Position numbers and translations under genes: made by a program. Below, piece by piece: positions 1-64,000 of a stretch of 64,000 bases of DNA (position 1 is its first letter; every line of letters begins with the position of its first letter). The notes beneath the pieces were generated by a model, which was given only the letters and a program-made list of their open reading frames with translations, ran no database searches and was not told where the DNA came from. Origin of the DNA: Acidimicrobiia bacterium (GTDB taxonomy: Bacteria; Actinomycetota; Acidimicrobiia; ATN3; PSLF01); NCBI GenBank assembly GCA_040289475.1, contig PSLF01000001.1:265009-329008 (forward strand), in the 5' to 3' direction.

Positions 1-199
1 CAAGGGCCTGGGGGAAATGGACGCCGATGAGCTGTGGAAGACCACGATGGACCCAGAGCGTCGGTCCTTGAGTCAGATCACGATAGAGGACGCGGCTGTA
101 GCCGAGAGGATAGTTTCGACGCTAATGGGAGAGGACTCAAAAGAACGCAAAGAGTTCATCGCAGAGAATGCCGAGGCCGTGGAGATGCTGGATATCTGA
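1..199 (+). CDS. gyrB: DNA gyrase subunit B, C-terminal fragment (start lies upstream of window; reading frame begins at nt 2)
   Basis: Translation ...DADELWKTTMDPERRSLSQITIEDAAVAERIVSTLMGEDSKERKEFIAENAEAVEMLDI is the conserved GyrB C-terminal tail. It is followed 120 nt downstream by gyrA, the canonical gyrB-gyrA order. Confidence 0.85.
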   Translation, partial: KGLGEMDADELWKTTMDPERRSLSQITIEDAAVAERIVSTLMGEDSKERKEFIAENAEAVEMLDI

Positions 200-223
200 G
201 AGCAGGGGAGGACGGGTGATCGG

Positions 224-240
224 CCCGCTGGTCAAGCGGG
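224..240 (+). terminator. Candidate stem-loop CCCGCT-ggtca-AGCGGG immediately after the gyrB stop. No U-tract follows, which is common in high-GC actinobacteria.
   Basis: Inverted repeat read directly in the sequence 25 nt after the TGA at 197-199. Confidence 0.2.
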
Positions 241-320
241 GTCGGTCAGGCAGTGGATTTTGATAGCAATTTTTAGATGAGCTATAGCTATCCAGACCAT
301 TCGGACTGGAACGCGCTCAA

Positions 321-2957
321 TTGGAGAGGATGTCAGCGGTGAGTGAAGACGGACGCACAGGAGCCCTCGGACAAAACGCGGGAGAGGGCTCACTATCAGG
401 ACCAGGGGCAGCGAAATCGGCAGCCGACGGACGAGGCGACACCGAAGAAGGTGGGACTAGCCCTGGCGGAAACGGCGGCGACGTAGAAGCTATATCCCCG
501 ATGGACCCAAGGCCGCGTGTTGAGCGTGTGCAACTCCAAGTAGAGATCGAAAAGTCCTTCCTTGAATACGCCATGTCGGTGATTGTCGGAAGGGCCCTTC
601 CCGATGTTCGAGACGGGCTGAAGGTCGTTCAGCGCAGGATTTTATACGGAATGTACGAGCAGCGCTTGCTGCCGGACCGCACATTCAAAAAGTGCGCCCG
701 CGTGGTAGGGGACGTCATGGGTAAGTACCATCCCCACGGTGACCAGGCCATCTATGAGGCGCTGGTAAGAATGGCTCAGGACTTCGCACTTAGGTATCCC
801 CTGATCGATGGTCACGGAAACTTCGGGTCGCCAGATTTTGGGCCTGCTGCTATGCGCTATACCGAATGTCGGCTAGCTCGGCTTGCAGAGGCGATGCTGG
901 ACGGAATCGATGAAGACACCGTGGATTTCGTTCCCAACTACGACGAGGAGGAGCGGGAGCCGACTGTAATGCCTGCGAGGTTTCCGAACCTTTTGGTAAA
1001 CGGCTCGGAGGGGATAGCGGTTGCAGTGGCGACGAATATTCCGCCGCACAACATGCGAGAGGTGTGCGATGCGGTTATCTACTACATAGATCACCCGGAG
1101 GCCAGTCCCGACGAGCTGGCGGAGATAGTGAAAGGGCCGGACTTTCCGACGGGAGGCGTGATCATGGGAACCGAAGGAATCCGGCAAGCCTATAGGACCG
1201 GAAGGGGATCGATAGTCTTGCGGGCAAAAACCGAGATCCAGGAACACAAGAAAGGACGCAAGCGCATTGTCGTTACCGAACTTCCTTACCAAGCCAGACC
1301 GGCGAAGATCCTCGACAGGATACAGGAATTGAGCGATAGCAAGACCGTGGAGGGCATAAGCGAGCTGAGAGACGAGACATCCCGAGAGGGGACGCGGCTT
1401 GTGATCGAGCTGAGACCCGAGGCAGACGATCTCGTCGTGAGAAATCTTTTGTTTAGGTACACAGATCTAGAGCGGACTCTGAATATCAACATGGTCGCCG
1501 TCGTTGGCCACACCCCGAAAACCCTCAATCTCGCTGAGCTGATCAAGCACTACGTAGACCATCAAGTCGTAGTCGTCGAGCGCAGGACACGTTTTAGGCT
1601 CAAGAAAGCTCGCGAGCGCAAGCATATCGTCGAAGGTCTTTTGATTGCGGTCAGGAACATAGACGCGGTGATCGCGCTGATCAGACAGAGTGAAGACACC
1701 GAGGCCGCTCGGGCCGGTCTGATGCAGCGGTTCGGGCTCTCCGAGATTCAAGCGCGGGAGGTCTTGGAGATGCCGCTGAGGCGACTAACGAAGCTGGACT
1801 CGAGGCGCCTGGAGGACGAAAACCGAGAGCTTGAGCAGACAATCGCGTGGCTGGAGCAAATACTCGGCGATCCCAAGGAGCTGAGAGAAGTCATCAAACA
1901 GGAGCTAGCGGCCGTCAAAGAAAAGTTTGGTGACCCTCGAAGGACCGAGATTAGCCAAGAAGAGTCACGCTTCGACGCCGAGAGCCTTATTGCTGACGAA
2001 GAAATAGTCATAACGGTGACCCGAAATGCCTATGTAAAAGCTGCTAGGGTGTCGAGCTACAAGCGACAGGCCCGAGGGGGCCGTGGTGTCTCGGGCGGGA
2101 AGGTAACCGAGGACGACGTCGCCGAGCACATAATTCGCACGACGAGACACTCATACCTCTTGTTCTTTACCAACCTCGGGCGGGTATACAGGCTGAGAGC
2201 CCTAGAGCTTCCGATAAGGGAGCGCACCGCCAAGGGCGATCACATACGCAAATACCTGCGGCTCGAGGAGGGAGACCCCGATTCGGGCAAGCCGGCAGAG
2301 CACGTGCAGGCCGTGATCGACACGTCTCAGTACGAGACAAAACGGTTCCTAGTGATCGTCACCAAAAAGGGGATTGTAAAGAAGACAAGGTTCAACGAGT
2401 ATGACTCGGCTGGTCGAAGAGGCATTATCGCAGTAGACCTTCAAGAGGGGGACGAGGTCGTCTCGGTTCTGGCAACCGAACCAGGTGAGGAAATCCTCCT
2501 GCTGACGAGGAATGGTATGTCCCTCAGGTTTCGCGAGAAGCAGCTTCGAGCGCAGGGGCGAGCCACGAGGGGTGTGCGTGGAATCAGCCTCAGAGAGGGG
2601 GACTACGTAGTGGCCGCAGTCACTGCTTCCAACGACGAGGATCTGCTAATTGTTACGACGCGGGGGTTTGGAAAGCGGACTCCGCTAAGGCTTTTCCGTC
2701 CGCAGTCTAGAGGCGGACTGGGCGTGCGTGCGATACGTCTTGCCGAGGCAAAGGGAAAGGTCGCGGCCGCACTGGCAGTACGGGAAAGCGACGAGGTATT
2801 CGTTATCGCTACCGACGGTAACGTAATCAGAATCCCGCTGTCGGATGTGAGCAGGCAGAGCCGGGAAGCAACGGGTGTGCGTGTGATGAAGTTAGAACTT
2901 GCTCAGGAGGTGGCCGGAGTGGCCTTGGCAGACAGGGAAGAGCCCGAGGCTACGTGA
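321..2957 (+). CDS. gyrA: DNA gyrase subunit A. The ATG at 321 gives a roughly 60-aa Gly/Ser-rich N-terminal extension; an internal in-frame ATG at 501 would give a canonical-length N-terminus.
   Basis: [34 protein letters not shown] with the active-site region, a full-length 878-aa ORF, C-terminal beta-pinwheel repeats, and position directly after gyrB. Confidence 0.95.
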
Positions 2958-3045
2958 TTTTCCTGTCCGCGTATCTAACACCGCTCTAGGTTTCAGCGAA
3001 CGACCGCAACAGCGAAAAGCCGCAAGACGAGATGAGGGGGGATTC

Positions 3046-3846
3046 ATGGGTTCGACAACACCTCGCCCTTTGGTGTTTTTTCCCAAAAAACTTGGTCTGG
3101 AAGCCGATCGACAAAGCGCTTCCGAGACCGACGCAGGATCTATAGCGCTCTTTGTTGCATTGTCGATGCTCGGCTTGGCAACTGTTGCGTCGACGATGGC
3201 GCGCAGCGGGATCGCTTTAATCGATAGAGCCAAGGCGGATGCAGTGGCTGAGGCAGCTGCTCTCTCGGCGGTGGCTGGCGTCGACGCCGGAGTTGTTGCC
3301 CAGACCAACGGGGGAAGTCTAGTGGCTGCTGTGCGTCAGCAGGGCGGAGAGTGGGTAGTTCGAGTGCGAGTAGGTCGTATGGAAGCGGTTGCAGCAGCGA
3401 CATACGGGGGATTACCGAGTGGGGCCTCGCCCAAGCATCTATCGGGCGGCTTCAAGGGTAAACGGACGGGCTTGTCTCCCGAAACGCTCGCTGCTTTAGA
3501 GAAGGCCGATGCATTGCTAGCCGCCCGGGGAATGCCCTCTCCTGTTCCTGTCGTGAGCGGCCTACGAAGCTTGGCCGAACAACAGGCCCTTTGGGCCCGT
3601 CGGTTTTTCAATCCTTATCCGGTCGCCCCTCCGGGTACCTCCGCACACGAACGAGGTTTAGCTGTGGATATCCCTCCGGACTGGGTGCCCTATGTGGTGG
3701 AAGTTTCCAGACAAGCTGGGCTATGCCAGCCTTACCCCAACAGGGATCCTATTCACTTCGGACCGATCGAGTCTCCTGAGTGCGGCGGCAACGCGACTGG
3801 CTCGAGAGGCGGGAGACCGATTTTGATCCCCTTGGGGGAGGCGTAG
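3046..3846 (+). CDS. Membrane-anchored LAS-family (peptidase M15, VanY-like D,D-carboxypeptidase) metallopeptidase
   Basis: C-terminal SAHERGLAVDI (HxxxxxxD zinc ligands) and a downstream HFG motif typical of M15/VanY. An N-terminal hydrophobic helix SIALFVALSMLGLATVA. The longer ORF from 2899 overlaps the gyrA 3' end, so the ATG at 3046 is preferred. Confidence 0.6.
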   Translation: MGSTTPRPLVFFPKKLGLEADRQSASETDAGSIALFVALSMLGLATVASTMARSGIALIDRAKADAVAEAAALSAVAGVDAGVVAQTNGGSLVAAVRQQGGEWVVRVRVGRMEAVAAATYGGLPSGASPKHLSGGFKGKRTGLSPETLAALEKADALLAARGMPSPVPVVSGLRSLAEQQALWARRFFNPYPVAPPGTSAHERGLAVDIPPDWVPYVVEVSRQAGLCQPYPNRDPIHFGPIESPECGGNATGSRGGRPILIPLGEA

Positions 3847-3855
3847 GGGGTGAAC

Positions 3856-5085
3856 CTAGGCCCCGTATTTGCTGAGTCGGCCAGCTGCGGCTAGAGCGAT
3901 TGGAAAAATTTCGACCGCACGACGCCTCCCGAGCCAACCTGTAGCAGCAGAGGCCTCGTCGAAGCGGGTTACGTCATCGACGGGGGCTGTGCCCCCGCTT
4001 AGAAGCACTGGTACGGGATGCCAGGAGTGCGAGGCCATCTGTGTTGGGGTCGAGTGGTCGCCCGTGACGACTATTACTCCGGTCCACGACCGCTCGATCC
4101 TGGGGATTACCTCCGCATCGACCATCTCGATAGCGGCACACTTTCTTTGAAAGTCCCCGTCTTCACCGGCCGCGTCGGTTGCTTTGAAGTGAAAATATAC
4201 GAAGTCATACTCGCGGGCATGGCGCTCTACGACGGCCAGCTGCTCGTCGAGAGTTGGGGACAAGCCTTTGTCTTCCATACCGACCAGGCGTCCCAATCCC
4301 AAATACATCGGGTACTGTGCCAAGGCCAATGCTCGGAGCCTATACCTATCGGCAAACCGGGGAAGCGCAGGCCTTCTGGAGAACCCCCGCATCAATATGA
4401 AGTTACCCTGGGAGCGGCCTCGAAGAACCTCGCGGGCTTTATCCAGGAGGTGGCGCAACAGAGCAGCCGTCCGTTGGGCAGCGTGATCTTCTGCGGCTTC
4501 GGGGAGGGGACGAGGTTCCAAGGGCTTGACACCTGTGCGTTGCGGATCGGTGTCCACTATTGCGTCGGAAAGGTCGTCGCCCCGTAGCACCAGGAGGGCC
4601 CGGTGGTCTTTTTCCGGAAGGAAGAAAAGCTCGACCCCGGAGAGGTGGACATGTTGGGACAGCTCCTTGCAGATAACGGCGGTTTGCTCGGTTGGAAGCC
4701 GGCCAGCCCTGCGGTCGGAGATGGTGCCGTCAGCAGCAAGAGTGCACACGTTCAGGCGAGCCGCTAAATCGGTCGGCTGGAGGTCGAATCCTAGACCGGC
4801 CGCGGAAAGGGCGCCGCGGCCTATCTCGTAGGCGAGAGGATCGTAACCAAATAGACCGAGATGACCGGGACCGCTCCCTGGAGTGATACCTGGAGCCACT
4901 GGATCGTGTAGTCCCGCGCAGCCCTTTGCTACTAAGGTATCCAGGTTGGGGTGGTTAGCCGCCTCGAGTTCGCTGGGGCGCTCAGAGTCACGGTAGCCAC
5001 CGAGCCCATCCATTACAAGCATGAAAATGGGAAGGCCGTCCGGTTGTACGAGCCTGTGGTAGATTCGGCTTAACGGATCGTCCAT
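3856..5085 (-). CDS. apgM: 2,3-bisphosphoglycerate-independent phosphoglycerate mutase, archaeal type (ApgM family)
   Basis: N-terminal FMLVMDGLGG...ELEAANHPNLDTLVAKGCAGL...PGITPGSGPGHLGLFGYDP matches the metalloenzyme-superfamily ApgM signature; length 409 aa. Confidence 0.85.
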   Translation of the reverse strand: MDDPLSRIYHRLVQPDGLPIFMLVMDGLGGYRDSERPSELEAANHPNLDTLVAKGCAGLHDPVAPGITPGSGPGHLGLFGYDPLAYEIGRGALSAAGLGFDLQPTDLAARLNVCTLAADGTISDRRAGRLPTEQTAVICKELSQHVHLSGVELFFLPEKDHRALLVLRGDDLSDAIVDTDPQRTGVKPLEPRPLPEAAEDHAAQRTAALLRHLLDKAREVLRGRSQGNFILMRGFSRRPALPRFADRYRLRALALAQYPMYLGLGRLVGMEDKGLSPTLDEQLAVVERHAREYDFVYFHFKATDAAGEDGDFQRKCAAIEMVDAEVIPRIERSWTGVIVVTGDHSTPTQMASHSWHPVPVLLSGGTAPVDDVTRFDEASAATGWLGRRRAVEIFPIALAAAGRLSKYGA

Positions 5086-5302
5086 AAAGAGTTCTCCTCG
5101 TCAATATGGCCGGTTTTTCTCGGGGAGAAGCGACCGTTGCCCGACAATGATGTGCAGGGCCCAATAGACAGGCCCCGAGCCCTTTTTAGAGAACACCTCC
5201 AAGAAGACCTTAGGGCCGTAGAATTGTAAGACCCCCGAAGGCCGCTGGCGGAAAGTAGTTTGCGGCCCCAAGAAGCGATAGGCGCGTAGCCCACGAGTCG
5301 CT

Positions 5303-5851
5303 ATGCGGTATGGCGAGGGTTACGGATCGAGAGGAGCTAGTGTGTACGCGAGGCGAGTCCGTCGCATGATCCGGAGATTCGATCCCTGGAGCGTCCTCAA
5401 GGTGTCGCTCGTCTTTAACTTGTGCCTAGCGGCAGTAACGTTGGTCGCGGGTACGATCGTTTACAACCTAGCGAGGGTAGGAGGATTCATGGCCCGGATC
5501 GAGCGGGCCATGCAGGAGGTTGGCTTCGAAAACTTTCGTTTCATCGGCACGAGAACTATCATGGCCGCGTTTTTGATCTTGACGGGGATGGCCATATTTA
5601 TGACCGCAGCCACGGTGTTGTTGAGCTTCATCTACAACCTCATCTCGGAGGTAGTGGGAGGTCTAGAGATCAGCACCCTTGACGAACTTGTCGATGTTGT
5701 CGACAGTACTCAGTCAGAGATTTCAGAAGCGAAAGAAGAGGGGAAGAGTCGCTTACCCGTGGGGAAGCGGAACGTTCCAGACGAGACGGCCCAGGACGCG
5801 AAAAGCTTGGGGGTTTCCGAAGAGGAGCCGGCTTTGAACAAGCGGTCCTAG
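5303..5851 (+). CDS. DUF3566-family transmembrane protein (the conserved gene found downstream of gyrA in Actinobacteria)
   Basis: Arg-rich N-terminus followed by FDPWSVLKVSLVFNLCLAAVTLVAG and a second TM segment. The position between gyrA and tRNA-Ile is the conserved actinobacterial arrangement. Confidence 0.7.
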   Translation: MRYGEGYGSRGASVYARRVRRMIRRFDPWSVLKVSLVFNLCLAAVTLVAGTIVYNLARVGGFMARIERAMQEVGFENFRFIGTRTIMAAFLILTGMAIFMTAATVLLSFIYNLISEVVGGLEISTLDELVDVVDSTQSEISEAKEEGKSRLPVGKRNVPDETAQDAKSLGVSEEEPALNKRS

Positions 5852-5966
5852 ACGAGGAGTACCAGCCTGCGGCTAGTAGGGCCGCAGATTTGGGGCCGGT
5901 AAGTCAGAGCGCGAGAAGTACGGTGCCGTAGGCCTTCCGGATCGCGATAATGTGCGCGTATCGAGC

Positions 5967-6040
<74 letters not shown>

Positions 6041-6084
6041 CGGCAGCAGAGAGCTCCTGGCAGCTGCCGTTTGGTGTCTCGCCG

Positions 6085-6158
6085 GGGGACGTAGCTCAGT
6101 TGGCTAGAGCGCCTGCTTTGCAAGCAGGAGGTCGGCGGTTCGAGTCCGCTCGTCTCCA
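6085..6158 (+). tRNA. tRNA-Ala (anticodon TGC) with the G3:U70 identity pair
   Basis: GGGGACGTAGCTCAGTTGGCTAGAGCGCCTGCTTTGCAAGCAGG...GGTTCGAGTCC...CGTCTCCA. Acceptor stem GGGGACG/CGTCTCC contains G3:U70; anticodon loop TT-TGC-AA. Confidence 0.9.
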
Positions 6159-6724
6159 CTGGGAGGCCCGCATCGAAGATCTTCGTCCATCGAGGCGCCC
6201 TGGGTCGACACTCGCCACGACCGCTCTATCCTGTAAGGGCTGCCGGTGCTCGAGTCACTTTTACTAAGCCGGCGTGAAGGTTGTCTCTATGGTGGGTGCA
6301 AAGCCGGTCTATTCGGGGGAGTCCGTGGGTCGGTGGCTCTCGCGGTGGGGCGGACAATCCCGCTTCTACATAGACAACGCCCTCGGGGCCTACGATAGCA
6401 GAGTGAGGGACGCCAGGGACGTTAGACCACTCCGTCGGCACGCCGCCGAGGGAGTGCAGGTATTCTATGGCCAGCTTGCGCCGAGCCGTGCTTGGTTCTT
6501 CGAAAGGAGCGCAACTTGAGCGAGGAGACAAAAATAGCCAGGCATTCTACGGACAATGTTCACGGCGAAGGCTTTCTGGCAGAAGATGGGGGCCGGCACT
6601 GGGATCTTGCAGCCGGCGATGTAGCGGTGTGTGCGCCGGGAATTCCGCACCGGCACGGGGCTCGGCCGGGATCGGACTGTGTTCACGTAGGCATTCAAAG
6701 TGGCGAGGCCGAGTGGCTGGAGTG

Positions 6725-8335
6725 AGTCAGCCTTCTAGGAAAGCGGAAGGCAAAACGGCAGAGGCCAACGCAAAACGATTTGCGCTGAAGACCCTGAGCG
6801 TTCTCGTGATGGTCGGACTCGTGGGGTACGGGGCTGTCAGGGTAGCTTCCCAGAAGCGAGCTCCAAGCGGCTCTCGGGAGGCTTCCCCTCTGGGTCCGCC
6901 TGCTGCCCCTGGACTCGGCGAGATTACTGCTACGTGCATCCCGAGGCTGGATGGGCCACGAGGCAATGTCTTTTCGGCAGCGCTTGACCTGGCCACTCCG
7001 AACCAGCCTTGGGACCCTCAGGCTTTAGCGGCAATATCCGAGCGCCTTACGTCCTACGCAGGCCTCACGAGCCCGGGATTCTATGTTCGCATTGGCTTCA
7101 ATGCGGACTTCAGCGGAAGTCCAAGTTCTCCCAAGCCCAGGGGGCAGGGCCCGGATGTGCTCGATTGGAGATTTGGCCTAGAGTCTGGGTCGACCGCTCC
7201 TCGCTTGGACGATCTCGTAGAGTTCTTGAGACGGGTCGGAGCTGAACCTCAGATAGACGTTGGGTATTTCGCCCGCACGCCCGAGGAAGCCGGGGCGCTT
7301 GTGGCATTTCTGAACGGTGTCAATGGCTCAGATCCCGCTGTCCAAGCGAGAATTAGAGCCGGCCGTTCCGATCCGCCCAAGGTCAACTTGTTCGAGTTGA
7401 CCTACCCACCCGTTCCTTCGATCTCGCCCCAACCCGTAGGAATTGCTTATGTTCGAGAGCACGCCTCTCGACTGAGAGACATTGCGAGATCGATGCGGAG
7501 TAGCAGCCCTACTCCGATACGTCTGCTCGTACCGGTTGGTAGGTGGCAAGACGTTTCGGAGGCAGCGGCGTTTTTTGGCCAACTCATCGGAGAGACCAAG
7601 GATTTTGCAGACGGTTATTCGGTCTCGTTTGCTCCTGATACAGCTTCCTCCTTGGCCGAAAGCGCAAAAGGCCTTGCGAAGAGCCTGGCGACACTCAGAC
7701 GTCTGATGGACGAAGCGGGCGTGGGCAAAGACAGTATTGTGGCGGTTGCTCCATGGGATATGTCTTCGTTTGGCAAAGGAACGCCACCGACTTGGAGGGC
7801 GGCGATAGTAGCTGCTGCAGGAGCTATGGTATCCAGCGCCCAAGGAGCGTCGCTTGCTAACTATCCGGGTATTCCGGCGACGGTTCAGGATCCAGCCGGG
7901 TACACCTTCTGGCCAGGGGCCGATCCCAACCGCCCTTCCCCTACTTACGAAGCGATGGCAACGCTCGCCTCCAGTGTCCGCCGAGAGCGTTTACGAACAG
8001 AGCTTACCGAGGCAGCGCTACCAATGAGTGAGGAGACCCCTACTCCCAAGGTGCACCCGCCCGAGGCGTCCGCCTCTGAGCTCATTGCGCAGTGCTCTAG
8101 GGGCGAGGGAGTCAAGAACTTGGTGATCGTAAATCTCTCTTCGAATCCGGCCGTTATAAACGTAAAAGTCGGCTTCGATCCAGGCGAGCGCTTTACGAAG
8201 ACGGTTCTTGTGGCCCCCCTCGATTCTCCTTTGGCGGAGCGATCGAGGACTGAGTTTTTGTCGAGGAACTGGTTCAGCGACACGCTGGCTCCTTACTCAA
8301 TCACGGTGTGGAGCTTCTCCGGTTCCGCCACGTAG
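6725..8335 (+). CDS. Secreted/membrane-anchored hypothetical protein, possibly glycoside-hydrolase-like (TIM-barrel-like core plus C-terminal beta-sandwich). Start uncertain: a GTG at 6725 immediately precedes the signal-anchor helix, and the longer ORF from 6467 is probably an artefactual extension.
   Basis: Hydrophobic helix LKTLSVLVMVGLVGYGAV near the N-terminus, and a long ORF with a C-terminal NLVIVNLSSNPAVINVKV...YSITVWSF strand-rich tail. No catalytic motif could be assigned by eye. Confidence 0.45.
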   Translation, partial: SQPSRKAEGKTAEANAKRFALKTLSVLVMVGLVGYGAVRVASQKRAPSGSREASPLGPPAAPGLGEITATCIPRLDGPRGNVFSAALDLATPNQPWDPQALAAISERLTSYAGLTSPGFYVRIGFNADFSGSPSSPKPRGQGPDVLDWRFGLESGSTAPRLDDLVEFLRRVGAEPQIDVGYFARTPEEAGALVAFLNGVNGSDPAVQARIRAGRSDPPKVNLFELTYPPVPSISPQPVGIAYVREHASRLRDIARSMRSSSPTPIRLLVPVGRWQDVSEAAAFFGQLIGETKDFADGYSVSFAPDTASSLAESAKGLAKSLATLRRLMDEAGVGKDSIVAVAPWDMSSFGKGTPPTWRAAIVAAAGAMVSSAQGASLANYPGIPATVQDPAGYTFWPGADPNRPSPTYEAMATLASSVRRERLRTELTEAALPMSEETPTPKVHPPEASASELIAQCSRGEGVKNLVIVNLSSNPAVINVKVGFDPGERFTKTVLVAPLDSPLAERSRTEFLSRNWFSDTLAPYSITVWSFSGSAT

Positions 8336-8434
8336 GGGGTCGGGGCTTGGGGTTTGGCATAGTAGTCTGCGTGGGATTGATGCCCTCGGGCTTTTAGATA
8401 CAAGGGGCGTCGGGTTTACCGTGGGAAGGGTGTC

Positions 8435-9091
8435 GTGAGTGACCAGTGGCTGATTTGCAGAAAATATGAGCCGAACGACCGAGCCGCAGTGAGATTCATT
8501 TGTTGTGAGACCGGGCACTTGGGGGATCCAATAGATCCGTACTTCTCCGACAGAGAAGTATTTGCAGATTTTGTGACTAGATACTACACCGACGTAGATT
8601 CGGCGTGGTCGTGGGTACTCGAGGACCGAGGGGAAGTCGTTGGCTATCTCACAGGGTGCCCAGACTCGAAGGTCTACGCCGCGAAAGTCAAAAAAGTCTG
8701 GGCGCTTGTGGCTACGAAGGCGTTGGCCAGGGGCGTTCCCCTTCGGCCCTCCAGCGGACGACTCACCTGGCGACTCCTTTGGGACGTAGCCCGAGAGCGG
8801 CCGTCTTTTGGACATTACGGTCCGGAGTACCCCGCGCACCTACACATCAACTTGCTTCCCCAGGCCCGAGGAAGAGGCGGGGGCAGGATGCTTATCGATG
8901 CGTACCTCGCGGCGCTGCGGGCTGCCTCCATAAGGGGGGTGTTTTTGGAGACTTCCTGCGAGAATACTCGTGCCGTTGCGTTTTTTCGGAGTATGGGCTT
9001 CGCTCCCTTGCATGCCGCACCGTCCCCGGGTGGGCGGCTTGCGGACGGAGGCCGCATACACGTGCTGGCAATGGGCATGCGCCTTCGCTAG
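8435..9091 (+). CDS. GNAT-family N-acetyltransferase (GTG start)
   Basis: Motif A region LLPQARGRGGGRMLIDAYL (Q/R-x-x-G-x-G/A) followed by VFLETSCENTRAVAFFRSMGF; size 218 aa. Confidence 0.7.
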   Translation: MSDQWLICRKYEPNDRAAVRFICCETGHLGDPIDPYFSDREVFADFVTRYYTDVDSAWSWVLEDRGEVVGYLTGCPDSKVYAAKVKKVWALVATKALARGVPLRPSSGRLTWRLLWDVARERPSFGHYGPEYPAHLHINLLPQARGRGGGRMLIDAYLAALRAASIRGVFLETSCENTRAVAFFRSMGFAPLHAAPSPGGRLADGGRIHVLAMGMRLR

Positions 9092-9092
9092 A

Positions 9093-11066
9093 TCACAGGG
9101 CCGGCGCATCGGGGGGCGAGCTATCGATGAACGCTCTGGCCCAGAGCTCAAGGACGAGAAGTTGCCAGAGCCTCGGACCCATGTCCAGACCGGCGAGGTT
9201 TTGAGCCAGCAGCTTCTCGGCATAGGATCTCCGAATCCATCCTCTTTCCGAGGTGCTCCGATCTAGAAGTACTTCGGCAGTAAGCACCCCGAGCGCCCCT
9301 CGCATCCACTCCGAGAGCGGTACTGCGAACCCTCGCTTTGGTGAAGCGGCGATGGAGGCGGGCAGCACGAGGCGGGCCGCGTCCCGCAGCAAAGGCTTAG
9401 TCTCGCCTTGACGGCGCCGGACAGTGTCGGGCAAAGAAAATGCCCATTCGATAATTGAGCGGTCCAGCAGCGGGGAGCGAATTTCAAGGGAGTTGGCCAT
9501 GGACATCCGGTCGATTTTGACGAGGATGTCTCCGGGCAGCCCTGTTAGAGCATCGACCAGACCCGCTCTCCACAAAATCCCTAGCCCAGCCGGAATTTGA
9601 GTTATTTCGGGAAGCAGCTCGGATATGGGCGCCCCGACAGCTTCGCTGCTCAAGCGAGACGGAAACGCGTCGCCGACCACGCTGGCTCTTTCGAACGACG
9701 GGATCGCTGCCAAAAAGTCCAAGTAAGCATCGACCTCTCGCATTCGATATAGATGAACCGCTCTGCGCAGGCGCTTGGTCGTGGTAGCGATCGGGTACGA
9801 ACGGGTGTCGGCTGACCTTTCAAGACGAGCCTCGGTCATGGCTAGCACCCGAAAGGAGCTAGCGGGCACTAGTGACGCGGCTAAACGGAGCCCCTGGGCT
9901 CGCCAAAATCTCGAGAAATGGTGGTGCTTCAGATATCCGCCAAATAGCTCGTCCCCGCCGTCCCCGGATATGACCACCTTTAGCTTTTCGGCGGCTGCCG
10001 TGGAGATAAGAAACTGGGGGATGGCCGAGGAGTCGGCGAGGGGCTCGTCGAGGTACCAGATCAAATTGGAGATGTCAGACGGAGTGGGGGGCCGACCCTC
10101 CATCTCTGTGTGGCGGGAGCCGATGTGGCGCGCCACAAGGCGAGCCGCAGGGGTCTCGTCAAACCGAAGGTCGGCAAAGCCGACCGAAAAAGTTTCGAAG
10201 CGGTGACCTGCCCTGTGGAGGGCGGCAGCGACGAGAGAAGAGTCTACTCCCCCCGAGAGGAAGGTGCCGATAGGAACATCGGATATAGTGCGCGCGGCTG
10301 CGGCGGCTCCGATTCTTTCGAGAGCCTCACCGGGTGTGGGCTGGGAAAGTGGATAATGTGCCCGAGCGGCTGCGACTTCTACGAGGTTCCAGTATCTCTG
10401 GGTCTTAAAGGTGCTGCCTTCGAACACGAGAAGCTCCCCTCCTCGCAGCTGCGAGACTCCCTGCAATGGGGTCAAGGGGGGCGGAATGTGCTGGAGAGTG
10501 AGGCAGACCAAAAGGCCGCAATAGTCCGCATCAACGGTCAGGAGCCCGTCGGAAAGTAGCGCCTTTAGTTCCGATGCGAATCGCAGACCGCCCGCCAAAG
10601 TCGTGTAGTAGAAGGGCTTCTTTCCCACTCTGTCACGTGCCGCGAGCAAGCGTTTGCGACGCTCGTCCCAGACAGCGAAGGCGAACATCCCCTCAAGGTG
10701 CTGGGGAAGGCCAAGCCCCCATTGTTCATATCCGTGGACCAAAACCTCGGTGTCGGTGCGCGTAGAGAAACGGTGGCCCGACGCTTCGAGCGCGCGACGC
10801 AGCTCTAAGAAGTTGTAAATCTCTCCATTCAAAACCGCAACAATAGACCCGTCTTCGTTGGTTACGGGCTGGTCTCCTGAGTGGAGGTCGATGATGGCGA
10901 GCCTACGTGCACCCAGGGCACCTCGCGATAAAAAGGCCGATCCGTCCGAGTCCGGGCCGCGGTGCGCCATAGCGTTAAGGCTCGAGCTCATGTAGGCCCC
11001 GAGCGCACGAGCACGAGACCTCGCCTCCCCGTCGCTTTCGAAAATCCATCCTGAGATTCCACACAT
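9093..11066 (-). CDS. asnB: Asparagine synthase (glutamine-hydrolysing)
   Basis: N-terminal MCGISGW (Ntn Cys2 nucleophile), LAIIDL...GDQP...NGEIYN, and the synthetase-domain SGGVDSS pyrophosphatase loop. Confidence 0.9.
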   Translation of the reverse strand: MCGISGWIFESDGEARSRARALGAYMSSSLNAMAHRGPDSDGSAFLSRGALGARRLAIIDLHSGDQPVTNEDGSIVAVLNGEIYNFLELRRALEASGHRFSTRTDTEVLVHGYEQWGLGLPQHLEGMFAFAVWDERRKRLLAARDRVGKKPFYYTTLAGGLRFASELKALLSDGLLTVDADYCGLLVCLTLQHIPPPLTPLQGVSQLRGGELLVFEGSTFKTQRYWNLVEVAAARAHYPLSQPTPGEALERIGAAAAARTISDVPIGTFLSGGVDSSLVAAALHRAGHRFETFSVGFADLRFDETPAARLVARHIGSRHTEMEGRPPTPSDISNLIWYLDEPLADSSAIPQFLISTAAAEKLKVVISGDGGDELFGGYLKHHHFSRFWRAQGLRLAASLVPASSFRVLAMTEARLERSADTRSYPIATTTKRLRRAVHLYRMREVDAYLDFLAAIPSFERASVVGDAFPSRLSSEAVGAPISELLPEITQIPAGLGILWRAGLVDALTGLPGDILVKIDRMSMANSLEIRSPLLDRSIIEWAFSLPDTVRRRQGETKPLLRDAARLVLPASIAASPKRGFAVPLSEWMRGALGVLTAEVLLDRSTSERGWIRRSYAEKLLAQNLAGLDMGPRLWQLLVLELWARAFIDSSPPDAPAL

Positions 11067-11329
11067 AGCAGGTCAGGGCAAGCTTAACGGGCAGTGATGT
11101 AAAGCCCGGATTTATGTTGTATCGAGTGCGCTGCGCTCGAGCACCTGGAGAAACCGCGAGATAAAGCGCTCACCTCACCCTACAGATTCTTGTGCCCGCC
11201 GAATCGCGGGTAGCTTGGTTTATTCATGCAAGACGGTGGTATCCAACAAACGCCAAGCGATGACCGAATCGGAGACAGGTACGGATTGAACTAGCCTTCG
11301 ACCGAGCGCGACCCTGTAGGATAAGAACT

Positions 11330-11343
11330 TGACCAATCGGTCA
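11330..11343. promoter_or_regulatory. Inverted repeat TGACC-AATC-GGTCA about 75 nt upstream of the thiolase start; candidate TetR/FadR-type operator in the asnB/thiolase divergent region
   Basis: Perfect 5-bp arms with a 4-nt spacer read directly in the sequence, located in the 350-nt divergent intergenic region. Confidence 0.3.
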
Positions 11344-11417
11344 GTTTTATCGGAACTTGCGAATAAGCGGTGCCAAAGAATCCTTTATTCTTTGTGGTAC
11401 CCGAAAGGAGTGGAGCA

Positions 11418-12590
11418 ATGCGCGAAGCGGTAATAGTAGAAGCTGTTCGTACGCCGATCGGACGACGGAACGGAAAGCTCAAGGATGTTCATCCCGTTGA
11501 CCTATTGGCTCTAACTCTCCAAAAGCTAGTCGAGAGGGCGGGAATCGATCCGGAGCTCGTCGAGGACGTCATAACCGGTTGCGTGAGCCAGGTCGGAGAG
11601 CAGGGATTGAACGTATCCCGCAATGCTGCGCTGGCCGCGGGTTTTCCCGAGTCGGTGCCAGCCACTACTGTAGACCGCCAGTGTGGATCGTCTCAGCAAG
11701 CCGCTCACTTCGCCGCCCAGGGGGTGATGGCGGGAGCCTACGATGTGGTGATCGCCGCTGGAGTAGAGTCGATGACTCGGGTTCCCATGGGGGTGACCGC
11801 GACCAACCCAAAACCGGATGGGAGTACGGGTATGGCGTTCGGTCCGAAGATGAGCAAGAGATATCCCGGTCTGGTTCCCCAGGGAATATCCGCTGAGATT
11901 ATCGCCGAGAAATGGGGCATCACAAGAGAAGAGCTCGATGAGTTTTCCCTCGGTTCCCATCAAAAAGCAGCCCGAGCAATCGGAGAAGGACGTTTCGAGC
12001 GCGAGATCATTCCGGTTCCCATACCCGGTGAGGACGGCGAGGAGCTGTTCACTAGGGACGAGGGGGTACGCTTTGACACGAGTCTGGAAAAGCTGGCTCA
12101 ACTAAAGCCAAGCTTCAAGGCAGACGGCGTGGTGACAGCGGGCAATTCCTCCCAGATATCTGACGGAGCCGCTGCACTCCTTATAGCTGACTCCAAGCGG
12201 GCCGAAGAGCTTGGCTTGAAGCCCCGAGCTCGATTTCACGCGTTTGCGCTCGCCGGAGTCGATCCTGTGATCATGTTGACAGGACCCATTCCTGCCACAG
12301 ACAAGGTGCTCAAGCGGGGAGGGCTCTGTCTCGAAGACATAGACCTAATTGAGATCAACGAGGCCTTCGCCAGCGTGGTCTTGGCCTGGGAGAGAGAGCT
12401 GCATCCGGATATGTCCAAGGTAAATGTGAACGGTGGGGCGATCGCTTTGGGCCACCCTCTTGGGTGCTCCGGCGCCAGGCTGATGACCACGCTCTTGCAT
12501 GAACTGGAGCGAACGGGCGGCAGGTGGGGTCTGCAGACCATGTGCGAAGGCGGCGGTCTAGCCAACGCAACGATCATAGAGCGGCTCTGA
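11418..12590 (+). CDS. Acetyl-CoA C-acetyltransferase (thiolase II)
   Basis: MREAVIVEAVRTPIGRRNGKL, active-site Cys region VDRQCGSSQQA, C-terminal NVNGGAIALGHPLGCSGARL and CEGGGLANA. A strong RBS AAAGGAG lies 8 nt upstream of the ATG at 11418; the longer ORF from 11370 is an extension. Confidence 0.9.
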   Translation: MREAVIVEAVRTPIGRRNGKLKDVHPVDLLALTLQKLVERAGIDPELVEDVITGCVSQVGEQGLNVSRNAALAAGFPESVPATTVDRQCGSSQQAAHFAAQGVMAGAYDVVIAAGVESMTRVPMGVTATNPKPDGSTGMAFGPKMSKRYPGLVPQGISAEIIAEKWGITREELDEFSLGSHQKAARAIGEGRFEREIIPVPIPGEDGEELFTRDEGVRFDTSLEKLAQLKPSFKADGVVTAGNSSQISDGAAALLIADSKRAEELGLKPRARFHAFALAGVDPVIMLTGPIPATDKVLKRGGLCLEDIDLIEINEAFASVVLAWERELHPDMSKVNVNGGAIALGHPLGCSGARLMTTLLHELERTGGRWGLQTMCEGGGLANATIIERL

Positions 12591-12614
12591 GCCAGTCATT
12601 GGGAGATGCCTTAG

Positions 12615-12632
12615 AGCCCGTATAACCGGGCT
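12615..12632 (+). terminator. Stem-loop AGCCCG-tataac-CGGGCT 25 nt after the thiolase stop
   Basis: Perfect 6-bp inverted repeat with a 6-nt loop; no U-tract. Confidence 0.25.
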
Positions 12633-12707
12633 GTGGGAGACTTCGGTGGATAAGCCGGGTGCCCGTGTGCCTTGGCGCTACCTGAGGCTAGGGCAGCGTT
12701 GTGGTAA

Positions 12708-12977
12708 TTGCAGATTCGGGAAGGCGCGGTGAGGTTTGTTATTGCTTTTGTGGCAGCCAGTCTGATCTTGCTGGGAGCCGTGGTCATGCTGCGGGTGTTA
12801 GCGAACCCGCCACCTTCCGACAGGAATCGGTATCTTGAAGACGTCTCCAGCGCTGAGTTGACATACGCCTGCTCCGTCTGTGGGATGGAGGTGAAGGTGG
12901 TGAGGAAGCCCCACGGGGAAGTCAAACCGCCCAGGCATTGTGGCGAGGCTATGGAGCTGTCCTCTGCAGGATTGTAG
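12708..12977 (+). CDS. Small membrane-anchored protein with a C-terminal CxxC...HC zinc-ribbon-like motif (hypothetical)
   Basis: N-terminal TM FVIAFVAASLILLGAVVML, then YACSVCGMEVKVV...PPRHCGEAM. Call rests on codon usage and an intact ORF only. Confidence 0.35.
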   Translation: MQIREGAVRFVIAFVAASLILLGAVVMLRVLANPPPSDRNRYLEDVSSAELTYACSVCGMEVKVVRKPHGEVKPPRHCGEAMELSSAGL

Positions 12978-13072
12978 GTATCGGCGCGGGGGCTATTTCA
13001 AGAAGACAATATGTATCCTAGTTCTACCCCAGTCTCGCTCGAGCGCCCGAAGTATGCCTGAGACCCGCGTTA

Positions 13073-13411
13073 TCAGCGCCAGCGGGTCGCCAGGACAAAT
13101 CCTACCAACATCAGGCCGATCCCCAACCACAACACCGAGTTCGAAGTCTCCCATGCGACCCCGATGTAGTTGAGTACGATAATCACGAACCCTGCGGCTA
13201 TAGGGGTTAGGACAACATAGCCGTACCATGGCGGGCTAGGTTTGGGCTTGGGTCTCGGGGGCGGCTGATACCGCCGCCTTTTTGATCTGGGTTTAGGCAA
13301 GGCACCCCCTAAAGAGTAAGCCGTTGGAAACAGTCCATGTCCGTATCCGGCGCGCCCCGGTGTAGAAGGGCAGGTTGCAACTTTGGCACGCGGACTCGAA
13401 TACGTAGACAT
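13073..13411 (-). CDS. crgA: Cell division protein CrgA (septation inhibitor family)
   Basis: Small protein with a Pro/Lys-rich N-terminus and two TM helices. The C-terminal ...IGLMLVGFVLATRWR closely resembles the mycobacterial CrgA tail, and the gene sits beside the sortase/trpG/pknB cluster as in Mycobacterium and Streptomyces. Confidence 0.75.
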   Translation of the reverse strand: MSTYSSPRAKVATCPSTPGRAGYGHGLFPTAYSLGGALPKPRSKRRRYQPPPRPKPKPSPPWYGYVVLTPIAAGFVIIVLNYIGVAWETSNSVLWLGIGLMLVGFVLATRWR

Positions 13412-13472
13412 CGGTCCTTCCAGCGATCCTAATCGCGAGGAAGGCGAGAGACATTATGCCACTACTTCTCGT

Positions 13473-14120
13473 GTGGCTCGGCCACCGAGCTTAGTCCGAA
13501 GGGCCGCTTATTTCGCCGGATGGATTCTGGTCATAGCAGGTGCGGTTACCCTGGAGTTCGCGGCTTATATGGTGTGGGGAACCGGCGCCCAGGCCGCCCG
13601 TGAGCAGCAGCGCCTTCGAAGCGCGTTTGAGTCCTCTTTGGAGGAGAAAAGCCCCGGACGGGCTGATATCAGCTCCGTCGCCTCGAGGGTTGTCATACGC
13701 CCCGAAGAGGGCAAGCCATTGGCAATACTTGAGATACCAGCTATAGGGCTCAATGTAGTGGTCATCGAAGGAGTAGGGCACGAAGATTTACAGCTGGGAC
13801 CTGGACACATTCCCGAGACGGCGCTGCCGGGTAGAGCAGGATCGAGCGTGATATCTGGTCACAGGACGACATACGGCGCGCCCTTCGGGAATCTGGATCG
13901 CTTGGTAGCAGGAGACGAGATACGAGTTACTACACCGGAGGGCTCTACCCGCTACGTCGTTACCAGATCTTATGTAGTACTACCGGACGATACCTCGGTG
14001 ACCGCACCCCTAAAGCCAGGGGAACGGCCACGCCTTCGACTGACAACGTGCCATCCCAAATTTTCGGCAGCAAAACGACTCATCGTCGAGGCAGATCTAG
14101 TGTCTGCTCCTACAGGATGA
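13473..14120 (+). CDS. Class E sortase (transpeptidase). GTG start at 13473 is preferred; the longer ORF from 13383 would overlap crgA.
   Basis: N-terminal TM anchor AAYFAGWILVIAGAVTLEF, catalytic His region SSVISGHRTTY, and the sortase signature LRLTTCHP (TLXTC). Sortase next to crgA is the Streptomyces arrangement. Confidence 0.8.
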   Translation: MARPPSLVRRAAYFAGWILVIAGAVTLEFAAYMVWGTGAQAAREQQRLRSAFESSLEEKSPGRADISSVASRVVIRPEEGKPLAILEIPAIGLNVVVIEGVGHEDLQLGPGHIPETALPGRAGSSVISGHRTTYGAPFGNLDRLVAGDEIRVTTPEGSTRYVVTRSYVVLPDDTSVTAPLKPGERPRLRLTTCHPKFSAAKRLIVEADLVSAPTG

Positions 14121-14152
14121 GCAAGACAACGGGGAAGAGAGAGGGGAGAAGA

Positions 14153-14326
14153 ATGACCGACGAGGGTGCGGAGAAGCTTTTCAAATCTGGGCACCCCCCT
14201 GCTGTGGGTGGAAAACGGATGCTAGGACGGTATGGCATTGCTTTGGCGGTAGCTGTCGGGGTTGCAGCCATTCTGTGGCTCTTCGTTTTTCCATGGGTTA
14301 TGAGGCTACTTCCCGAAAACTTCTAG
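14153..14326 (+). CDS. Small single-pass membrane protein (hypothetical)
   Basis: MTDEGAEKLFKSGHPP...GIALAVAVGVAAILWLFVFPWVM has a C-terminal TM helix. The longer ORF from 14048 overlaps the sortase stop region. The gene lies between the sortase and trpG. Confidence 0.35.
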   Translation: MTDEGAEKLFKSGHPPAVGGKRMLGRYGIALAVAVGVAAILWLFVFPWVMRLLPENF

Positions 14327-14386
14327 TTATCTAGCGACTCAACTTCTGCAAGTGTGTTATGGAATCTTCTCTAAAAGGAGGCAGGA

Positions 14387-14995
14387 ATGGCCAATCTAAG
14401 GGTTCTCGTAATTGACAACTATGACAGCTTCGTCTACAACCTCGTCCAATACCTAGGTGAGGCGGGTGCCGAACCCCTAGTCTTCCGCAACGACGACATT
14501 TCCCCCGGCGACGTCCGCGCACTGCGACCGGCTGGAATTCTCATTTCGCCGGGGCCGGGGAGGCCCTCCGATGCTGGAGTTTCTAACGCAATTATCGAGA
14601 AATACGCAGCCGAGATTCCGATTTTGGGGGTTTGTCTAGGGCATCAATGCATAGGTGAGGTGTTTGGAGGCAGGGTCGTTCGCGCCCCGGAGGTGTTGCA
14701 CGGCAAAACGAGCAAAATATACCACCGAAACGAAGGAATTTTTGCCGGCTTGGACATCCCCTTCGAGGCGACCCGGTATCACTCTCTTGTCGTGGAAAGG
14801 GCTTCTCTTCCCCCTACCCTGAAAGTAATCGCCGAAACGGACGACGAACTGATTATGGGCTTGAGGCACCGCGAGTTAGAGGTGTGGGGCGTACAGTTTC
14901 ATCCCGAGTCGATTCTGACGGGTGGAGGAAAAAAGATTATCGAGAACTTTCTTTCTAGGCTAGAGGGCGTCCCGACCAAACTCGCTCTTGTTTAA
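14387..14995 (+). CDS. trpG: Anthranilate / aminodeoxychorismate synthase component II (class I glutamine amidotransferase)
   Basis: [18 protein letters not shown], the catalytic triad context GVCLGHQ, and HPES; RBS AAGGAGG upstream. trpG/pabA sits next to pknB in actinobacteria. Confidence 0.9.
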
Positions 14996-15039
14996 GGGTC
15001 GACGGTATAGGTGCCTAGCCTCGGCTATCAGTTTGCTAT

Positions 15040-16890
15040 TCAACAGGTAGGCACCGAGGGATCGGAGTTCTGGGCGACCGATATTATGACAGAGGTTCCC
15101 TCGGGGGCTTCGGCACCCGGAGCCGGGGACTGAGATGTTACCTTTCCAGATCGTTCGGCATCTGTGCTGTAGCAAGATCGAGTCACGACCACAAATCCCT
15201 GCGAAGACAATTTGTCAGCGGCAGTCGCCGCTGTCTCGCCAATCACCGAGGGGATTTTCTTGGGCGATGGGCCTGAGGAGAGAACAAGGTCTACCGCCGT
15301 GCCTTTGGTAACCGAAGATCCAGCGGATGGGTTTTGGCGAATTACCACCCCTGGTGATTCTTCGGACCGCTCTTCGGAGACGCGCCCGACTTGTAGGCCT
15401 GCCGCTTGGAGCAGTTTTCCGGCCTGAGATTTCGAAGTACCTACCACGTCCGGAACGACGACTTTTTCGGGTCCAGCAGACACCACGAGATTGACTGGGG
15501 TGCCGCGGGTGACCGGAGACCCCGCTTTGGGATCCTGGGATAAAACGATTCCGACTGAGGCATTGGGGTCGGTGCGCTCCTCTACCGAACCCAGCTTAAA
15601 TCCGGCAGCCTCCAACGCCTGGAGGGCCTCTTCTCTTGACTTTCCAACCACGTCGGGGACTGCAGCGACTCCCGGCCCTTGGCCTACGACAAGGCGGACC
15701 TCCGATCTCGGGGCGACCAGGCTGCCTCCGAGGGGGTCTTGAGCCAAGACCTTCCCGGTCTCTTCCAGGCTGGAGGGGCGGTAGCTGGCTACTACGGTGA
15801 AGCCCATTCCCTCTAGCTGCTGTTTGGCACCCGGATCGAAGTTTTTTCCTACCACATTTGGAACGGCAAGCTTCGATGGTGCTCCAAAAACACCGAGGGT
15901 CGTTCCCAAGAGATAAAGCCCATAGACGAGAAGGACGACAAGGGCGCCAACCACGATAACGAAGGGCCACACCCTTCTATTGGAGGCGGACACGAGCGGA
16001 TCGCTATCGACAGTCCCCTCCCCTGTGTGCACATCCCCGAGCGGCTGTAAGGGTGCACGCACTCGCCGCCCGCTTAGTGCGCGGGCGAGATCCTCGTACA
16101 TTTCGCGAGCCGATTGGTATCGGTTTTCGGGGCGCTTGGATAGTGCCTTTAACGTAATCGCTTCTAATGATGGGGGAATATCCTCGCACACCTCCGAAGG
16201 AGGTTTTGGAGTCTCAGTAATGTGCTTTAGAGCGAGTACCAGCGGAGAGTCTGCTTTGAAGGGCGGAGACCCAGTCAACATCTCGTACAGAACAACGCCG
16301 AGAGAGTAAAGGTCCGAGCGAGCGTCAACCGCACGGCCATCGGCCTGTTCGGGAGAAAGGTACGATGCAGTCCCGAGAATCGACCCTGCTTGAGTAAGAG
16401 CCTCCGAAGTACCAGCGGCACGGGCGATACCAAAGTCTGCAACTTTTACCTCGCCGCTTCGGGTGATCATGATGTTGCCAGGTTTGATGTCTCGGTGGAC
16501 GACGCCTTTGCTGTGAGCGGCCTCGAGAGCCAGGGCGATCTCCGAGGCAACCTCGGCTGCCCGCCTATAGTGAAGTCGGCCATCAGCTCTGAGGATCTCC
16601 CTCAAGCTCTTTCCGTCGACGAACTCCATGACCAAAAAGTAAGTGTCGCCGTCTCGGTCGGAGTCGTACACCGCGACGATATTCGGGTGCGTGAGGGAAG
16701 CAGCCGCCCGAGCCTCTCTCCGAAACCGCTCAACGAAGCCGGGATCGGAGGCGAACTCCGGGTTCAATATTTTGAGCGCGACGGTGCGCCCTAAAAGGAG
16801 GTCTTTGGCCCTGTACACTCGGGCCATGCCTCCTCTAGCTATGAGGTTTTCGATCTCGTAGCGGTTCGATATGACTTTCTGATCGAGCAT
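15040..16890 (-). CDS. pknB: Ser/Thr protein kinase PknB with four extracellular PASTA domains
   Basis: Kinase subdomains (GGMARVYRAKD, VALK, HRDIKPGN, DFGIA, SPEQ), a TM segment, and four PASTA repeats (VPNVVGK..., VPDVVGKSREEA..., VPDVVGTSKSQA..., IPSVIGETAATA...). Confidence 0.95.
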   Translation of the reverse strand: MLDQKVISNRYEIENLIARGGMARVYRAKDLLLGRTVALKILNPEFASDPGFVERFRREARAAASLTHPNIVAVYDSDRDGDTYFLVMEFVDGKSLREILRADGRLHYRRAAEVASEIALALEAAHSKGVVHRDIKPGNIMITRSGEVKVADFGIARAAGTSEALTQAGSILGTASYLSPEQADGRAVDARSDLYSLGVVLYEMLTGSPPFKADSPLVLALKHITETPKPPSEVCEDIPPSLEAITLKALSKRPENRYQSAREMYEDLARALSGRRVRAPLQPLGDVHTGEGTVDSDPLVSASNRRVWPFVIVVGALVVLLVYGLYLLGTTLGVFGAPSKLAVPNVVGKNFDPGAKQQLEGMGFTVVASYRPSSLEETGKVLAQDPLGGSLVAPRSEVRLVVGQGPGVAAVPDVVGKSREEALQALEAAGFKLGSVEERTDPNASVGIVLSQDPKAGSPVTRGTPVNLVVSAGPEKVVVPDVVGTSKSQAGKLLQAAGLQVGRVSEERSEESPGVVIRQNPSAGSSVTKGTAVDLVLSSGPSPKKIPSVIGETAATAADKLSSQGFVVVTRSCYSTDAERSGKVTSQSPAPGAEAPEGTSVIISVAQNSDPSVPTC

Positions 16891-16936
16891 GCGACCGCTG
16901 TCTTTCAGGTGCGTGAGTCTTGTGTCATTGCTACTT

Positions 16937-18412
16937 TTACAGCACTCCTTGTAGACGGAGGGCTTCCTGCATAACCTGACGGGCTATGGGCGCCGCTACC
17001 TGTCCCCCGGTTGCCTCCCGGCCCTCGTTTTCGACGAGAACGGCCACTGCCACCCGAGGGTCCTGAGCCGGAGCGAATCCGATAAACCATGCCTGGTCGA
17101 AGTCAGTGGTTGTCCCCGTCTTTCCAGCTACCACGACCTTGGGGATCCGAGCAGCACGTCCTGTACCCCGCTCGACGACCCCGACCATCATCTCTCTCAA
17201 AACGGTGGCATTGGCGGCACTCATGGCTTGGCCGAGGGTCTTACCGTCCCCAGATCCGAAGTCTCTGAGTACTTGGCCACCCTGTGACTCGAGGGCGCGT
17301 ACTACGAAAGGAGACTTGACAACGCCTGCGTTGGCGACAGCAGAAGCCACCACCGCCATCTGCAATGGGGTAGCTCTCACGTCAAACTGACCGATAGCTG
17401 CGTAGGCCTGAACGGGTTTATTGCTGGCGAAAGAAACGTCCGGCGGAAACTTGCTCACCGCTGCGTCGAGCGCGAGCTCGTCAAAGCGCTGGTCGAATCC
17501 GAACCGCTCCGCTTGCCTCCGCATGGCGTCATGACCCAGGGCCAAACCAAGTTGAGCAAAGGTAGTGTTGCACGAGACTACCAAAGCCTCTGAAAGAGTA
17601 ATAGTGCGCCCCGACGAACATGGGCTCCCGCGCCTGAAGTTGTACAGCTTTTGGTCGGTGTCAGGAAGGTCGAGCGACGGGGGGTCGGGAAATTCAGAGC
17701 CAGGCGTGTAACCGCCTTCGAGGGCTGCAGCCGCTACTACAACCTTGAACGTCGAGCCCGGGGCTCTCAGTTCACCGAAGGCGCGCGAGAGCATCGGCTT
17801 GCCCGCTGCAGGATCAGTCGCCGCCGCATAAGCTCGGTCGGCTGCATTCTGATCGAGAGAGGCAATGGGATTTGGATCGAAAGATGGGTTCGAGTACATA
17901 GCGAGCACCGCCCCGGTTTTGGGATCCATCGCAACTACCGCGCCGGTGCGCCCTCCAAGAGCCTCGGCAGCGACTCTTTGGAGTACGGAAGAGATCGTCA
18001 AGACCACGGTGGCATTGGACTTCCCGCCTTTTATCCGATCCAGTATCGACCGAGGGTTAGTAGAAAGCGAAAGATCCTCACCGAGCAATGCCTTGGCAAA
18101 GGACCGCTCGAGCCCCGAGTCTCCCCGAGTCAGGGATGTAAAGCCCGTTATATGTGCGAATAGGGGGCCTTCGGGGTAGTGACGAGTGTAGCGAAGCTCG
18201 CCACCGACCTCTCGGGACTCGGCAACGACAACCCCGTCGGCAGTTACTATGGGCCCCCTCCACCGTCCGAAACTCGCGTAAATAGCCCGGGCATTCCTCG
18301 GATCCGAGGCGAGGTCTGGCCCTCGCACTACCTGGACGAAGGCGAGATTGACAGCAATGGCCCCAAGGGATACGAGAAGGACTATCAAGATACGGTAGGT
18401 TCGGGCGCTCAC
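16937..18412 (-). CDS. pbpA: Penicillin-binding protein A (class B transpeptidase)
   Basis: N-terminal TM, the SxxK active site (GSTFK), the SCN motif (VSCNT), KTGT, and position between pknB and rodA. Confidence 0.9.
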   Translation of the reverse strand: MSARTYRILIVLLVSLGAIAVNLAFVQVVRGPDLASDPRNARAIYASFGRWRGPIVTADGVVVAESREVGGELRYTRHYPEGPLFAHITGFTSLTRGDSGLERSFAKALLGEDLSLSTNPRSILDRIKGGKSNATVVLTISSVLQRVAAEALGGRTGAVVAMDPKTGAVLAMYSNPSFDPNPIASLDQNAADRAYAAATDPAAGKPMLSRAFGELRAPGSTFKVVVAAAALEGGYTPGSEFPDPPSLDLPDTDQKLYNFRRGSPCSSGRTITLSEALVVSCNTTFAQLGLALGHDAMRRQAERFGFDQRFDELALDAAVSKFPPDVSFASNKPVQAYAAIGQFDVRATPLQMAVVASAVANAGVVKSPFVVRALESQGGQVLRDFGSGDGKTLGQAMSAANATVLREMMVGVVERGTGRAARIPKVVVAGKTGTTTDFDQAWFIGFAPAQDPRVAVAVLVENEGREATGGQVAAPIARQVMQEALRLQGVL

Positions 18413-19740
18413 AGCTGTTCCGGTGCGGGTCGATCTCTTTGCTCAGATATGACCACTAGGACGGCGACTACGACAAAGTTGGCGAAAAGGCTCGAACCCC
18501 CGTATGACATCAACGGCGTTGTCAGTCCGGTTAGAGGAAGGAGGCGGGTGACCCCTGCTAAGACCAGCACAGTCTGGATCCCTACGGCACCGGTCAAGCC
18601 GGCGGCCAAGAGTTTTCCGAGGGGATTGCGGGCGACCAAAGAGACACGAGCGGCCGCCGTAAAAAATACGGCGTACGCGCCGAGGAGGCCGCACAAACCC
18701 AAGAATCCGAATTCCTCCCCAGCTGCAGGAAACACGAAATCTGTGTAGGCCAGAGGTATGAGACCGGGGCTGCCCCTACCGGGGCCCGTCCCAGCCAAGC
18801 TGCCGGTGCCCAAAGAAAACAGGGCCTGCGCGATCTGGAAGCCCGAGGTGTCGTAGGTAGCGAATGGATCGATCCACACGGCAATCCTCGTTCTCACGTG
18901 AGCGAAGAGAAAATAAGCGACTACTGCACCACTTACAAAGAGGGTGGCCCCTGCGATCTGGTAAAACGGGCGCCCGGTCGCCAAGTACAGCAGTGTCAAA
19001 AATATGGTTAGCAATAGGAGGGAGGAGCCGAGGTCGCGCTCTACAGCCAATACTGCGAAGGAGACAGCCCACACGGCCGCCACCGGCGCTAGATGCTTGG
19101 GGTGAGGGAGCGACAATGGTCCCAAGCGGAAAGTGGAAATTGTGAGGAGCTCTCTTCTCTCCAGGAGATAAGAGGCGAAGAAAAAGACCAGGGCAACTTT
19201 GGCGACTTCCCCCGGTTGAAAGCTGATCGGGCCGAGTGCTACCCATAGCCGGGAACCGTTTATCTCTTTTCCAATTCCGGGAACCATAGGGAGCATGACC
19301 GAACCGATCCCTAGGACCGCCCAGATGTAGCGATAGCGGTCGATAAGGCGGTAATCCCTGAGAGCGGCTAGGGTAGCAAGGTATCCCACCGATGCAGCCG
19401 CGGTCCACCACAGCTGCGCAGCAGCCTTGTCGGGCGCCAGTCTCGCAATCACGACGTATCCCATACCGTGGAGAAGCACGACGGGAGGCAGAATGCCCGC
19501 ACTCGCCGTGGGTGCAAGAAGCCGGTTTGCTATGTGCAACGCCGCGAACGAAACCCCTGCAATTGCCAGATATCGAAAAGGATGAACGTTCTCCCTGAAG
19601 AATTGGTTGCCCGAATACCTGAGAAGAACAAGGGCTGCCTCTGTGGCGCCCAAAGAGATCGTCAGGTATAGCGCCTCACGGTTTCGGGGCGCTAGGGGTC
19701 TCATCGGGCTGGCTAACGCTGTCCCCCTGACTCTCTGCAC
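18409..19740 (-). CDS. rodA: SEDS-family peptidoglycan polymerase RodA/FtsW
   Basis: Polytopic membrane protein with the conserved FQPGEVAKVALVFFFASYL region, and 4-nt overlap with the pbpA start. Confidence 0.9.
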   Translation of the reverse strand: MQRVRGTALASPMRPLAPRNREALYLTISLGATEAALVLLRYSGNQFFRENVHPFRYLAIAGVSFAALHIANRLLAPTASAGILPPVVLLHGMGYVVIARLAPDKAAAQLWWTAAASVGYLATLAALRDYRLIDRYRYIWAVLGIGSVMLPMVPGIGKEINGSRLWVALGPISFQPGEVAKVALVFFFASYLLERRELLTISTFRLGPLSLPHPKHLAPVAAVWAVSFAVLAVERDLGSSLLLLTIFLTLLYLATGRPFYQIAGATLFVSGAVVAYFLFAHVRTRIAVWIDPFATYDTSGFQIAQALFSLGTGSLAGTGPGRGSPGLIPLAYTDFVFPAAGEEFGFLGLCGLLGAYAVFFTAAARVSLVARNPLGKLLAAGLTGAVGIQTVLVLAGVTRLLPLTGLTTPLMSYGGSSLFANFVVVAVLVVISEQRDRPAPEQL

Positions 19741-20497
19741 TTTTCAGGCTTCGATCTTGTGCCTGGTCGGTGTCGGATCCATCGGCTACCACGTCAATTA
19801 TCAAGACCGTTGTGTTGTCCTCTCCCCCCGCCGCGTTAGCAGCATCTACGAGTTCTCTGGTGGCAGCAGCCGTGTCGGGGACCTTTTCCAAAATCTCAGC
19901 TATTGCCTCGTCAGAAACCATCGAGTAGAGCCCGTCTGAGCACAACAGCACCCTGTCGCCCTCTTTAATTCCCAAAGTCACGGTGTCTATCACGATGTCC
20001 GGCTCGACTCCTAGGGCTCTTGTAATGATCGAGCGATTTGGATGAACCTTGGCTTCTTCTTCGCTCATCCGCCCATGGCGGACGTATTCGGCTACTAGGG
20101 TGTGGTCTTGAGTAAGTTGTTCAAGCCTCCCTTCCCGAAAAAGGTAGGCTCGCGAGTCGCCGACGTGTGCAATGGAAAGCTGGCCATCCCTCGCTACAGC
20201 GGCAGTTAGGGTAGTTCCCATTCGGAGGAGCGAAGGATCACCGGCTGCTTTCTCGTACACCGCCCTATTTGCTGCCTTTGCGCTCTCGACGAGAGCGGCG
20301 CTGGGATCTTCGTCGGACGCGATACCATCGGCGAGTTCTTTCAAGGTTGCGATGGTCGTACCCGAGGCCACCTCGCCAGCTTGATGCCCTCCCATCCCAT
20401 CGGCCACGGCGAACAGGGGCTCGGCAACCAGGAAGGCGTCCTCGTTGCTCGTACGCACTAAGCCCGTATCGGTGAGGGCTGCTACTCTCAGCTTCAA
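19676..20497 (-). CDS. pstP: PP2C-family Ser/Thr phosphatase PstP (short form, catalytic domain plus acidic tail)
   Basis: LTDTGLVRTSNEDAF, the metal-binding VADGMGGH, DNTTV near the C-terminus, and genomic context between fhaB and rodA. Confidence 0.9.
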   Translation of the reverse strand: MKLRVAALTDTGLVRTSNEDAFLVAEPLFAVADGMGGHQAGEVASGTTIATLKELADGIASDEDPSAALVESAKAANRAVYEKAAGDPSLLRMGTTLTAAVARDGQLSIAHVGDSRAYLFREGRLEQLTQDHTLVAEYVRHGRMSEEEAKVHPNRSIITRALGVEPDIVIDTVTLGIKEGDRVLLCSDGLYSMVSDEAIAEILEKVPDTAAATRELVDAANAAGGEDNTTVLIIDVVADGSDTDQAQDRSLKSAESQGDSVSQPDETPSAPKP

Positions 20498-20501
20498 TCG
20501 T

Positions 20502-20960
20502 CTACTTCCTGAACTCCAGGATCGTGTTTCCCAATGAGATCCGGTCGCCTCTCTCTACGCGCGCGGACCCCTTCACTCTTGTACCGTTCAAGTATGTACC
20601 GTTCGTGGAGCCTAAGTCCTCGACAACGCACGTATTATTCTGCAACGAAATGCGGGCGTGGTACTGAGAGATGAATCGGTCGTCCGGAATCGAGATGTCA
20701 CAGCTGAGAGAGCGCCCTATCGTCATTTCGTCTCGCAATGGTATAGATCTGGGTCGCTGATTGGGCGCCGATACCACGTACACCGACCCAGGTACCCCTC
20801 CTTTCGTCACTCCGATGGCTGCAGACGGATCGAACTCCGCTGAGCCTTGCCGGACGATCTCTCGAGTCTCGTGCGCGAGAGATTTGGCCATCCTGTAAAG
20901 GAAGAACAGGATCGCCACCGCCAAAGCGAGTCTTGCTGAAGTGAATACTATCTCGGGCAT
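20502..20960 (-). CDS. fhaB: FHA-domain protein FhaB/FipA (N-terminal TM anchor, C-terminal FHA)
   Basis: TM ALAVAILFFLY, then the FHA signature TIGRSLSCDISIPD...SQYHARI...VEDLGSTNGTYLNG. Confidence 0.85.
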   Translation of the reverse strand: MPEIVFTSARLALAVAILFFLYRMAKSLAHETREIVRQGSAEFDPSAAIGVTKGGVPGSVYVVSAPNQRPRSIPLRDEMTIGRSLSCDISIPDDRFISQYHARISLQNNTCVVEDLGSTNGTYLNGTRVKGSARVERGDRISLGNTILEFRK

Positions 20961-21038
20961 AGCATTGGGTCGACGAGTAGGATCGCCCAGACCTTGCCAG
21001 ATCAGGGAGCGATCTTGGTCCGTCAGGGTGTCAGGGCC

Positions 21039-21692
21039 TCAGACCAGCACGAACCTGAAAGTGGTGCGCCCCAGACGCAAAGCATCCCCGCTCTTTAGAA
21101 CCCGACGATCGATTTTTTCTTCGTTCACAAATGTTCCGTTGGTGGAGTTCAAATCGACGATCTCATACCCCTCTGCCGACTTCTTGATCTCTGCGTGGCG
21201 GCGGGAGCACCAGGTGTCCTGGAGTACGACGTCGCACTCGGTCGCCCTCCCGAACAGCATGTACTCTTCCAACTCGATGCGCTGACCGTCGGGCGCGATT
21301 AGGATTCCTTTTCCGCTCACCTTCCGCTCCTGAATCTCAGTGTGGACTTCGAGGGTTCCCTCCAAAAGCCCGCTTCCAATAGACAGCTCGATCTCGACCG
21401 GAGACAACAGTGCCCAGCCCTCACGAGCCGCTTGACGTGTCAGGGCCAGCGAAAGCTCTTCTCGAAGTCTAGCCCCAATGGGGGCCAAACGGTGGAAGTC
21501 TTGCTCTGAAAGGAACACTTTGAACACGTTCGGAGCCACGACCCTCCCAGAGAACACCGACTTGTTCAAGTCTTGTGCCCTGGCGAGCCTACGCAGAATC
21601 TCTACCGGCTGAAGGCCCGATCGAAAGAGCCGGGCGACCGTTCTATCGACGGCTCGCTCGAGCCTTTCCTCGAATTCCTGAACAATTCCCAT
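21039..21692 (-). CDS. fhaA: FHA-domain protein FhaA (DUF3662 N-terminal domain plus C-terminal FHA). The ORF extends to 21716, but the Met at 21692 (MGIVQEFEERLE) matches the family start.
   Basis: MGIVQEFEERLERAVD...QPVEI... and a C-terminal FHA domain (FGRATECDVVLQD...SRRHAEI...VDLNSTNGTFVN). Confidence 0.85.
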   Translation of the reverse strand: MGIVQEFEERLERAVDRTVARLFRSGLQPVEILRRLARAQDLNKSVFSGRVVAPNVFKVFLSEQDFHRLAPIGARLREELSLALTRQAAREGWALLSPVEIELSIGSGLLEGTLEVHTEIQERKVSGKGILIAPDGQRIELEEYMLFGRATECDVVLQDTWCSRRHAEIKKSAEGYEIVDLNSTNGTFVNEEKIDRRVLKSGDALRLGRTTFRFVLV

Positions 21693-21953
21693 CTTCAAAG
21701 AGGTTACCAAAAGCATGCGACAACACGGTTCTCTGTTGGATCGTTAGATCTACATCGCATGATTTGACCGAGCGCTCAATGTCACGGGGTTCGCCGGAAA
21801 TGCGCACCGAAAGCTAGAGTGTTTCCTAGTTTTAGGCGTGTGGCGTTAGAGCATATTGGCTGAATGAGAGCGTGTTTAGCGTGCTAGTCTACCCGCGCCG
21901 GGCGGGAGGTGAGAGTTTTCTACGCAGGGGCAGTGTTCGCCTCTCGAAGCCTA

Positions 21954-22038
<85 letters not shown>

Positions 22039-22053
22039 CGTTTGTTGGAGGCG

Positions 22054-23067
22054 ATGCTGCTAGCTTCGATTCCCGTGCCTCGGCAATCAAGGCGTACACG
22101 ACAGTTCAGACTTGTCGTGATCGTCGTCGCGGCTCTTGTCGCGGCAATCCTAGTGTGGAGGGTGTGTACCGCTGGACCTTCGGCTACCGCTGACTACGTC
22201 GACAGAGTACGTCCGGTTATACAAGACTCCAACAAGATCTCTCAGGCGATGAAGTCGATCTCCACGGAGCTCTCGACTTTCACTCGCGATGTTCTAGACG
22301 AGCGACTGGAACGCCTCGAAGCAGACTCCTCTTCCCTGGTGTCGGAGGCTTTGAAGATTCAGGCCAAGGAGGAAATCCGTGGGCTGCAGGCACTCTTCGT
22401 TGCTTCTGTAGAGCTGAGAGCTGCGGGGATAAGAAATTTCAGAAGGGGGGTGACAAACGCTCTGGAGGGAGTTCCAGCTCAGCAAGTCACCGCGGAGCTT
22501 CAGAATGCGATCGATCTCATCGACGCAGGCGATCGAAGCTACGGACTCTTTCAAGAAGAGGCCAAGGCGCGCCTTGCCCAATCCAAGGAGCAAAAAGTGG
22601 AAGTCCCCGACTCTCAGTACCTGAGGGACTCCCCATACTTGGGCGAAGGTCTAGCCAAGTTCGTGAAAGCGGTGCAGGGCCAGCCACGCCTAGCACCTAT
22701 CCACGACATCGTTGTCGCTCAAATTACGACCAAACCCGGGCCTACCGGAAAGCTCGGGGATGTAGATCTCATCCCGGCGTCTTCCAGCTTTAGTTTAATC
22801 GTCACCGTCTCCAACGACGGGAACTTGCCCGAAAGGGACATCGTAGTCAAAGTGCGCCTAACTTCAGAGACTCGGCCAGATCCTCAGGAGAGAGAACAGC
22901 GGATTCCGTCGCTGGAGCCAGGCGGTAAACGCAGCCTTACATTTGGGGACCTGGAGCCCACTCGGAACCAGACGAAGAACACCGTCAGTGTTTTCGTGGA
23001 CCCGGTGACAGACGAAAAGAACGTCGAAAACAACAGACGCGACTACAGCTTCGCAGTGAGGGGATGA
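22054..23067 (+). CDS. Membrane-anchored hypothetical protein with a C-terminal CARDB-like beta-sandwich domain. The ORF from 21997 overlaps the tRNA-Leu, so the ATG at 22054 is used.
   Basis: N-terminal TM LVVIVVAALVAAILVW, a coiled-coil-like middle region, and C-terminal FSLIVTVSNDGNLPE...VVKVRL...GGKRSLTFGDL...VSVFVDPVTDEKNVENN resembling CARDB. Confidence 0.5.
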   Translation: MLLASIPVPRQSRRTRQFRLVVIVVAALVAAILVWRVCTAGPSATADYVDRVRPVIQDSNKISQAMKSISTELSTFTRDVLDERLERLEADSSSLVSEALKIQAKEEIRGLQALFVASVELRAAGIRNFRRGVTNALEGVPAQQVTAELQNAIDLIDAGDRSYGLFQEEAKARLAQSKEQKVEVPDSQYLRDSPYLGEGLAKFVKAVQGQPRLAPIHDIVVAQITTKPGPTGKLGDVDLIPASSSFSLIVTVSNDGNLPERDIVVKVRLTSETRPDPQEREQRIPSLEPGGKRSLTFGDLEPTRNQTKNTVSVFVDPVTDEKNVENNRRDYSFAVRG

Positions 23068-24014
23068 GCGTGCCCAGCCTTTCGATCGCATTCCTCGGAC
23101 CAAAGGGCACCTTTTCCGAAGAGGCTCTCACGAGCCAGGAAGATCTCGCCGAGGGTATCCACATCCCTATGAACGACGTGTACGAGGTCGTGAGGGCGGT
23201 CGAGGCGAGAGAGGCAGACCTCGGCATTGTGCCGCTAGAAAACTCTATAGAGGGATCGGTCAACGCGACGCTCGATGCACTTACTTTCGAGTCGAAGGAT
23301 GTCCTCATAGAGCGGGAAGTGGTGATAGACGTTGATTTAAATCTTTTGGGCGTGGCGGGCTGCTCTCTCGACTCCATAGAGGTTGTATTTACCCACCCTC
23401 ACGCTCTCGCCCAGTGTCGATCTTTTATAGCAAGCAACATTCCGGGAGCTAGGGTCGAAGCGGCGATTTCCACAGCAGATGCGGCAAGGAGGGTCGCAAA
23501 CAGCGGAGATCCTGCCCAAGCAGCAGTTGCAACCAAGCTTGCGGCCGAAGTCTATGGCCTACACGTTATTGCCGACGGCATTGCCGACTACCCCGACAAT
23601 GCCACTCGTTTTGTAGTCTTAGGCCGCTCTGTTCCCCCACCTAGTGGGCAGGACAAGACAACCGTCGTGTGCTTCCAGGCTGAGGACAGACCAGGTTCAC
23701 TACTGGAGATTCTTCAGGAGTTCGCTGCGCGCTCGATCAACCTCACCAAGATTGAGAGTCGTCCCACCAAAAAGGGGCTCGGTCAATACTGCTTTTTCGT
23801 CGAGTTCGAGGGGCATTTATCGGATGCCATTGTCGCCGATGCTCTAAAACACCTTTACGTGAAGCTTGCCGACCTCAAGTACTTAGGGAGCTATCCCGCT
23901 GCCTCCTCCGGAGCATCCGAACATCGCAAAAAACTAGTGGGCGCTTGGGCCGAAGCCGACGCTTTTATAGAGCGCCTAAGATCGAAAATGGAGCGTTTGG
24001 ATGCAAGACCCTAG
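23064..24014 (+). CDS. pheA: Prephenate dehydratase (PDT domain plus C-terminal ACT domain)
   Basis: IAFLGPKGTFSEEA, the ESRP motif (TKIESRPTKK), and a C-terminal ACT regulatory domain with YCFFVEFEGH. Confidence 0.9.
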   Translation: MSVPSLSIAFLGPKGTFSEEALTSQEDLAEGIHIPMNDVYEVVRAVEAREADLGIVPLENSIEGSVNATLDALTFESKDVLIEREVVIDVDLNLLGVAGCSLDSIEVVFTHPHALAQCRSFIASNIPGARVEAAISTADAARRVANSGDPAQAAVATKLAAEVYGLHVIADGIADYPDNATRFVVLGRSVPPPSGQDKTTVVCFQAEDRPGSLLEILQEFAARSINLTKIESRPTKKGLGQYCFFVEFEGHLSDAIVADALKHLYVKLADLKYLGSYPAASSGASEHRKKLVGAWAEADAFIERLRSKMERLDARP

Positions 24015-24066
24015 CTGGCCTAATGATGAGATCAAGTCGTGTTGAGCTTTCCAACGTATACACACC

Positions 24067-25326
24067 GTGATAGATCTCAAAACTCTTAGAGAAAACTTCA
24101 ACGAGGTATCGGAGGGAATACGGCGCAAAGCTCCGCTTATCAGCTTGGAAGAAATACTTGAGCTCGACGCGTCCAAGAGGCAGCTGCAGCAGAAAGTCGA
24201 GAGTTTGAGGGCTGCCCAGAAGAACTTGGGGCGAGAGATCGCTCGAAGCCAAGGGGAGGCCCGAAACGCCCTTCTCGCTCAAGCAAAGGCTCTTGCCTCC
24301 GAGGTGGCCGAGGTGGAGGCCGAGCTCGAGTCCAAGGCCGGCGAACTCGAGGCGCTCCTGGCTTCAGTTCCCAACCCCGCACACCCTAGTGTTCCCGATG
24401 GGAACAGCGAAGAAGAAAATGAAATTGTGAGAGTCGTTGGCGAGGTTCCTAGTTTTTCCTTTCCCCCGAGAGATCAAGAAACCTTAGGTGAACTACTCGA
24501 TGTTTTCGACTTGAAGCGCGGGGCAAGGACCTCGGGATCGCGCTTTGTGTACCTGAAGCGAGACGCTGCTTTGATCGAGTTCGCTCTGGTTCGCTATGCC
24601 CTAAGCAAGGCTGTCTCCTACGGCTTTGTGCCTGTGGTACCCCCGGTGCTTGTGAGAGAAGCAGCAATGTACGGGACAGGATTCTTTCCAGCTGACAAAT
24701 TCGAGTTTTACTCGGTCCCCGAGGATGGGCTGTACCTGGTGGGGACCGCGGAGGTGCCGCTCGCATCGTTGCACGCTGGAGAAATTCTCGAGGCGGAGTC
24801 GCTTCCACTCCGGTATGTCGGCTTTTCCACGTGCTTTAGGCGAGAGGCCGGCACCTACGGAAAAGACACAAGAGGCGCATTCAGGGTCCACCAGTTCGAC
24901 AAGGTGGAGCTTTTCAGCTTTACCGATGCAAATAGTTCTTGGGAAGAGCACGAGTTTTTGCTGGCTATAGAGGAAGAGCTGGTGTCGGGGCTTGGACTTC
25001 CATATCAGGTCGTGAATGTTTGTGCAGGAGAGCTCGGTGCCTCGGCCGCAAAAAAATACGATATCGAGGTGTGGTTGCCTAGCGAGGGTAGGTATCGAGA
25101 AGCTACCTCGTGCTCGAATTGCACGGATTTCCAAGCGCGCAGGCTGGGCGTGCGCTATCGAACTCCCTCTGGGACAGCACTATGTCACACGCTGAATGGA
25201 ACGGCCGTGGCTTGCACACGGTGGATCGTGTTTATCCTCGAGAACTTTCAAGAAGAGGACGGATCCGTGGTCATTCCAAAGCCTTTACAAGAATTTGTCG
25301 GTCGCGAGCGTATAGAGCCGATTTGA
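24067..25326 (+). CDS. serS: Seryl-tRNA synthetase
   Basis: N-terminal coiled-coil arm (MIDLKTLREN...), class II motifs (FRREAG, GTAEVPL, RVHQFDKVE), and length 419 aa. Confidence 0.95.
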   Translation: MIDLKTLRENFNEVSEGIRRKAPLISLEEILELDASKRQLQQKVESLRAAQKNLGREIARSQGEARNALLAQAKALASEVAEVEAELESKAGELEALLASVPNPAHPSVPDGNSEEENEIVRVVGEVPSFSFPPRDQETLGELLDVFDLKRGARTSGSRFVYLKRDAALIEFALVRYALSKAVSYGFVPVVPPVLVREAAMYGTGFFPADKFEFYSVPEDGLYLVGTAEVPLASLHAGEILEAESLPLRYVGFSTCFRREAGTYGKDTRGAFRVHQFDKVELFSFTDANSSWEEHEFLLAIEEELVSGLGLPYQVVNVCAGELGASAAKKYDIEVWLPSEGRYREATSCSNCTDFQARRLGVRYRTPSGTALCHTLNGTAVACTRWIVFILENFQEEDGSVVIPKPLQEFVGRERIEPI

Positions 25327-25338
25327 GAACATTTTGGG

Positions 25339-25367
25339 GCGTTAGAGCGATTGTTGCGCTATAACGC
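25339..25367 (+). terminator. Strong imperfect hairpin GCGTTAGAGCG-attgttg-CGCTATAACGC (10 of 11 bp) 13 nt after the serS stop; terminator or regulatory stem-loop
   Basis: Inverted repeat read directly in the sequence, located between serS and the pst operon. Confidence 0.35.
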
Positions 25368-25480
25368 TCGACCCTGTATATACTCGCGCATGGCATGAGG
25401 CGTCAGGAGCCTAGTCAGAGCACAGATCCCTCCCGGGAGGGCCGACGCGTCGTAACCGCTTATCTGAAAGGGGGAATCCA

Positions 25481-26500
25481 TTGAATCAACGGAGTGGTAT
25501 GAGCGCGCGCGCACACCGTTTGCTTGTCGGCGTTGTGGCTTCAGTCGTTTTGATTGGCGCGTGTAGCGGCCAGCGGCATTCTGGCGGGCTGTCTGGCTCT
25601 GTCGTTGGAGATGGATCTAGTACGGTATTTCCGATATCGGAGGCAATTGCTGAGGCATTCGGGAAGGAAAATCCGGACGTTCGGGTGACCGTTGGGGTGT
25701 CCGGCACGGGCGGAGGATTCAAAAAGTTCTGCGAAGGAGAGCTCGACTTCAACGACGCTTCACGCCCGATCAAAAAAGAGGAAATGGAGCGGTGCGCTGC
25801 CAAGGGCATAGAGTTCATCGAGCTTCCGATTGCTTACGATGGCATTTCAGTGCTAGTAAACAAGGCTAACGACTGGGTGGATTACATAACAGTCGCAGAG
25901 CTAAAAAAAGCATGGGAGCCGGACGCCCAAGGGAAGGTAACTCGTTGGAACCAAATCAGGCCCAGTTGGCCTGATCGCCCTCTCCAGTTATACGGACCGG
26001 GAACCGACTCCGGCACATTCGACTATTTCACAGAAGCCGTCGTGGGGAAGCAAGATGCTAGTCGTGGTGACTATACCGCTAGCGAGGACGACAACGTTTT
26101 GGTCCAGGGAGTTTCCGGTGACCCGAACGCCTTGGGATACTTCGGATACGCGTACTACGTGGAGAACCAGGACAAACTTAAAGCGGTTCCCATTGTCAAT
26201 CCCAAGACCTCCAAGCCAGTGCTTCCTTCTGAAGAAACCATAAAAAGCGGCGAGTACTCGCCGCTGTCCCGGCCGCTGTTTGTATATGTCACAAAGAATG
26301 CTTCTCTACGTCCCGAGGTGCGCGCATTCTTAGACTTCTACCTTTCTCACCCGGAGATCATTGCGGCTACAGGATATGTAAGCCTGTCATCAGAGCTTTA
26401 TTCGAGGGCCTCTAAGCGATTGGCAGCGGGCACTACTGGCTCGGCTTTTGGTGGAGCCACAGAGCTCGGGCCTGGCGGGCTGGAACAGGCTTATAAGTGA
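25481..26500 (+). CDS. pstS: Phosphate ABC transporter substrate-binding lipoprotein PstS (TTG start at 25481, or ATG at 25499)
   Basis: Lipobox LIGAC, SGGSSTV-like GDGSSTVFP, phosphate-binding region TGGGFKKF, and the first gene of a pstSCAB cluster. Confidence 0.9.
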
Positions 26501-27432
26501 CGCCTACCGCTACCGCCGTCGAATCTCGGCAAATTGGTCGATGGACGGGGGTGACAAGACGGCGAAAAGAGGGCGCGGCTGTTTGGGTCCTGCGGCTCTT
26601 TGCGGCCATATCGGTGTTGACCACTTTGGGGATAGTGTGGGTGCTCGCATCCGAGAGCTACGAATTCTTTAGGCACGTTCCTCTTAGGGAGTTCCTTACA
26701 GACAAGGAGTGGACTCCCCTCTTTTCGAACAAACACTTCGGAATAGCCCCCCTGTTGGTCAGCACGCTTCTCGTGACGGCGATAGCATGCGCAGTAGCTG
26801 TCCCACTGGGGCTACTCGCGGCCGTGGGGCTCTATGCATACCTTCCAGGTAGGTTGGCTCGAAAAGTCAAGCCCATCCTAGAGCTTCTTGCTGGTATTCC
26901 AGCCGTGGTGTACGGGTACTTTGCGCTACTAGCTGTTACGCCAGTTATCCAAAAGCTAATCCCCAGAACGGCTGTGTTCAATGCGGCGTCTGCAGGCATC
27001 GTGATGGGGATGATGATCCTCCCAATGGTAGCTTCGCTTTCCGAGGACGCTCTATCGGCCGTACCCAAGAGCATCGTCGAGGGCGCTTACGCCTTGGGCG
27101 CAACGAGACCGGCGGCCATCTTTAGAGTGGTTTTCCCCGCGGCTCTTGGGGGAATCGTCGCTTCAGTGATCCTCGCGGTGTCGCGAGCGATAGGAGAGAC
27201 GATGATCGTCGCGATAGCTATGGGTCAGCAACCCCGGCTCACCTTGGATCCGCTAGTGCCCTCGGAGACGATGACCGCCTACATAGTTCAAGTCAGTCTC
27301 GGCGACACGCCGAGAGGCACTCTCGAATACCAGACTATTTTTGCGGTCGGGGCAACGCTTTTCGTTATTTCCATGTTGCTGAACCTCGCGAGCGTCAGGT
27401 TTGTGCGGCGGTTCCGGGAGGCCTATGAATGA
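26497..27432 (+). CDS. pstC: Phosphate ABC transporter permease PstC
   Basis: Six-TM permease with the EAA-like loop and a 4-nt overlap with the pstS stop. Confidence 0.9.
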   Translation: MTPTATAVESRQIGRWTGVTRRRKEGAAVWVLRLFAAISVLTTLGIVWVLASESYEFFRHVPLREFLTDKEWTPLFSNKHFGIAPLLVSTLLVTAIACAVAVPLGLLAAVGLYAYLPGRLARKVKPILELLAGIPAVVYGYFALLAVTPVIQKLIPRTAVFNAASAGIVMGMMILPMVASLSEDALSAVPKSIVEGAYALGATRPAAIFRVVFPAALGGIVASVILAVSRAIGETMIVAIAMGQQPRLTLDPLVPSETMTAYIVQVSLGDTPRGTLEYQTIFAVGATLFVISMLLNLASVRFVRRFREAYE

Positions 27433-28334
27433 GCGATACGGCAGATTTAAGAATCTCTCGTAGGCTCGGGGATAAGAGCGGGAAAGGGCGTGTTGCGGAG
27501 ACGCTTGCATTGGTTTCCACGATTACGGCTGTGCTTTCTGCGCTTTTGTTTTTGTCATTGCTTTTGGCAAAGGTCGCAGTAGACGGGCTGCCGGCGCTGA
27601 GTTGGAGGTTTCTTTGGAGCTACCCCTCGGCTGATCCTACGCGAGCCGGGATAAAGGCGGCGCTGTTTGGAAGCGTGTACATAATGGGACTGGTGGCGGC
27701 AATGGCTATTCCTGTGGGAGTTGGTGCCGCTCTCTACCTCGAAGAGTTCGGCGAGAAGACTCGCTTCGCGCGCTTGGTGGAGCTAAATATACAGAACCTG
27801 GCCGCAGTACCCTCGATCGTGTACGGGTTGCTAGGCGCCGGGGTGCTTGTCAAGACGTTCAGAATGGGCGAGAGCCTAATTACTGGAGCTACGATCCTTA
27901 CGCTTCTAGTTCTTCCCCTAATGATCGTGGCGTCAAGGGAAGCGATTCGAAGCGTGCCGCCGTCGCTTCGCGAGGCGGCCTACGCCCTGGGGGCTACAAG
28001 ATGGGAGGTGGCGTCTAGAGTGGTGTTGCCCGCGGCCTCCCGAGGCATCGTTACCGGCGTGGTCCTTGCGCTCTCTAGAGCAATTGGAGAAGCTGCTCCC
28101 TTGGTGACCATTGGGGCGCTCACTTATGTAACTTTCGAGCCCAGAAGCCTTTCCGATCGATTTACGGTACTGCCCATCCAGATTTTTAACTGGATATCAA
28201 GGCCGCAAGAGAGGTTCCATCAAAATGCCGCGGCTGCAATTCTTGTTCTTCTCGGCGTCTTGATACTCTTCAACGGCACTGCTGTGTGGCTTAGAGCGCG
28301 AGCACAGAGGGCAGAGGCGAGGTGGCGTACATGA
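27429..28334 (+). CDS. pstA: Phosphate ABC transporter permease PstA
   Basis: Permease paralog of PstC, ATGA overlap with pstC, conserved ALGATRWE region. Confidence 0.9.
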
Positions 28335-29227
28335 GCTCTCGCGGATGGACAAGCAACCCGGGGGTCGAGGCGATTTTTGGGGCACCGCCGAGAGAGGAAG
28401 CATTCGAGCCGGCATCAAGATCGGAGAGACCACGACTGGAGATGCGCGATACCGTCTTCGACATAAATTCGCTGTCCGTTTACTACGGTAATGTTCAGGC
28501 GTTGGCAGACGTTACTTTGCAAGTGTTTCGAAACCAGATCACAGCAGTGATCGGCCCTTCGGGGTGCGGAAAGAGCACATTTATTAGGTGTTTGAACCGC
28601 ATGAACGACCTCGTACCGGGTGCAGTTGTAAAAGGATCGGTCCTTTTTGAAGGAAAAGACATATATGCTCCCGATGTCGATCCGATCTGGCTGCGGCGCC
28701 TGGTAGGTATGGTCTTTCAAAAGCCCAACCCTTTCCCCAAGTCCATTTATGACAACGTTGCCTTCGGCCTGCGCATCAACGGGGTGGCACGGCGCAACGA
28801 ACTAGACGACAGAGTTAGAACTGCACTCGAGAAAGCCGCCCTGTGGGAAGCTGTAAAGAACAAGCTCAAGGAGAACGCCCTCACTCTATCGGGGGGTGAG
28901 CAGCAGAGGCTGTGTATCGCGAGAGCCATTGCGGTCGAGCCCGAAGTGGTTCTCATGGACGAACCGTGTTCAGCCCTCGATCCGATCGCTACCGCTCGCA
29001 TTGAGGAGCTGATGCACGAACTAAAGCGCGATTACACCATCGTTATCGTTACCCACAACATGCAGCAGGCCGCTCGGATCTCTGACAGAACGGCCTTCTT
29101 TCTCACCGAGACAAACGCTAGTGGAGCCCGGTACGGTCGACTTGTAGAAGTCGATGCAACAGAACGAATTTTCACCAATCCAAAAGATCCCCGCACAAAC
29201 GGGTACATCACGGGTCGCTTCGGCTAA
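28331..29227 (+). CDS. pstB: Phosphate ABC transporter ATP-binding protein PstB. Start uncertain: ATG at 28331 overlaps the pstA stop (ATGA); ATG at 28442 ([16 protein letters not shown]) gives the canonical length.
   Basis: Walker [10 protein letters not shown], signature [14 protein letters not shown], Walker B VVLMDEP, and C-terminal [18 protein letters not shown]. Confidence 0.9.
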
Positions 29228-29272
29228 GTTGCCCCGGTGTCCGCATGCACCCCCTAGCCTGAAACCCCGCTC

Positions 29273-30241
29273 TCAAGCGATCAGCTCAAGATCGACGATG
29301 ATTGGCAAGTGGTCAGATCCAACGTCCGGGCCTACGCGGCGGGATACGATCCGAAAGTGTGGTGACACCAAACAGTGATCGATAGGCGCCAGAGCGAAAG
29401 GGCCTGGATTCAACTTTGGCCAAGTTGGCTGAGTTCCGAAGCCTCGGCGAGTATCCAAGAGCCCCGCCCTCTCTGTGAGCTCTGAAAATATGGAGGACCA
29501 CGAGGTGACATTGAGGTCGCCGATGACGATGAGTCGCTCGGAGTATCGCTTTCTTGTCTCGGCAATAGCGCGTAGCTGGCGGTTCCTTAGGCGGTAACCA
29601 TAAGGCGTGGTGGGAGAGAGAGGGTGTGTCACAACCACTGTGATGTCGGCGCCGGAGATGTGAATTTTGCTGACTATTGAGGGGAGGCCTGGGTCAGCGA
29701 AGTAGACCAGTTGGGGGTCTAGGAGTGGATACTTAGAGAAAAGAGCAATTCCAGCACCAGTGTCGGCTAGGAACGTGAATAGGAAAGGGTACTGCTCGGA
29801 CAATCGCTGCTCGAGGTATTTCCCTACGGACTTGGACACTTCCTCTACGGCAAACAGGTCGGCGTCGATGGACTTAGCATAGGCCAGAACCTTTTCTGCC
29901 TCCGAGTTTCGGATATGCGAGTTGAGCTGAAGAACTCTTAGTCTTTGCGAGGATGGATCGGAGCCAGCCACCGGCGTTTGTTTGGGGGAAAGATACAGCG
30001 GGAGAACCTGCTGTGCATTTGCCGCTATCAGTAATAGAGCGGCCGCAGCGCCCAACCATCTTCTTCGGACAAAGAGGAGGATGCCTGCGCCGGCTTGTGC
30101 GGCGAGGTACACGGGGCGGAAGGCTGCCATCACATCGAAAAGCCATCCTCGGTCAGATAAAAACCCCCCGAAGGTCGCAACGCCGGTTACGCCCAACACA
30201 AAGTACACAGCTCGCCAGGCAATTCTCCTTAGTATCGTCAT
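29273..30241 (-). CDS. Endonuclease/exonuclease/phosphatase (EEP) family protein with an N-terminal multi-TM anchor
   Basis: Three N-terminal hydrophobic helices, then LRVLQLN..., DADLFAVEEV, and C-terminal GDLNVTSWS and SDHLPIIVDL, the typical EEP catalytic motifs. Confidence 0.7.
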   Translation of the reverse strand: MTILRRIAWRAVYFVLGVTGVATFGGFLSDRGWLFDVMAAFRPVYLAAQAGAGILLFVRRRWLGAAAALLLIAANAQQVLPLYLSPKQTPVAGSDPSSQRLRVLQLNSHIRNSEAEKVLAYAKSIDADLFAVEEVSKSVGKYLEQRLSEQYPFLFTFLADTGAGIALFSKYPLLDPQLVYFADPGLPSIVSKIHISGADITVVVTHPLSPTTPYGYRLRNRQLRAIAETRKRYSERLIVIGDLNVTSWSSIFSELTERAGLLDTRRGFGTQPTWPKLNPGPFALAPIDHCLVSPHFRIVSRRVGPDVGSDHLPIIVDLELIA

Positions 30242-30273
30242 GATCGGTAATCCGCCGGGTTCGGGGGTAGTAA

Positions 30274-30489
30274 ATGGAAGAGTTCAGAGTGCATCTCGCA
30301 GTTTTCCTCTCCGTCAATGCTTTGGCCTGGGTAGTGTGGCTGCTCGTTACGCCCGGCACATTCTACTGGCCGCTTTTAGTACATCTTTTGTGGGGGATCG
30401 TTCTTTTCCTGCACTTTGCTCTCGCAAATCGCTCGCAGCGCAAAAGGCGAGTGCTGAGGGGATACAGGCCGTACACCCGTGCCTCTTGA
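30274..30489 (+). CDS. Small 2TM-domain protein
   Basis: HLAVFLSVNALAWVVWL...FYWPLLVHLLWGIVLFLHFALAN matches the 2TM-domain pattern (two helices, conserved W/P/H positions). Overlaps the lhr start by 11 nt. Confidence 0.5.
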   Translation: MEEFRVHLAVFLSVNALAWVVWLLVTPGTFYWPLLVHLLWGIVLFLHFALANRSQRKRRVLRGYRPYTRAS

Positions 30490-33400
30490 GGATTTTTCGC
30501 CACCAATATCTGCGTGGTTCATAAAAACCTTCGGGTCTCCTACCCAAGCCCAGGCTCGGGCATGGCCTCTTATTAGGCGGGGAAGTCACGTTCTCCTCTC
30601 CGCTCCTACCGGATCAGGTAAGACGTTGGCAGCATTCTTGGTGGCGATCGAACGGATCGGCCGGAAGCGCATGGCTGGTGATCGACGGCGAAGAGAGGGG
30701 GCCAGCGTTTTGTATGTCTCACCTCTGCGCTCTTTGGTGTCCGATGTGGCGACCAACCTCGTAGAGCCGCTTTCGGCCATCGGGAGTCTCGACCCAGCGT
30801 TTGAAGGGATAGAAGTAGGGGTTCGAACCGGAGACACGGCTGCGTCGGCCCGCTCCCGTCAGGTGAAAAGACCCCCCGATATAGTGGCGACTACGCCCGA
30901 GTCATTGGCTCTGATGCTTCTTTCCGAGGGGGGACGAAAGATTCTTTCCACCGTCGAGTATGTAATCGTCGACGAGATCCATGCGGTGGTTGGATCGAAG
31001 CGCGGACCACAACTAGCTCTGAGCCTCGAACTTCTGGAGGATCTTGTCGCCCCTTCCGGGAGGCAATCGCCGGAGGAGTCGTTCTTTGCGACCAGCTGGC
31101 GACCCGGGTATCACCGCCGTGTTGGCCTACAGAGGGTGGGTCTTTCGGCCACGCAAGAACCAATCACATCCATGGCCAGGTTTTTGGGGGGTGTTGGGCG
31201 GGAAGTCGCCATTGTCGATTGCGGGCGCTTTAGGGCTATGGATGTCCAGATCGAGCTCGGCAGCAGCGAAGTGGGCGCGGTGTGTTCGGGAGAGGAGTGG
31301 TCGGCTATCTACGAAAAGGTAGCGGCTCTTGTGCAAGAGCACCGGTCTTCGCTGGTTTTCGTGGCCACAAGGAGGATGGCCGAACGCGTCGGTGCGCGCC
31401 TAGGGGAGCTGCTGGGAAATGACGTCGTAGCTTCGCACCATGGCTCTCTTTCGAAGGAGCGCCGACAGACCGTAGAGTCTCGTCTCAAGGCGGGAGAGCT
31501 AAAGGCCGTGGTGGCTACTTCCTCTCTCGAGTTGGGGATCGACATCGGCGATGTAGACCTCGTGATTCAGATCGGTTCTCCCAAGAGCGTCACCACGGCG
31601 ACACAGAGGATAGGGCGCTCGGGTCACGCTGTCTCGGGACTTCCTAAAGGCAGGATTTTTCCGTTGACTGTATCTGAGTTGGAAGAGGTCAGCTCGATCG
31701 TGGGCATGATGAGAGACGGCCTACTGGACTCGGCCACCTTCGTGGAAAAGCCCCTTGATGTTTTGGCTCAGGAGTGCGTGGCGGCATGTGTAATGCGGCC
31801 TCGCCAGCGGGACGAGCTATTCAAGATCGTTAGACGGGCGTGGCCGTACCGAGATCTCACGGCCGGCGAGCTCGACTCTGTATTGCAGCTTCACTCGAAG
31901 GGGCGGTGGGCGCTTTTGCACTTGGACCCAGTCTCGGGCGTTGTAAGGGCGACCCGACGAGCTCGACTGCACTGTCTAACCAACTCCGGCACGATCCCGG
32001 ACACCGGGGAATATGAAGTAGTACAGATCGAAGACGGTTCCTTCTTGGGCTCTCTGGACGAAGACTTCGCCATCGAATCCGCCATCGGAGACGTATTCCA
32101 ATTAGGCAACTCTTCGTGGAGGGTGTCCAAGGTTCGCCAGGGCCAGGTTTTGGTGAGTGAAGCAGGTGACGTGCCGGCAACCTTTCCCTTCTGGTTTGGC
32201 GAAGGCCCTTTTCGCAGTAGGGAGGTGGGGGAAAGGATTGGCCGGTTCCGACAAGCTTGGCTAGAGCTGTACCAAAAAGGCGTGGATCGGAGCGAACGGA
32301 TCGAGTGGATCGGTGAAAAAGTACGGCTCAACCTATCTGCTGCTTCACGCATAGACGACTACCTAGCCGAAACAGCCAATTTGCTGGGGACTTTACCAAC
32401 TCACTCACGAGTAGTCGCGGAACGGTTCTTCGACCACAGCGGCGGCATGCAGCTTGTGGTGCACGCACCTTTTGGATCTCGCATAAACAGAGCTTGGGGA
32501 CTAGCTCTAAGAAAAAAGTTTTGCCGAAGCTTCGGCTTCGAACTCCAGGCCGCTGCCGGCGATGACGGATTACTGATCTCCTTGTCTACTATGCACTCGT
32601 TTCCGGTGGAGGAGGTGTTCGAGTTTCTCTCTCCGGAGTCGGTTCGCCACGTTCTAGAGCAGGCTGTGATTGGCACCCCTCTTTTCGCCACGAGGTGGCG
32701 ATGGGCCGCAGTGTGCTCGCTATTGGTGGAGCGCAACAGAGCCGGAGGTAAGATTCCAATCAACCTGCAGCGGACAATTGCTCAGGACCGCCTCGCCGAG
32801 GCGTTTCCGCAGTCACTGGCGTGTTTCGAAACGCTTCCACCTGGTGACATTCCTGTGCCTTTAGATCACCCCGTCGTAAGACAGACACTAAGAGACTGTC
32901 TTGAATATGCAATGGATACAGAAGAACTGGTGAGAGTCGTAGAACGGCTAAAAAGCGGACAGATCGAGCGAGTTGCTGTCGATGTGCCATTCCCCTCACC
33001 TATGGCCGAGGGGATACTTCAAGCCAAGCCGTACGAGTTTCTAGACGATGCTCCTCTGGAGGAGCGCCGTGCCCACGCAGTACCCGGCATTGGAAAAAGG
33101 CCAAGGACCCCGTATTCGGGCTCTATAGACGCGGAAGTAGCTAGGAGAGTGAGGCAGCGACGCTGGCCTCGACCCGATGGCGTAGAAGAGCTGCATCACA
33201 CCCTTGTATGGATGGGCTTTGTAACGGAGGCGGAGGCAGCAAGCTCAGGATGGAACGGATGGCTAGAGCAGTTAGCCGAGCAAGGTCGGGTTGAATTCGA
33301 GGAAGGACGGTGGAAAGCAAAAGGAGTGAAATGGGACTGGACCTCTGTTGCCGAGGGTCGCTTGCAGGCGCTCGGCTTTGTTGCGATGGGAGAAGAGCCA

Positions 33401-34420
33401 TTGGTGGGCTCTGGGGGTAGGCGGGCTCTGCTCGAACTAGAGGCAGCAGGTAAGGCATTGAGGGTGCGTGTCGGAGGCGAAACTGTTTGGGCCGAGCGTA
33501 GAGCTGCTTCCGAAGGGCTGAAACTTACTCGCAGAAAACTGCTCGAAAGTTTTTCACCCGTAACCATCGAGGCTTTTCAAAAGTTTTTGAATCACTGGAA
33601 CCACTTGTGCGAGGAAACGCGGCTGGAGGGACCAGAAGGAGTGGTAGAGGCAGCGCTTTGTGCCGGTGGGCTTCCGGTGGAGGCTGGTCGCCTCGAGAGG
33701 GAGTTCTTATCCGAAAGAGTTAGGGGCTACAGGCCCGAGTGGCTTGACTCGGCCATCTCTTCTGGGAGGATTGTGTGGTTTAGAGCGGGCCCGTACCGCC
33801 GCGTTGCCTTCTCCAAGCTGCCGATCTGTCTAGTACCCTTTGCCGACGCCCACATCTGGTACAGCGTATGGGGCGGCGGAGCCGATCCCCAGAAGCTGTC
33901 GGGCAATGCCGCTGCGGTGTACGAGATTCTCTTGGAGCGGGGTCCGCGTTTTTTCTTTGATCTGGAGCGCGAGGCGGGTATTCCGTCAGCGTGGCTGGAG
34001 AGAGCTATCGAAGAGCTAATCACGCTTGGCCTTGTTACAGCAGATTCTTTTTCCTTGGCACGATGGATGCTGCGGGCCAAGCGACTGAGAGCACTTCCCA
34101 TCCGCATAACGGGGAGAGTTTGGGCAATTCAACGAGAGCTGATATGCAGAGAGAAACCGGATGGCGAGCGCATAAGCGAGTGTGTAGCCAAAGGACTTCT
34201 CGCCCGCATGGGAATTGTATGGAGGGAGCGTTTCCTAGAGTGCAAAGTACCCCTTCCCTGGGGCGACATCCGGAGCGCTCTGCGGCGATTAGAACAACGG
34301 GGAGAGGCGCGCTGGGGGCGATTTGTTCGGTCAGGATCGGGAGAGCAATTCGCAGCGCCAACCGCACCGGAGTACTTGGCTAGGATAGCTGCGCTTGGGC
34401 AACACGCAGACTCTGGATAA
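30479..34420 (+). CDS. lhr: Large ATP-dependent DEAD/DEAH-box helicase Lhr (Lhr-core plus long C-terminal domain)
   Basis: LLSAPTGSGKTLAAFL (motif I), DEIHAV (motif II), helicase C-terminal motifs (VATSSLELGIDIGDVDLVIQ, QRIGRSGH), and a 1313-aa length typical of Lhr. Confidence 0.9.
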   Translation: MPLEDFSPPISAWFIKTFGSPTQAQARAWPLIRRGSHVLLSAPTGSGKTLAAFLVAIERIGRKRMAGDRRRREGASVLYVSPLRSLVSDVATNLVEPLSAIGSLDPAFEGIEVGVRTGDTAASARSRQVKRPPDIVATTPESLALMLLSEGGRKILSTVEYVIVDEIHAVVGSKRGPQLALSLELLEDLVAPSGRQSPEESFFATSWRPGYHRRVGLQRVGLSATQEPITSMARFLGGVGREVAIVDCGRFRAMDVQIELGSSEVGAVCSGEEWSAIYEKVAALVQEHRSSLVFVATRRMAERVGARLGELLGNDVVASHHGSLSKERRQTVESRLKAGELKAVVATSSLELGIDIGDVDLVIQIGSPKSVTTATQRIGRSGHAVSGLPKGRIFPLTVSELEEVSSIVGMMRDGLLDSATFVEKPLDVLAQECVAACVMRPRQRDELFKIVRRAWPYRDLTAGELDSVLQLHSKGRWALLHLDPVSGVVRATRRARLHCLTNSGTIPDTGEYEVVQIEDGSFLGSLDEDFAIESAIGDVFQLGNSSWRVSKVRQGQVLVSEAGDVPATFPFWFGEGPFRSREVGERIGRFRQAWLELYQKGVDRSERIEWIGEKVRLNLSAASRIDDYLAETANLLGTLPTHSRVVAERFFDHSGGMQLVVHAPFGSRINRAWGLALRKKFCRSFGFELQAAAGDDGLLISLSTMHSFPVEEVFEFLSPESVRHVLEQAVIGTPLFATRWRWAAVCSLLVERNRAGGKIPINLQRTIAQDRLAEAFPQSLACFETLPPGDIPVPLDHPVVRQTLRDCLEYAMDTEELVRVVERLKSGQIERVAVDVPFPSPMAEGILQAKPYEFLDDAPLEERRAHAVPGIGKRPRTPYSGSIDAEVARRVRQRRWPRPDGVEELHHTLVWMGFVTEAEAASSGWNGWLEQLAEQGRVEFEEGRWKAKGVKWDWTSVAEGRLQALGFVAMGEEPLVGSGGRRALLELEAAGKALRVRVGGETVWAERRAASEGLKLTRRKLLESFSPVTIEAFQKFLNHWNHLCEETRLEGPEGVVEAALCAGGLPVEAGRLEREFLSERVRGYRPEWLDSAISSGRIVWFRAGPYRRVAFSKLPICLVPFADAHIWYSVWGGGADPQKLSGNAAAVYEILLERGPRFFFDLEREAGIPSAWLERAIEELITLGLVTADSFSLARWMLRAKRLRALPIRITGRVWAIQRELICREKPDGERISECVAKGLLARMGIVWRERFLECKVPLPWGDIRSALRRLEQRGEARWGRFVRSGSGEQFAAPTAPEYLARIAALGQHADSG

Positions 34421-34445
34421 GTAGGCAGATCTCACAGCCAGGGGG

Positions 34446-35075
34446 TTACGCGGTCCTCCAGCGAGCACCCGTGACGATCGGGCCAGACATCCCTCTGGAG
34501 CGGAGTTCGAGCTCGGCATCGAAGTTCGCCTTTGAACATTTCACTGTAACCTCGATTTGATACGTAGCACCGTCGGCGGTCGACTTGAAATTGTGGTTCT
34601 TGAACTCTTTGCTCAAAATCTGCCCACAATATTCATGGACGAACTCGACGAGCTGCTCCAACTCGGCTTTCGAAACATGATTCGGATCGGACAACTCGCG
34701 CATTCTGCCAAGTTGACCGCGCCCAGCCGCATCGATGAATTCGCTGGCCGTTCGCTGTGGTTCTAAGATCTGGCGCTCAACCAAGTTGCGGACGCGCTTT
34801 CCGAAAAGTAACAGCATACCGCCCCCTATTAACGCTAGAACCACGAGCGCGACCAGTCCTACGATCAGACACGTCCGCAAGCCGCTCTGCCTTGGTGGTT
34901 GATAGGGCTGGGTGGGGTAAGGAGCATATGTTGGTTGCTGCATCGTGGCAGGCGGGTACTGCCCGGGAGGCTGAGGTGGGATTACTCCTGGTGTAGGGAT
35001 GTTCGGTGGGTAATGAGGTGGCTCTTGAGACACTGTGAGATCCCCTTGAATGCAAGAGATTTGAAGCGGTGTCAT
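34446..35075 (-). CDS. Pro/Gln/Tyr-rich N-terminal, single-TM hypothetical protein with a DUF4878-like periplasmic domain
   Basis: Low-complexity PPQPPGQYPPATMQQPTYAPYPTQPYQPP, TM LIVGLVALVVLALIGGGMLLLF, and a C-terminal globular domain with no recognisable catalytic motif. Confidence 0.5.
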   Translation of the reverse strand: MTPLQISCIQGDLTVSQEPPHYPPNIPTPGVIPPQPPGQYPPATMQQPTYAPYPTQPYQPPRQSGLRTCLIVGLVALVVLALIGGGMLLLFGKRVRNLVERQILEPQRTASEFIDAAGRGQLGRMRELSDPNHVSKAELEQLVEFVHEYCGQILSKEFKNHNFKSTADGATYQIEVTVKCSKANFDAELELRSRGMSGPIVTGARWRTA

Positions 35076-35136
35076 TGTAGCGATTGTTTCGAGTACGCGA
35101 CTCTAGGGTATACAGATTTCCAGCTAACATCGGGGT

Positions 35137-35949
35137 GTGTGCGGAAGATTTGTTCAGGCCCTTCAACCTCAGAAAATCGTCGACTACTTCGGGGTAGATC
35201 CCTCTTCGATCGCAAAGGCTGTACTCGAGCCCAACTTCAATGTGTCCCCCTCTCAAAAGATTCTCCATGTACTTGCAAATATTGAACGTGCCCACGTCGA
35301 GGAAGGATATTCCCGAGAACAAGAATGGGTGGAGCGAGAGCGAGGGTCGCGATCCACAGAGGGCGACTATGAGGTCAGAATCGCTGAGCGCATTAGATGG
35401 GGGCTGGTGTTTCCCTGGGCCAAGTCAGAGAGATCCGGTCCGAATCCGATAAATGCGCGAGTGGAGTCGCTCACTACGAAACAGACATTTCGAAAAATTT
35501 TTCTTGGACAACGTTCCCTCGTGCCGGCCGACGGCTTCTACGAGTGGCGAAAAGTCGGATCGGGAAGGAAGATTCCGTACTTCATCAAGTCAGCTGCCGA
35601 CGAGCCCCTCGCCATAGGTGCGATTTGGAGCATTTGGTGTCCTCCCGACGGCGGAATCCCGTTACGAAGTTGTGCTCTAATAACGGTTCCAGCCCCTTCG
35701 GAGCTAAGAGATATTCATGATCGGATGCCCGCTCTTGTCGACCCCTCCAACTTCGATCGCTGGCTGGATCCCGAATACTCCCAAGCAGAAGTGCTTTTGG
35801 AAATGCTTCGCCCAACCGAAGCTTGGATGCTCGAATGGTACCCGGTGAGCCCACGCGTGAATAATCCCTCGGTTAACGACCCTAGCCTGATCGTTCCCGA
35901 AAAAGGTCAGAGCATTGCTTCTCAGCGAACCACGAGGACGGGGCAGTGA
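35137..35949 (+). CDS. yedK: SOS-response-associated peptidase (SRAP/YedK/HMCES family; abasic-site DNA-protein crosslinking)
   Basis: Invariant N-terminal MCGRF (Cys2 nucleophile), RWGLVFPWAK, ADGFYEWR, and the C-terminal His region, with a roughly 35-aa insertion after the first strand. Confidence 0.85.
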   Translation: MCGRFVQALQPQKIVDYFGVDPSSIAKAVLEPNFNVSPSQKILHVLANIERAHVEEGYSREQEWVERERGSRSTEGDYEVRIAERIRWGLVFPWAKSERSGPNPINARVESLTTKQTFRKIFLGQRSLVPADGFYEWRKVGSGRKIPYFIKSAADEPLAIGAIWSIWCPPDGGIPLRSCALITVPAPSELRDIHDRMPALVDPSNFDRWLDPEYSQAEVLLEMLRPTEAWMLEWYPVSPRVNNPSVNDPSLIVPEKGQSIASQRTTRTGQ

Positions 35950-36353
35950 GCGTGGTGGACCACGCGGTCGGAGATAGAACCGAGTAGAAACCTTTCGATG
36001 GCACCAGCTCCTCTCGATCCCACTACTAAAAGATCGGCGCCCTCCCTCTCGGCGTATTCAACGAGTGTGTCGGCAGGGTGGCCGTCTATAACCACAAAGT
36101 TCGCGTCGTAGCCGACAGCGGCGAGAGCCTCCTTGGCCCGGTGTTCGGCTTCTTGGCGAAGGGAGTCCATCTGGGCCTGCAGGTCTATGGGCGTCTCGAA
36201 AGCCGCCGCATAGAATGTCGCTGGCAGGTGGCTCACGTGGACCACATCTAGTTTCGCTCCCGCAGCCTTGGCTATTTCGGCAGCGAGCTTGACCGCCTCT
36301 ATCGAGTAATCTGAACCGTCGTTTCCCACGACAATTTTTTGAAGTCCTTGCAT
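35922..36353 (-). CDS. Universal stress protein (UspA family)
   Basis: IVVGNDGSDYS...ADLLVVGSRGAGAIERFLLGSISDRVVHHAHCPVLVV is the canonical Usp ATP-binding motif. Confidence 0.85.
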   Translation of the reverse strand: MQGLQKIVVGNDGSDYSIEAVKLAAEIAKAAGAKLDVVHVSHLPATFYAAAFETPIDLQAQMDSLRQEAEHRAKEALAAVGYDANFVVIDGHPADTLVEYAEREGADLLVVGSRGAGAIERFLLGSISDRVVHHAHCPVLVVR

Positions 36354-36443
36354 TGCAACTCCAACTCGACTCGGGTCCGCCCCGCGGGGTTCTCAGGTTT
36401 GAGAGCGACGGGACAACCGTACTCATAATCGTAGTCGAGAAGC

Positions 36444-37961
36444 GTGTGTTTGATGAAGTCTCTCGAACGACAAAGCTCATGTGCGAGCGAGGGGGGGCGA
36501 GCAAAGGTGTGTGAGATCAGAGCAGCGAGACCTAGGCGGCGGACAAGCGAACTCCGAGCATACGTGCGCATGGGTTACAGGTCGGTCCGCGCCCTTGCTA
36601 TGTTCGGTCGCATCCTTGTGATTTACGTGATCTTATTGGGACTCCGCCGAATTCTGGGGCGTGATCGGAGTGCCAGGGTCGAAGAAGGTATACACCTTTG
36701 GAGCGCGCGAACCCTCTACAAAGGCTTTCTTTCGCTCGAAGGCGTCTACATCAAGCTGGGACAGTTCATGTCGATGCTCACCGGACTTCTACCGGATCAA
36801 TACCTGGATGAATTGGAGAAACTACAAGACGCCGTCCCACCTCGCCCATACGAGGCAATTGCGGCCCGGATAACAACGGAGTTGGAGAAGCCTATCGAAG
36901 CGGTCTTTGAAGAGTTGGAGGAGAAAGCGACAGCCTCGGCCTCACTTGGGCAGGTTCACCTGGGACGTCTGCGGGATGGCCGAGAGGTTGCCGTCAAGGT
37001 TCAGTACCCCGGCATCGAGCAAGTAGTCAGGACCGATTTGGCAGTAGTACGCCTAGCTGCTTCCGTGATCGACTTTTTCTTTCCCGAGCTCAACTACCGC
37101 AATGTCTACGAAGACCTGAAAAAGACCATTACTAGAGAGCTCGACTATTTGAACGAGGGCCGCAGCGCAGAGCGGATAGCCGCAAATTTTGCCGACAATG
37201 ACCACGTCGAGTTTCCTTTGATTTACTGGGAATACACCACGTCAAAGGTGCTGTGCATGGAACGAAAGAGAGGGATCAAAATCCTGGATGTCGCGGCCAT
37301 CAAAGAGGCGGGGATACGCCCTATAGATGTCATAGAGATACTAGTTCAAGCGTACTTCAAACAGCTACTGGTAGATGGTTTCTACCACGCCGATCCGCAT
37401 CCCGGGAACTTTTTCGTAAAAAAAGCAGCGGACGGTCGCCCCACGATAGTGTTTTTGGATTTCGGCGCTGTTGCTGAGTTTCCAAAAGATTTCAAGGACG
37501 GGATGAGGACCGTCGTCTATGGATACATGCTGCGGGATGACAAGCGTGTCATAGAGGGAATGCGCCAGATGGGCTTCGAGGCGGCTGGTGCGGACGAAGA
37601 GATTTTCGAGAAGGCAGTCCGCCATTACATGGACAAGCTCTTACATTTTTCACCACAAGACTTTTCCAAGCTCGACCTGCGCGAGTTTGACATCCGCAAG
37701 AACCTAGAGGAGATGCAACTTTCCTTTAGAGAGCTTGCCCGGACATTCCAGGTTCCTCGTAACTGGTTCTATGTAGAACGGACCCTCACTCTTCTTATGG
37801 GATTGTGTGCTCGTCTAGACCCCAAAGTGGATGCCTTCTTGTACGGGTTTCCCTATGCGGTGGAGTTCGTGTTTGGAGGCGACTCCAAGCTGGCGGCTAT
37901 CTGGGGTACTACCTCCGATCCGACAAAAGCTCGCAGCCGCGCTGTAAAAAAAACGAGTTAG
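36444..37961 (+). CDS. ABC1/UbiB-family atypical protein kinase (AarF domain). Start uncertain: alternative ATG at 36585.
   Basis: ASLGQVHLGRLRDGREVAVKVQYPGI, FYHADPHPGNFFV, DFGAV. The N-terminal region contains a TM helix. Confidence 0.85.
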   Translation: MCLMKSLERQSSCASEGGRAKVCEIRAARPRRRTSELRAYVRMGYRSVRALAMFGRILVIYVILLGLRRILGRDRSARVEEGIHLWSARTLYKGFLSLEGVYIKLGQFMSMLTGLLPDQYLDELEKLQDAVPPRPYEAIAARITTELEKPIEAVFEELEEKATASASLGQVHLGRLRDGREVAVKVQYPGIEQVVRTDLAVVRLAASVIDFFFPELNYRNVYEDLKKTITRELDYLNEGRSAERIAANFADNDHVEFPLIYWEYTTSKVLCMERKRGIKILDVAAIKEAGIRPIDVIEILVQAYFKQLLVDGFYHADPHPGNFFVKKAADGRPTIVFLDFGAVAEFPKDFKDGMRTVVYGYMLRDDKRVIEGMRQMGFEAAGADEEIFEKAVRHYMDKLLHFSPQDFSKLDLREFDIRKNLEEMQLSFRELARTFQVPRNWFYVERTLTLLMGLCARLDPKVDAFLYGFPYAVEFVFGGDSKLAAIWGTTSDPTKARSRAVKKTS

Positions 37962-39292
37962 TCTTCACTTTTTCCGGTACCGAGCACTCTGTCTGTGTAG
38001 GGGTTTCGGAACAAACCCACAGGGTCCAGTTCAGCGCGAACCTGTTGAAAGGCCTTCCACTGCGGGTATACCGATTCGAGAGTCGCTGCTGATCGGAAGT
38101 GCATTTTCCCCCAGTGCGGCCTCCCGCCAACCTCTTCCATAAGGGCCTCGACCATCTGGAAGTACTGAATTGGCTGCATGCCTCTGTAAGTGTGGACAGC
38201 TATCCACGCGGTATCTCTGCCATAAGCAGGGCTCAGCCATGGGGTCTCGGCAGGCGTGAAGCGCACCTCTACCGGGAACGAGATACGCAATCCAAAATCC
38301 TCGATTGCTTTCCGCAAGCGACGCAGAACCGGAGCTGTTTCTTCAACGGGGATCGCATACTCCATCTCATAGAAGCGAACCATGCGCTCGTTTAGGAAGG
38401 CTTTGTACCCGGGCAAAACTCTTGAAGATGAAGTTTCCATATCCGCGATTCGCTTGTTGATAGAGGGGATCGCTGCTGGAAACATCCTCCCGACTCGACA
38501 CAGGGTTTCGAATACGTAGTTCCCGAGAAAGATTGTGTAAAACCAGAGCTTCTTGGGGTCCACCTCTTTGGGCTCTTTAGACGTGCGGTTGTGCGATTTG
38601 GCCAAGACTTTGTCGGTGTGGGGAAACCAAAAAAACTCAAAGTGCTCGTTGCCAGACCTCAGTTCGTCGAGAGAGCAGAGCGCTTCTTCCCAAGGTATTG
38701 GCCACTCTTTTGTTAGAAGGTTGAATGTGGGCTCCAGTTCGAACCCTACCGCGGTGACAATTCCCAAAGCGCCGAGGTTCACGCGAGCGGCTTGGAAGAG
38801 ATCCGAGTCATTGTCTTCGGTGAGCTCCAGGATGCGCCCTCTCCCATCCACTATTCGCACGTAGTTGACCTGGGCAGAGATGCTTCCGAATAGCGAAGAA
38901 GTTCCATGAGTCCCGGTTGCAATCGCGCCAGCCAGCGATTGCTTACCTATGTCGCCCAAACTGGAGAAGGCTAAGCCAAGCGCGTAAAGTGAAGCCGCGG
39001 CTGCCTCGATTGTCATTCCGGCCCGGATAATAGCGGTAGGAGGGTCCAACGAGTAATTCTCGACTCCAGAGTACCGCTCGAGCGACACCATAAGCCCGTC
39101 GGTGCATGCAACGTCGGTAAAGGAGTGACCGCTGCCCACTGCTTTGATACGGGATCCACTAGATTGAGCTCGTTCGACGGCGGCTACGATCTCCTCCTCG
39201 ATGGCGGGTCTCAGCGATTCCTTGGGCGAGCAGGTTTGATTCCCTGCCCAATTGACCCACGCCTCGAGGCCTTTACGTGCGAGCCTAGGCAT
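37958..39292 (-). CDS. FAD-linked oxidoreductase of the sugar 1,4-lactone oxidase family (PCMH-type FAD-binding plus ALO domain)
   Basis: NWAGNQTCSP...KAVGSGHSF (FAD-binding), GTHGT, and C-terminal RPHWGK of D-arabinono/L-gulono-1,4-lactone oxidases. Confidence 0.85.
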   Translation of the reverse strand: MPRLARKGLEAWVNWAGNQTCSPKESLRPAIEEEIVAAVERAQSSGSRIKAVGSGHSFTDVACTDGLMVSLERYSGVENYSLDPPTAIIRAGMTIEAAAASLYALGLAFSSLGDIGKQSLAGAIATGTHGTSSLFGSISAQVNYVRIVDGRGRILELTEDNDSDLFQAARVNLGALGIVTAVGFELEPTFNLLTKEWPIPWEEALCSLDELRSGNEHFEFFWFPHTDKVLAKSHNRTSKEPKEVDPKKLWFYTIFLGNYVFETLCRVGRMFPAAIPSINKRIADMETSSSRVLPGYKAFLNERMVRFYEMEYAIPVEETAPVLRRLRKAIEDFGLRISFPVEVRFTPAETPWLSPAYGRDTAWIAVHTYRGMQPIQYFQMVEALMEEVGGRPHWGKMHFRSAATLESVYPQWKAFQQVRAELDPVGLFRNPYTDRVLGTGKSED

Positions 39293-39435
39293 TGGAATAC
39301 TCGGGTTTTAAGAGACACTCGGCAAAAAGCGGTGTTAGTTTAGCTCTACCCCTAAAGTCTCGGGTGAGCCTGCCCCGCCTTGCCAAGTGCGTGATCGGCG
39401 ATTGTCGTTGACATAAACAGGTAAGAAGAGTCGTC

Positions 39436-41337
39436 ATGGCACGTCAGTTCGCAAGAATACCGCCGAGGGTCGCTGCTTCGCTCGGAGAAGGAGTCGACCG
39501 GCGCAATCTCGACAGCGGTCTTCTTCTACGCGTGTGGCGATTTGCCGCTCCACACCACAAGAAGATTCTCGCCTATGCAGCACTTCTAGCAATAGGAACG
39601 GTCATAGGAGTTCTACCCCCCTTGGTGCTGCGCCAGATCATCGATCGGGCGCTACCATCTCGGCAGTACGCCCTTTTGAATCTTTTAGCGCTGACCGCGA
39701 TCGCCCTAGCGGTGGCGGACACAGTTTTTTCGGTCGCCAACCGTTTTTTGTCGGCATCTATTGGTGAAGGGATCATCCTCAATTTGCGAGTCGCACTGTT
39801 TGACAAGTTGATGCAGATGCCGGTGGCCTTCTTCACGAAGGCGCAAACGGGTGCGATTATGAGCCGGTTTTCCACTGACGTAGTGGGAGCCCAGTCTGTC
39901 GTGACAACGGTGACGGCAGTGGCGACAGAGGGCCTTTTGCTGCTGGCCACTCTAGCGGTGATGCTAACGCTGAGCTGGCAAGCAACCGCTTTGGCGCTCG
40001 GAATTATGCCAGCCGTGGTGATTTTGGACAGATGGATCGGTCAGAGGGTCGTACCGCTTTCCAGGTCGAGGCTTGAAGCGAATGCCGCAATGAACACCAC
40101 AACAAGCGAGCACTTCAATGTGTCCGGAGCTTGGGTATCGAAGCTGTACGGTGACCGCCAACGAGAGACGACCTCTTTTGCTGAAAAGGCCTCTAGGGTG
40201 GCCGAGTACGGCGTGAAAACAGCAATGGTTATGCGGACGTACTCGGCCTGTCTTTCGCTCTTGGGCGCGGCAGGAACTGTTTTCGTGTACTGGGTCGGAG
40301 GCACCTTGGTGATGAGGGGGACCATGACCATCGGCACGCTTCTAGCTCTGGGAATTTACGCGCAACGCTTGTATACACCAATCTCCGTGATCGCATCAGC
40401 CCGGGTGGACCTTCTGTCAGCGCTCGTCGCATTTGAACGGTGTTTCGAGGTTCTCGACGCCGACGTTCCAATAAAGGACTCTCCCACCGCTCGTCCTCTT
40501 TTGATCAAAAAGGGGCGGGTTGTATTTGACCACGTGTGGTTCAGGTATCCCTCAAAGGAAGCGACGTACATTCCCTCTCTCGAACAGAGCGGATCCGATC
40601 TCGGCTTCACCTGTTCGGAGGGGAAGTGGATTGGGTGCGATGCGCCCAGTCGGCTCGAAGAGTCGCAGTCTTTGACCTATGACGAATCTCATGTATGGGT
40701 GCTACGAGATGTCTCGTTCATTGCGGAGCCGGGAAAGATGACAGCTATCGTGGGGCAGACCGGAGCAGGGAAAAGCACGCTGCTTTCGCTGATCCCGAGG
40801 CTGTACGACGTGGATAAAGGACGGATTTTGATCGATGGCGAAGACATACGAGATGTCACCCAGGAAAGCTTGAGGCAACAAATCGGAATGGTGACTCAGG
40901 AAACCTTTTTGTTTCACGACACCCTCGAGGCCAATCTCCGCTATGCAAGGCCAGATGCCACCGAGGAAGAGCTGCGTCGTGCGTGCGAGATCGCGGGTGT
41001 TTTGTCATTGGTAGACTCCCTTCCCGATGGGTTTTCTACCGTCGTAGGCGAACGGGGATATCGTCTTTCCGGTGGCGAAAAGCAGCGAGTGGCGATCGCT
41101 CGCCTGGTACTCAGGGATCCTAAGATCGTGATTCTAGACGAACCTACCGCCCACTTGGACCAGGAGACCGAGACAGCTGTCCACTCTGCTCTAATGAAAG
41201 CCTTGGAGGGGAGAACCGCTATCGTCGTGTCACACAGGATGTCCTTTGTGGAGCATGCGGACGCTGTGTACGAGCTTACCGAAGGAAGATTGGTTCGCAC
41301 CCGTCTCCCCCGTCTAGAGCGCGCTTCCCAGGCGTGA
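39436..41337 (+). CDS. ABC exporter, fused permease/ATPase (MsbA-like), with a roughly 45-aa insertion between the permease domain and Walker A
   Basis: Six-TM N-terminal domain, Walker A GQTGAGKST, signature LSGGEKQRVAIAR, Walker B IVILDEPTAHLD. The inserted segment YIPSLEQSGSDLGFTCSEGKWIGCDAPSRLEESQSLTYDESHV precedes VLRDVSF. Confidence 0.9.
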   Translation: MARQFARIPPRVAASLGEGVDRRNLDSGLLLRVWRFAAPHHKKILAYAALLAIGTVIGVLPPLVLRQIIDRALPSRQYALLNLLALTAIALAVADTVFSVANRFLSASIGEGIILNLRVALFDKLMQMPVAFFTKAQTGAIMSRFSTDVVGAQSVVTTVTAVATEGLLLLATLAVMLTLSWQATALALGIMPAVVILDRWIGQRVVPLSRSRLEANAAMNTTTSEHFNVSGAWVSKLYGDRQRETTSFAEKASRVAEYGVKTAMVMRTYSACLSLLGAAGTVFVYWVGGTLVMRGTMTIGTLLALGIYAQRLYTPISVIASARVDLLSALVAFERCFEVLDADVPIKDSPTARPLLIKKGRVVFDHVWFRYPSKEATYIPSLEQSGSDLGFTCSEGKWIGCDAPSRLEESQSLTYDESHVWVLRDVSFIAEPGKMTAIVGQTGAGKSTLLSLIPRLYDVDKGRILIDGEDIRDVTQESLRQQIGMVTQETFLFHDTLEANLRYARPDATEEELRRACEIAGVLSLVDSLPDGFSTVVGERGYRLSGGEKQRVAIARLVLRDPKIVILDEPTAHLDQETETAVHSALMKALEGRTAIVVSHRMSFVEHADAVYELTEGRLVRTRLPRLERASQA

Positions 41338-41376
41338 GCGTGAGCGATTCGACAGGTTCGGAAATGTTGCCTCGGA

Positions 41377-42408
41377 TTACACGTTGAAGCGGACGAAGAG
41401 CACGTCTTCTGGTCTAACAACGTAAGACTTTCCCTCCAAACGCACAGCCCCTCTTCGCCGAGCTTCCTTGAGAGATCCTACCTCTAGAAGCTTTTTAGCA
41501 GGAATCACTTCTGCCCTAATGAAACCGCGCTCCATGTCAGAGTGGATTCGGCCGGCCGCTTCGAGCGCGGTTGATCCTTCTGGGAGGAGCCATGCCCTAG
41601 CCTCTTTGTCGTTTGCCGTGTAAAAGACAATGAGGCCCAACGCCCGAAGAACAGCCGATGCGAGACGCGTCGCTATCGGAGTTTCAATGGAAAACTCGGC
41701 GGCCATTTCAGCAGCCGTGTCGGCATCGGCTTCTGCAATCTCTGCCAATCCGGCTTCGATCTCGAGGGGCGAGGCTATAACCGCCGTCGCGACCTTGGCG
41801 AGCTTATCGGCTACGAGGCGCTGAAGTTTTTCGGCGTTTGTCGCTAAGGACTCGTCTATGTTGACAATAACTATCAAAGGCTTGGATATGACCAGCCCCC
41901 ACTCTTTCGGAATCAAGCTTGTGTCCCGGGCGAGATTGCGCGCAGCCTCGATGTCTTGGGACTCCAGCAACGACACAAGCTTTTGAGAGGCTTCGACTAC
42001 GACGCTCACATGACGGTCCCCAGCCGCCGCAATTTTTTTTAGCCGAGGTATCGCTCCTTCTATAACAGAGAGGTCTTCGAGAATAGCAGTATCCACCCAG
42101 CGATAAACTTGGCCGATCCCTTCTTTCGATGCTTGTGTGGCATCCTGGGAAGCCTCGGGCCGCACGACGACCACGACGCAGTCGCTTTCCCTTATGGGAG
42201 CGACCGAGCGCCCACCTACTTCCTCGAAAGAGAGTTTCACGGGGGTAACTTGTGCGGATCCTTCTGCTTGAGCTATGCGAACCAGGGTCTCGTCCGGAAG
42301 TGAATACACGATGTGAGAGTGTTTTGCGCCGGGGCTCGTTCTGCCCAATGCCCTCAAAAGAGTGGACTTTCCTGATCGAGGTTCCCCAGAAACGGTTGTA
42401 CGCTCCAT
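41377..42408 (-). CDS. YchF/Obg-family P-loop protein with a canonical C-terminal TGS domain but a degenerate G domain
   Basis: C-terminus GRIHSDMERGFIRAEV...LEGKSYVVRPEDVLFVRFNV matches YchF closely. The N-terminus keeps the P-loop GEPRSGKST but lacks the NFPFCT (G2) and DxxG (G3) motifs. An in-frame stop 6 codons upstream of the ATG rules out a longer N-terminus. Confidence 0.7.
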   Translation of the reverse strand: MERTTVSGEPRSGKSTLLRALGRTSPGAKHSHIVYSLPDETLVRIAQAEGSAQVTPVKLSFEEVGGRSVAPIRESDCVVVVVRPEASQDATQASKEGIGQVYRWVDTAILEDLSVIEGAIPRLKKIAAAGDRHVSVVVEASQKLVSLLESQDIEAARNLARDTSLIPKEWGLVISKPLIVIVNIDESLATNAEKLQRLVADKLAKVATAVIASPLEIEAGLAEIAEADADTAAEMAAEFSIETPIATRLASAVLRALGLIVFYTANDKEARAWLLPEGSTALEAAGRIHSDMERGFIRAEVIPAKKLLEVGSLKEARRRGAVRLEGKSYVVRPEDVLFVRFNV

Positions 42409-42493
42409 CGATGCGCGTCTCGTTGATCAGTGGTCTTCGGACCGTGAAGAGGATCCCATCGAGAACTGACGGCGATAGCGAGAGGTCGACGAT

Positions 42494-44086
42494 TTGGAAA
42501 ACGAAGCTAATTCGCACAAGCACGTAGTTCCCAGCAAAGAGAAGTTCGGGAGAGCCGTCCCCCTTTTAGTGATCGTAGTGGTCATAGCTGCACTCACCCG
42601 TTTTTCTGGACTATCGCACCCCAGGGAGGTGTACTTCGACGAAACCTACTATGCCAACGATGCCGTTGTATACCTAGAAGGCCGGGAGGCGTTTCGAGAT
42701 AACTTGGACGCACGGTATGGAGGAACCTCTCGTGCTTCCCAGATTGTGCCTGTTGGAGCTGTGCCAGGCGAGATTTCGTGGGTCCATCCGCCTTTAGGAA
42801 AGTGGGCCATTGCCATTGGGATCATACTCTTTGGCAAGCAGCCGCTCGGATGGAGGGCACTTCCAGCGACCTTTGGAACGGTAGCTGTCGGACTGGTATT
42901 CGTCATTGCCTGGCTCCTGTGGGAAAAGCGGAGCTGGGCATTTCTCGCCGCACTCATGGTGGCGGTGGACGGCCTGGAGATCACCATGTCGCGGGTGGCT
43001 ATGCTCGACATATTTGCTGCAACCTTCATGCTCGCATCTTTCGCTTGTTTGCTGGCAGAAAGGCACAGACTCACTCGCATGAGACAGTCATTATTGACGA
43101 GTACGAGCGGAGTGACCGATGGGCAAGGCATTTATCCGGACCCAACCGGCTCTATCCACTCGTATCCAAGGCAAAATCCCGACGAACCTTGGGACGCGGT
43201 CTACCAAGATCTCGAATACTCACAAGACTTTGAATACTCAGTCCAGTGGCGAGATGAATCGCCTCGCTCGTCTCTCGGTTCCAAGCGTTATCTTGCATTG
43301 TCCGGTGTGTTGATGGGCCTCGCTTTGGCTTCCAAGCTCAACGCGCTGTTCGCTTGGGTCATTGTGGTCGTCTTTGCGCTCGTATGGTATGTGCAGCTTC
43401 GCGCTCCCACCACCCGTGCTTCGGATGCAATCATGAACTGCCTTCCTAGGGTTTTGACTTTACTGGTTTTTGTACCCGCCCTCGTGTATGTGATCAGCTT
43501 TACACGCTTCTACGTAGACAACGCCGCCGGATCTATCGGAAAAAATCCGCTGGGGACCCTTTCAGAGTTCGTCAAGTTACAGGTGAATACAGTCAAATAC
43601 CACTCGACGATGCGCCAGGATCATCCGTACAAGTCGTCCCCGCAATCCTGGCCCCTCATGTGGAGGCCGATCGCTTTTTGGTATCACGATTACCAAAACG
43701 GGATGCGAGGCCACATTTTGGCGGTAGGCAATCCAGTACTTTGGTGGTCTTACCTTCTGTGCTTTCCTGCGCTGCTCGGATTAATCGTTGCCAAGAGGCG
43801 CTGGCAGGACATCTTTGTTTTGGCAGGCTATGCAGGGCAGTATCTACCGTGGTTCGCGTCTTCTCGGACTGCCTTTTTTTATTACATGCTTCCCGTCGTG
43901 CCATTTATGGCTTTGACAATTGTTTCGGTGGTGGGCTCGCTTCGAAAACGCGTTCGACAGGCTGTTTTCATGGGCCTGGGGAGTGCGGCTTTACTCGCAG
44001 GGATCGCTTTCTATCCCATATGGACGGGAATTCCTATTGCCGAATCGATCTGGTCACGACTTATGCTTTTCCGGAGTTGGATTTAA
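42494..44086 (+). CDS. pmt: Protein O-mannosyltransferase (PMT/GT39 family, dolichyl/polyprenyl-phosphate-mannose dependent)
   Basis: N-terminal loop-1 motif YFDETYYA...VHPPLGKW, multiple TM segments, and the conserved C-terminal region of Pmt. Confidence 0.85.
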   Translation: MENEANSHKHVVPSKEKFGRAVPLLVIVVVIAALTRFSGLSHPREVYFDETYYANDAVVYLEGREAFRDNLDARYGGTSRASQIVPVGAVPGEISWVHPPLGKWAIAIGIILFGKQPLGWRALPATFGTVAVGLVFVIAWLLWEKRSWAFLAALMVAVDGLEITMSRVAMLDIFAATFMLASFACLLAERHRLTRMRQSLLTSTSGVTDGQGIYPDPTGSIHSYPRQNPDEPWDAVYQDLEYSQDFEYSVQWRDESPRSSLGSKRYLALSGVLMGLALASKLNALFAWVIVVVFALVWYVQLRAPTTRASDAIMNCLPRVLTLLVFVPALVYVISFTRFYVDNAAGSIGKNPLGTLSEFVKLQVNTVKYHSTMRQDHPYKSSPQSWPLMWRPIAFWYHDYQNGMRGHILAVGNPVLWWSYLLCFPALLGLIVAKRRWQDIFVLAGYAGQYLPWFASSRTAFFYYMLPVVPFMALTIVSVVGSLRKRVRQAVFMGLGSAALLAGIAFYPIWTGIPIAESIWSRLMLFRSWI

Positions 44087-44192
44087 AGTGTCGGCAAGGT
44101 TAGTGAGTATTGGGAGCCGCATAGGATGAGCAAGAGGACAAGAAAGCGGAGAGCAAAGGCGAGGCGGTCTAAAGCAAACCACCGCAAGCGTC

Positions 44193-44993
44193 CTAACACT
44201 GGATAATCCTAGCCGGGGTGCGAGTGCGTGTTCTAGACATTCCGCCGAAATACCACACGAATACTAGGGTCGCCAGGAAGGACAAGGTGGCAATCGATCC
44301 CCACCTAGGTTCCAGTCCGAGATAGGAGATTACGATCCCCGCTGGAATAGACGATAAGGAAGCAGATCCGGCATCCCCCAGGGAAAATCGAGTGATCGGC
44401 ACCATCCCATAAGAGGGTAGTGTCACTCCCAAAAGCGATGCCACCGCAGCCACACTCCAGGCCCCAATTCCGGAAAGCGTTATCGTCGTTACCATGCGGC
44501 GCACAGGAATTTTTGCGAGCAATGCTGCAGTTACTGCGGCGGCCACCAGGCCGGCGAGGGGTCCTTGCACTGCAGAAGCTTGGTTGGGGCTGGAAAAGAT
44601 GGCAGTCACCAAGGCTGGCGCTGTGCCTGCTTGAACAGTCGCAGCGGGTATCGAGATCCAGGTGAGCTTCGATGTTTGTGCCATCCGGAGGGACGACTCG
44701 TTGTTGTCGACGGAGTAGGCCGAGCGGCGAATAGCCGCAGTTGTGGTTGCAACGGCAAGAATTCCTGCCCCTGCTCGGAACAGCGTTATCGACTTTCCCT
44801 CGAGCGGAACCGCACCTAGCCCGATGCCGCCTGCCCAGGCGATCGTTAATGCAACGCCTGTGAATCCGACCAACATCCAACTGCGCTTAGGGATTTTCGT
44901 GGAATTCCCGTATGCCCAGAGAAGAAAAAAGGGCCCAAAGGTGGCTGAGAAAACAATGGCAAACGCGGGGAACACCTCAGTGCCCCCCTTCAC
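44193..44993 (-). CDS. Polytopic integral membrane protein (hypothetical), last gene of the DUF2993-GH31-membrane operon
   Basis: Six to eight hydrophobic helices across 266 aa, and 17-nt overlap with the upstream GH31-like gene. Confidence 0.5.
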   Translation of the reverse strand: MKGGTEVFPAFAIVFSATFGPFFLLWAYGNSTKIPKRSWMLVGFTGVALTIAWAGGIGLGAVPLEGKSITLFRAGAGILAVATTTAAIRRSAYSVDNNESSLRMAQTSKLTWISIPAATVQAGTAPALVTAIFSSPNQASAVQGPLAGLVAAAVTAALLAKIPVRRMVTTITLSGIGAWSVAAVASLLGVTLPSYGMVPITRFSLGDAGSASLSSIPAGIVISYLGLEPRWGSIATLSFLATLVFVWYFGGMSRTRTRTPARIIQC

Positions 44994-46512
44994 TGGGCCG
45001 CATTACTGCTCTCGACAAAGGTTCTAAAAGTGGCGAGCCGTCTCGCACGAACACGGGGTATTCGTCTAGTGGCACCTTCATTTCTAGGCGCGTGTCACCG
45101 TTGTAAATGCGCCCGGGGTCGAACAGGTAACGCCAGCTTCCTTGGTCGGGTAGTCGCACATCGGACGCGCCCGACTCGTCGATGATTGGCTGAACGAAGA
45201 TGTCGGGGCCGAGCGTGTAAGAGAAAGTCCTGCGATCCAGGAAGCGCATCGCTGACTGCTGCTCTATAGGGAATCGATGTGCCAACTCAAGAATATACGG
45301 GACGAGAGCCATGTGTATTCGGACGAAGCGAGCGTAGGCCTCGGTTGCCTCGGGGCCGTAGCCGAACGGACGGTGCTCGGCTATCCCTCCGTTCTCCATA
45401 ACGGGCGAGAACGCGCCCAGAGCTGCCCAGCGAAGCAAGAGATCTCGGGGGACAACCGATCCCGGAGGGGCTATATATCCGCCAATGTCGGAACCGAAGC
45501 CAAAGTATCCGAGTTCCGAGGAGTAGTAAAAGTTGAGGAGGGCTCCCCTGATCCCGGTGTAGTGGTTGGGATCGAAGGAACTCAACTGGTCGCCGACCCA
45601 TCCAGACCAACCGATTTCAGGTGGAGAGAACGAGTGAGCCAGAGCAGCTTTGGGGCCCGGATCACGGCGTTGCGTGTCGACGGGCCTAGCTGTGATCATG
45701 GCATCAGCTCCCCGTGCTAGCCTGGTGATTTGGTAGAGGGTGGCGTAATACTGTCTCGAGTACTCTAGGGGCGAAACCTGGCGAGATAGATATGGAGACC
45801 ACGGGGCCGCGACTACGTAGGGATCTGTCGCATCGACTTTGAATCCATCGACTCCTAGGGAGAGTGCCTTGTCCATTAGGGAGCCCCACCACTGAACAGC
45901 TTCGGGGTTGAAGAAATCGACTAGGCTGCCTTGCCCTTTCCACCATCGAACGACTTTGGGCGATCTTTGAGGACCTTCGGTCATGAAAAACCCTTTTCTG
46001 GCCGCTAGTTCGTACTCGGATCTGGCTTCGAGGTTCATGACGCCGGTTATCCATACGATGACTTTTACCCCCCGAGAGTGAAAGTAGGCGACCATACCTG
46101 CAAAATCTTGAAAGCGGTTCGGATCGGGCTCGAACGTGTTATATGCAGTTTCCCACGGGCTGTCGATAATCACTGCTGTAACCGTGATTCCGCGGTCGAG
46201 GTAGCTATCAACGAGCCGGACAGCGCTGTCTTGTGTGGACTCGTCTTCCCATACCCAGTGGCCGTACACCCAGGAGGGGGGCGGTGAAGTTTCGGTTACC
46301 GAGATTTTTTGTACGTGGCTAGCGTCGGCCGGTGCTGGTCGGTCAATAGATATAAACGGCGACGATGGTAGGTGCGGCTCTGGAGACTGTGTAGCTAGAC
46401 AGGAAACTGCCAAAATCGCGCCAGCGATGGCGATCCGTGTGAGTACCCGCAGTGTGCGTGCACGCACGAAATCTCGACAAACGAGCCGTCCAGCCATATG
46501 CCTGGAAAACAT
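44977..46512 (-). CDS. Secreted glycoside hydrolase, GH31-like TIM-barrel (compact form)
   Basis: Signal/anchor LTRIAIAGAILAVSCLA; VIIDSPWET...FHSRGVKVIVWI; GVDGFKVDATDP (nucleophile region); GSDIGGY (acid/base region) resembling the GH31 catalytic motifs. Confidence 0.6.
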   Translation of the reverse strand: MFSRHMAGRLVCRDFVRARTLRVLTRIAIAGAILAVSCLATQSPEPHLPSSPFISIDRPAPADASHVQKISVTETSPPPSWVYGHWVWEDESTQDSAVRLVDSYLDRGITVTAVIIDSPWETAYNTFEPDPNRFQDFAGMVAYFHSRGVKVIVWITGVMNLEARSEYELAARKGFFMTEGPQRSPKVVRWWKGQGSLVDFFNPEAVQWWGSLMDKALSLGVDGFKVDATDPYVVAAPWSPYLSRQVSPLEYSRQYYATLYQITRLARGADAMITARPVDTQRRDPGPKAALAHSFSPPEIGWSGWVGDQLSSFDPNHYTGIRGALLNFYYSSELGYFGFGSDIGGYIAPPGSVVPRDLLLRWAALGAFSPVMENGGIAEHRPFGYGPEATEAYARFVRIHMALVPYILELAHRFPIEQQSAMRFLDRRTFSYTLGPDIFVQPIIDESGASDVRLPDQGSWRYLFDPGRIYNGDTRLEMKVPLDEYPVFVRDGSPLLEPLSRAVMRPSEGGH

Positions 46513-46530
46513 AACCCCGACTCTTTGTCT

Positions 46531-47430
46531 TTAGGTTTTCTTAACGGAGGATGGGGTTGGGGAAGGTGTTCTGGATGGGGTCGGCTTTCTGGTCGGGGGA
46601 GGGCTCGAAGTTTCTTTGGGAGACGCCGGCACTGTTTGCGACGGTGAGGCATCGGAAAGCTCGGATTCTTGGAAACCAGGAGGTTGCTCCTGGCTTGGCT
46701 CTTCTCCGTAAAGTTTATTAACCGAAGCCGAGAGCAACATGTACCCATCGAAGGTCTCAACGGATCTAGCCCTGATGCCCGCTATGGGGGGAATAGGTAG
46801 GACCGCCGACAATGCAGCTTTGGCGCTAGACGTCTCGACTCCCTTCTGATCGATGGCTTTAGGCTCGAGCGTCAACATGGTATCCGAAATCTCAAGGAGT
46901 GCTCTGGCCGATAGGTGAAGTGTCCGACTACCATCCCCGGAGACATCTGCGGCAACGGATACATCGCCCGGAGCGAGAGTGACCGTTATCGCGAACCCCT
47001 CGGCTCTGAGAAAACGGTTGAACTCGGACTGCTCAAGCCGGGCTGTCACCTGGCCTCGCTCAGATTCGAATGCTGATACACCCCCCATTACTCTTCGCCG
47101 GTCAAAATGAACGTCGGATAAAACGAACGAGACCTCCGAAAAGTTTACGGGGCTTATAAACCGGTCTGATGCCGTCGCAGCTTGTGCGGTGTCGACATGA
47201 TTCATGCGAACACTCAGGGATGGTAGTTTCCCGGAGACCATGTCGGCGAGGAAGGCCCTCGTACCAAAAGAGACTTCGAGTTCTTCCGGGTTGTAGAGGG
47301 CTTTTAGATCTTTTGTTACTGCTGCCTTGGCCCTGGGGAGGAGAAGCATTTGAGCCGAGAGGCCTGCCGTTACGAGGAAGACTATGGCTGCTGCTAAGAA
47401 GTACGCCGTAACCTTGGCAAAACGTTTCAC
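46531..47430 (-). CDS. DUF2993/LmeA-like membrane-anchored protein with a Pro/Ser/Thr-rich C-terminal tail
   Basis: N-terminal TM AYFLAAAIVFLVTAGL, a repeated-strand domain typical of DUF2993, and C-terminal PPPTRKPTPSRTPSPTPSS. Confidence 0.5.
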   Translation of the reverse strand: MKRFAKVTAYFLAAAIVFLVTAGLSAQMLLLPRAKAAVTKDLKALYNPEELEVSFGTRAFLADMVSGKLPSLSVRMNHVDTAQAATASDRFISPVNFSEVSFVLSDVHFDRRRVMGGVSAFESERGQVTARLEQSEFNRFLRAEGFAITVTLAPGDVSVAADVSGDGSRTLHLSARALLEISDTMLTLEPKAIDQKGVETSSAKAALSAVLPIPPIAGIRARSVETFDGYMLLSASVNKLYGEEPSQEQPPGFQESELSDASPSQTVPASPKETSSPPPTRKPTPSRTPSPTPSSVKKT

Positions 47431-47450
47431 AAACGAGCTCCTGTAAACGT

Positions 47451-48461
47451 ATGACCATGCATCGAAAGATTTCTAGACGACTCCAGCTCAAAGCCGACAA
47501 AGACTATGTGATTCTCGCCGACAACATGGATGTCCTTCCAGCTTTACCCGACGAGTGCGTAGACCTGGTTTACATAGATCCCCCGTTCAATACAGGAAGG
47601 GTACAAAAACGCGTCACCGTGAGGGCCATGCGCGTTTTGGAGAACGGCTCCGGAGAGGGCGCAGGGTCCGAGGGGAAAAAGAGCCCTGCGCAAGAGATTG
47701 GAGGAGCAGGCGTAGAACCATCGCTACGCCGTGGATTCTCAGGTGCTAAATACAAGTTGGAGACAGTAAACGAAATTTACTACCCGGACTGTTACCACGA
47801 CTACGCTCGCTTCTTGGTACCTCGGCTTCGAGAAGCCAGGCGCCTTTTGTCGAAACGTGGCAGCATCTACGTACACCTTGACTACAGAGAGGTCCACTAC
47901 ATAAAAGTCGAGCTGGATCAAGTATTCGGGCGAGAGGCTTTTTTGAACGAGATTGTCTGGGCCTACGACTACGGAGGGCGGACGAGGCGGCGTTGGCCCT
48001 CCAAGCACGACACCATCCTCTTTTATGCAAAGGATCCTAGGGAGTACTACTTTGATCTCGAAGCGGCGGGAAGAATCCCGTATATGGCTCCCAGCTTGCA
48101 AGCGCCGGAAAGGGCTCAACGGGGTAAGAGCCCGACGGATGTATGGTGGCACACTGTTGTATCGCCCACCGGAAAAGAGAAAACAGGGTACCCCAACCAA
48201 AAGCCCGAGGCGATCTTGAAGCGGATCGTAGCGTCGTCTTCTCCGCCGGGAGGACGAGTTCTGGATTTTTTCGCTGGAAGCGGAACTACGGGCGTGGTGG
48301 CTCGTCGTTTGGGACGTCGCTTCGTCCTCGTAGACTGTGAGCCGCGAGCGGTGGAGATAACTCTGAACAGGTTGGAAAAAACTTTTGGCACTGCAGACGA
48401 GATAGAAGTTCTAGATTTCTCCGCCAAGAAATCCATGCGTGGAGCCGAGTCTCCCTTTTGA
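47451..48461 (+). CDS. Beta-class DNA methyltransferase (N6-adenine or N4-cytosine), orphan
   Basis: Motif IV DPPFN (VYIDPPFNTGR) lies N-terminal to motif I FxGxG (VLDFFAGSGTTGVVA), which is beta-class order. ILFYAKD and WWHTVVSPTGKEK are conserved blocks. A Gly-rich insertion follows DPPF. No restriction endonuclease is adjacent. Confidence 0.8.
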   Translation: MTMHRKISRRLQLKADKDYVILADNMDVLPALPDECVDLVYIDPPFNTGRVQKRVTVRAMRVLENGSGEGAGSEGKKSPAQEIGGAGVEPSLRRGFSGAKYKLETVNEIYYPDCYHDYARFLVPRLREARRLLSKRGSIYVHLDYREVHYIKVELDQVFGREAFLNEIVWAYDYGGRTRRRWPSKHDTILFYAKDPREYYFDLEAAGRIPYMAPSLQAPERAQRGKSPTDVWWHTVVSPTGKEKTGYPNQKPEAILKRIVASSSPPGGRVLDFFAGSGTTGVVARRLGRRFVLVDCEPRAVEITLNRLEKTFGTADEIEVLDFSAKKSMRGAESPF

Positions 48462-48530
48462 ATGGGCCGTGGGCAATGAGGCAAACCCTTTGACTACCTG
48501 GGCCTAGGTGATGCAGACTTCGCCCCCGGT

Positions 48531-49280
48531 CTAGCGAAAACCACCTAGCAGGGCCCCTCCGTCGACTACGAGGACCTCCCCTGTTATCCAAGAAGCAGCA
48601 TCGGATACCAAGAACAGCGCTGGGGTCGCGACGTCTTCTGGAACCCCGAGTCGTTTGAGAGGGATACGGCTCGCTACGAACTCCTCGTTGCTTTCGTAAA
48701 GGACCCTCGAAAATCTTGTCTTGATAAGGCCTGGAGCAAGCGCGTTCACCCGGACGCCTGGGGCCATTTCTACTGCCAGCTGTTTGGTGAGATGAATGAG
48801 TGCTGCTTTGGAGACGTTGTAGGCTCCAAGCATTGGCTCAGCCCTCAGGCCTCCTACGGAAGCCACGTTCAAGATGCACCCACCGTTCGCTTTCAACCAG
48901 CGTTTCCACGCCTCCGAGCACCACCAGACAATCGCTTCTAGGTTGACCCTGAGGGTTTTTGCGACTGCCGATCGGTCGGCATCGGCGAGGGGGCCGAACT
49001 GAGGGTTCGTCGCCGCATTGTTGACCAGAATGTCCAGTGAGCCGAAGCGCTCCACGGTCTTGTCTACTGCCTCTCGTATGTGGTCGGGGTCGTCAGCCTT
49101 ACCGGCGACAAAAAAAGATCGCTCGCCCAGAGAGGCGACGGCCGATTCGAGCTCGTCGATCTTGCGGGCAGTAACGCACACACTGCCTCCGGCCTTCACG
49201 ATAGCTTCAGCTATGGCGTAACCAATCCCCCTTGATCCGCCAGTAACCAAGGCTGCTTTTCCCGATAAATCGATTTGCAT
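48531..49280 (-). CDS. SDR-family oxidoreductase (3-oxoacyl-ACP reductase-like)
   Basis: TGGSRGIGYAIA (NAD(P)-binding), NNAA, and the catalytic YNVSKAA triad region. Confidence 0.9.
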   Translation of the reverse strand: MQIDLSGKAALVTGGSRGIGYAIAEAIVKAGGSVCVTARKIDELESAVASLGERSFFVAGKADDPDHIREAVDKTVERFGSLDILVNNAATNPQFGPLADADRSAVAKTLRVNLEAIVWWCSEAWKRWLKANGGCILNVASVGGLRAEPMLGAYNVSKAALIHLTKQLAVEMAPGVRVNALAPGLIKTRFSRVLYESNEEFVASRIPLKRLGVPEDVATPALFLVSDAASWITGEVLVVDGGALLGGFR

Positions 49281-49445
49281 GGTATTGCTCCCCTAAGTCG
49301 GATGGAACCGCGTTTGAATGATCGCGTGCTCGTGATTTAGCACAGTTCTTACAATTAGCGTCGAACCGCGGTGACCGCTTATAGGAAAACTAGACGGGAA
49401 GCCTAGAGCATCGTGGGAGCGAGCAGCAAAGAGCGAGGATAACAA

Positions 49446-50792
49446 ATGGCATTTCCAGAAGGGCCGAGCGGCCCAGAGCAGACCAAACCTTTCGAAGGTC
49501 GTGATTTTGGCGAGGCTCCTCTACCGGGTGTCGGTGAAGAGTCTGGATCCTGGGTTCCACCAGGCACCGGACAGCATGCGCCATGGGCCGGGGGGCCCCA
49601 ACCGACTCACCACCAGTCATGGACGAGTCCTAACGCTTGGCCGCCTCAGGTTGCCTGGCCTTCGGCAGGGGCGCCGGAGCAAGCGCCTTCCCAGCCGCCG
49701 AAGCCGCGCTTTAGCGTGGCTACTGTTTTGACCTCTCTGCTTCTTAGCATTCTCGTGGGAGGGCTCGCGGGAGCAGTTGCGGGATCGCGAGCGGAGAGAG
49801 CGAGGCCGACGCCAGTCAGTATTCCGCAGGCAGGTCCAGTCGCTCTTCCAGAAGGGGCGTCGATCGCTGATTTGGTTCGTGCCGTCGAGCCGGGAGTAGC
49901 CACCGTTCATGTGTTCAGTGGCGCCCAGCGGGGTGCGGGAACCGGATTTCTAATCGATAAAGACGGACACATCGTGACTAACCGGCATGTAATCGAGGGA
50001 GCTCGGGAGTACCGGATCAACCTCGCGGGGAAGAAAGATTTGCGGGCTCGCCTTGTGGGAGCTGATCGGGAACTCGATATTGCGGTGCTCCAGATAGATC
50101 CATTTCCAGACATGAAGCCCCTCACCCTGGGGAACTCCGACCATCTACGAGTAGGGGACACGGTAATCGCTGTGGGCAACGCGCTTGATTTACCCGGCGG
50201 GCCTACGGTAACCATGGGAATTGTTTCGGCCCTGAATCGATCGCTCTCGGACGAGACCCCAGGCGGGCGAAGAATAGTACTGACCGGCCTTATTCAGACC
50301 GATGCCGCCATCAATCCGGGGAACTCGGGGGGTCCGCTTCTGAACCTCGCTGGCCAGGTAGTGGGGGTCAATACAGCAGTCGCCGCAAATCCGAACGACA
50401 TCACGGGTTCCCAGCAAGCTCAGAACATAGGGTTCGCGATAAACATCAATGACGCCAAAGTAGCGGCTGAAAACGTCATCAACGGGGTGGTGTCAAGGAG
50501 GGCTATCTTGGGTGTGGATGTCGTGACTGTAACACCCGTGGTGGCGGAACGACGCGGCCTGGCCGTCGACGAGGGGGCTCTGGTTGCTGACCTAATGCCT
50601 GGAGGACCGGCAGAGGCAGCAGGGTTACAAGTCGACGATGTAATCGTCGCAGTCGATGGGAAAAAGGTAACGAGCGCGGAGGAGCTGCGGGCCGCGTTGC
50701 GGCCGAAAAATCCCGGTGACGAGGTCGGGGTCGAGTTTTACAGGGGTCAGGAAAAAAAGGCTGTAAGGGTGAAGCTGGGTGAGGCCCCATAA
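49446..50792 (+). CDS. htrA: HtrA/DegP-family serine protease (S1C) with a Pro-rich N-terminus, TM anchor and C-terminal PDZ
   Basis: Catalytic His (HIVTNRHV), Asp (DIAVLQI) and Ser (GNSGGPLLN), and a PDZ domain (GALVADLMPGGPAEAAGLQVDDVIVAVDG). Confidence 0.9.
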   Translation: MAFPEGPSGPEQTKPFEGRDFGEAPLPGVGEESGSWVPPGTGQHAPWAGGPQPTHHQSWTSPNAWPPQVAWPSAGAPEQAPSQPPKPRFSVATVLTSLLLSILVGGLAGAVAGSRAERARPTPVSIPQAGPVALPEGASIADLVRAVEPGVATVHVFSGAQRGAGTGFLIDKDGHIVTNRHVIEGAREYRINLAGKKDLRARLVGADRELDIAVLQIDPFPDMKPLTLGNSDHLRVGDTVIAVGNALDLPGGPTVTMGIVSALNRSLSDETPGGRRIVLTGLIQTDAAINPGNSGGPLLNLAGQVVGVNTAVAANPNDITGSQQAQNIGFAININDAKVAAENVINGVVSRRAILGVDVVTVTPVVAERRGLAVDEGALVADLMPGGPAEAAGLQVDDVIVAVDGKKVTSAEELRAALRPKNPGDEVGVEFYRGQEKKAVRVKLGEAP

Positions 50793-50818
50793 GAACCCGT
50801 CTCGCGAGCCCGACACCC

Positions 50819-51085
50819 TCATTTCTCGGCTGTCACCTCTCTTGTATCGCGCACGACCACGAGAGGCCGGTCGGCACTGTCGCTTCGGATAAATCCCGTA
50901 ACGCAGACCTTTTTCACGGGCATGCCGGGCTGTATCTCGAGACCTCTACGGTCGAGTACATTTACCCACAGGCTCGAGTCGGAGTCCCCGGATCCTACTA
51001 CCAAGGTTGCTTCCAAATCGGAACCAGGTTTCCACTCGAGAGAGTGAAGCGGACCGCAAACTCGGACAGCCTCGCCTCTGTGTGC
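50819..51085 (-). pseudogene. In-frame continuation after the TAG at 51086-51088 encoding a second, paralogous copy of the lipoprotein domain; either a disrupted two-domain gene or a sequencing-level stop
   Basis: Same frame as 51086..51496. The translation ...VCGPLHSLEW...SSLWVNVLDRRG...KKVCVTGFIRSDSADRPLVVVRDTREVTAEK aligns with GPLHLYLD...ICVTGQIQQSSDGTRIIVQRAAQV of the upstream domain. Confidence 0.35.
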
Positions 51086-51496
51086 CTAGGTTTGTGCCAC
51101 GTCGACTTCTGGGATCGGGTCTGGCGAAACGCTGACTTGAGCGGCTCTCTGGACGATTATCCGGGTTCCATCAGAACTTTGTTGTATCTGTCCCGTGACA
51201 CATATGGTTCGGGCTAGGTAACGAAGGTTCCCCGCTGTTTTGCGGTCTTGAATTGTCACGATCAAGCTTTGATCCGGCGCGGGTCTGTCCAAGTAAAGGT
51301 GGAGCGGGCCGTCAGAGATAGGATCTTCAATTACTTCTGCCACCTTGGCACAGACCGTGCGAGTAGATCCGGGAAGACTGGCAGCTTCCTGTGGTGACGT
51401 TGATGCTTTGGAGGCACAGGCCCCTATGAGCACTGCGCTTACGGCTGCAACCACAAATTTCCCAACCGTCGAGCGCTGCCGAGGGCGTGTTTCCAC
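51086..51496 (-). CDS. Lipoprotein (hypothetical) carrying a roughly 70-aa domain that is repeated immediately downstream after an in-frame TAG
   Basis: Lipobox LIGAC, then ...GPLHLYLD...LIVTIQDRK...RTICVTGQIQQSSDGTRIIVQRAAQVSV. The start overlaps the rhomboid stop. Confidence 0.6.
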   Translation of the reverse strand: METRPRQRSTVGKFVVAAVSAVLIGACASKASTSPQEAASLPGSTRTVCAKVAEVIEDPISDGPLHLYLDRPAPDQSLIVTIQDRKTAGNLRYLARTICVTGQIQQSSDGTRIIVQRAAQVSVSPDPIPEVDVAQT

Positions 51497-52386
51497 TAGG
51501 ATCCTCCGAAGGAAAGTCGCCCCGCAAGGACAAGCGCGACGGTTGCGGCGATCACGACCGAGGCAGATGCTATAGCTGGATAAGAGCTCTGTTGGCTGGT
51601 CGAAGCATCGAATCCAGCCCCTATCGCCAGTCCTGACACTAGTCCCCCAAGGTGAGCCAGATTGTCGATTCCCGGAACGACAAATCCAATGAACAGATTG
51701 ATCGCGACTATCAGTCCGATCTGAGCGAGATTAGCTCTGGCCCACGGGGACCTACGTCTTCTGTACAAAGCTGCTCCCAAGGCGCCAAATAGCCCGAAGA
51801 TAGCACCCGATGCGCCCACGGATCCTGCCGCATGCATTAAGGCTGAAACAGGTCTGGCGAGAATCGGAACTGTTGCAGAGAGGAGGCTGGCGAAAATCCC
51901 GGTGAGCAAGAAGGCAGCCAAAAGCTTGGTGGCCCCCCAGGCTTCTTCTAGGATGCTTCCCACTACGTACAGCGCGTACATGTTAAACAGGAGGTGCAGC
52001 AGGCCGGCATGAAAGAAGATAGCTGTCACCACCCTCCACCACTCCCCGAGACCGTAGACGAGATAAGGATGCGACATCCCGAGTGTCGCCAGCCTGTGGC
52101 CTGACAAAGCGTCCAACAGAAACACCCCTACGCAGATTCCGATAAGTGTGGGGGTAGCATTCGCAGGTTTTGGGACGAATACTCGGGCCCTCGAGCGAAC
52201 GGTTACCGGTCGTACAGCCGTTCGCGATATGCACTCGGGGCACCTTTGGCCAACGTCAACCACGAAGGTGCACTCGGGGCACGTCGGTTTTCCGCACCGA
52301 CTACATCGCACCCAAGCGGGGATACCAGGGTGGAAGTAGCAACTCTCAGGATGCGGGGCCTGGATATGTTCGAAGTCGTACGCCAT
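51496..52386 (-). CDS. Rhomboid-family intramembrane serine protease with an N-terminal zinc-ribbon domain
   Basis: N-terminal CSRCGKPTCPEC...CPEC; rhomboid GxSG (GASGAIFGLFGA) and the catalytic His in AHLGGL; six TM helices. Confidence 0.85.
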   Translation of the reverse strand: MAYDFEHIQAPHPESCYFHPGIPAWVRCSRCGKPTCPECTFVVDVGQRCPECISRTAVRPVTVRSRARVFVPKPANATPTLIGICVGVFLLDALSGHRLATLGMSHPYLVYGLGEWWRVVTAIFFHAGLLHLLFNMYALYVVGSILEEAWGATKLLAAFLLTGIFASLLSATVPILARPVSALMHAAGSVGASGAIFGLFGALGAALYRRRRSPWARANLAQIGLIVAINLFIGFVVPGIDNLAHLGGLVSGLAIGAGFDASTSQQSSYPAIASASVVIAATVALVLAGRLSFGGS

Positions 52387-52428
52387 CTATGCTAGCTATC
52401 CATAAATCTTAGAGCGCTTCAGCGCCTA

Positions 52429-53595
52429 CTACTGTGTCGAGTACTCTAGTGCCCAACGTTCTGCAGCGATCTCGAGAAGGTTCGCAGCGTTGTATACGGC
52501 CTCTTTAGGGTATCGGCAAAGCGACTCTAAGGAGAGTTTGAAAGCTCCACAAAGTCTTGAATCGACAACGGAGTCTTCTATTCTTCCCGCCAATATTGCA
52601 ACCCTCTTGTTGAGAGAAGAAGCCAACGTTACGACTTTTCCTATGGCTTTTCCCTCGAAGCTGGTTCTATCGACAGCTCCCTCACCGGTGATTACGACGT
52701 CCGCGTTAGCGATGCGTTCACGAAGACGAAGTGCCGTTGCGACTATCTCGAAGCCATCTAGCAGTTGTGCATTTTCAGCCGCCGCTAGGCCTCCTGCTAG
52801 CCCGCCGCCAGCCCCGCTTCGCGGTAGAAAACCGGGGTCGATGCCAAATACTTTCCCGTACAGGTTCGCTACCCGACGCATAGCTTCTTCGAAGCGCCCA
52901 AACTCGGAGGGATGTAAGCCTTTTTGAGGGCCGAAGGTTCGCACACAGCCACTCTCTCCCAGCATTGAATGAGTCACGTCGGTGGCAATCTGAACCTCCG
53001 GCCTCCCATCGCGACCTGGCAGGTCCATTCCAGACGGATCGATTGCGTGGGTGCGGAAAAGCAATCGGTCCCCTTTATGCAACGGAGCACCGGTCTCGTC
53101 TAAGAGCGATGCTCCCATGGCAGCTAGGGCGCCCAAGCCTGCATCCAGAGTGGCTGTTCCTCCTACGCAGACGAGTACTTTTGAAATTTCCGAGAATTCC
53201 GATCTCGCTCGGTGCAGAAAGTACGACACGAGCTTGCCGGTACCTGAGGTGGAGGCAGTGTAGGGGTTGAGTTCCGAGGGCTTAAGCAGTGCCAGTCCGG
53301 ATGCCGAAGCAGACTCCACGAGTGCCGTTGGAACCCCCTCTATTCGTGCCAACCCGACACCTGCATATACCGGTCGTCCCAACGGGTCTTCGGTGAGGAT
53401 CGGAACAACGCGCCCAGCAACTGCCTCGACCAAGACCGATACCGTGCCATCGCCGCCATCGGCAAGCGGGCACAGGTCGATGGTGCAGCGAGACAACGCC
53501 GGTATGACCTTGCGAATCCCTCTTTGGATCGCTAATGCTGCCTGGCGAGCATCGAGTGTTCCTTTGAACTTGTCGGGAGCTATTAGGATGTTCAT
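52429..53595 (-). CDS. glxK: Glycerate kinase (GlxK/GarK family); the Met at 53595 (MNILIAPDKFKG) is preferred over the ORF start at 53625
   Basis: MNILIAPDKFKGTL, DGGDGT, and the C-terminal VITGEG...D.TSFEGKA motifs of the glycerate kinase family. Confidence 0.85.
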   Translation of the reverse strand: MNILIAPDKFKGTLDARQAALAIQRGIRKVIPALSRCTIDLCPLADGGDGTVSVLVEAVAGRVVPILTEDPLGRPVYAGVGLARIEGVPTALVESASASGLALLKPSELNPYTASTSGTGKLVSYFLHRARSEFSEISKVLVCVGGTATLDAGLGALAAMGASLLDETGAPLHKGDRLLFRTHAIDPSGMDLPGRDGRPEVQIATDVTHSMLGESGCVRTFGPQKGLHPSEFGRFEEAMRRVANLYGKVFGIDPGFLPRSGAGGGLAGGLAAAENAQLLDGFEIVATALRLRERIANADVVITGEGAVDRTSFEGKAIGKVVTLASSLNKRVAILAGRIEDSVVDSRLCGAFKLSLESLCRYPKEAVYNAANLLEIAAERWALEYSTQ

Positions 53596-53803
53596 CCATC
53601 GCCTTCCCGATCTGTGGATAGCCACATTGCTTCCATGTAAACGTTGCCTACAGTTTGCTTCTTATTGGGCCAAGCTATCTTTGCCCTGCGGTTGCGCGTG
53701 TGAGACCCTAATGGAGTCGACAGTGGCTAGGGAAGGCAGATAAACAAAGCGGAATACCGCCCTTGCTGAGACGCCTGTATCGTGCACAAAAAAGAGAGGC
53801 TGG

Positions 53804-55108
53804 ATGGATCGAGCTTCCTCTGTGAGAGTGACTGCCGGGACGAGGCGCAAATCACCTGGCCTAGAGCTAGTGCCGGTCGGTGAAAAGCCGATCGAGCCGT
53901 ACGCCGAGATCGTAGGCGACGATGTAGTAGAAGAGATCGTCGAACGCGCCGCTAGACTCAAGGGCGCACGTGTATTACATATAAACGCCACGGCTTTCGG
54001 AGGAGGTGTAGCCGAGCTCCTCTACACCCTCGTCCCCCTCTCTCGCTCTGTAGGTCTTGACGCTGAGTGGCGCCTAATTCGTGGCTCCGATGATTTCTTT
54101 CACGTGACGAAATCAGCTCACAACGGTCTTCAGGGCATGGAGGTAGTCTGGACAGAACACATGGAAGAGATTTATCTCTCTAAGTTAGAGGAGAACGCCC
54201 GAGAGTGGGGCGGAGAGTACGACTTCGTCGTGTGCCACGACCCCCAAACTGCTGGATTACTTCGGCTTATCGAAGAGGTCACCGGTAAGCGCCCATCAGG
54301 GCAATGGATATGGCGGTGCCATATAGACCTTACCCGTCCCTATCAGCCTGTTATGGATTTCTTCAGGCCTTACATCACGCCTTTCGATGCCCACGTTTAC
54401 ACTCTGGACGAGTTCGTTCCCGAAGGGATTGACAACAAGGTCGCAATTATTACTCCTTGCATAGACCCATTGGGATCCAAGAACCTCTGGATATCGCGTT
54501 TGACAATTAGGTCGATTCTAGAGGGCTACCGCATTGACCCTGACAGGCCGATCGTGTGTCAGATCTCCCGCTTCGATCCTTGGAAAGATCCTATCGGCGT
54601 AATAGATGCATACCGGATTGCTAAAAGTTCGCACCCCGACCTACAGCTCATTCTCGCAGGATCCATGGCCAGTGATGACCCGGAGGGATGGCACTACTTC
54701 AATGCTGCAGAGGAACATAGGGCTGGGGAGGCCGATATTTTTCTACTCACGAATATGCAGGGTGTTGGAAACACACAAGTAAACGCATTTCAAAGGGCAG
54801 CTGACGTTGTAATTCAAAAATCCCTTCGTGAAGGCTTTGGCCTCACTGTTAGCGAAGCACTGTGGAAGGAGACCCCCGTTATTGGGGGAAATGTAGGCGG
54901 CATCAAGCTGCAAGTAATAGATGGCAGGACGGGGTTTTTAGTAGAAAGTCCGCAGGAGTGCGGCGAGAAGCTTGCCTACTTGCTTTCACGCCCAGACGAG
55001 ATAGAGAGAATGGGGAAAGAAGGAAAAGAACACGTAAGAAAAAATTTTCTTTCCACAAACTACCTTCTCAATTATCTCAAGTTGTTCAATGAGCTTACAG
55101 GGGTGTGA
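53804..55108 (+). CDS. treT: GT4-family trehalose synthase, TreT-like (NDP-glucose:glucose trehalose glycosyltransferring synthase)
   Basis: Recalled TreT blocks: HINATAFGGGVAELLYTLVPL, WRCHIDL, SRFDPWKDP, DPEGW, REGFGLTVSEALWK, GGIKLQVIDGRTGFLV. ATGA overlap with the downstream GT20 gene. Confidence 0.75.
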   Translation: MDRASSVRVTAGTRRKSPGLELVPVGEKPIEPYAEIVGDDVVEEIVERAARLKGARVLHINATAFGGGVAELLYTLVPLSRSVGLDAEWRLIRGSDDFFHVTKSAHNGLQGMEVVWTEHMEEIYLSKLEENAREWGGEYDFVVCHDPQTAGLLRLIEEVTGKRPSGQWIWRCHIDLTRPYQPVMDFFRPYITPFDAHVYTLDEFVPEGIDNKVAIITPCIDPLGSKNLWISRLTIRSILEGYRIDPDRPIVCQISRFDPWKDPIGVIDAYRIAKSSHPDLQLILAGSMASDDPEGWHYFNAAEEHRAGEADIFLLTNMQGVGNTQVNAFQRAADVVIQKSLREGFGLTVSEALWKETPVIGGNVGGIKLQVIDGRTGFLVESPQECGEKLAYLLSRPDEIERMGKEGKEHVRKNFLSTNYLLNYLKLFNELTGV

Positions 55109-56613
55109 TCATTTCGGAAAAAGCACGATCTGAGACGACCCCGACCATTGTGGTCGTTTCCAATAGGGGACCGTACGAGTTCCGGGAAGAAGGGGCGGAC
55201 GTAACCTACTCCAGAGGAGGGGGAGGTCTTGCGGGGGCTTTAGTGCCTGCTATGGAGTCCTACGGAGGGCTATGGGTTGCGACTGCCATGACCGAGGGAG
55301 ACCGCCACGTCTTTTCCAACCGGTCAAGGATTGCCGTGGATAGTGGGACGGGGAAAGCATTCGAAATCGAGTACATGGTATTCGACAGGAATCTATATAG
55401 ACGCTATTACGATGTGGTTTCCACTTCCGTCCTGTGGTTTGCGCTGCACGGGATATTCGACGTAACGAGAAGACCTATTCTCGACCGGCGCTTCGATGAA
55501 GCGTGGGAGAAAAGCTATGTTTATGTCAATCACGCATTCGCGGGAGCCTGCGACCGGTTCCTTATGAGCAAGGGAGTCGAAGCTTCCGTAGCTGTGCTCG
55601 TCCAGGACTACCATTTATTTTTGGTTCCCAGACTTTTAGACAAACGCGAGCTGAACCACAGGGTCATCTTTTTTCTTCACACAGCCTTTCCAGGACCGGA
55701 TCTTCTAGGGGCACTCTCGGCGCCCAGAGTGCGCGAAATCCTTGAGGGGATGTTGCATGCGGACCTGATCGGTTTCCACGCTATGCGCTGGGCTAGAAAT
55801 TTCGTTTCGGCGTGCAAGCAATTCCTAGGAGCCGATGTCATTGCCGAGGAGTACCACATTGGGAGCTCCCCCGAGTATTTTCTTATCTATCACCGGGACA
55901 AAAGGGCAGGCGTAGGCGTTTTTCCGTTGGGTCCCGAACCGTCCTCCTTGCTCGTGCAGGCGGAGTCTCCAGAGGTGCGGGCCTACGAGGAGCGACTGAG
56001 GGTAACCGACAATGACTTTGTGGTGGTATCGGTGGAGCGTGTGGATCCCGCTAAAAATTCTTTGAGAAGCTTGCGGGCTATAGATGAGATTCTTGAAGTC
56101 GTACCCGAGCTCAGAGGTCGGCTTAAGTACTTTCTTTTTGTCTACCCCTCGAGAGAACGCCTCATCGAGTACAAGGCTTTCGAGGCCGAGTGTGCTTCGC
56201 TTGCCAAGGCAGTCAATTTGAAGTGGCGAAGTGGCGATTGGGAGCCCGTCGTATTCGAGGTTTCCGACTCCTATCCAAGATCGTTGGCAGCACTGAAGTG
56301 TTACGATGCCCTATTCGTGAACTCCTTAGCCGACGGTATGAACTTGGTGGCAAGGGAGGGACCACTTGTAAACCAGCGCGATGGAATGTTAGTGGTGTCG
56401 ACAAATACTGGAGCAGCCGAGCTGTACGGAGATTTGGCTTTCCAGGTGAATCCCTTTGACATCTCCGAGCAGGCAGCGGCGATTGAGGAGGTCTGGAGGA
56501 TGTCGCCCGAAGCAAGGCGTGACCGGGCCTCTAAGATTGCCGCAGTGGCCCGCTCGCACACTCCAAAAAGCTGGTTGGACGCTCAGCTTGAGGCCGCCTT
56601 TTCGATGCCATGA
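55105..56613 (+). CDS. otsA: GT20-family alpha,alpha-trehalose-phosphate synthase-like protein (OtsA-like, divergent)
   Basis: VVVSNRGPYEF, LWVA, VLVQDYHLFLVP, FLHTAFP, ADLIGFH, SVERVDPAKN, SLADGMNLVARE correspond to the conserved OtsA/GgpS blocks. The acceptor substrate cannot be assigned from sequence alone. Confidence 0.75.
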   Translation: MIISEKARSETTPTIVVVSNRGPYEFREEGADVTYSRGGGGLAGALVPAMESYGGLWVATAMTEGDRHVFSNRSRIAVDSGTGKAFEIEYMVFDRNLYRRYYDVVSTSVLWFALHGIFDVTRRPILDRRFDEAWEKSYVYVNHAFAGACDRFLMSKGVEASVAVLVQDYHLFLVPRLLDKRELNHRVIFFLHTAFPGPDLLGALSAPRVREILEGMLHADLIGFHAMRWARNFVSACKQFLGADVIAEEYHIGSSPEYFLIYHRDKRAGVGVFPLGPEPSSLLVQAESPEVRAYEERLRVTDNDFVVVSVERVDPAKNSLRSLRAIDEILEVVPELRGRLKYFLFVYPSRERLIEYKAFEAECASLAKAVNLKWRSGDWEPVVFEVSDSYPRSLAALKCYDALFVNSLADGMNLVAREGPLVNQRDGMLVVSTNTGAAELYGDLAFQVNPFDISEQAAAIEEVWRMSPEARRDRASKIAAVARSHTPKSWLDAQLEAAFSMP

Positions 56614-56633
56614 GCCTTCCTCAGCGGTCACGT

Positions 56634-57473
56634 CTAGATTTGGATCTTATCGGGGCGCCTAGCAGCCCGTGTCAGGCTTTCGAGAAAGCCGGCTACGTCG
56701 TGCTGAGAGGGGAGAACGAGGTCCGCAGCGTCTTCAATAGCAGGGTCTAGCTCGTCGGAGCCAACTGCGACTGCCAATCCAGCGCGTCCTTCTCGCATGG
56801 AGGCCCATCTTTTTGCCGCCTCGAAAGCTTCGACATCTCCTATGTCATCGCCCAAATACACGACCGCCTCTAACGCAGCAGGCACCTCCTCGAGGAAATC
56901 CCTCAACGCCCTGCCCTTTCCTACCTCCAAAGGTGGCACGAGCTCTACTACCATTCTCCCTACGAGTACTCGAAGTCCGAGGCGCTGAGCCTGAGTGTCG
57001 GCCCACTCTCTCACTGTTTGCGCGGCAAGGTCGGGGTCGGGTGCTCGACGAAAATGCAGCACTACCGATAGTCCTTTTGGCTCGACTGAATAAGGCTCTG
57101 GCCTTAGCGAAGCAAATTCTTGAGCGGCGCGAGTAGCCTCTTCGATAGCAGCTTTCCAGTGGATCGCCTCGTCTCTCGCTCTTTCGAGTCCGTAAAGACC
57201 AATGCGCACTATTCGGTCGCTCGGAATCATCTTCTCGAGGAACTTCGAGGTTCTTCCCGATATAACTGCCGCCGCTCCGACTAGTTCGGAGAGGGTGTCG
57301 AGTTGCGTTAATGCCGCCAGATCAGGGTATGCAAGAGCCGGGTCGTCGACGATCGGAGCTATGGTACCGTCGTAGTCTGTGACGATGGCCACAGCTCGGG
57401 GCCGGCTCTCGAGAATTGACAGGACGCCTTCAAGGGGTGAGTTCTCGTTCGGTTGGTGTGGTTTTTTACTCAC
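56634..57473 (-). CDS. otsB: HAD-family sugar-phosphate phosphatase, trehalose-6-phosphate phosphatase-like
   Basis: HAD motif I VTDYDGTI, motif III/IV YLGDDIGDVEAF, length 279 aa, convergent to the GT20 gene. Confidence 0.75.
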   Translation of the reverse strand: MSKKPHQPNENSPLEGVLSILESRPRAVAIVTDYDGTIAPIVDDPALAYPDLAALTQLDTLSELVGAAAVISGRTSKFLEKMIPSDRIVRIGLYGLERARDEAIHWKAAIEEATRAAQEFASLRPEPYSVEPKGLSVVLHFRRAPDPDLAAQTVREWADTQAQRLGLRVLVGRMVVELVPPLEVGKGRALRDFLEEVPAALEAVVYLGDDIGDVEAFEAAKRWASMREGRAGLAVAVGSDELDPAIEDAADLVLPSQHDVAGFLESLTRAARRPDKIQI

Positions 57474-57985
57474 GTTTTGCCCAAAGATAAGACCAGTTCG
57501 TTAGAGGAAGGATTCTCTATTAGTTGAGCTTTTGGACGAAGATCGCTTGCGAGGCGCTCGGCCACAGCTCTTGACCCGGGGGGATACGCGATTACGGAGC
57601 GATCGAGCCGCGACGATGCTGGTGGGAGGATGTGTACGGTGTATCCCAGAGAGCGCGCTAGGTCTCTCGTCTTGGCAAACTCATCGTTCGAGGCGCCAGC
57701 CTGCTGAAGCGCGACTGTCACTTTGGATCTCTCCGGGAGCGCAGTGGGCGAAGCTTCTGGCGTAGGAGACGGCAGCGATGGAGGCGACGGTGCTTGTGAA
57801 AGCGGTGAGCGCTCAGCTGACTCGGGGGGTGCTGGTGTCGGGTTGGGGCCAGTTATTTGGACAACGAAGTGGGAGTTGCGTGGCATGAGGAGCAAAAATG
57901 TGGCTCCTACCACGAGGCCGAGCAGTACGATCCCAGCGATAACCCTTGCAATTGGACTGTTTACAGCTCTAAGTACGAAATCCAC
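57470..57985 (-). CDS. Membrane-anchored LytR_C-domain protein (hypothetical); 4-nt overlap with otsB
   Basis: N-terminal TM VIAGIVLLGLVVGATFLLL, Pro/Ser-rich linker, C-terminal LytR_C-like VTVALQQAGASNDEFAKTRDLARSLGYTV...VIAYPPGSRAVAERLASDL. Confidence 0.6.
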   Translation of the reverse strand: MDFVLRAVNSPIARVIAGIVLLGLVVGATFLLLMPRNSHFVVQITGPNPTPAPPESAERSPLSQAPSPPSLPSPTPEASPTALPERSKVTVALQQAGASNDEFAKTRDLARSLGYTVHILPPASSRLDRSVIAYPPGSRAVAERLASDLRPKAQLIENPSSNELVLSLGKT

Positions 57986-58209
57986 TCGCTACCGCTCCTC
58001 AATAAGGTTCCCCAAAAAGAGGCAACGTTGGCCCGATTGCTGCCTTCGCTCTGGCAACCGAAAGCTTGCTTGGAGAAGTCATACCGCGTTCTAGATGTAA
58101 GCTCGTCCTCGGCAACGAAAGCTTACCGGAGGCATGACCTCGAGTGCGCGATCCGAACGCTGATGGACTAGATCGACCGCCTGGCCTTGTCCCGTTGGAA
58201 GGTTGCGCG

Positions 58210-58956
58210 ATGGCTGGAGGCGATTCACAGCTCTTGGAGCAAGACGCGGTTTTCGCTCGCGGTGAAGGAGACAACTGGTTTCGTCGCAACCGCACGGCAC
58301 TTGCCTCCACTGAGCTGGCTAAGCGGGACATTGCTCTGGAGATGGTCCTCTCCCTGCGCCCACCCCCTGCCTTCATTCTCGAAGTGGGATGTGCTACGGC
58401 GTGGAGACTGGTTGCAGTTCAGGAGGCTACGGGAGCGTTTTGCGTGGGGATAGATGTATCCCAAGAGGCACTGGCAGAAGGAAAGCGGAGCTTCAGCATT
58501 GGTAGGGGTCAGCCGAAACTCGCCCGGGCAAGGGTTTCTGCGCTTCCTTTTTCTCGGTCGGTGGAGTTCGATGTCGTGATAGCAAGCTTCGTGTTTCACT
58601 GGATCGACCGCAAGCACTTGCTTCGCGCTGTCGCCGAGATTGACTCTCACCTCGCGGACGGGGGTAGATTGATACTTCAGGACTTTTTGCCGTCGGAACC
58701 GACAAAAGTCCCCTATCATCACCTGCCTGATTCTGGAATCTTCACGTACAAGCAGGATTACTCGGAAATCTTTATCGCATCCGGTCTGTACGAGCTAGAA
58801 AAAGTCGTCGTATTCGACCACGACGACCCTTCCGGCCCGATCAAGATGCTTTCGCAAAACGCGTCGTCGCAGAATGCGATTCCTGAGCGGTCTAGGGCAG
58901 GGGCGTGGCTGATAAAGAAGGTGAAAGCCGGAGTGCACCGCCTCCTGAGCACATGA
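58210..58956 (+). CDS. Class I SAM-dependent methyltransferase (ORF extends upstream to 58144)
   Basis: Motif I ILEVGCATAWRL, acidic motif II IGIDVS, motif III FDVVIASFVFHWI, and post-II DGGRLILQD. Confidence 0.7.
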   Translation: MAGGDSQLLEQDAVFARGEGDNWFRRNRTALASTELAKRDIALEMVLSLRPPPAFILEVGCATAWRLVAVQEATGAFCVGIDVSQEALAEGKRSFSIGRGQPKLARARVSALPFSRSVEFDVVIASFVFHWIDRKHLLRAVAEIDSHLADGGRLILQDFLPSEPTKVPYHHLPDSGIFTYKQDYSEIFIASGLYELEKVVVFDHDDPSGPIKMLSQNASSQNAIPERSRAGAWLIKKVKAGVHRLLST

Positions 58957-59070
58957 GCCGGCACTAGATCGAGTTTGGCGGGCGGATTTTCGTGCCAGCG
59001 GATGTGGGAATAAGTGGTTGAGAGTCTTTCTCTCGACCTCTCGACGGCCTGCTGCGAGGTGGAGTGTGAC

Positions 59071-59826
59071 ATGGACGTAGAAGAGTACGGTCGCATTGCG
59101 CAAGCAGAGGATGCGCACTGGTGGTACCGCGCTGTTCGGGCGGTACTCAGCAAGGCTGCCGAGAGGAGACTCGAACCCAAGACGGGCAGGTTCTTGGATG
59201 CAGGCTGCGGTCCGGGGGGAAACAGCAACTGGGTTCCCGGCAAATTCTTAGTGTATGGAGTCGACATAGCTGCCGAGGCAGTAGCCTACTCCGCGGCTAA
59301 GCGCCCGGAGATGCAAGTTATCCGAGGTTCGGTAACGGCTCTTCCGTTCAAGGAGGAAAGCTTCGACGGAGTGCAGTCGATTACTGTGGTCTGCCATACG
59401 GCAGTGAGTTCGGTACAGATAGCGCTCGCGGAGTACCACCGGGTGTTGCGCCCCGGGGGACTGTTACTTCTGGTAGAACCCGCGTTCAGGATTTTCAGGC
59501 GCTCCCATGACCGGGTAGTGAGAGCAGAAAGGCGGTTCCGATTGCGGGAGCTGTGCGAAGCGGTCGAGGATGCAGGATTCGACATCTTCGCCGCAACATA
59601 TTTCTTTGCGTGTTTGGCCCCTGCTGCGCTCGCTCTCGCTTTAGTCGATAGGGCGTCTGGTGGATCTGGACACAAAAGCGACTTGGAGAGGCCGAGCGCA
59701 CTGGACCCGATCTTCGAAAAGCTGGCTGCTGTCGAGATCAAACTTGCGTCAAGGGGTCTTTCGGGCGAGGGCAGATCGGTGATTCCATTTGGAACCTCTG
59801 CTTTAGTCGTGGCGATCAGAAAGTAG
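59071..59826 (+). CDS. Class I SAM-dependent methyltransferase (type 11-like); ATG at 59071 is preferred over the ORF start at 59014
   Basis: AHWWYRA, motif I FLDAGCGPGGNS, VYGVDIA, motif III FDGVQSITVVCH, post-II LRPGGLLLLVEP. Confidence 0.7.
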   Translation: MDVEEYGRIAQAEDAHWWYRAVRAVLSKAAERRLEPKTGRFLDAGCGPGGNSNWVPGKFLVYGVDIAAEAVAYSAAKRPEMQVIRGSVTALPFKEESFDGVQSITVVCHTAVSSVQIALAEYHRVLRPGGLLLLVEPAFRIFRRSHDRVVRAERRFRLRELCEAVEDAGFDIFAATYFFACLAPAALALALVDRASGGSGHKSDLERPSALDPIFEKLAAVEIKLASRGLSGEGRSVIPFGTSALVVAIRK

Positions 59827-59877
59827 CAGGGAGTACCACTGCTCGTCTGATGTTCAGTCTTGGGATTAGAACCCGAG

Positions 59878-60843
59878 TCATAGATATTTCGAGGCAGCAG
59901 CGATAGCTTGCTCGGCCTCCTCAACGAATCTCCGTACCAGTTCTCCTGCCGGGACCAACTCTTGGATAGCTCCACTTCCCTGACCAGCAGGGTAGCACTC
60001 CTTCTCCGGGTCGACGTCTTCCGCCTCGGGCCCTAGCGCTAAATGAAATGCCCCATCTTGAAAAGACCGCATAGCTTGGATCGGAAACGGCTTTAGTTCT
60101 TCGGGATGATCGTCCCACCAGTCGGTGTACTTGTTTTTCAGAACCCGCATTGTCTTGCCCGAGTATGCCCGGCTTATCACCGTGGAGTCTTCTTTTGCTC
60201 GGATCAGTGCTTCTTTGTATCCAGGCGTCGTTCTTGCCTCAGGAGTGGCGATGAACCTCGTGCCTATCCATACACCGTCAGCTCCTAGCATCAAAGCCGC
60301 TGCCAATCCTCTTCCGTCGAAGATACCTCCGGCCGCGAGGACTGGGACCCGATCGCCCACCGCGTCGACGATCTGGGGCACCAGGGGGAATGTCGCAACT
60401 CGCCCCGTGTGCCCGCCGGCCTCTGTTCCTTGGGCAACCACGATGTCGCACCCTGCCTCAACTGCTCGCACTGCGTGCGAGACCTTACCGCACATGTTCA
60501 TTACCAAAAGGCCGTTTCGGTGGCACATCTCTATGACTGATTCGGGAACTCCGAGGCCTGCTACGAACACCGATGCTCCACCCTCGATAACAAGCTCTAC
60601 TAGCGGCGTCATGTCGCCTGGCATGGCAGTGAGCAAGTCGACGCCGAATGGTTTGGCAGTCAAATCCCTGACCCTTTTCATCTCTTCCACCATCTGTTGA
60701 GGACTCATGGTCGAGGCTCCAAGGCAGCCGAAACCTCCGGCTTCCGACACAGCCGCTACCAAACTCGAGTACGAAACGCCCCCCATTCCCGCGAGAAGTA
60801 CGGGGTGCTCAATACCTAGCATCTCCGTAATACGAGTCTTCAT
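59878..60843 (-). CDS. Nitronate monooxygenase / NAD(P)H-dependent flavin oxidoreductase (NMO/FabK-like)
   Basis: LGIEHPVLLAGMGGVS, the FMN-binding region GADGVWIGTRF, and C-terminal VAQGTEAGGH. Confidence 0.85.
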   Translation of the reverse strand: MKTRITEMLGIEHPVLLAGMGGVSYSSLVAAVSEAGGFGCLGASTMSPQQMVEEMKRVRDLTAKPFGVDLLTAMPGDMTPLVELVIEGGASVFVAGLGVPESVIEMCHRNGLLVMNMCGKVSHAVRAVEAGCDIVVAQGTEAGGHTGRVATFPLVPQIVDAVGDRVPVLAAGGIFDGRGLAAALMLGADGVWIGTRFIATPEARTTPGYKEALIRAKEDSTVISRAYSGKTMRVLKNKYTDWWDDHPEELKPFPIQAMRSFQDGAFHLALGPEAEDVDPEKECYPAGQGSGAIQELVPAGELVRRFVEEAEQAIAAASKYL

Positions 60844-60982
60844 CCGAACCTTCGCTCTTTCCGCAATTCAAAACTGATTCACAAAATCGATCGAGTAGAT
60901 GCCTAACCGTTATCCAGTGCTCGATCGTCCAGGGCTCAATCTAGGCACTGCCCGGACAAATGACAATGTTACCATATGGTAA

Positions 60983-61489
60983 CTAGGTGCCCGCACCGTT
61001 CTGCTCGTCTGTGGTCGTTTCCAAGCATTCTGATTCCACTGACTCGTCGGGGACCAATCCGACCTCGCTGACTTTGCCCAGCCCTGAATGAATCGAGATA
61101 GCCTTGGCCAACTGCTCGGTCTTGGTTTTTGGAACCACCTTGAAGCGAAGCCGGTTAGGCGCAGGAGCATCGGCTTTGAGGTACAGTTCGATTCGCCCAT
61201 AACCCAGAGGAGTCGATCCAGTTTCGATTTTCTCAATCCATTCCAGCGAGAAGCTTGTTGTTTGGGAGTTGATCTTTGCTCGGTCTACGAAGAACACCCG
61301 TTTTTCTGTCACTGCGACCAATCCGAAGCGGCCTTTATATGCGCCTCGCGCCAGGGATACGACGATCTCTCCAGGCTCCACCATAGACTCGAGCCGACGA
61401 AGCTCCTTTCGAACGGCGAGGCGGGCCGGGGCAGATAGATCGCTGAGCGACACTTCCACAATGCTCTTGGAAGCGTTGCTCTCTTGCAT
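60983..61489 (-). CDS. Bacterial PH-domain (bPH/DUF304-like) protein, hypothetical
   Basis: PGEIVVSLARGAYKGRFGLVAVTEKRVFFVDRAKINSQTTSFSLEWIEKIE is the strand-rich core typical of bacterial PH-like domains. 10-nt gap to the upstream gene. Confidence 0.5.
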   Translation of the reverse strand: MQESNASKSIVEVSLSDLSAPARLAVRKELRRLESMVEPGEIVVSLARGAYKGRFGLVAVTEKRVFFVDRAKINSQTTSFSLEWIEKIETGSTPLGYGRIELYLKADAPAPNRLRFKVVPKTKTEQLAKAISIHSGLGKVSEVGLVPDESVESECLETTTDEQNGAGT

Positions 61490-61498
61490 AATTGCCCC

Positions 61499-62428
61499 TC
61501 AGTTCGGCAGTCCGAACCACGAAGATCTGTAGTCGAAGAGGTATCGGTCGGAGACGAAGTTGAGAGCTCTGCGGACCGCTTCTGAGTCAGACGCGATTCG
61601 TTCTAGCGTCTCCAAAGCGTCTCGCGCCGATGCCGCTGATGCAATGTTACTTCTAATCAGATACGAATAACAGGAAGAAGCGAGCGATTCTAGCACACGA
61701 AGGCCGTCGTCTGCGCCCAAAACCTCTTCTGTATCGAGATCACGCGACGATTTGTCGCCTCCCGAAACTGCAACAAGAGCCCGTTTTACCGCTGCTCGAT
61801 ACCGGGGTGAGCGGTCAATCATAGTTCCGGCGTAGTCCGGAAATACGCCCGCCAAAAGCAGGCAGAGATCTCCTATGCGCTTCACGATTTGTAGTCTCGC
61901 CAGTTCATCGGCGTCTGATGCAATGTCGACCAGGCTGGCAAGGTCCAGCTCAGAGAAGCGCTTCTTCCGTAGTCCCTTTGCGGATGGCCGCACCAGCGTG
62001 CCTGAGGAAACATGTGTAAATGAGGCCAAAAGCTCGGCAAGAAAAAACCTACTCGAAGGGTCGTGAAGGATGCGCTTTGCGCCTCGGGTGTCAAAGAGGG
62101 GAACCCTTTTCCTAGGCCCGATCCACTCGGTGACGAAAGTGGCTTTAGAAATTGCGATTGCACTTCGGTGAATCAAAACTGCAAAGCCCAAAAACGGCGA
62201 TACCTGTAGCAGGGGCTCTCCGTCTGGACCGAAGAGTGATCGGTAAAGGTCTTCGGATGCGAGGAGGTATTCCAAGAGCTCGGGATCGTTCTTTATCTGC
62301 CGGAACCCGAGCTTGGAAAAAGTCGTGTTCGACGCTACCACCTTAGAGAGCACGGCATAATCCCCATCGCTCAAAAACTCGGAATATCGTTGCAGCGTCA
62401 CCTCTGCCTCCGAACCTCCGTCAATCAA
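61499..62428 (-). CDS. Hypothetical protein (309 aa), no recognisable domain; first gene of a two-gene unit with the bPH protein
   Basis: Intact ORF with typical codon usage; no motif could be matched by eye. Confidence 0.5.
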   Translation of the reverse strand: MIDGGSEAEVTLQRYSEFLSDGDYAVLSKVVASNTTFSKLGFRQIKNDPELLEYLLASEDLYRSLFGPDGEPLLQVSPFLGFAVLIHRSAIAISKATFVTEWIGPRKRVPLFDTRGAKRILHDPSSRFFLAELLASFTHVSSGTLVRPSAKGLRKKRFSELDLASLVDIASDADELARLQIVKRIGDLCLLLAGVFPDYAGTMIDRSPRYRAAVKRALVAVSGGDKSSRDLDTEEVLGADDGLRVLESLASSCYSYLIRSNIASAASARDALETLERIASDSEAVRRALNFVSDRYLFDYRSSWFGLPN

Positions 62429-62528
62429 CTATTGGAATAATCCATATAGACTTAGTCGGAATTTCTTTCCAACTATAAGCTTGGAAAGCTTGTGAATCGT
62501 CGCACTCGAGAGGCGAGGTCACCACCGA

Positions 62529-63419
62529 ATGCGGGCCACTTCCAATTCGTTATCACAGATCTCTTCTATATTTAGTTTCGGGAAAACACACTCTTCTCAA
62601 AAGAAAAAGGAGCAGGACCAGCCCCGAAGCGCTTCTCACCCGAATGATTTCGGGGTCGAACACCTGGGTTCCGCGATCACCCTGGAGCGGGTGTCAAAGG
62701 TGTACGGCAGAGGAGCTTCGGCAGTCCGGGCGCTCGAAGGGGTGTCTTTGGACGTGGGTTTCGGAGAGTTCGTGTGCATCGTGGGCGCCTCGGGATGCGG
62801 AAAGTCCACGCTTCTGAGTTTGGTAGCAGGTCTCGACCAGCCTACGGCGGGCAAAGTCGATGTGAGGGTTCGCACCGCCCTTATGTTCCAAGAAGCCGCC
62901 TTGTTTCCGTGGCTGTCGGTGTGGAAAAACGTGGAGCTTCCTCTCAAGATTCAACGGGTACGCAGGGATCACAGAGAGCAGATCGTAGGAGCGCTGTTGG
63001 AGATGGTTAGACTCAAAGGCTTCGAGCACCGCAGACCTCATGAGCTTTCCGGTGGCATGCGCCAGAGGGCTGCTTTGGCGCGGGCACTGGCGCAGAGAGC
63101 TGAAGCGCTACTAATGGATGAGCCCTTCGGGTCCCTGGACGCTATCACCCGCGACGTGATGCACCAAGAAATCGAAGAGCTTTGGGGAGAGACGGGATTT
63201 ACGGTGCTATTCGTGACTCACAACGTGAGAGAGGCTGTGAGGCTTGGGGACAGGATTGTAGTAATGTCGAGCCGTCCCGGACGAGTAATTCAGGAGATCC
63301 CCGTCAGCCTCCCAAGGCCCAGGCGAATGGAGTCCAAAGAAGTCGCCGAGTTAGCAACGCAGATCGTCGATGTATTGCACCGTGAGGTGCGAGCGCACGG
63401 TACCGGGCAGTGGAGGTGA
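62529..63419 (+). CDS. ABC transporter ATP-binding protein, NitT/TauT (SsuB/TauB/ThiZ-like) family. Start uncertain: an RBS AAAGGAG at about 62595 suggests an internal start near 62690.
   Basis: Walker A GASGCGKST, Q-loop, signature LSGGMRQRAALARA, Walker B LLMDEPFGSLD, H-loop VTHN. Confidence 0.85.
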   Translation: MRATSNSLSQISSIFSFGKTHSSQKKKEQDQPRSASHPNDFGVEHLGSAITLERVSKVYGRGASAVRALEGVSLDVGFGEFVCIVGASGCGKSTLLSLVAGLDQPTAGKVDVRVRTALMFQEAALFPWLSVWKNVELPLKIQRVRRDHREQIVGALLEMVRLKGFEHRRPHELSGGMRQRAALARALAQRAEALLMDEPFGSLDAITRDVMHQEIEELWGETGFTVLFVTHNVREAVRLGDRIVVMSSRPGRVIQEIPVSLPRPRRMESKEVAELATQIVDVLHREVRAHGTGQWR

Positions 63420-64000
63420 CCCCAGGGCGGAAATCGCTGGAAGGGACAGTCGCCGTCATCGCTGCCACGCTCCTGTGGGGGTCGACTGGCGTGTTCGTAA
63501 AGATGACCAAGATGCCCGGCCCAGCGATCACTTTCTGGAGGGTGTTTTTCGGTGCCGCAATTCTCTCTTTGGCGACGCTCGCCCAGCGACAGAAGGTCCG
63601 CAATGGTCCCATCCTAGCCTGCTTGGGAACAGGAATCATTTTTGGGCTCAGCATAGTCCTGTACTTCACAGCGCTTCGACTTACATCCATTGCAAACGTG
63701 ACTCTGATTGGGGCACTCGCACCTGTAGCAGTCGCTTTGGTCTCCCCTAGGACTGTTGGGGAGAAAGTGCCAGGCAAAGCGGTGATCGCGTTAGTGGTAG
63801 CAACCGGGGGAGTTTCTTTGGCGATTTTGTCTTCACGCGGACTACCTGAAAGAAACGGCCTTGGTGATCTGGCGGCCCTTACGAGTCTAGTTCTGTTTGT
63901 CGCGTATTTCTTGTTGTCGAAGCAGTTGAGGCAGAAGACTCCGAACACCCGGTACAACCTTCTCATGACACTAGGAGCTGCAATCCCTGTGACGGTGGTA
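63416..64000 (+). CDS. EamA/DMT-superfamily transporter, N-terminal part (continues beyond window). The GTG start overlaps the stop of the ABC ATPase (GTGA).
   Basis: Hand translation of this frame gives consecutive TM helices with the EamA pattern. This frame is absent from the ORF track because it has no stop in the window. Confidence 0.7.
   Translation, partial: MTPGRKSLEGTVAVIAATLLWGSTGVFVKMTKMPGPAITFWRVFFGAAILSLATLAQRQKVRNGPILACLGTGIIFGLSIVLYFTALRLTSIANVTLIGALAPVAVALVSPRTVGEKVPGKAVIALVVATGGVSLAILSSRGLPERNGLGDLAALTSLVLFVAYFLLSKQLRQKTPNTRYNLLMTLGAAIPVTVV

Follow-up and report, generated by a model that had tools for sequence, protein, structure and literature searches.

The gene studied here lies on the reverse strand of a 64-kb (64,000-nucleotide) stretch of an Acidimicrobiia genome assembly, hereafter called the window, between a rhomboid protease gene and a convergent gene for an HtrA/DegP-like serine protease (Table 1). 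Its frame, read from 51496 to 50819, comprises 136 sense codons, an in-frame TAG as codon 137, and a further 88 sense codons before the final TGA, so that translation bears out the first-pass annotation in its reading of a 136-aa open reading frame (ORF) that ends at the TAG with the frame open beyond. The C terminus first given for this product, ...QVSV, was wrong; it ends in ...QVSVSPDPIPEVDVAQT (also given as ...SPDPIPEVDVAQT). Past the TAG, the frame closes with ...RDTREVTAEK and has no hydrophobic segment at this C terminus. Annotation pipelines call the truncated 136-aa product for the window gene, and its public entry, MER3453808.1 (C4318_01440), belongs to the 335-kb source contig. At the N terminus, a positively charged n-region (METRPRQRSTVGK) is followed by a hydrophobic h-region (FVVAAVSAVLIG) and then by A-C27. 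An equivalent N-terminal signal segment is found by alignment in the orthologues, and Cys27 of the lipobox is invariant in all seven of them, with the box conserved as GAC, SAC, or ASC; the lipobox LIGAC proposed earlier is thus present in the translation. Judged by its signal peptide and lipobox, the window protein is a predicted bacterial lipoprotein, that is, a putative substrate of Lgt/LspA.

Table 1. Coordinates of the lipoprotein gene, its domains and signals, its neighbors, and the sequence differences discussed in the text (positions refer to the window)
Feature	Coordinates	Strand	Remarks
Interrupted tandem-OB lipoprotein gene	50819..51496	-	225-codon ORF in relatives; GTG start, TGA stop 50819-50821
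Shine-Dalgarno GGAGGA	51502..51507	-	5 nt upstream of GTG, within the 3' end of the rhomboid gene; read from sequence
GTG start of lipoprotein gene	51494-51496	-	
Lipoprotein signal peptide (residues 1-26) and lipobox L-I-G-A-C27	51416..51496	-	
OB-fold domain 1 (residues ~43-124)	51125..51370	-	Near-invariant Cys49, Cys99
OB-fold domain 2 (residues ~128-225)	50822..51115	-	Cys147, Cys198
In-frame TAG, codon 137	51086..51088	-	CAG in six conspecific assemblies; other sense codons farther out
16-bp cluster of three linked differences	51073..51088	.	Private to window assembly and ERZ1673965 NODE_1094
Cluster SNP 1	51088		CAG to TAG (codon 137)
Cluster SNP 2	51083		GCG to GCA, silent
Cluster SNP 3	51073		CAG to GAG, Q142E
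Junk and adapter end of NODE_1094	L013 3426-3444 = L020 1-19		Abuts window 51072
Rhomboid intramembrane serine protease, Cys-rich N terminus	51496..52386	-	PF01694 E = 1.6e-31, 109.9 bits vs cut-off 22.6
HtrA/DegP-like serine protease with PDZ	49446..50792	+	Trypsin_2 E = 2.3e-34, PDZ_2 E = 3.2e-16; convergent

An AlphaFold2 model built on the seven-sequence alignment (pLDDT 83.8, pTM 0.75; mature part mostly above 90, residues 1 to 29 below 50) consists of two all-beta domains, with one short helix ahead of each (H35-39 and H133-139). In this model, each domain is a five-stranded closed beta-barrel of OB topology, and the TAG position would fall in helix H133-139, ahead of strand 1 of the second barrel. 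The top structural matches were the N-terminal anticodon-binding domains of AsnRS, AspRS, and LysRS, together with RPA, Teb1, Ten1/Stn1, and POT1, and matches among exported proteins included YgiW (score 8.4), CcmE (8.2), and the "putative nucleic acid-binding lipoprotein" 3f1z (7.7). Both sequence and fold are shared between the halves, as in a tandem internal duplication: BLASTP of half against half aligned 76 aa at 28% identity (E = 1e-4), and an hhalign comparison of the two domain profiles from the seven orthologues spanned 73 columns (E = 1.4e-7, 94% probability). The paralogy of the two domains, first suggested by eye, thus exceeds chance, with a repeat unit of ~95 aa instead of the ~70 aa originally proposed. 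The D-R block noted at the outset is in register as D-R-R/K, as are a C-x-TG block and the first cysteine of each domain; the supposedly shared "GPLH" lines up in neither the BLASTP nor the profile alignment and is coincidental. A tandem arrangement is also found in the remote homologue P0018. The cysteine pair in each domain probably forms a disulfide.

The window protein has no significant match in Pfam or NCBIfam, and a PDB sequence search with the orthologue profile returned nothing at E <= 1. Among 1.84 billion cluster representatives, a profile search retrieved 184 proteins at E <= 1e-3, most of them exported, single-domain proteins of 115 to 150 aa and some tandem or multi-copy; one is named a YhcR-type endonuclease by one source. 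The family consensus features two near-invariant cysteines, in TVCG and ICVTG. PF01336 matched 28 of the 107 remote homologues that were scanned (E <= 0.01; best 7.9e-9), and PF12869 touched two of the 107 weakly; a few of the 107 bear SNase, Exo_endo_phos, Excalibur, PG_binding_1, or TonB_C domains. Since the PF01336 matches lie solely in remote homologues, and neither the window protein nor its closest relative (P0001) is matched, we file the window protein as related to PF01336 and not as a member. Because the relatives include secreted OB domains of the PF01336 type, its role is, by analogy, most likely the binding of an extracytoplasmic polymer on the external face of the membrane, with nucleic acid as our best guess. 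What is mildly new here is an undescribed Cys-pair subfamily of extracytoplasmic OB domains.

Searching with the read-through sequence as query recovered seven proteins (P0001 to P0007), every one encoded by a single ORF and 204 to 235 aa long. The closest, P0001, is a 225-aa hypothetical protein (C4319_04965) from an Acidimicrobiia metagenome-assembled genome (MAG) and is identical to the window product save at Q137, which is the stop in the window, and Q142, which is E in the window. It is encoded in five independent assemblies (L001 to L005) and in a JGI scaffold (L016). These six same-species Acidimicrobiia assemblies share 99.76 to 99.94% DNA identity with the window over 6.2 to 12.7 kb, without indels; all carry CAG (Gln) at codon 137, and exactly three positions of the gene (409, 414, and 424 of the coding strand) separate them from the window. 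Five more distant orthologues are likewise uninterrupted, and in four of the more distant loci the codon at this position is CTC, GAC, GTC, or GCA (L, D, V, or A). The comparison of orthologous loci that the first-pass annotation had called for thus yields a single uninterrupted two-domain ORF in related assemblies, namely, in all 12 comparable loci outside the window's own sample, and no orthologue with its two domains as separate genes was found among the loci compared. The TAG is thus a private difference in a gene that is otherwise conserved as one unit, and the window gene itself is an ordinary two-domain gene cut by a nonsense change or an error. This agrees with the first of the three readings originally offered, a two-domain protein broken by a nonsense mutation or a sequencing error: its relatives are uninterrupted, and the nearest of them differ by CAG versus TAG. 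A count of TAG and CAG forms with a degenerate 48-mer gave 0 matches in the metagenome_contigs and genome_contigs collections, which lack or mask these records; the same 48-mer does match the fetched loci.

Further, the part downstream of the TAG lacks a signal peptide as well as any plausible start or ribosome-binding site (RBS) of its own, and the first in-frame start past the stop is a TTG at 51016, after the first two barrel strands. Domain 2 retains 25 invariant residues, both cysteines included. Its pN is 0.25 to 0.52 compared to a pS of 0.69 to 0.84, and among the closer orthologues its pN of 0.25 to 0.41 is about twice that of domain 1 (0.10 to 0.21). Synonymous sites are saturated (pS 0.64 to 0.92), and the result is hence stated as a pN far below pS in both domains.

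Based on these data, we propose that a single gene encodes a lipid-anchored extracytoplasmic protein with two homologous OB-fold domains and that one haplotype in the sampled population has acquired three linked substitutions in 16 bp, one of which would turn Gln137 from CAG to amber TAG where domain 2 begins. Should the haplotype be genuine, translation would stop there and the cell would make a 136-aa single-OB lipoprotein, without any recoding; domain 2 would be lost, because it has no start codon, RBS, or signal peptide of its own, and only the lipid-anchored first OB domain would be kept. The nonsense event would have to be very recent, since no other damage is seen past the TAG. In the wider family, homologues of 120 to 140 aa with a single OB domain are more common than any other architecture; the truncated form could therefore function, and the loss may be partial only, given the resemblance of the single-OB product to these common single-domain relatives. 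We regard a real, rare, and very recent TAG allele as somewhat probable, and its existence in cells, and not merely in reads, is what the following comparison bears on.

The three differences stand out from an otherwise near-identical background. At least three other samples cover ~14.8 kb (14,805 bp) of the window, and over this length just four positions set the window apart from every assembly except one; three of these form the cluster. Assuming independence, three of four such differences would land within 16 bp of one another in 14,805 bp with a probability of ~1.5e-5, which argues that the cluster is one event, whether a multi-nucleotide mutation, the import of a short tract, or an aberrant read. 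The one other assembly with this haplotype is ERZ1673965, in a 12.7-kb contig (NODE_1094) of 5.4x k-mer coverage. This contig ends 14 nt beyond the third SNP, with 9 unmatched bases and then the start of a TruSeq adapter (AGATCGGAAG), indicating that ERZ1673965 was assembled from incompletely adapter-trimmed reads; the next contig, NODE_222, halts at window position 50839, which leaves a 232-bp assembly gap. The coincidence of a contig break, an adapter, and a mismatch cluster is a warning sign.

The main competing explanation is accordingly an artefact of sequencing, library preparation, or assembly, in which the gene is intact (CAG) in the organism and a few aberrant reads—from a chimeric or end-repaired fragment end, or from a sequence-specific Illumina error—entered the consensus at thin coverage. 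Besides the tight clustering and the adapter-bearing end of the sole other carrier, the low k-mer coverage of the sister assemblies (3.5 to 5.4x) speaks for it, and clustered private differences recur in these assemblies: three consecutive bases at 45967-45969 are private to the low-coverage assembly ERZ1673964 (L001). Clustered mismatches near fragment ends are a documented artefact of library preparation (PMC6941819, PMC10908179, and PMC8674242). On the other side, the window continues normally past the third SNP where NODE_1094 does not, so at least two different reads must carry the haplotype, including one other than the adapter-bearing read. The two contigs differ at 20 further sites in 12.6 kb and are thus distinct consensus sequences. 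A fold-back, chimeric, or gene-conversion donor was not found in the 64-kb window, where the 26-mer of variant and junk (up to three mismatches) has no match and the 14-mer tail has one match only, at chance level. Glu142 is also the residue found in three orthologues, and a source contig as long as 335 kb suggests much better coverage than the fragmented assemblies have. Weighing these points, we consider the artefact a serious possibility that is nevertheless less probable than the allele, and we infer, with a slight preference, that the allele exists in cells.

The assemblies differ elsewhere as well. Between 44819 and 63796, SNPs across eight assemblies combine as a mosaic, with, for instance, the variant at 52069 common to PSLE, S64, and S65 and that at 52516 common to PSMY, S65, and S67; this pattern suggests either a recombining multi-strain population or consensus sequences of mixed strains. 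Compared to PSMY and ERZ1673967, the window assembly shows small indels of 4, 12, and 14 bp (57600-57603, 57932-57943, and 60088-60101) and a short non-alignable stretch at ~61355-61387.

The gene upstream of the lipoprotein is, going by its sequence, a bona fide rhomboid, whose translation contains WWR (the WR motif), GASG (with the catalytic serine), and AHLGG (with the histidine). It had been described as a zinc-ribbon rhomboid; the rhomboid assignment and the Cys-rich N terminus stand, and the zinc ribbon does not, as Pfam gave only sub-threshold hits there (zf-B_box, E = 0.036). The one-base overlap was correctly seen: the TAG stop of the rhomboid gene and the GTG start of the lipoprotein gene share position 51496, and the two genes are likely co-expressed. 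On the other flank, a gap of 26 nt separates the lipoprotein gene from the HtrA-like gene, which in 49446-49800 (+) encodes ~115 residues of Pro/Gly/Trp-rich, low-complexity-looking sequence before the membrane segment, trypsin, and PDZ domains.

This arrangement had led to the suggestion of a protease-plus-substrate or protease-partner unit, possibly including the convergent HtrA. Translational coupling would fit it, with the 1-nt overlap in the window and a 4-nt overlap in two orthologous loci, and so would the order of glycerate kinase, rhomboid, lipoprotein, and convergent HtrA, which is kept in every orthologous locus, the most distant (P0014) included. However, the whole 12-kb block, with trehalose genes, glycerate kinase, SDR, methyltransferase, and LmeA, is equally syntenic, so that the adjacency of rhomboid and lipoprotein is little informative; the two genes are 141 and 40 nt apart in two of the orthologous loci (L006 and L007), and no rhomboid is found near the remote homologues P0018 and P0028. 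A transmembrane helix is a usual feature of rhomboid substrates, and the mature lipoprotein has none after cleavage of its signal peptide. Nor does the rhomboid look like a rhombosortase, as it scores 44.6 bits against a TIGR03902 cut-off of 84, and the lipoprotein lacks a GlyGly-CTERM helix or other C-terminal sorting signal. Our literature search found no paper linking rhomboid, lipoprotein, and OB-fold. With nothing beyond adjacency in its favor, and an adjacency no better kept than the surrounding block, we consider such a unit unlikely. More speculative still, and in our judgment very unlikely, is the idea that the amber haplotype is maintained as a switch between two-OB and one-OB forms and that rhomboid, lipoprotein, and HtrA form a lineage-specific envelope module.

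Other genes of the neighborhood deserve brief mention. A trehalose-related cluster (53804-57473; TreT-like GT1, Glyco_transf_20/OtsA-like, and Trehalose_PPase/OtsB-like) lies beside the glycerate kinase gene, is kept in all orthologous loci, and is perhaps a compatible-solute locus. Two adjacent 270-aa genes (58144-58956 and 59014-59826, +) with class I SAM-methyltransferase domains (Methyltransf_23/25/11/12) look like a tandem paralogue pair. A DNA methyltransferase gene of the N6_N4_Mtase family (47451-48461, +), whose position is kept across the clade, has no restriction-enzyme family annotated among its neighbors and may encode an orphan methyltransferase.

Two further readings, both raised by the first-pass annotation, can be set aside. 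Programmed recoding of the TAG (by readthrough, a suppressor tRNA, or a pyrrolysine-type system), which would still yield the two-domain protein, draws on the 88 open and intact codons downstream and on the placement of the stop between two domains of one protein, but any nonsense change that is very recent would be expected to leave the downstream frame intact, and recoding fails its defining test, as the stop is not conserved: it is absent from the six assemblies at 99.8 to 99.9% DNA identity and from all orthologues, at a position that varies between Q, L, D, V, and A. TAG is moreover a common, regular terminator in the window, where it ends 13 of the 46 long ORFs, among them the rhomboid gene, and no tRNA with a CUA anticodon was found within the 64 kb, all of which makes recoding extremely improbable. 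That the downstream segment is the remnant of a decaying duplicate or an independently expressed second gene might be argued from the faster evolution of domain 2 and from one gene caller's 61-aa ORF (P0017) for it, but this is just as improbable, given that every other locus is one ORF without internal stop, start, or RBS, that domain 2 is intact, in frame, and, by its invariant residues and low pN, under purifying selection in every lineage, and that a product started at the TTG would drop two barrel strands and lack a signal peptide.

Having set recoding and decay aside, we return to the single gene with a private TAG, whose significance beyond annotation is slight. The 136-aa call and the 61-aa call of one source should be annotated as one 225-aa gene that is interrupted or wrongly sequenced. 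The family is fairly widespread and has no Pfam or NCBIfam model, and defining the domain would be a modest gain for annotation. More generally, the case illustrates that a MAG consensus can hold a clustered three-base variant beside a coverage gap, and an in-frame stop seen in a lone MAG should therefore be compared with sister assemblies before recoding is invoked.

Set against known systems, the window family is like the secreted or cell-wall nucleases with PF01336 domains (YhcR from Bacillus subtilis, COG4085), to which it is connected via remote homologues. In contrast to the YhcR type, the window protein has no catalytic domain, is a lipoprotein, and contains two OB copies, and its subfamily features two near-invariant cysteines per domain. 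The BOF family (YgiW, 1nnx), the tRNA_anti-like lipoprotein 3f1z, and CcmE (1sr3) are extracytoplasmic OB-folds too, but these are single-domain proteins, and none of them gives a PDB sequence match to the window family at E <= 1. As for the nucleotide change, classical work on lacI in E. coli reportedly traced amber hotspots to deamination of 5-methylcytosine at CCAGG (Dcm) sites. Like those ambers, the window amber is a CCAGG-to-CTAGG change at the inner C of the coding strand, and the third SNP alters the corresponding inner C in another CCAGG site, 15 nt off; the reference haplotype thus has two CCAGG sites in 51061-51089 where the window has CTAGG and CGAGG, and the window haplotype creates a CCTAGG palindrome. 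Unlike in the Dcm hotspots, no C5-methyltransferase was identified, and the resemblance is formal only. We rejected a Dcm-type hotspot as the source, as the window shows no depletion of CCWGG (167 observed compared to 158 +/- 11 expected) and one of the linked changes is a transversion. A close parallel is with strain-private nonsense alleles and interrupted genes in MAGs, which likewise show a C-to-T change of CAG to TAG in an otherwise intact frame, in a non-essential-looking gene whose relatives are uninterrupted; what sets the window allele apart from these is its linkage to two further substitutions in 16 bp and its position beside an adapter-bearing contig break.
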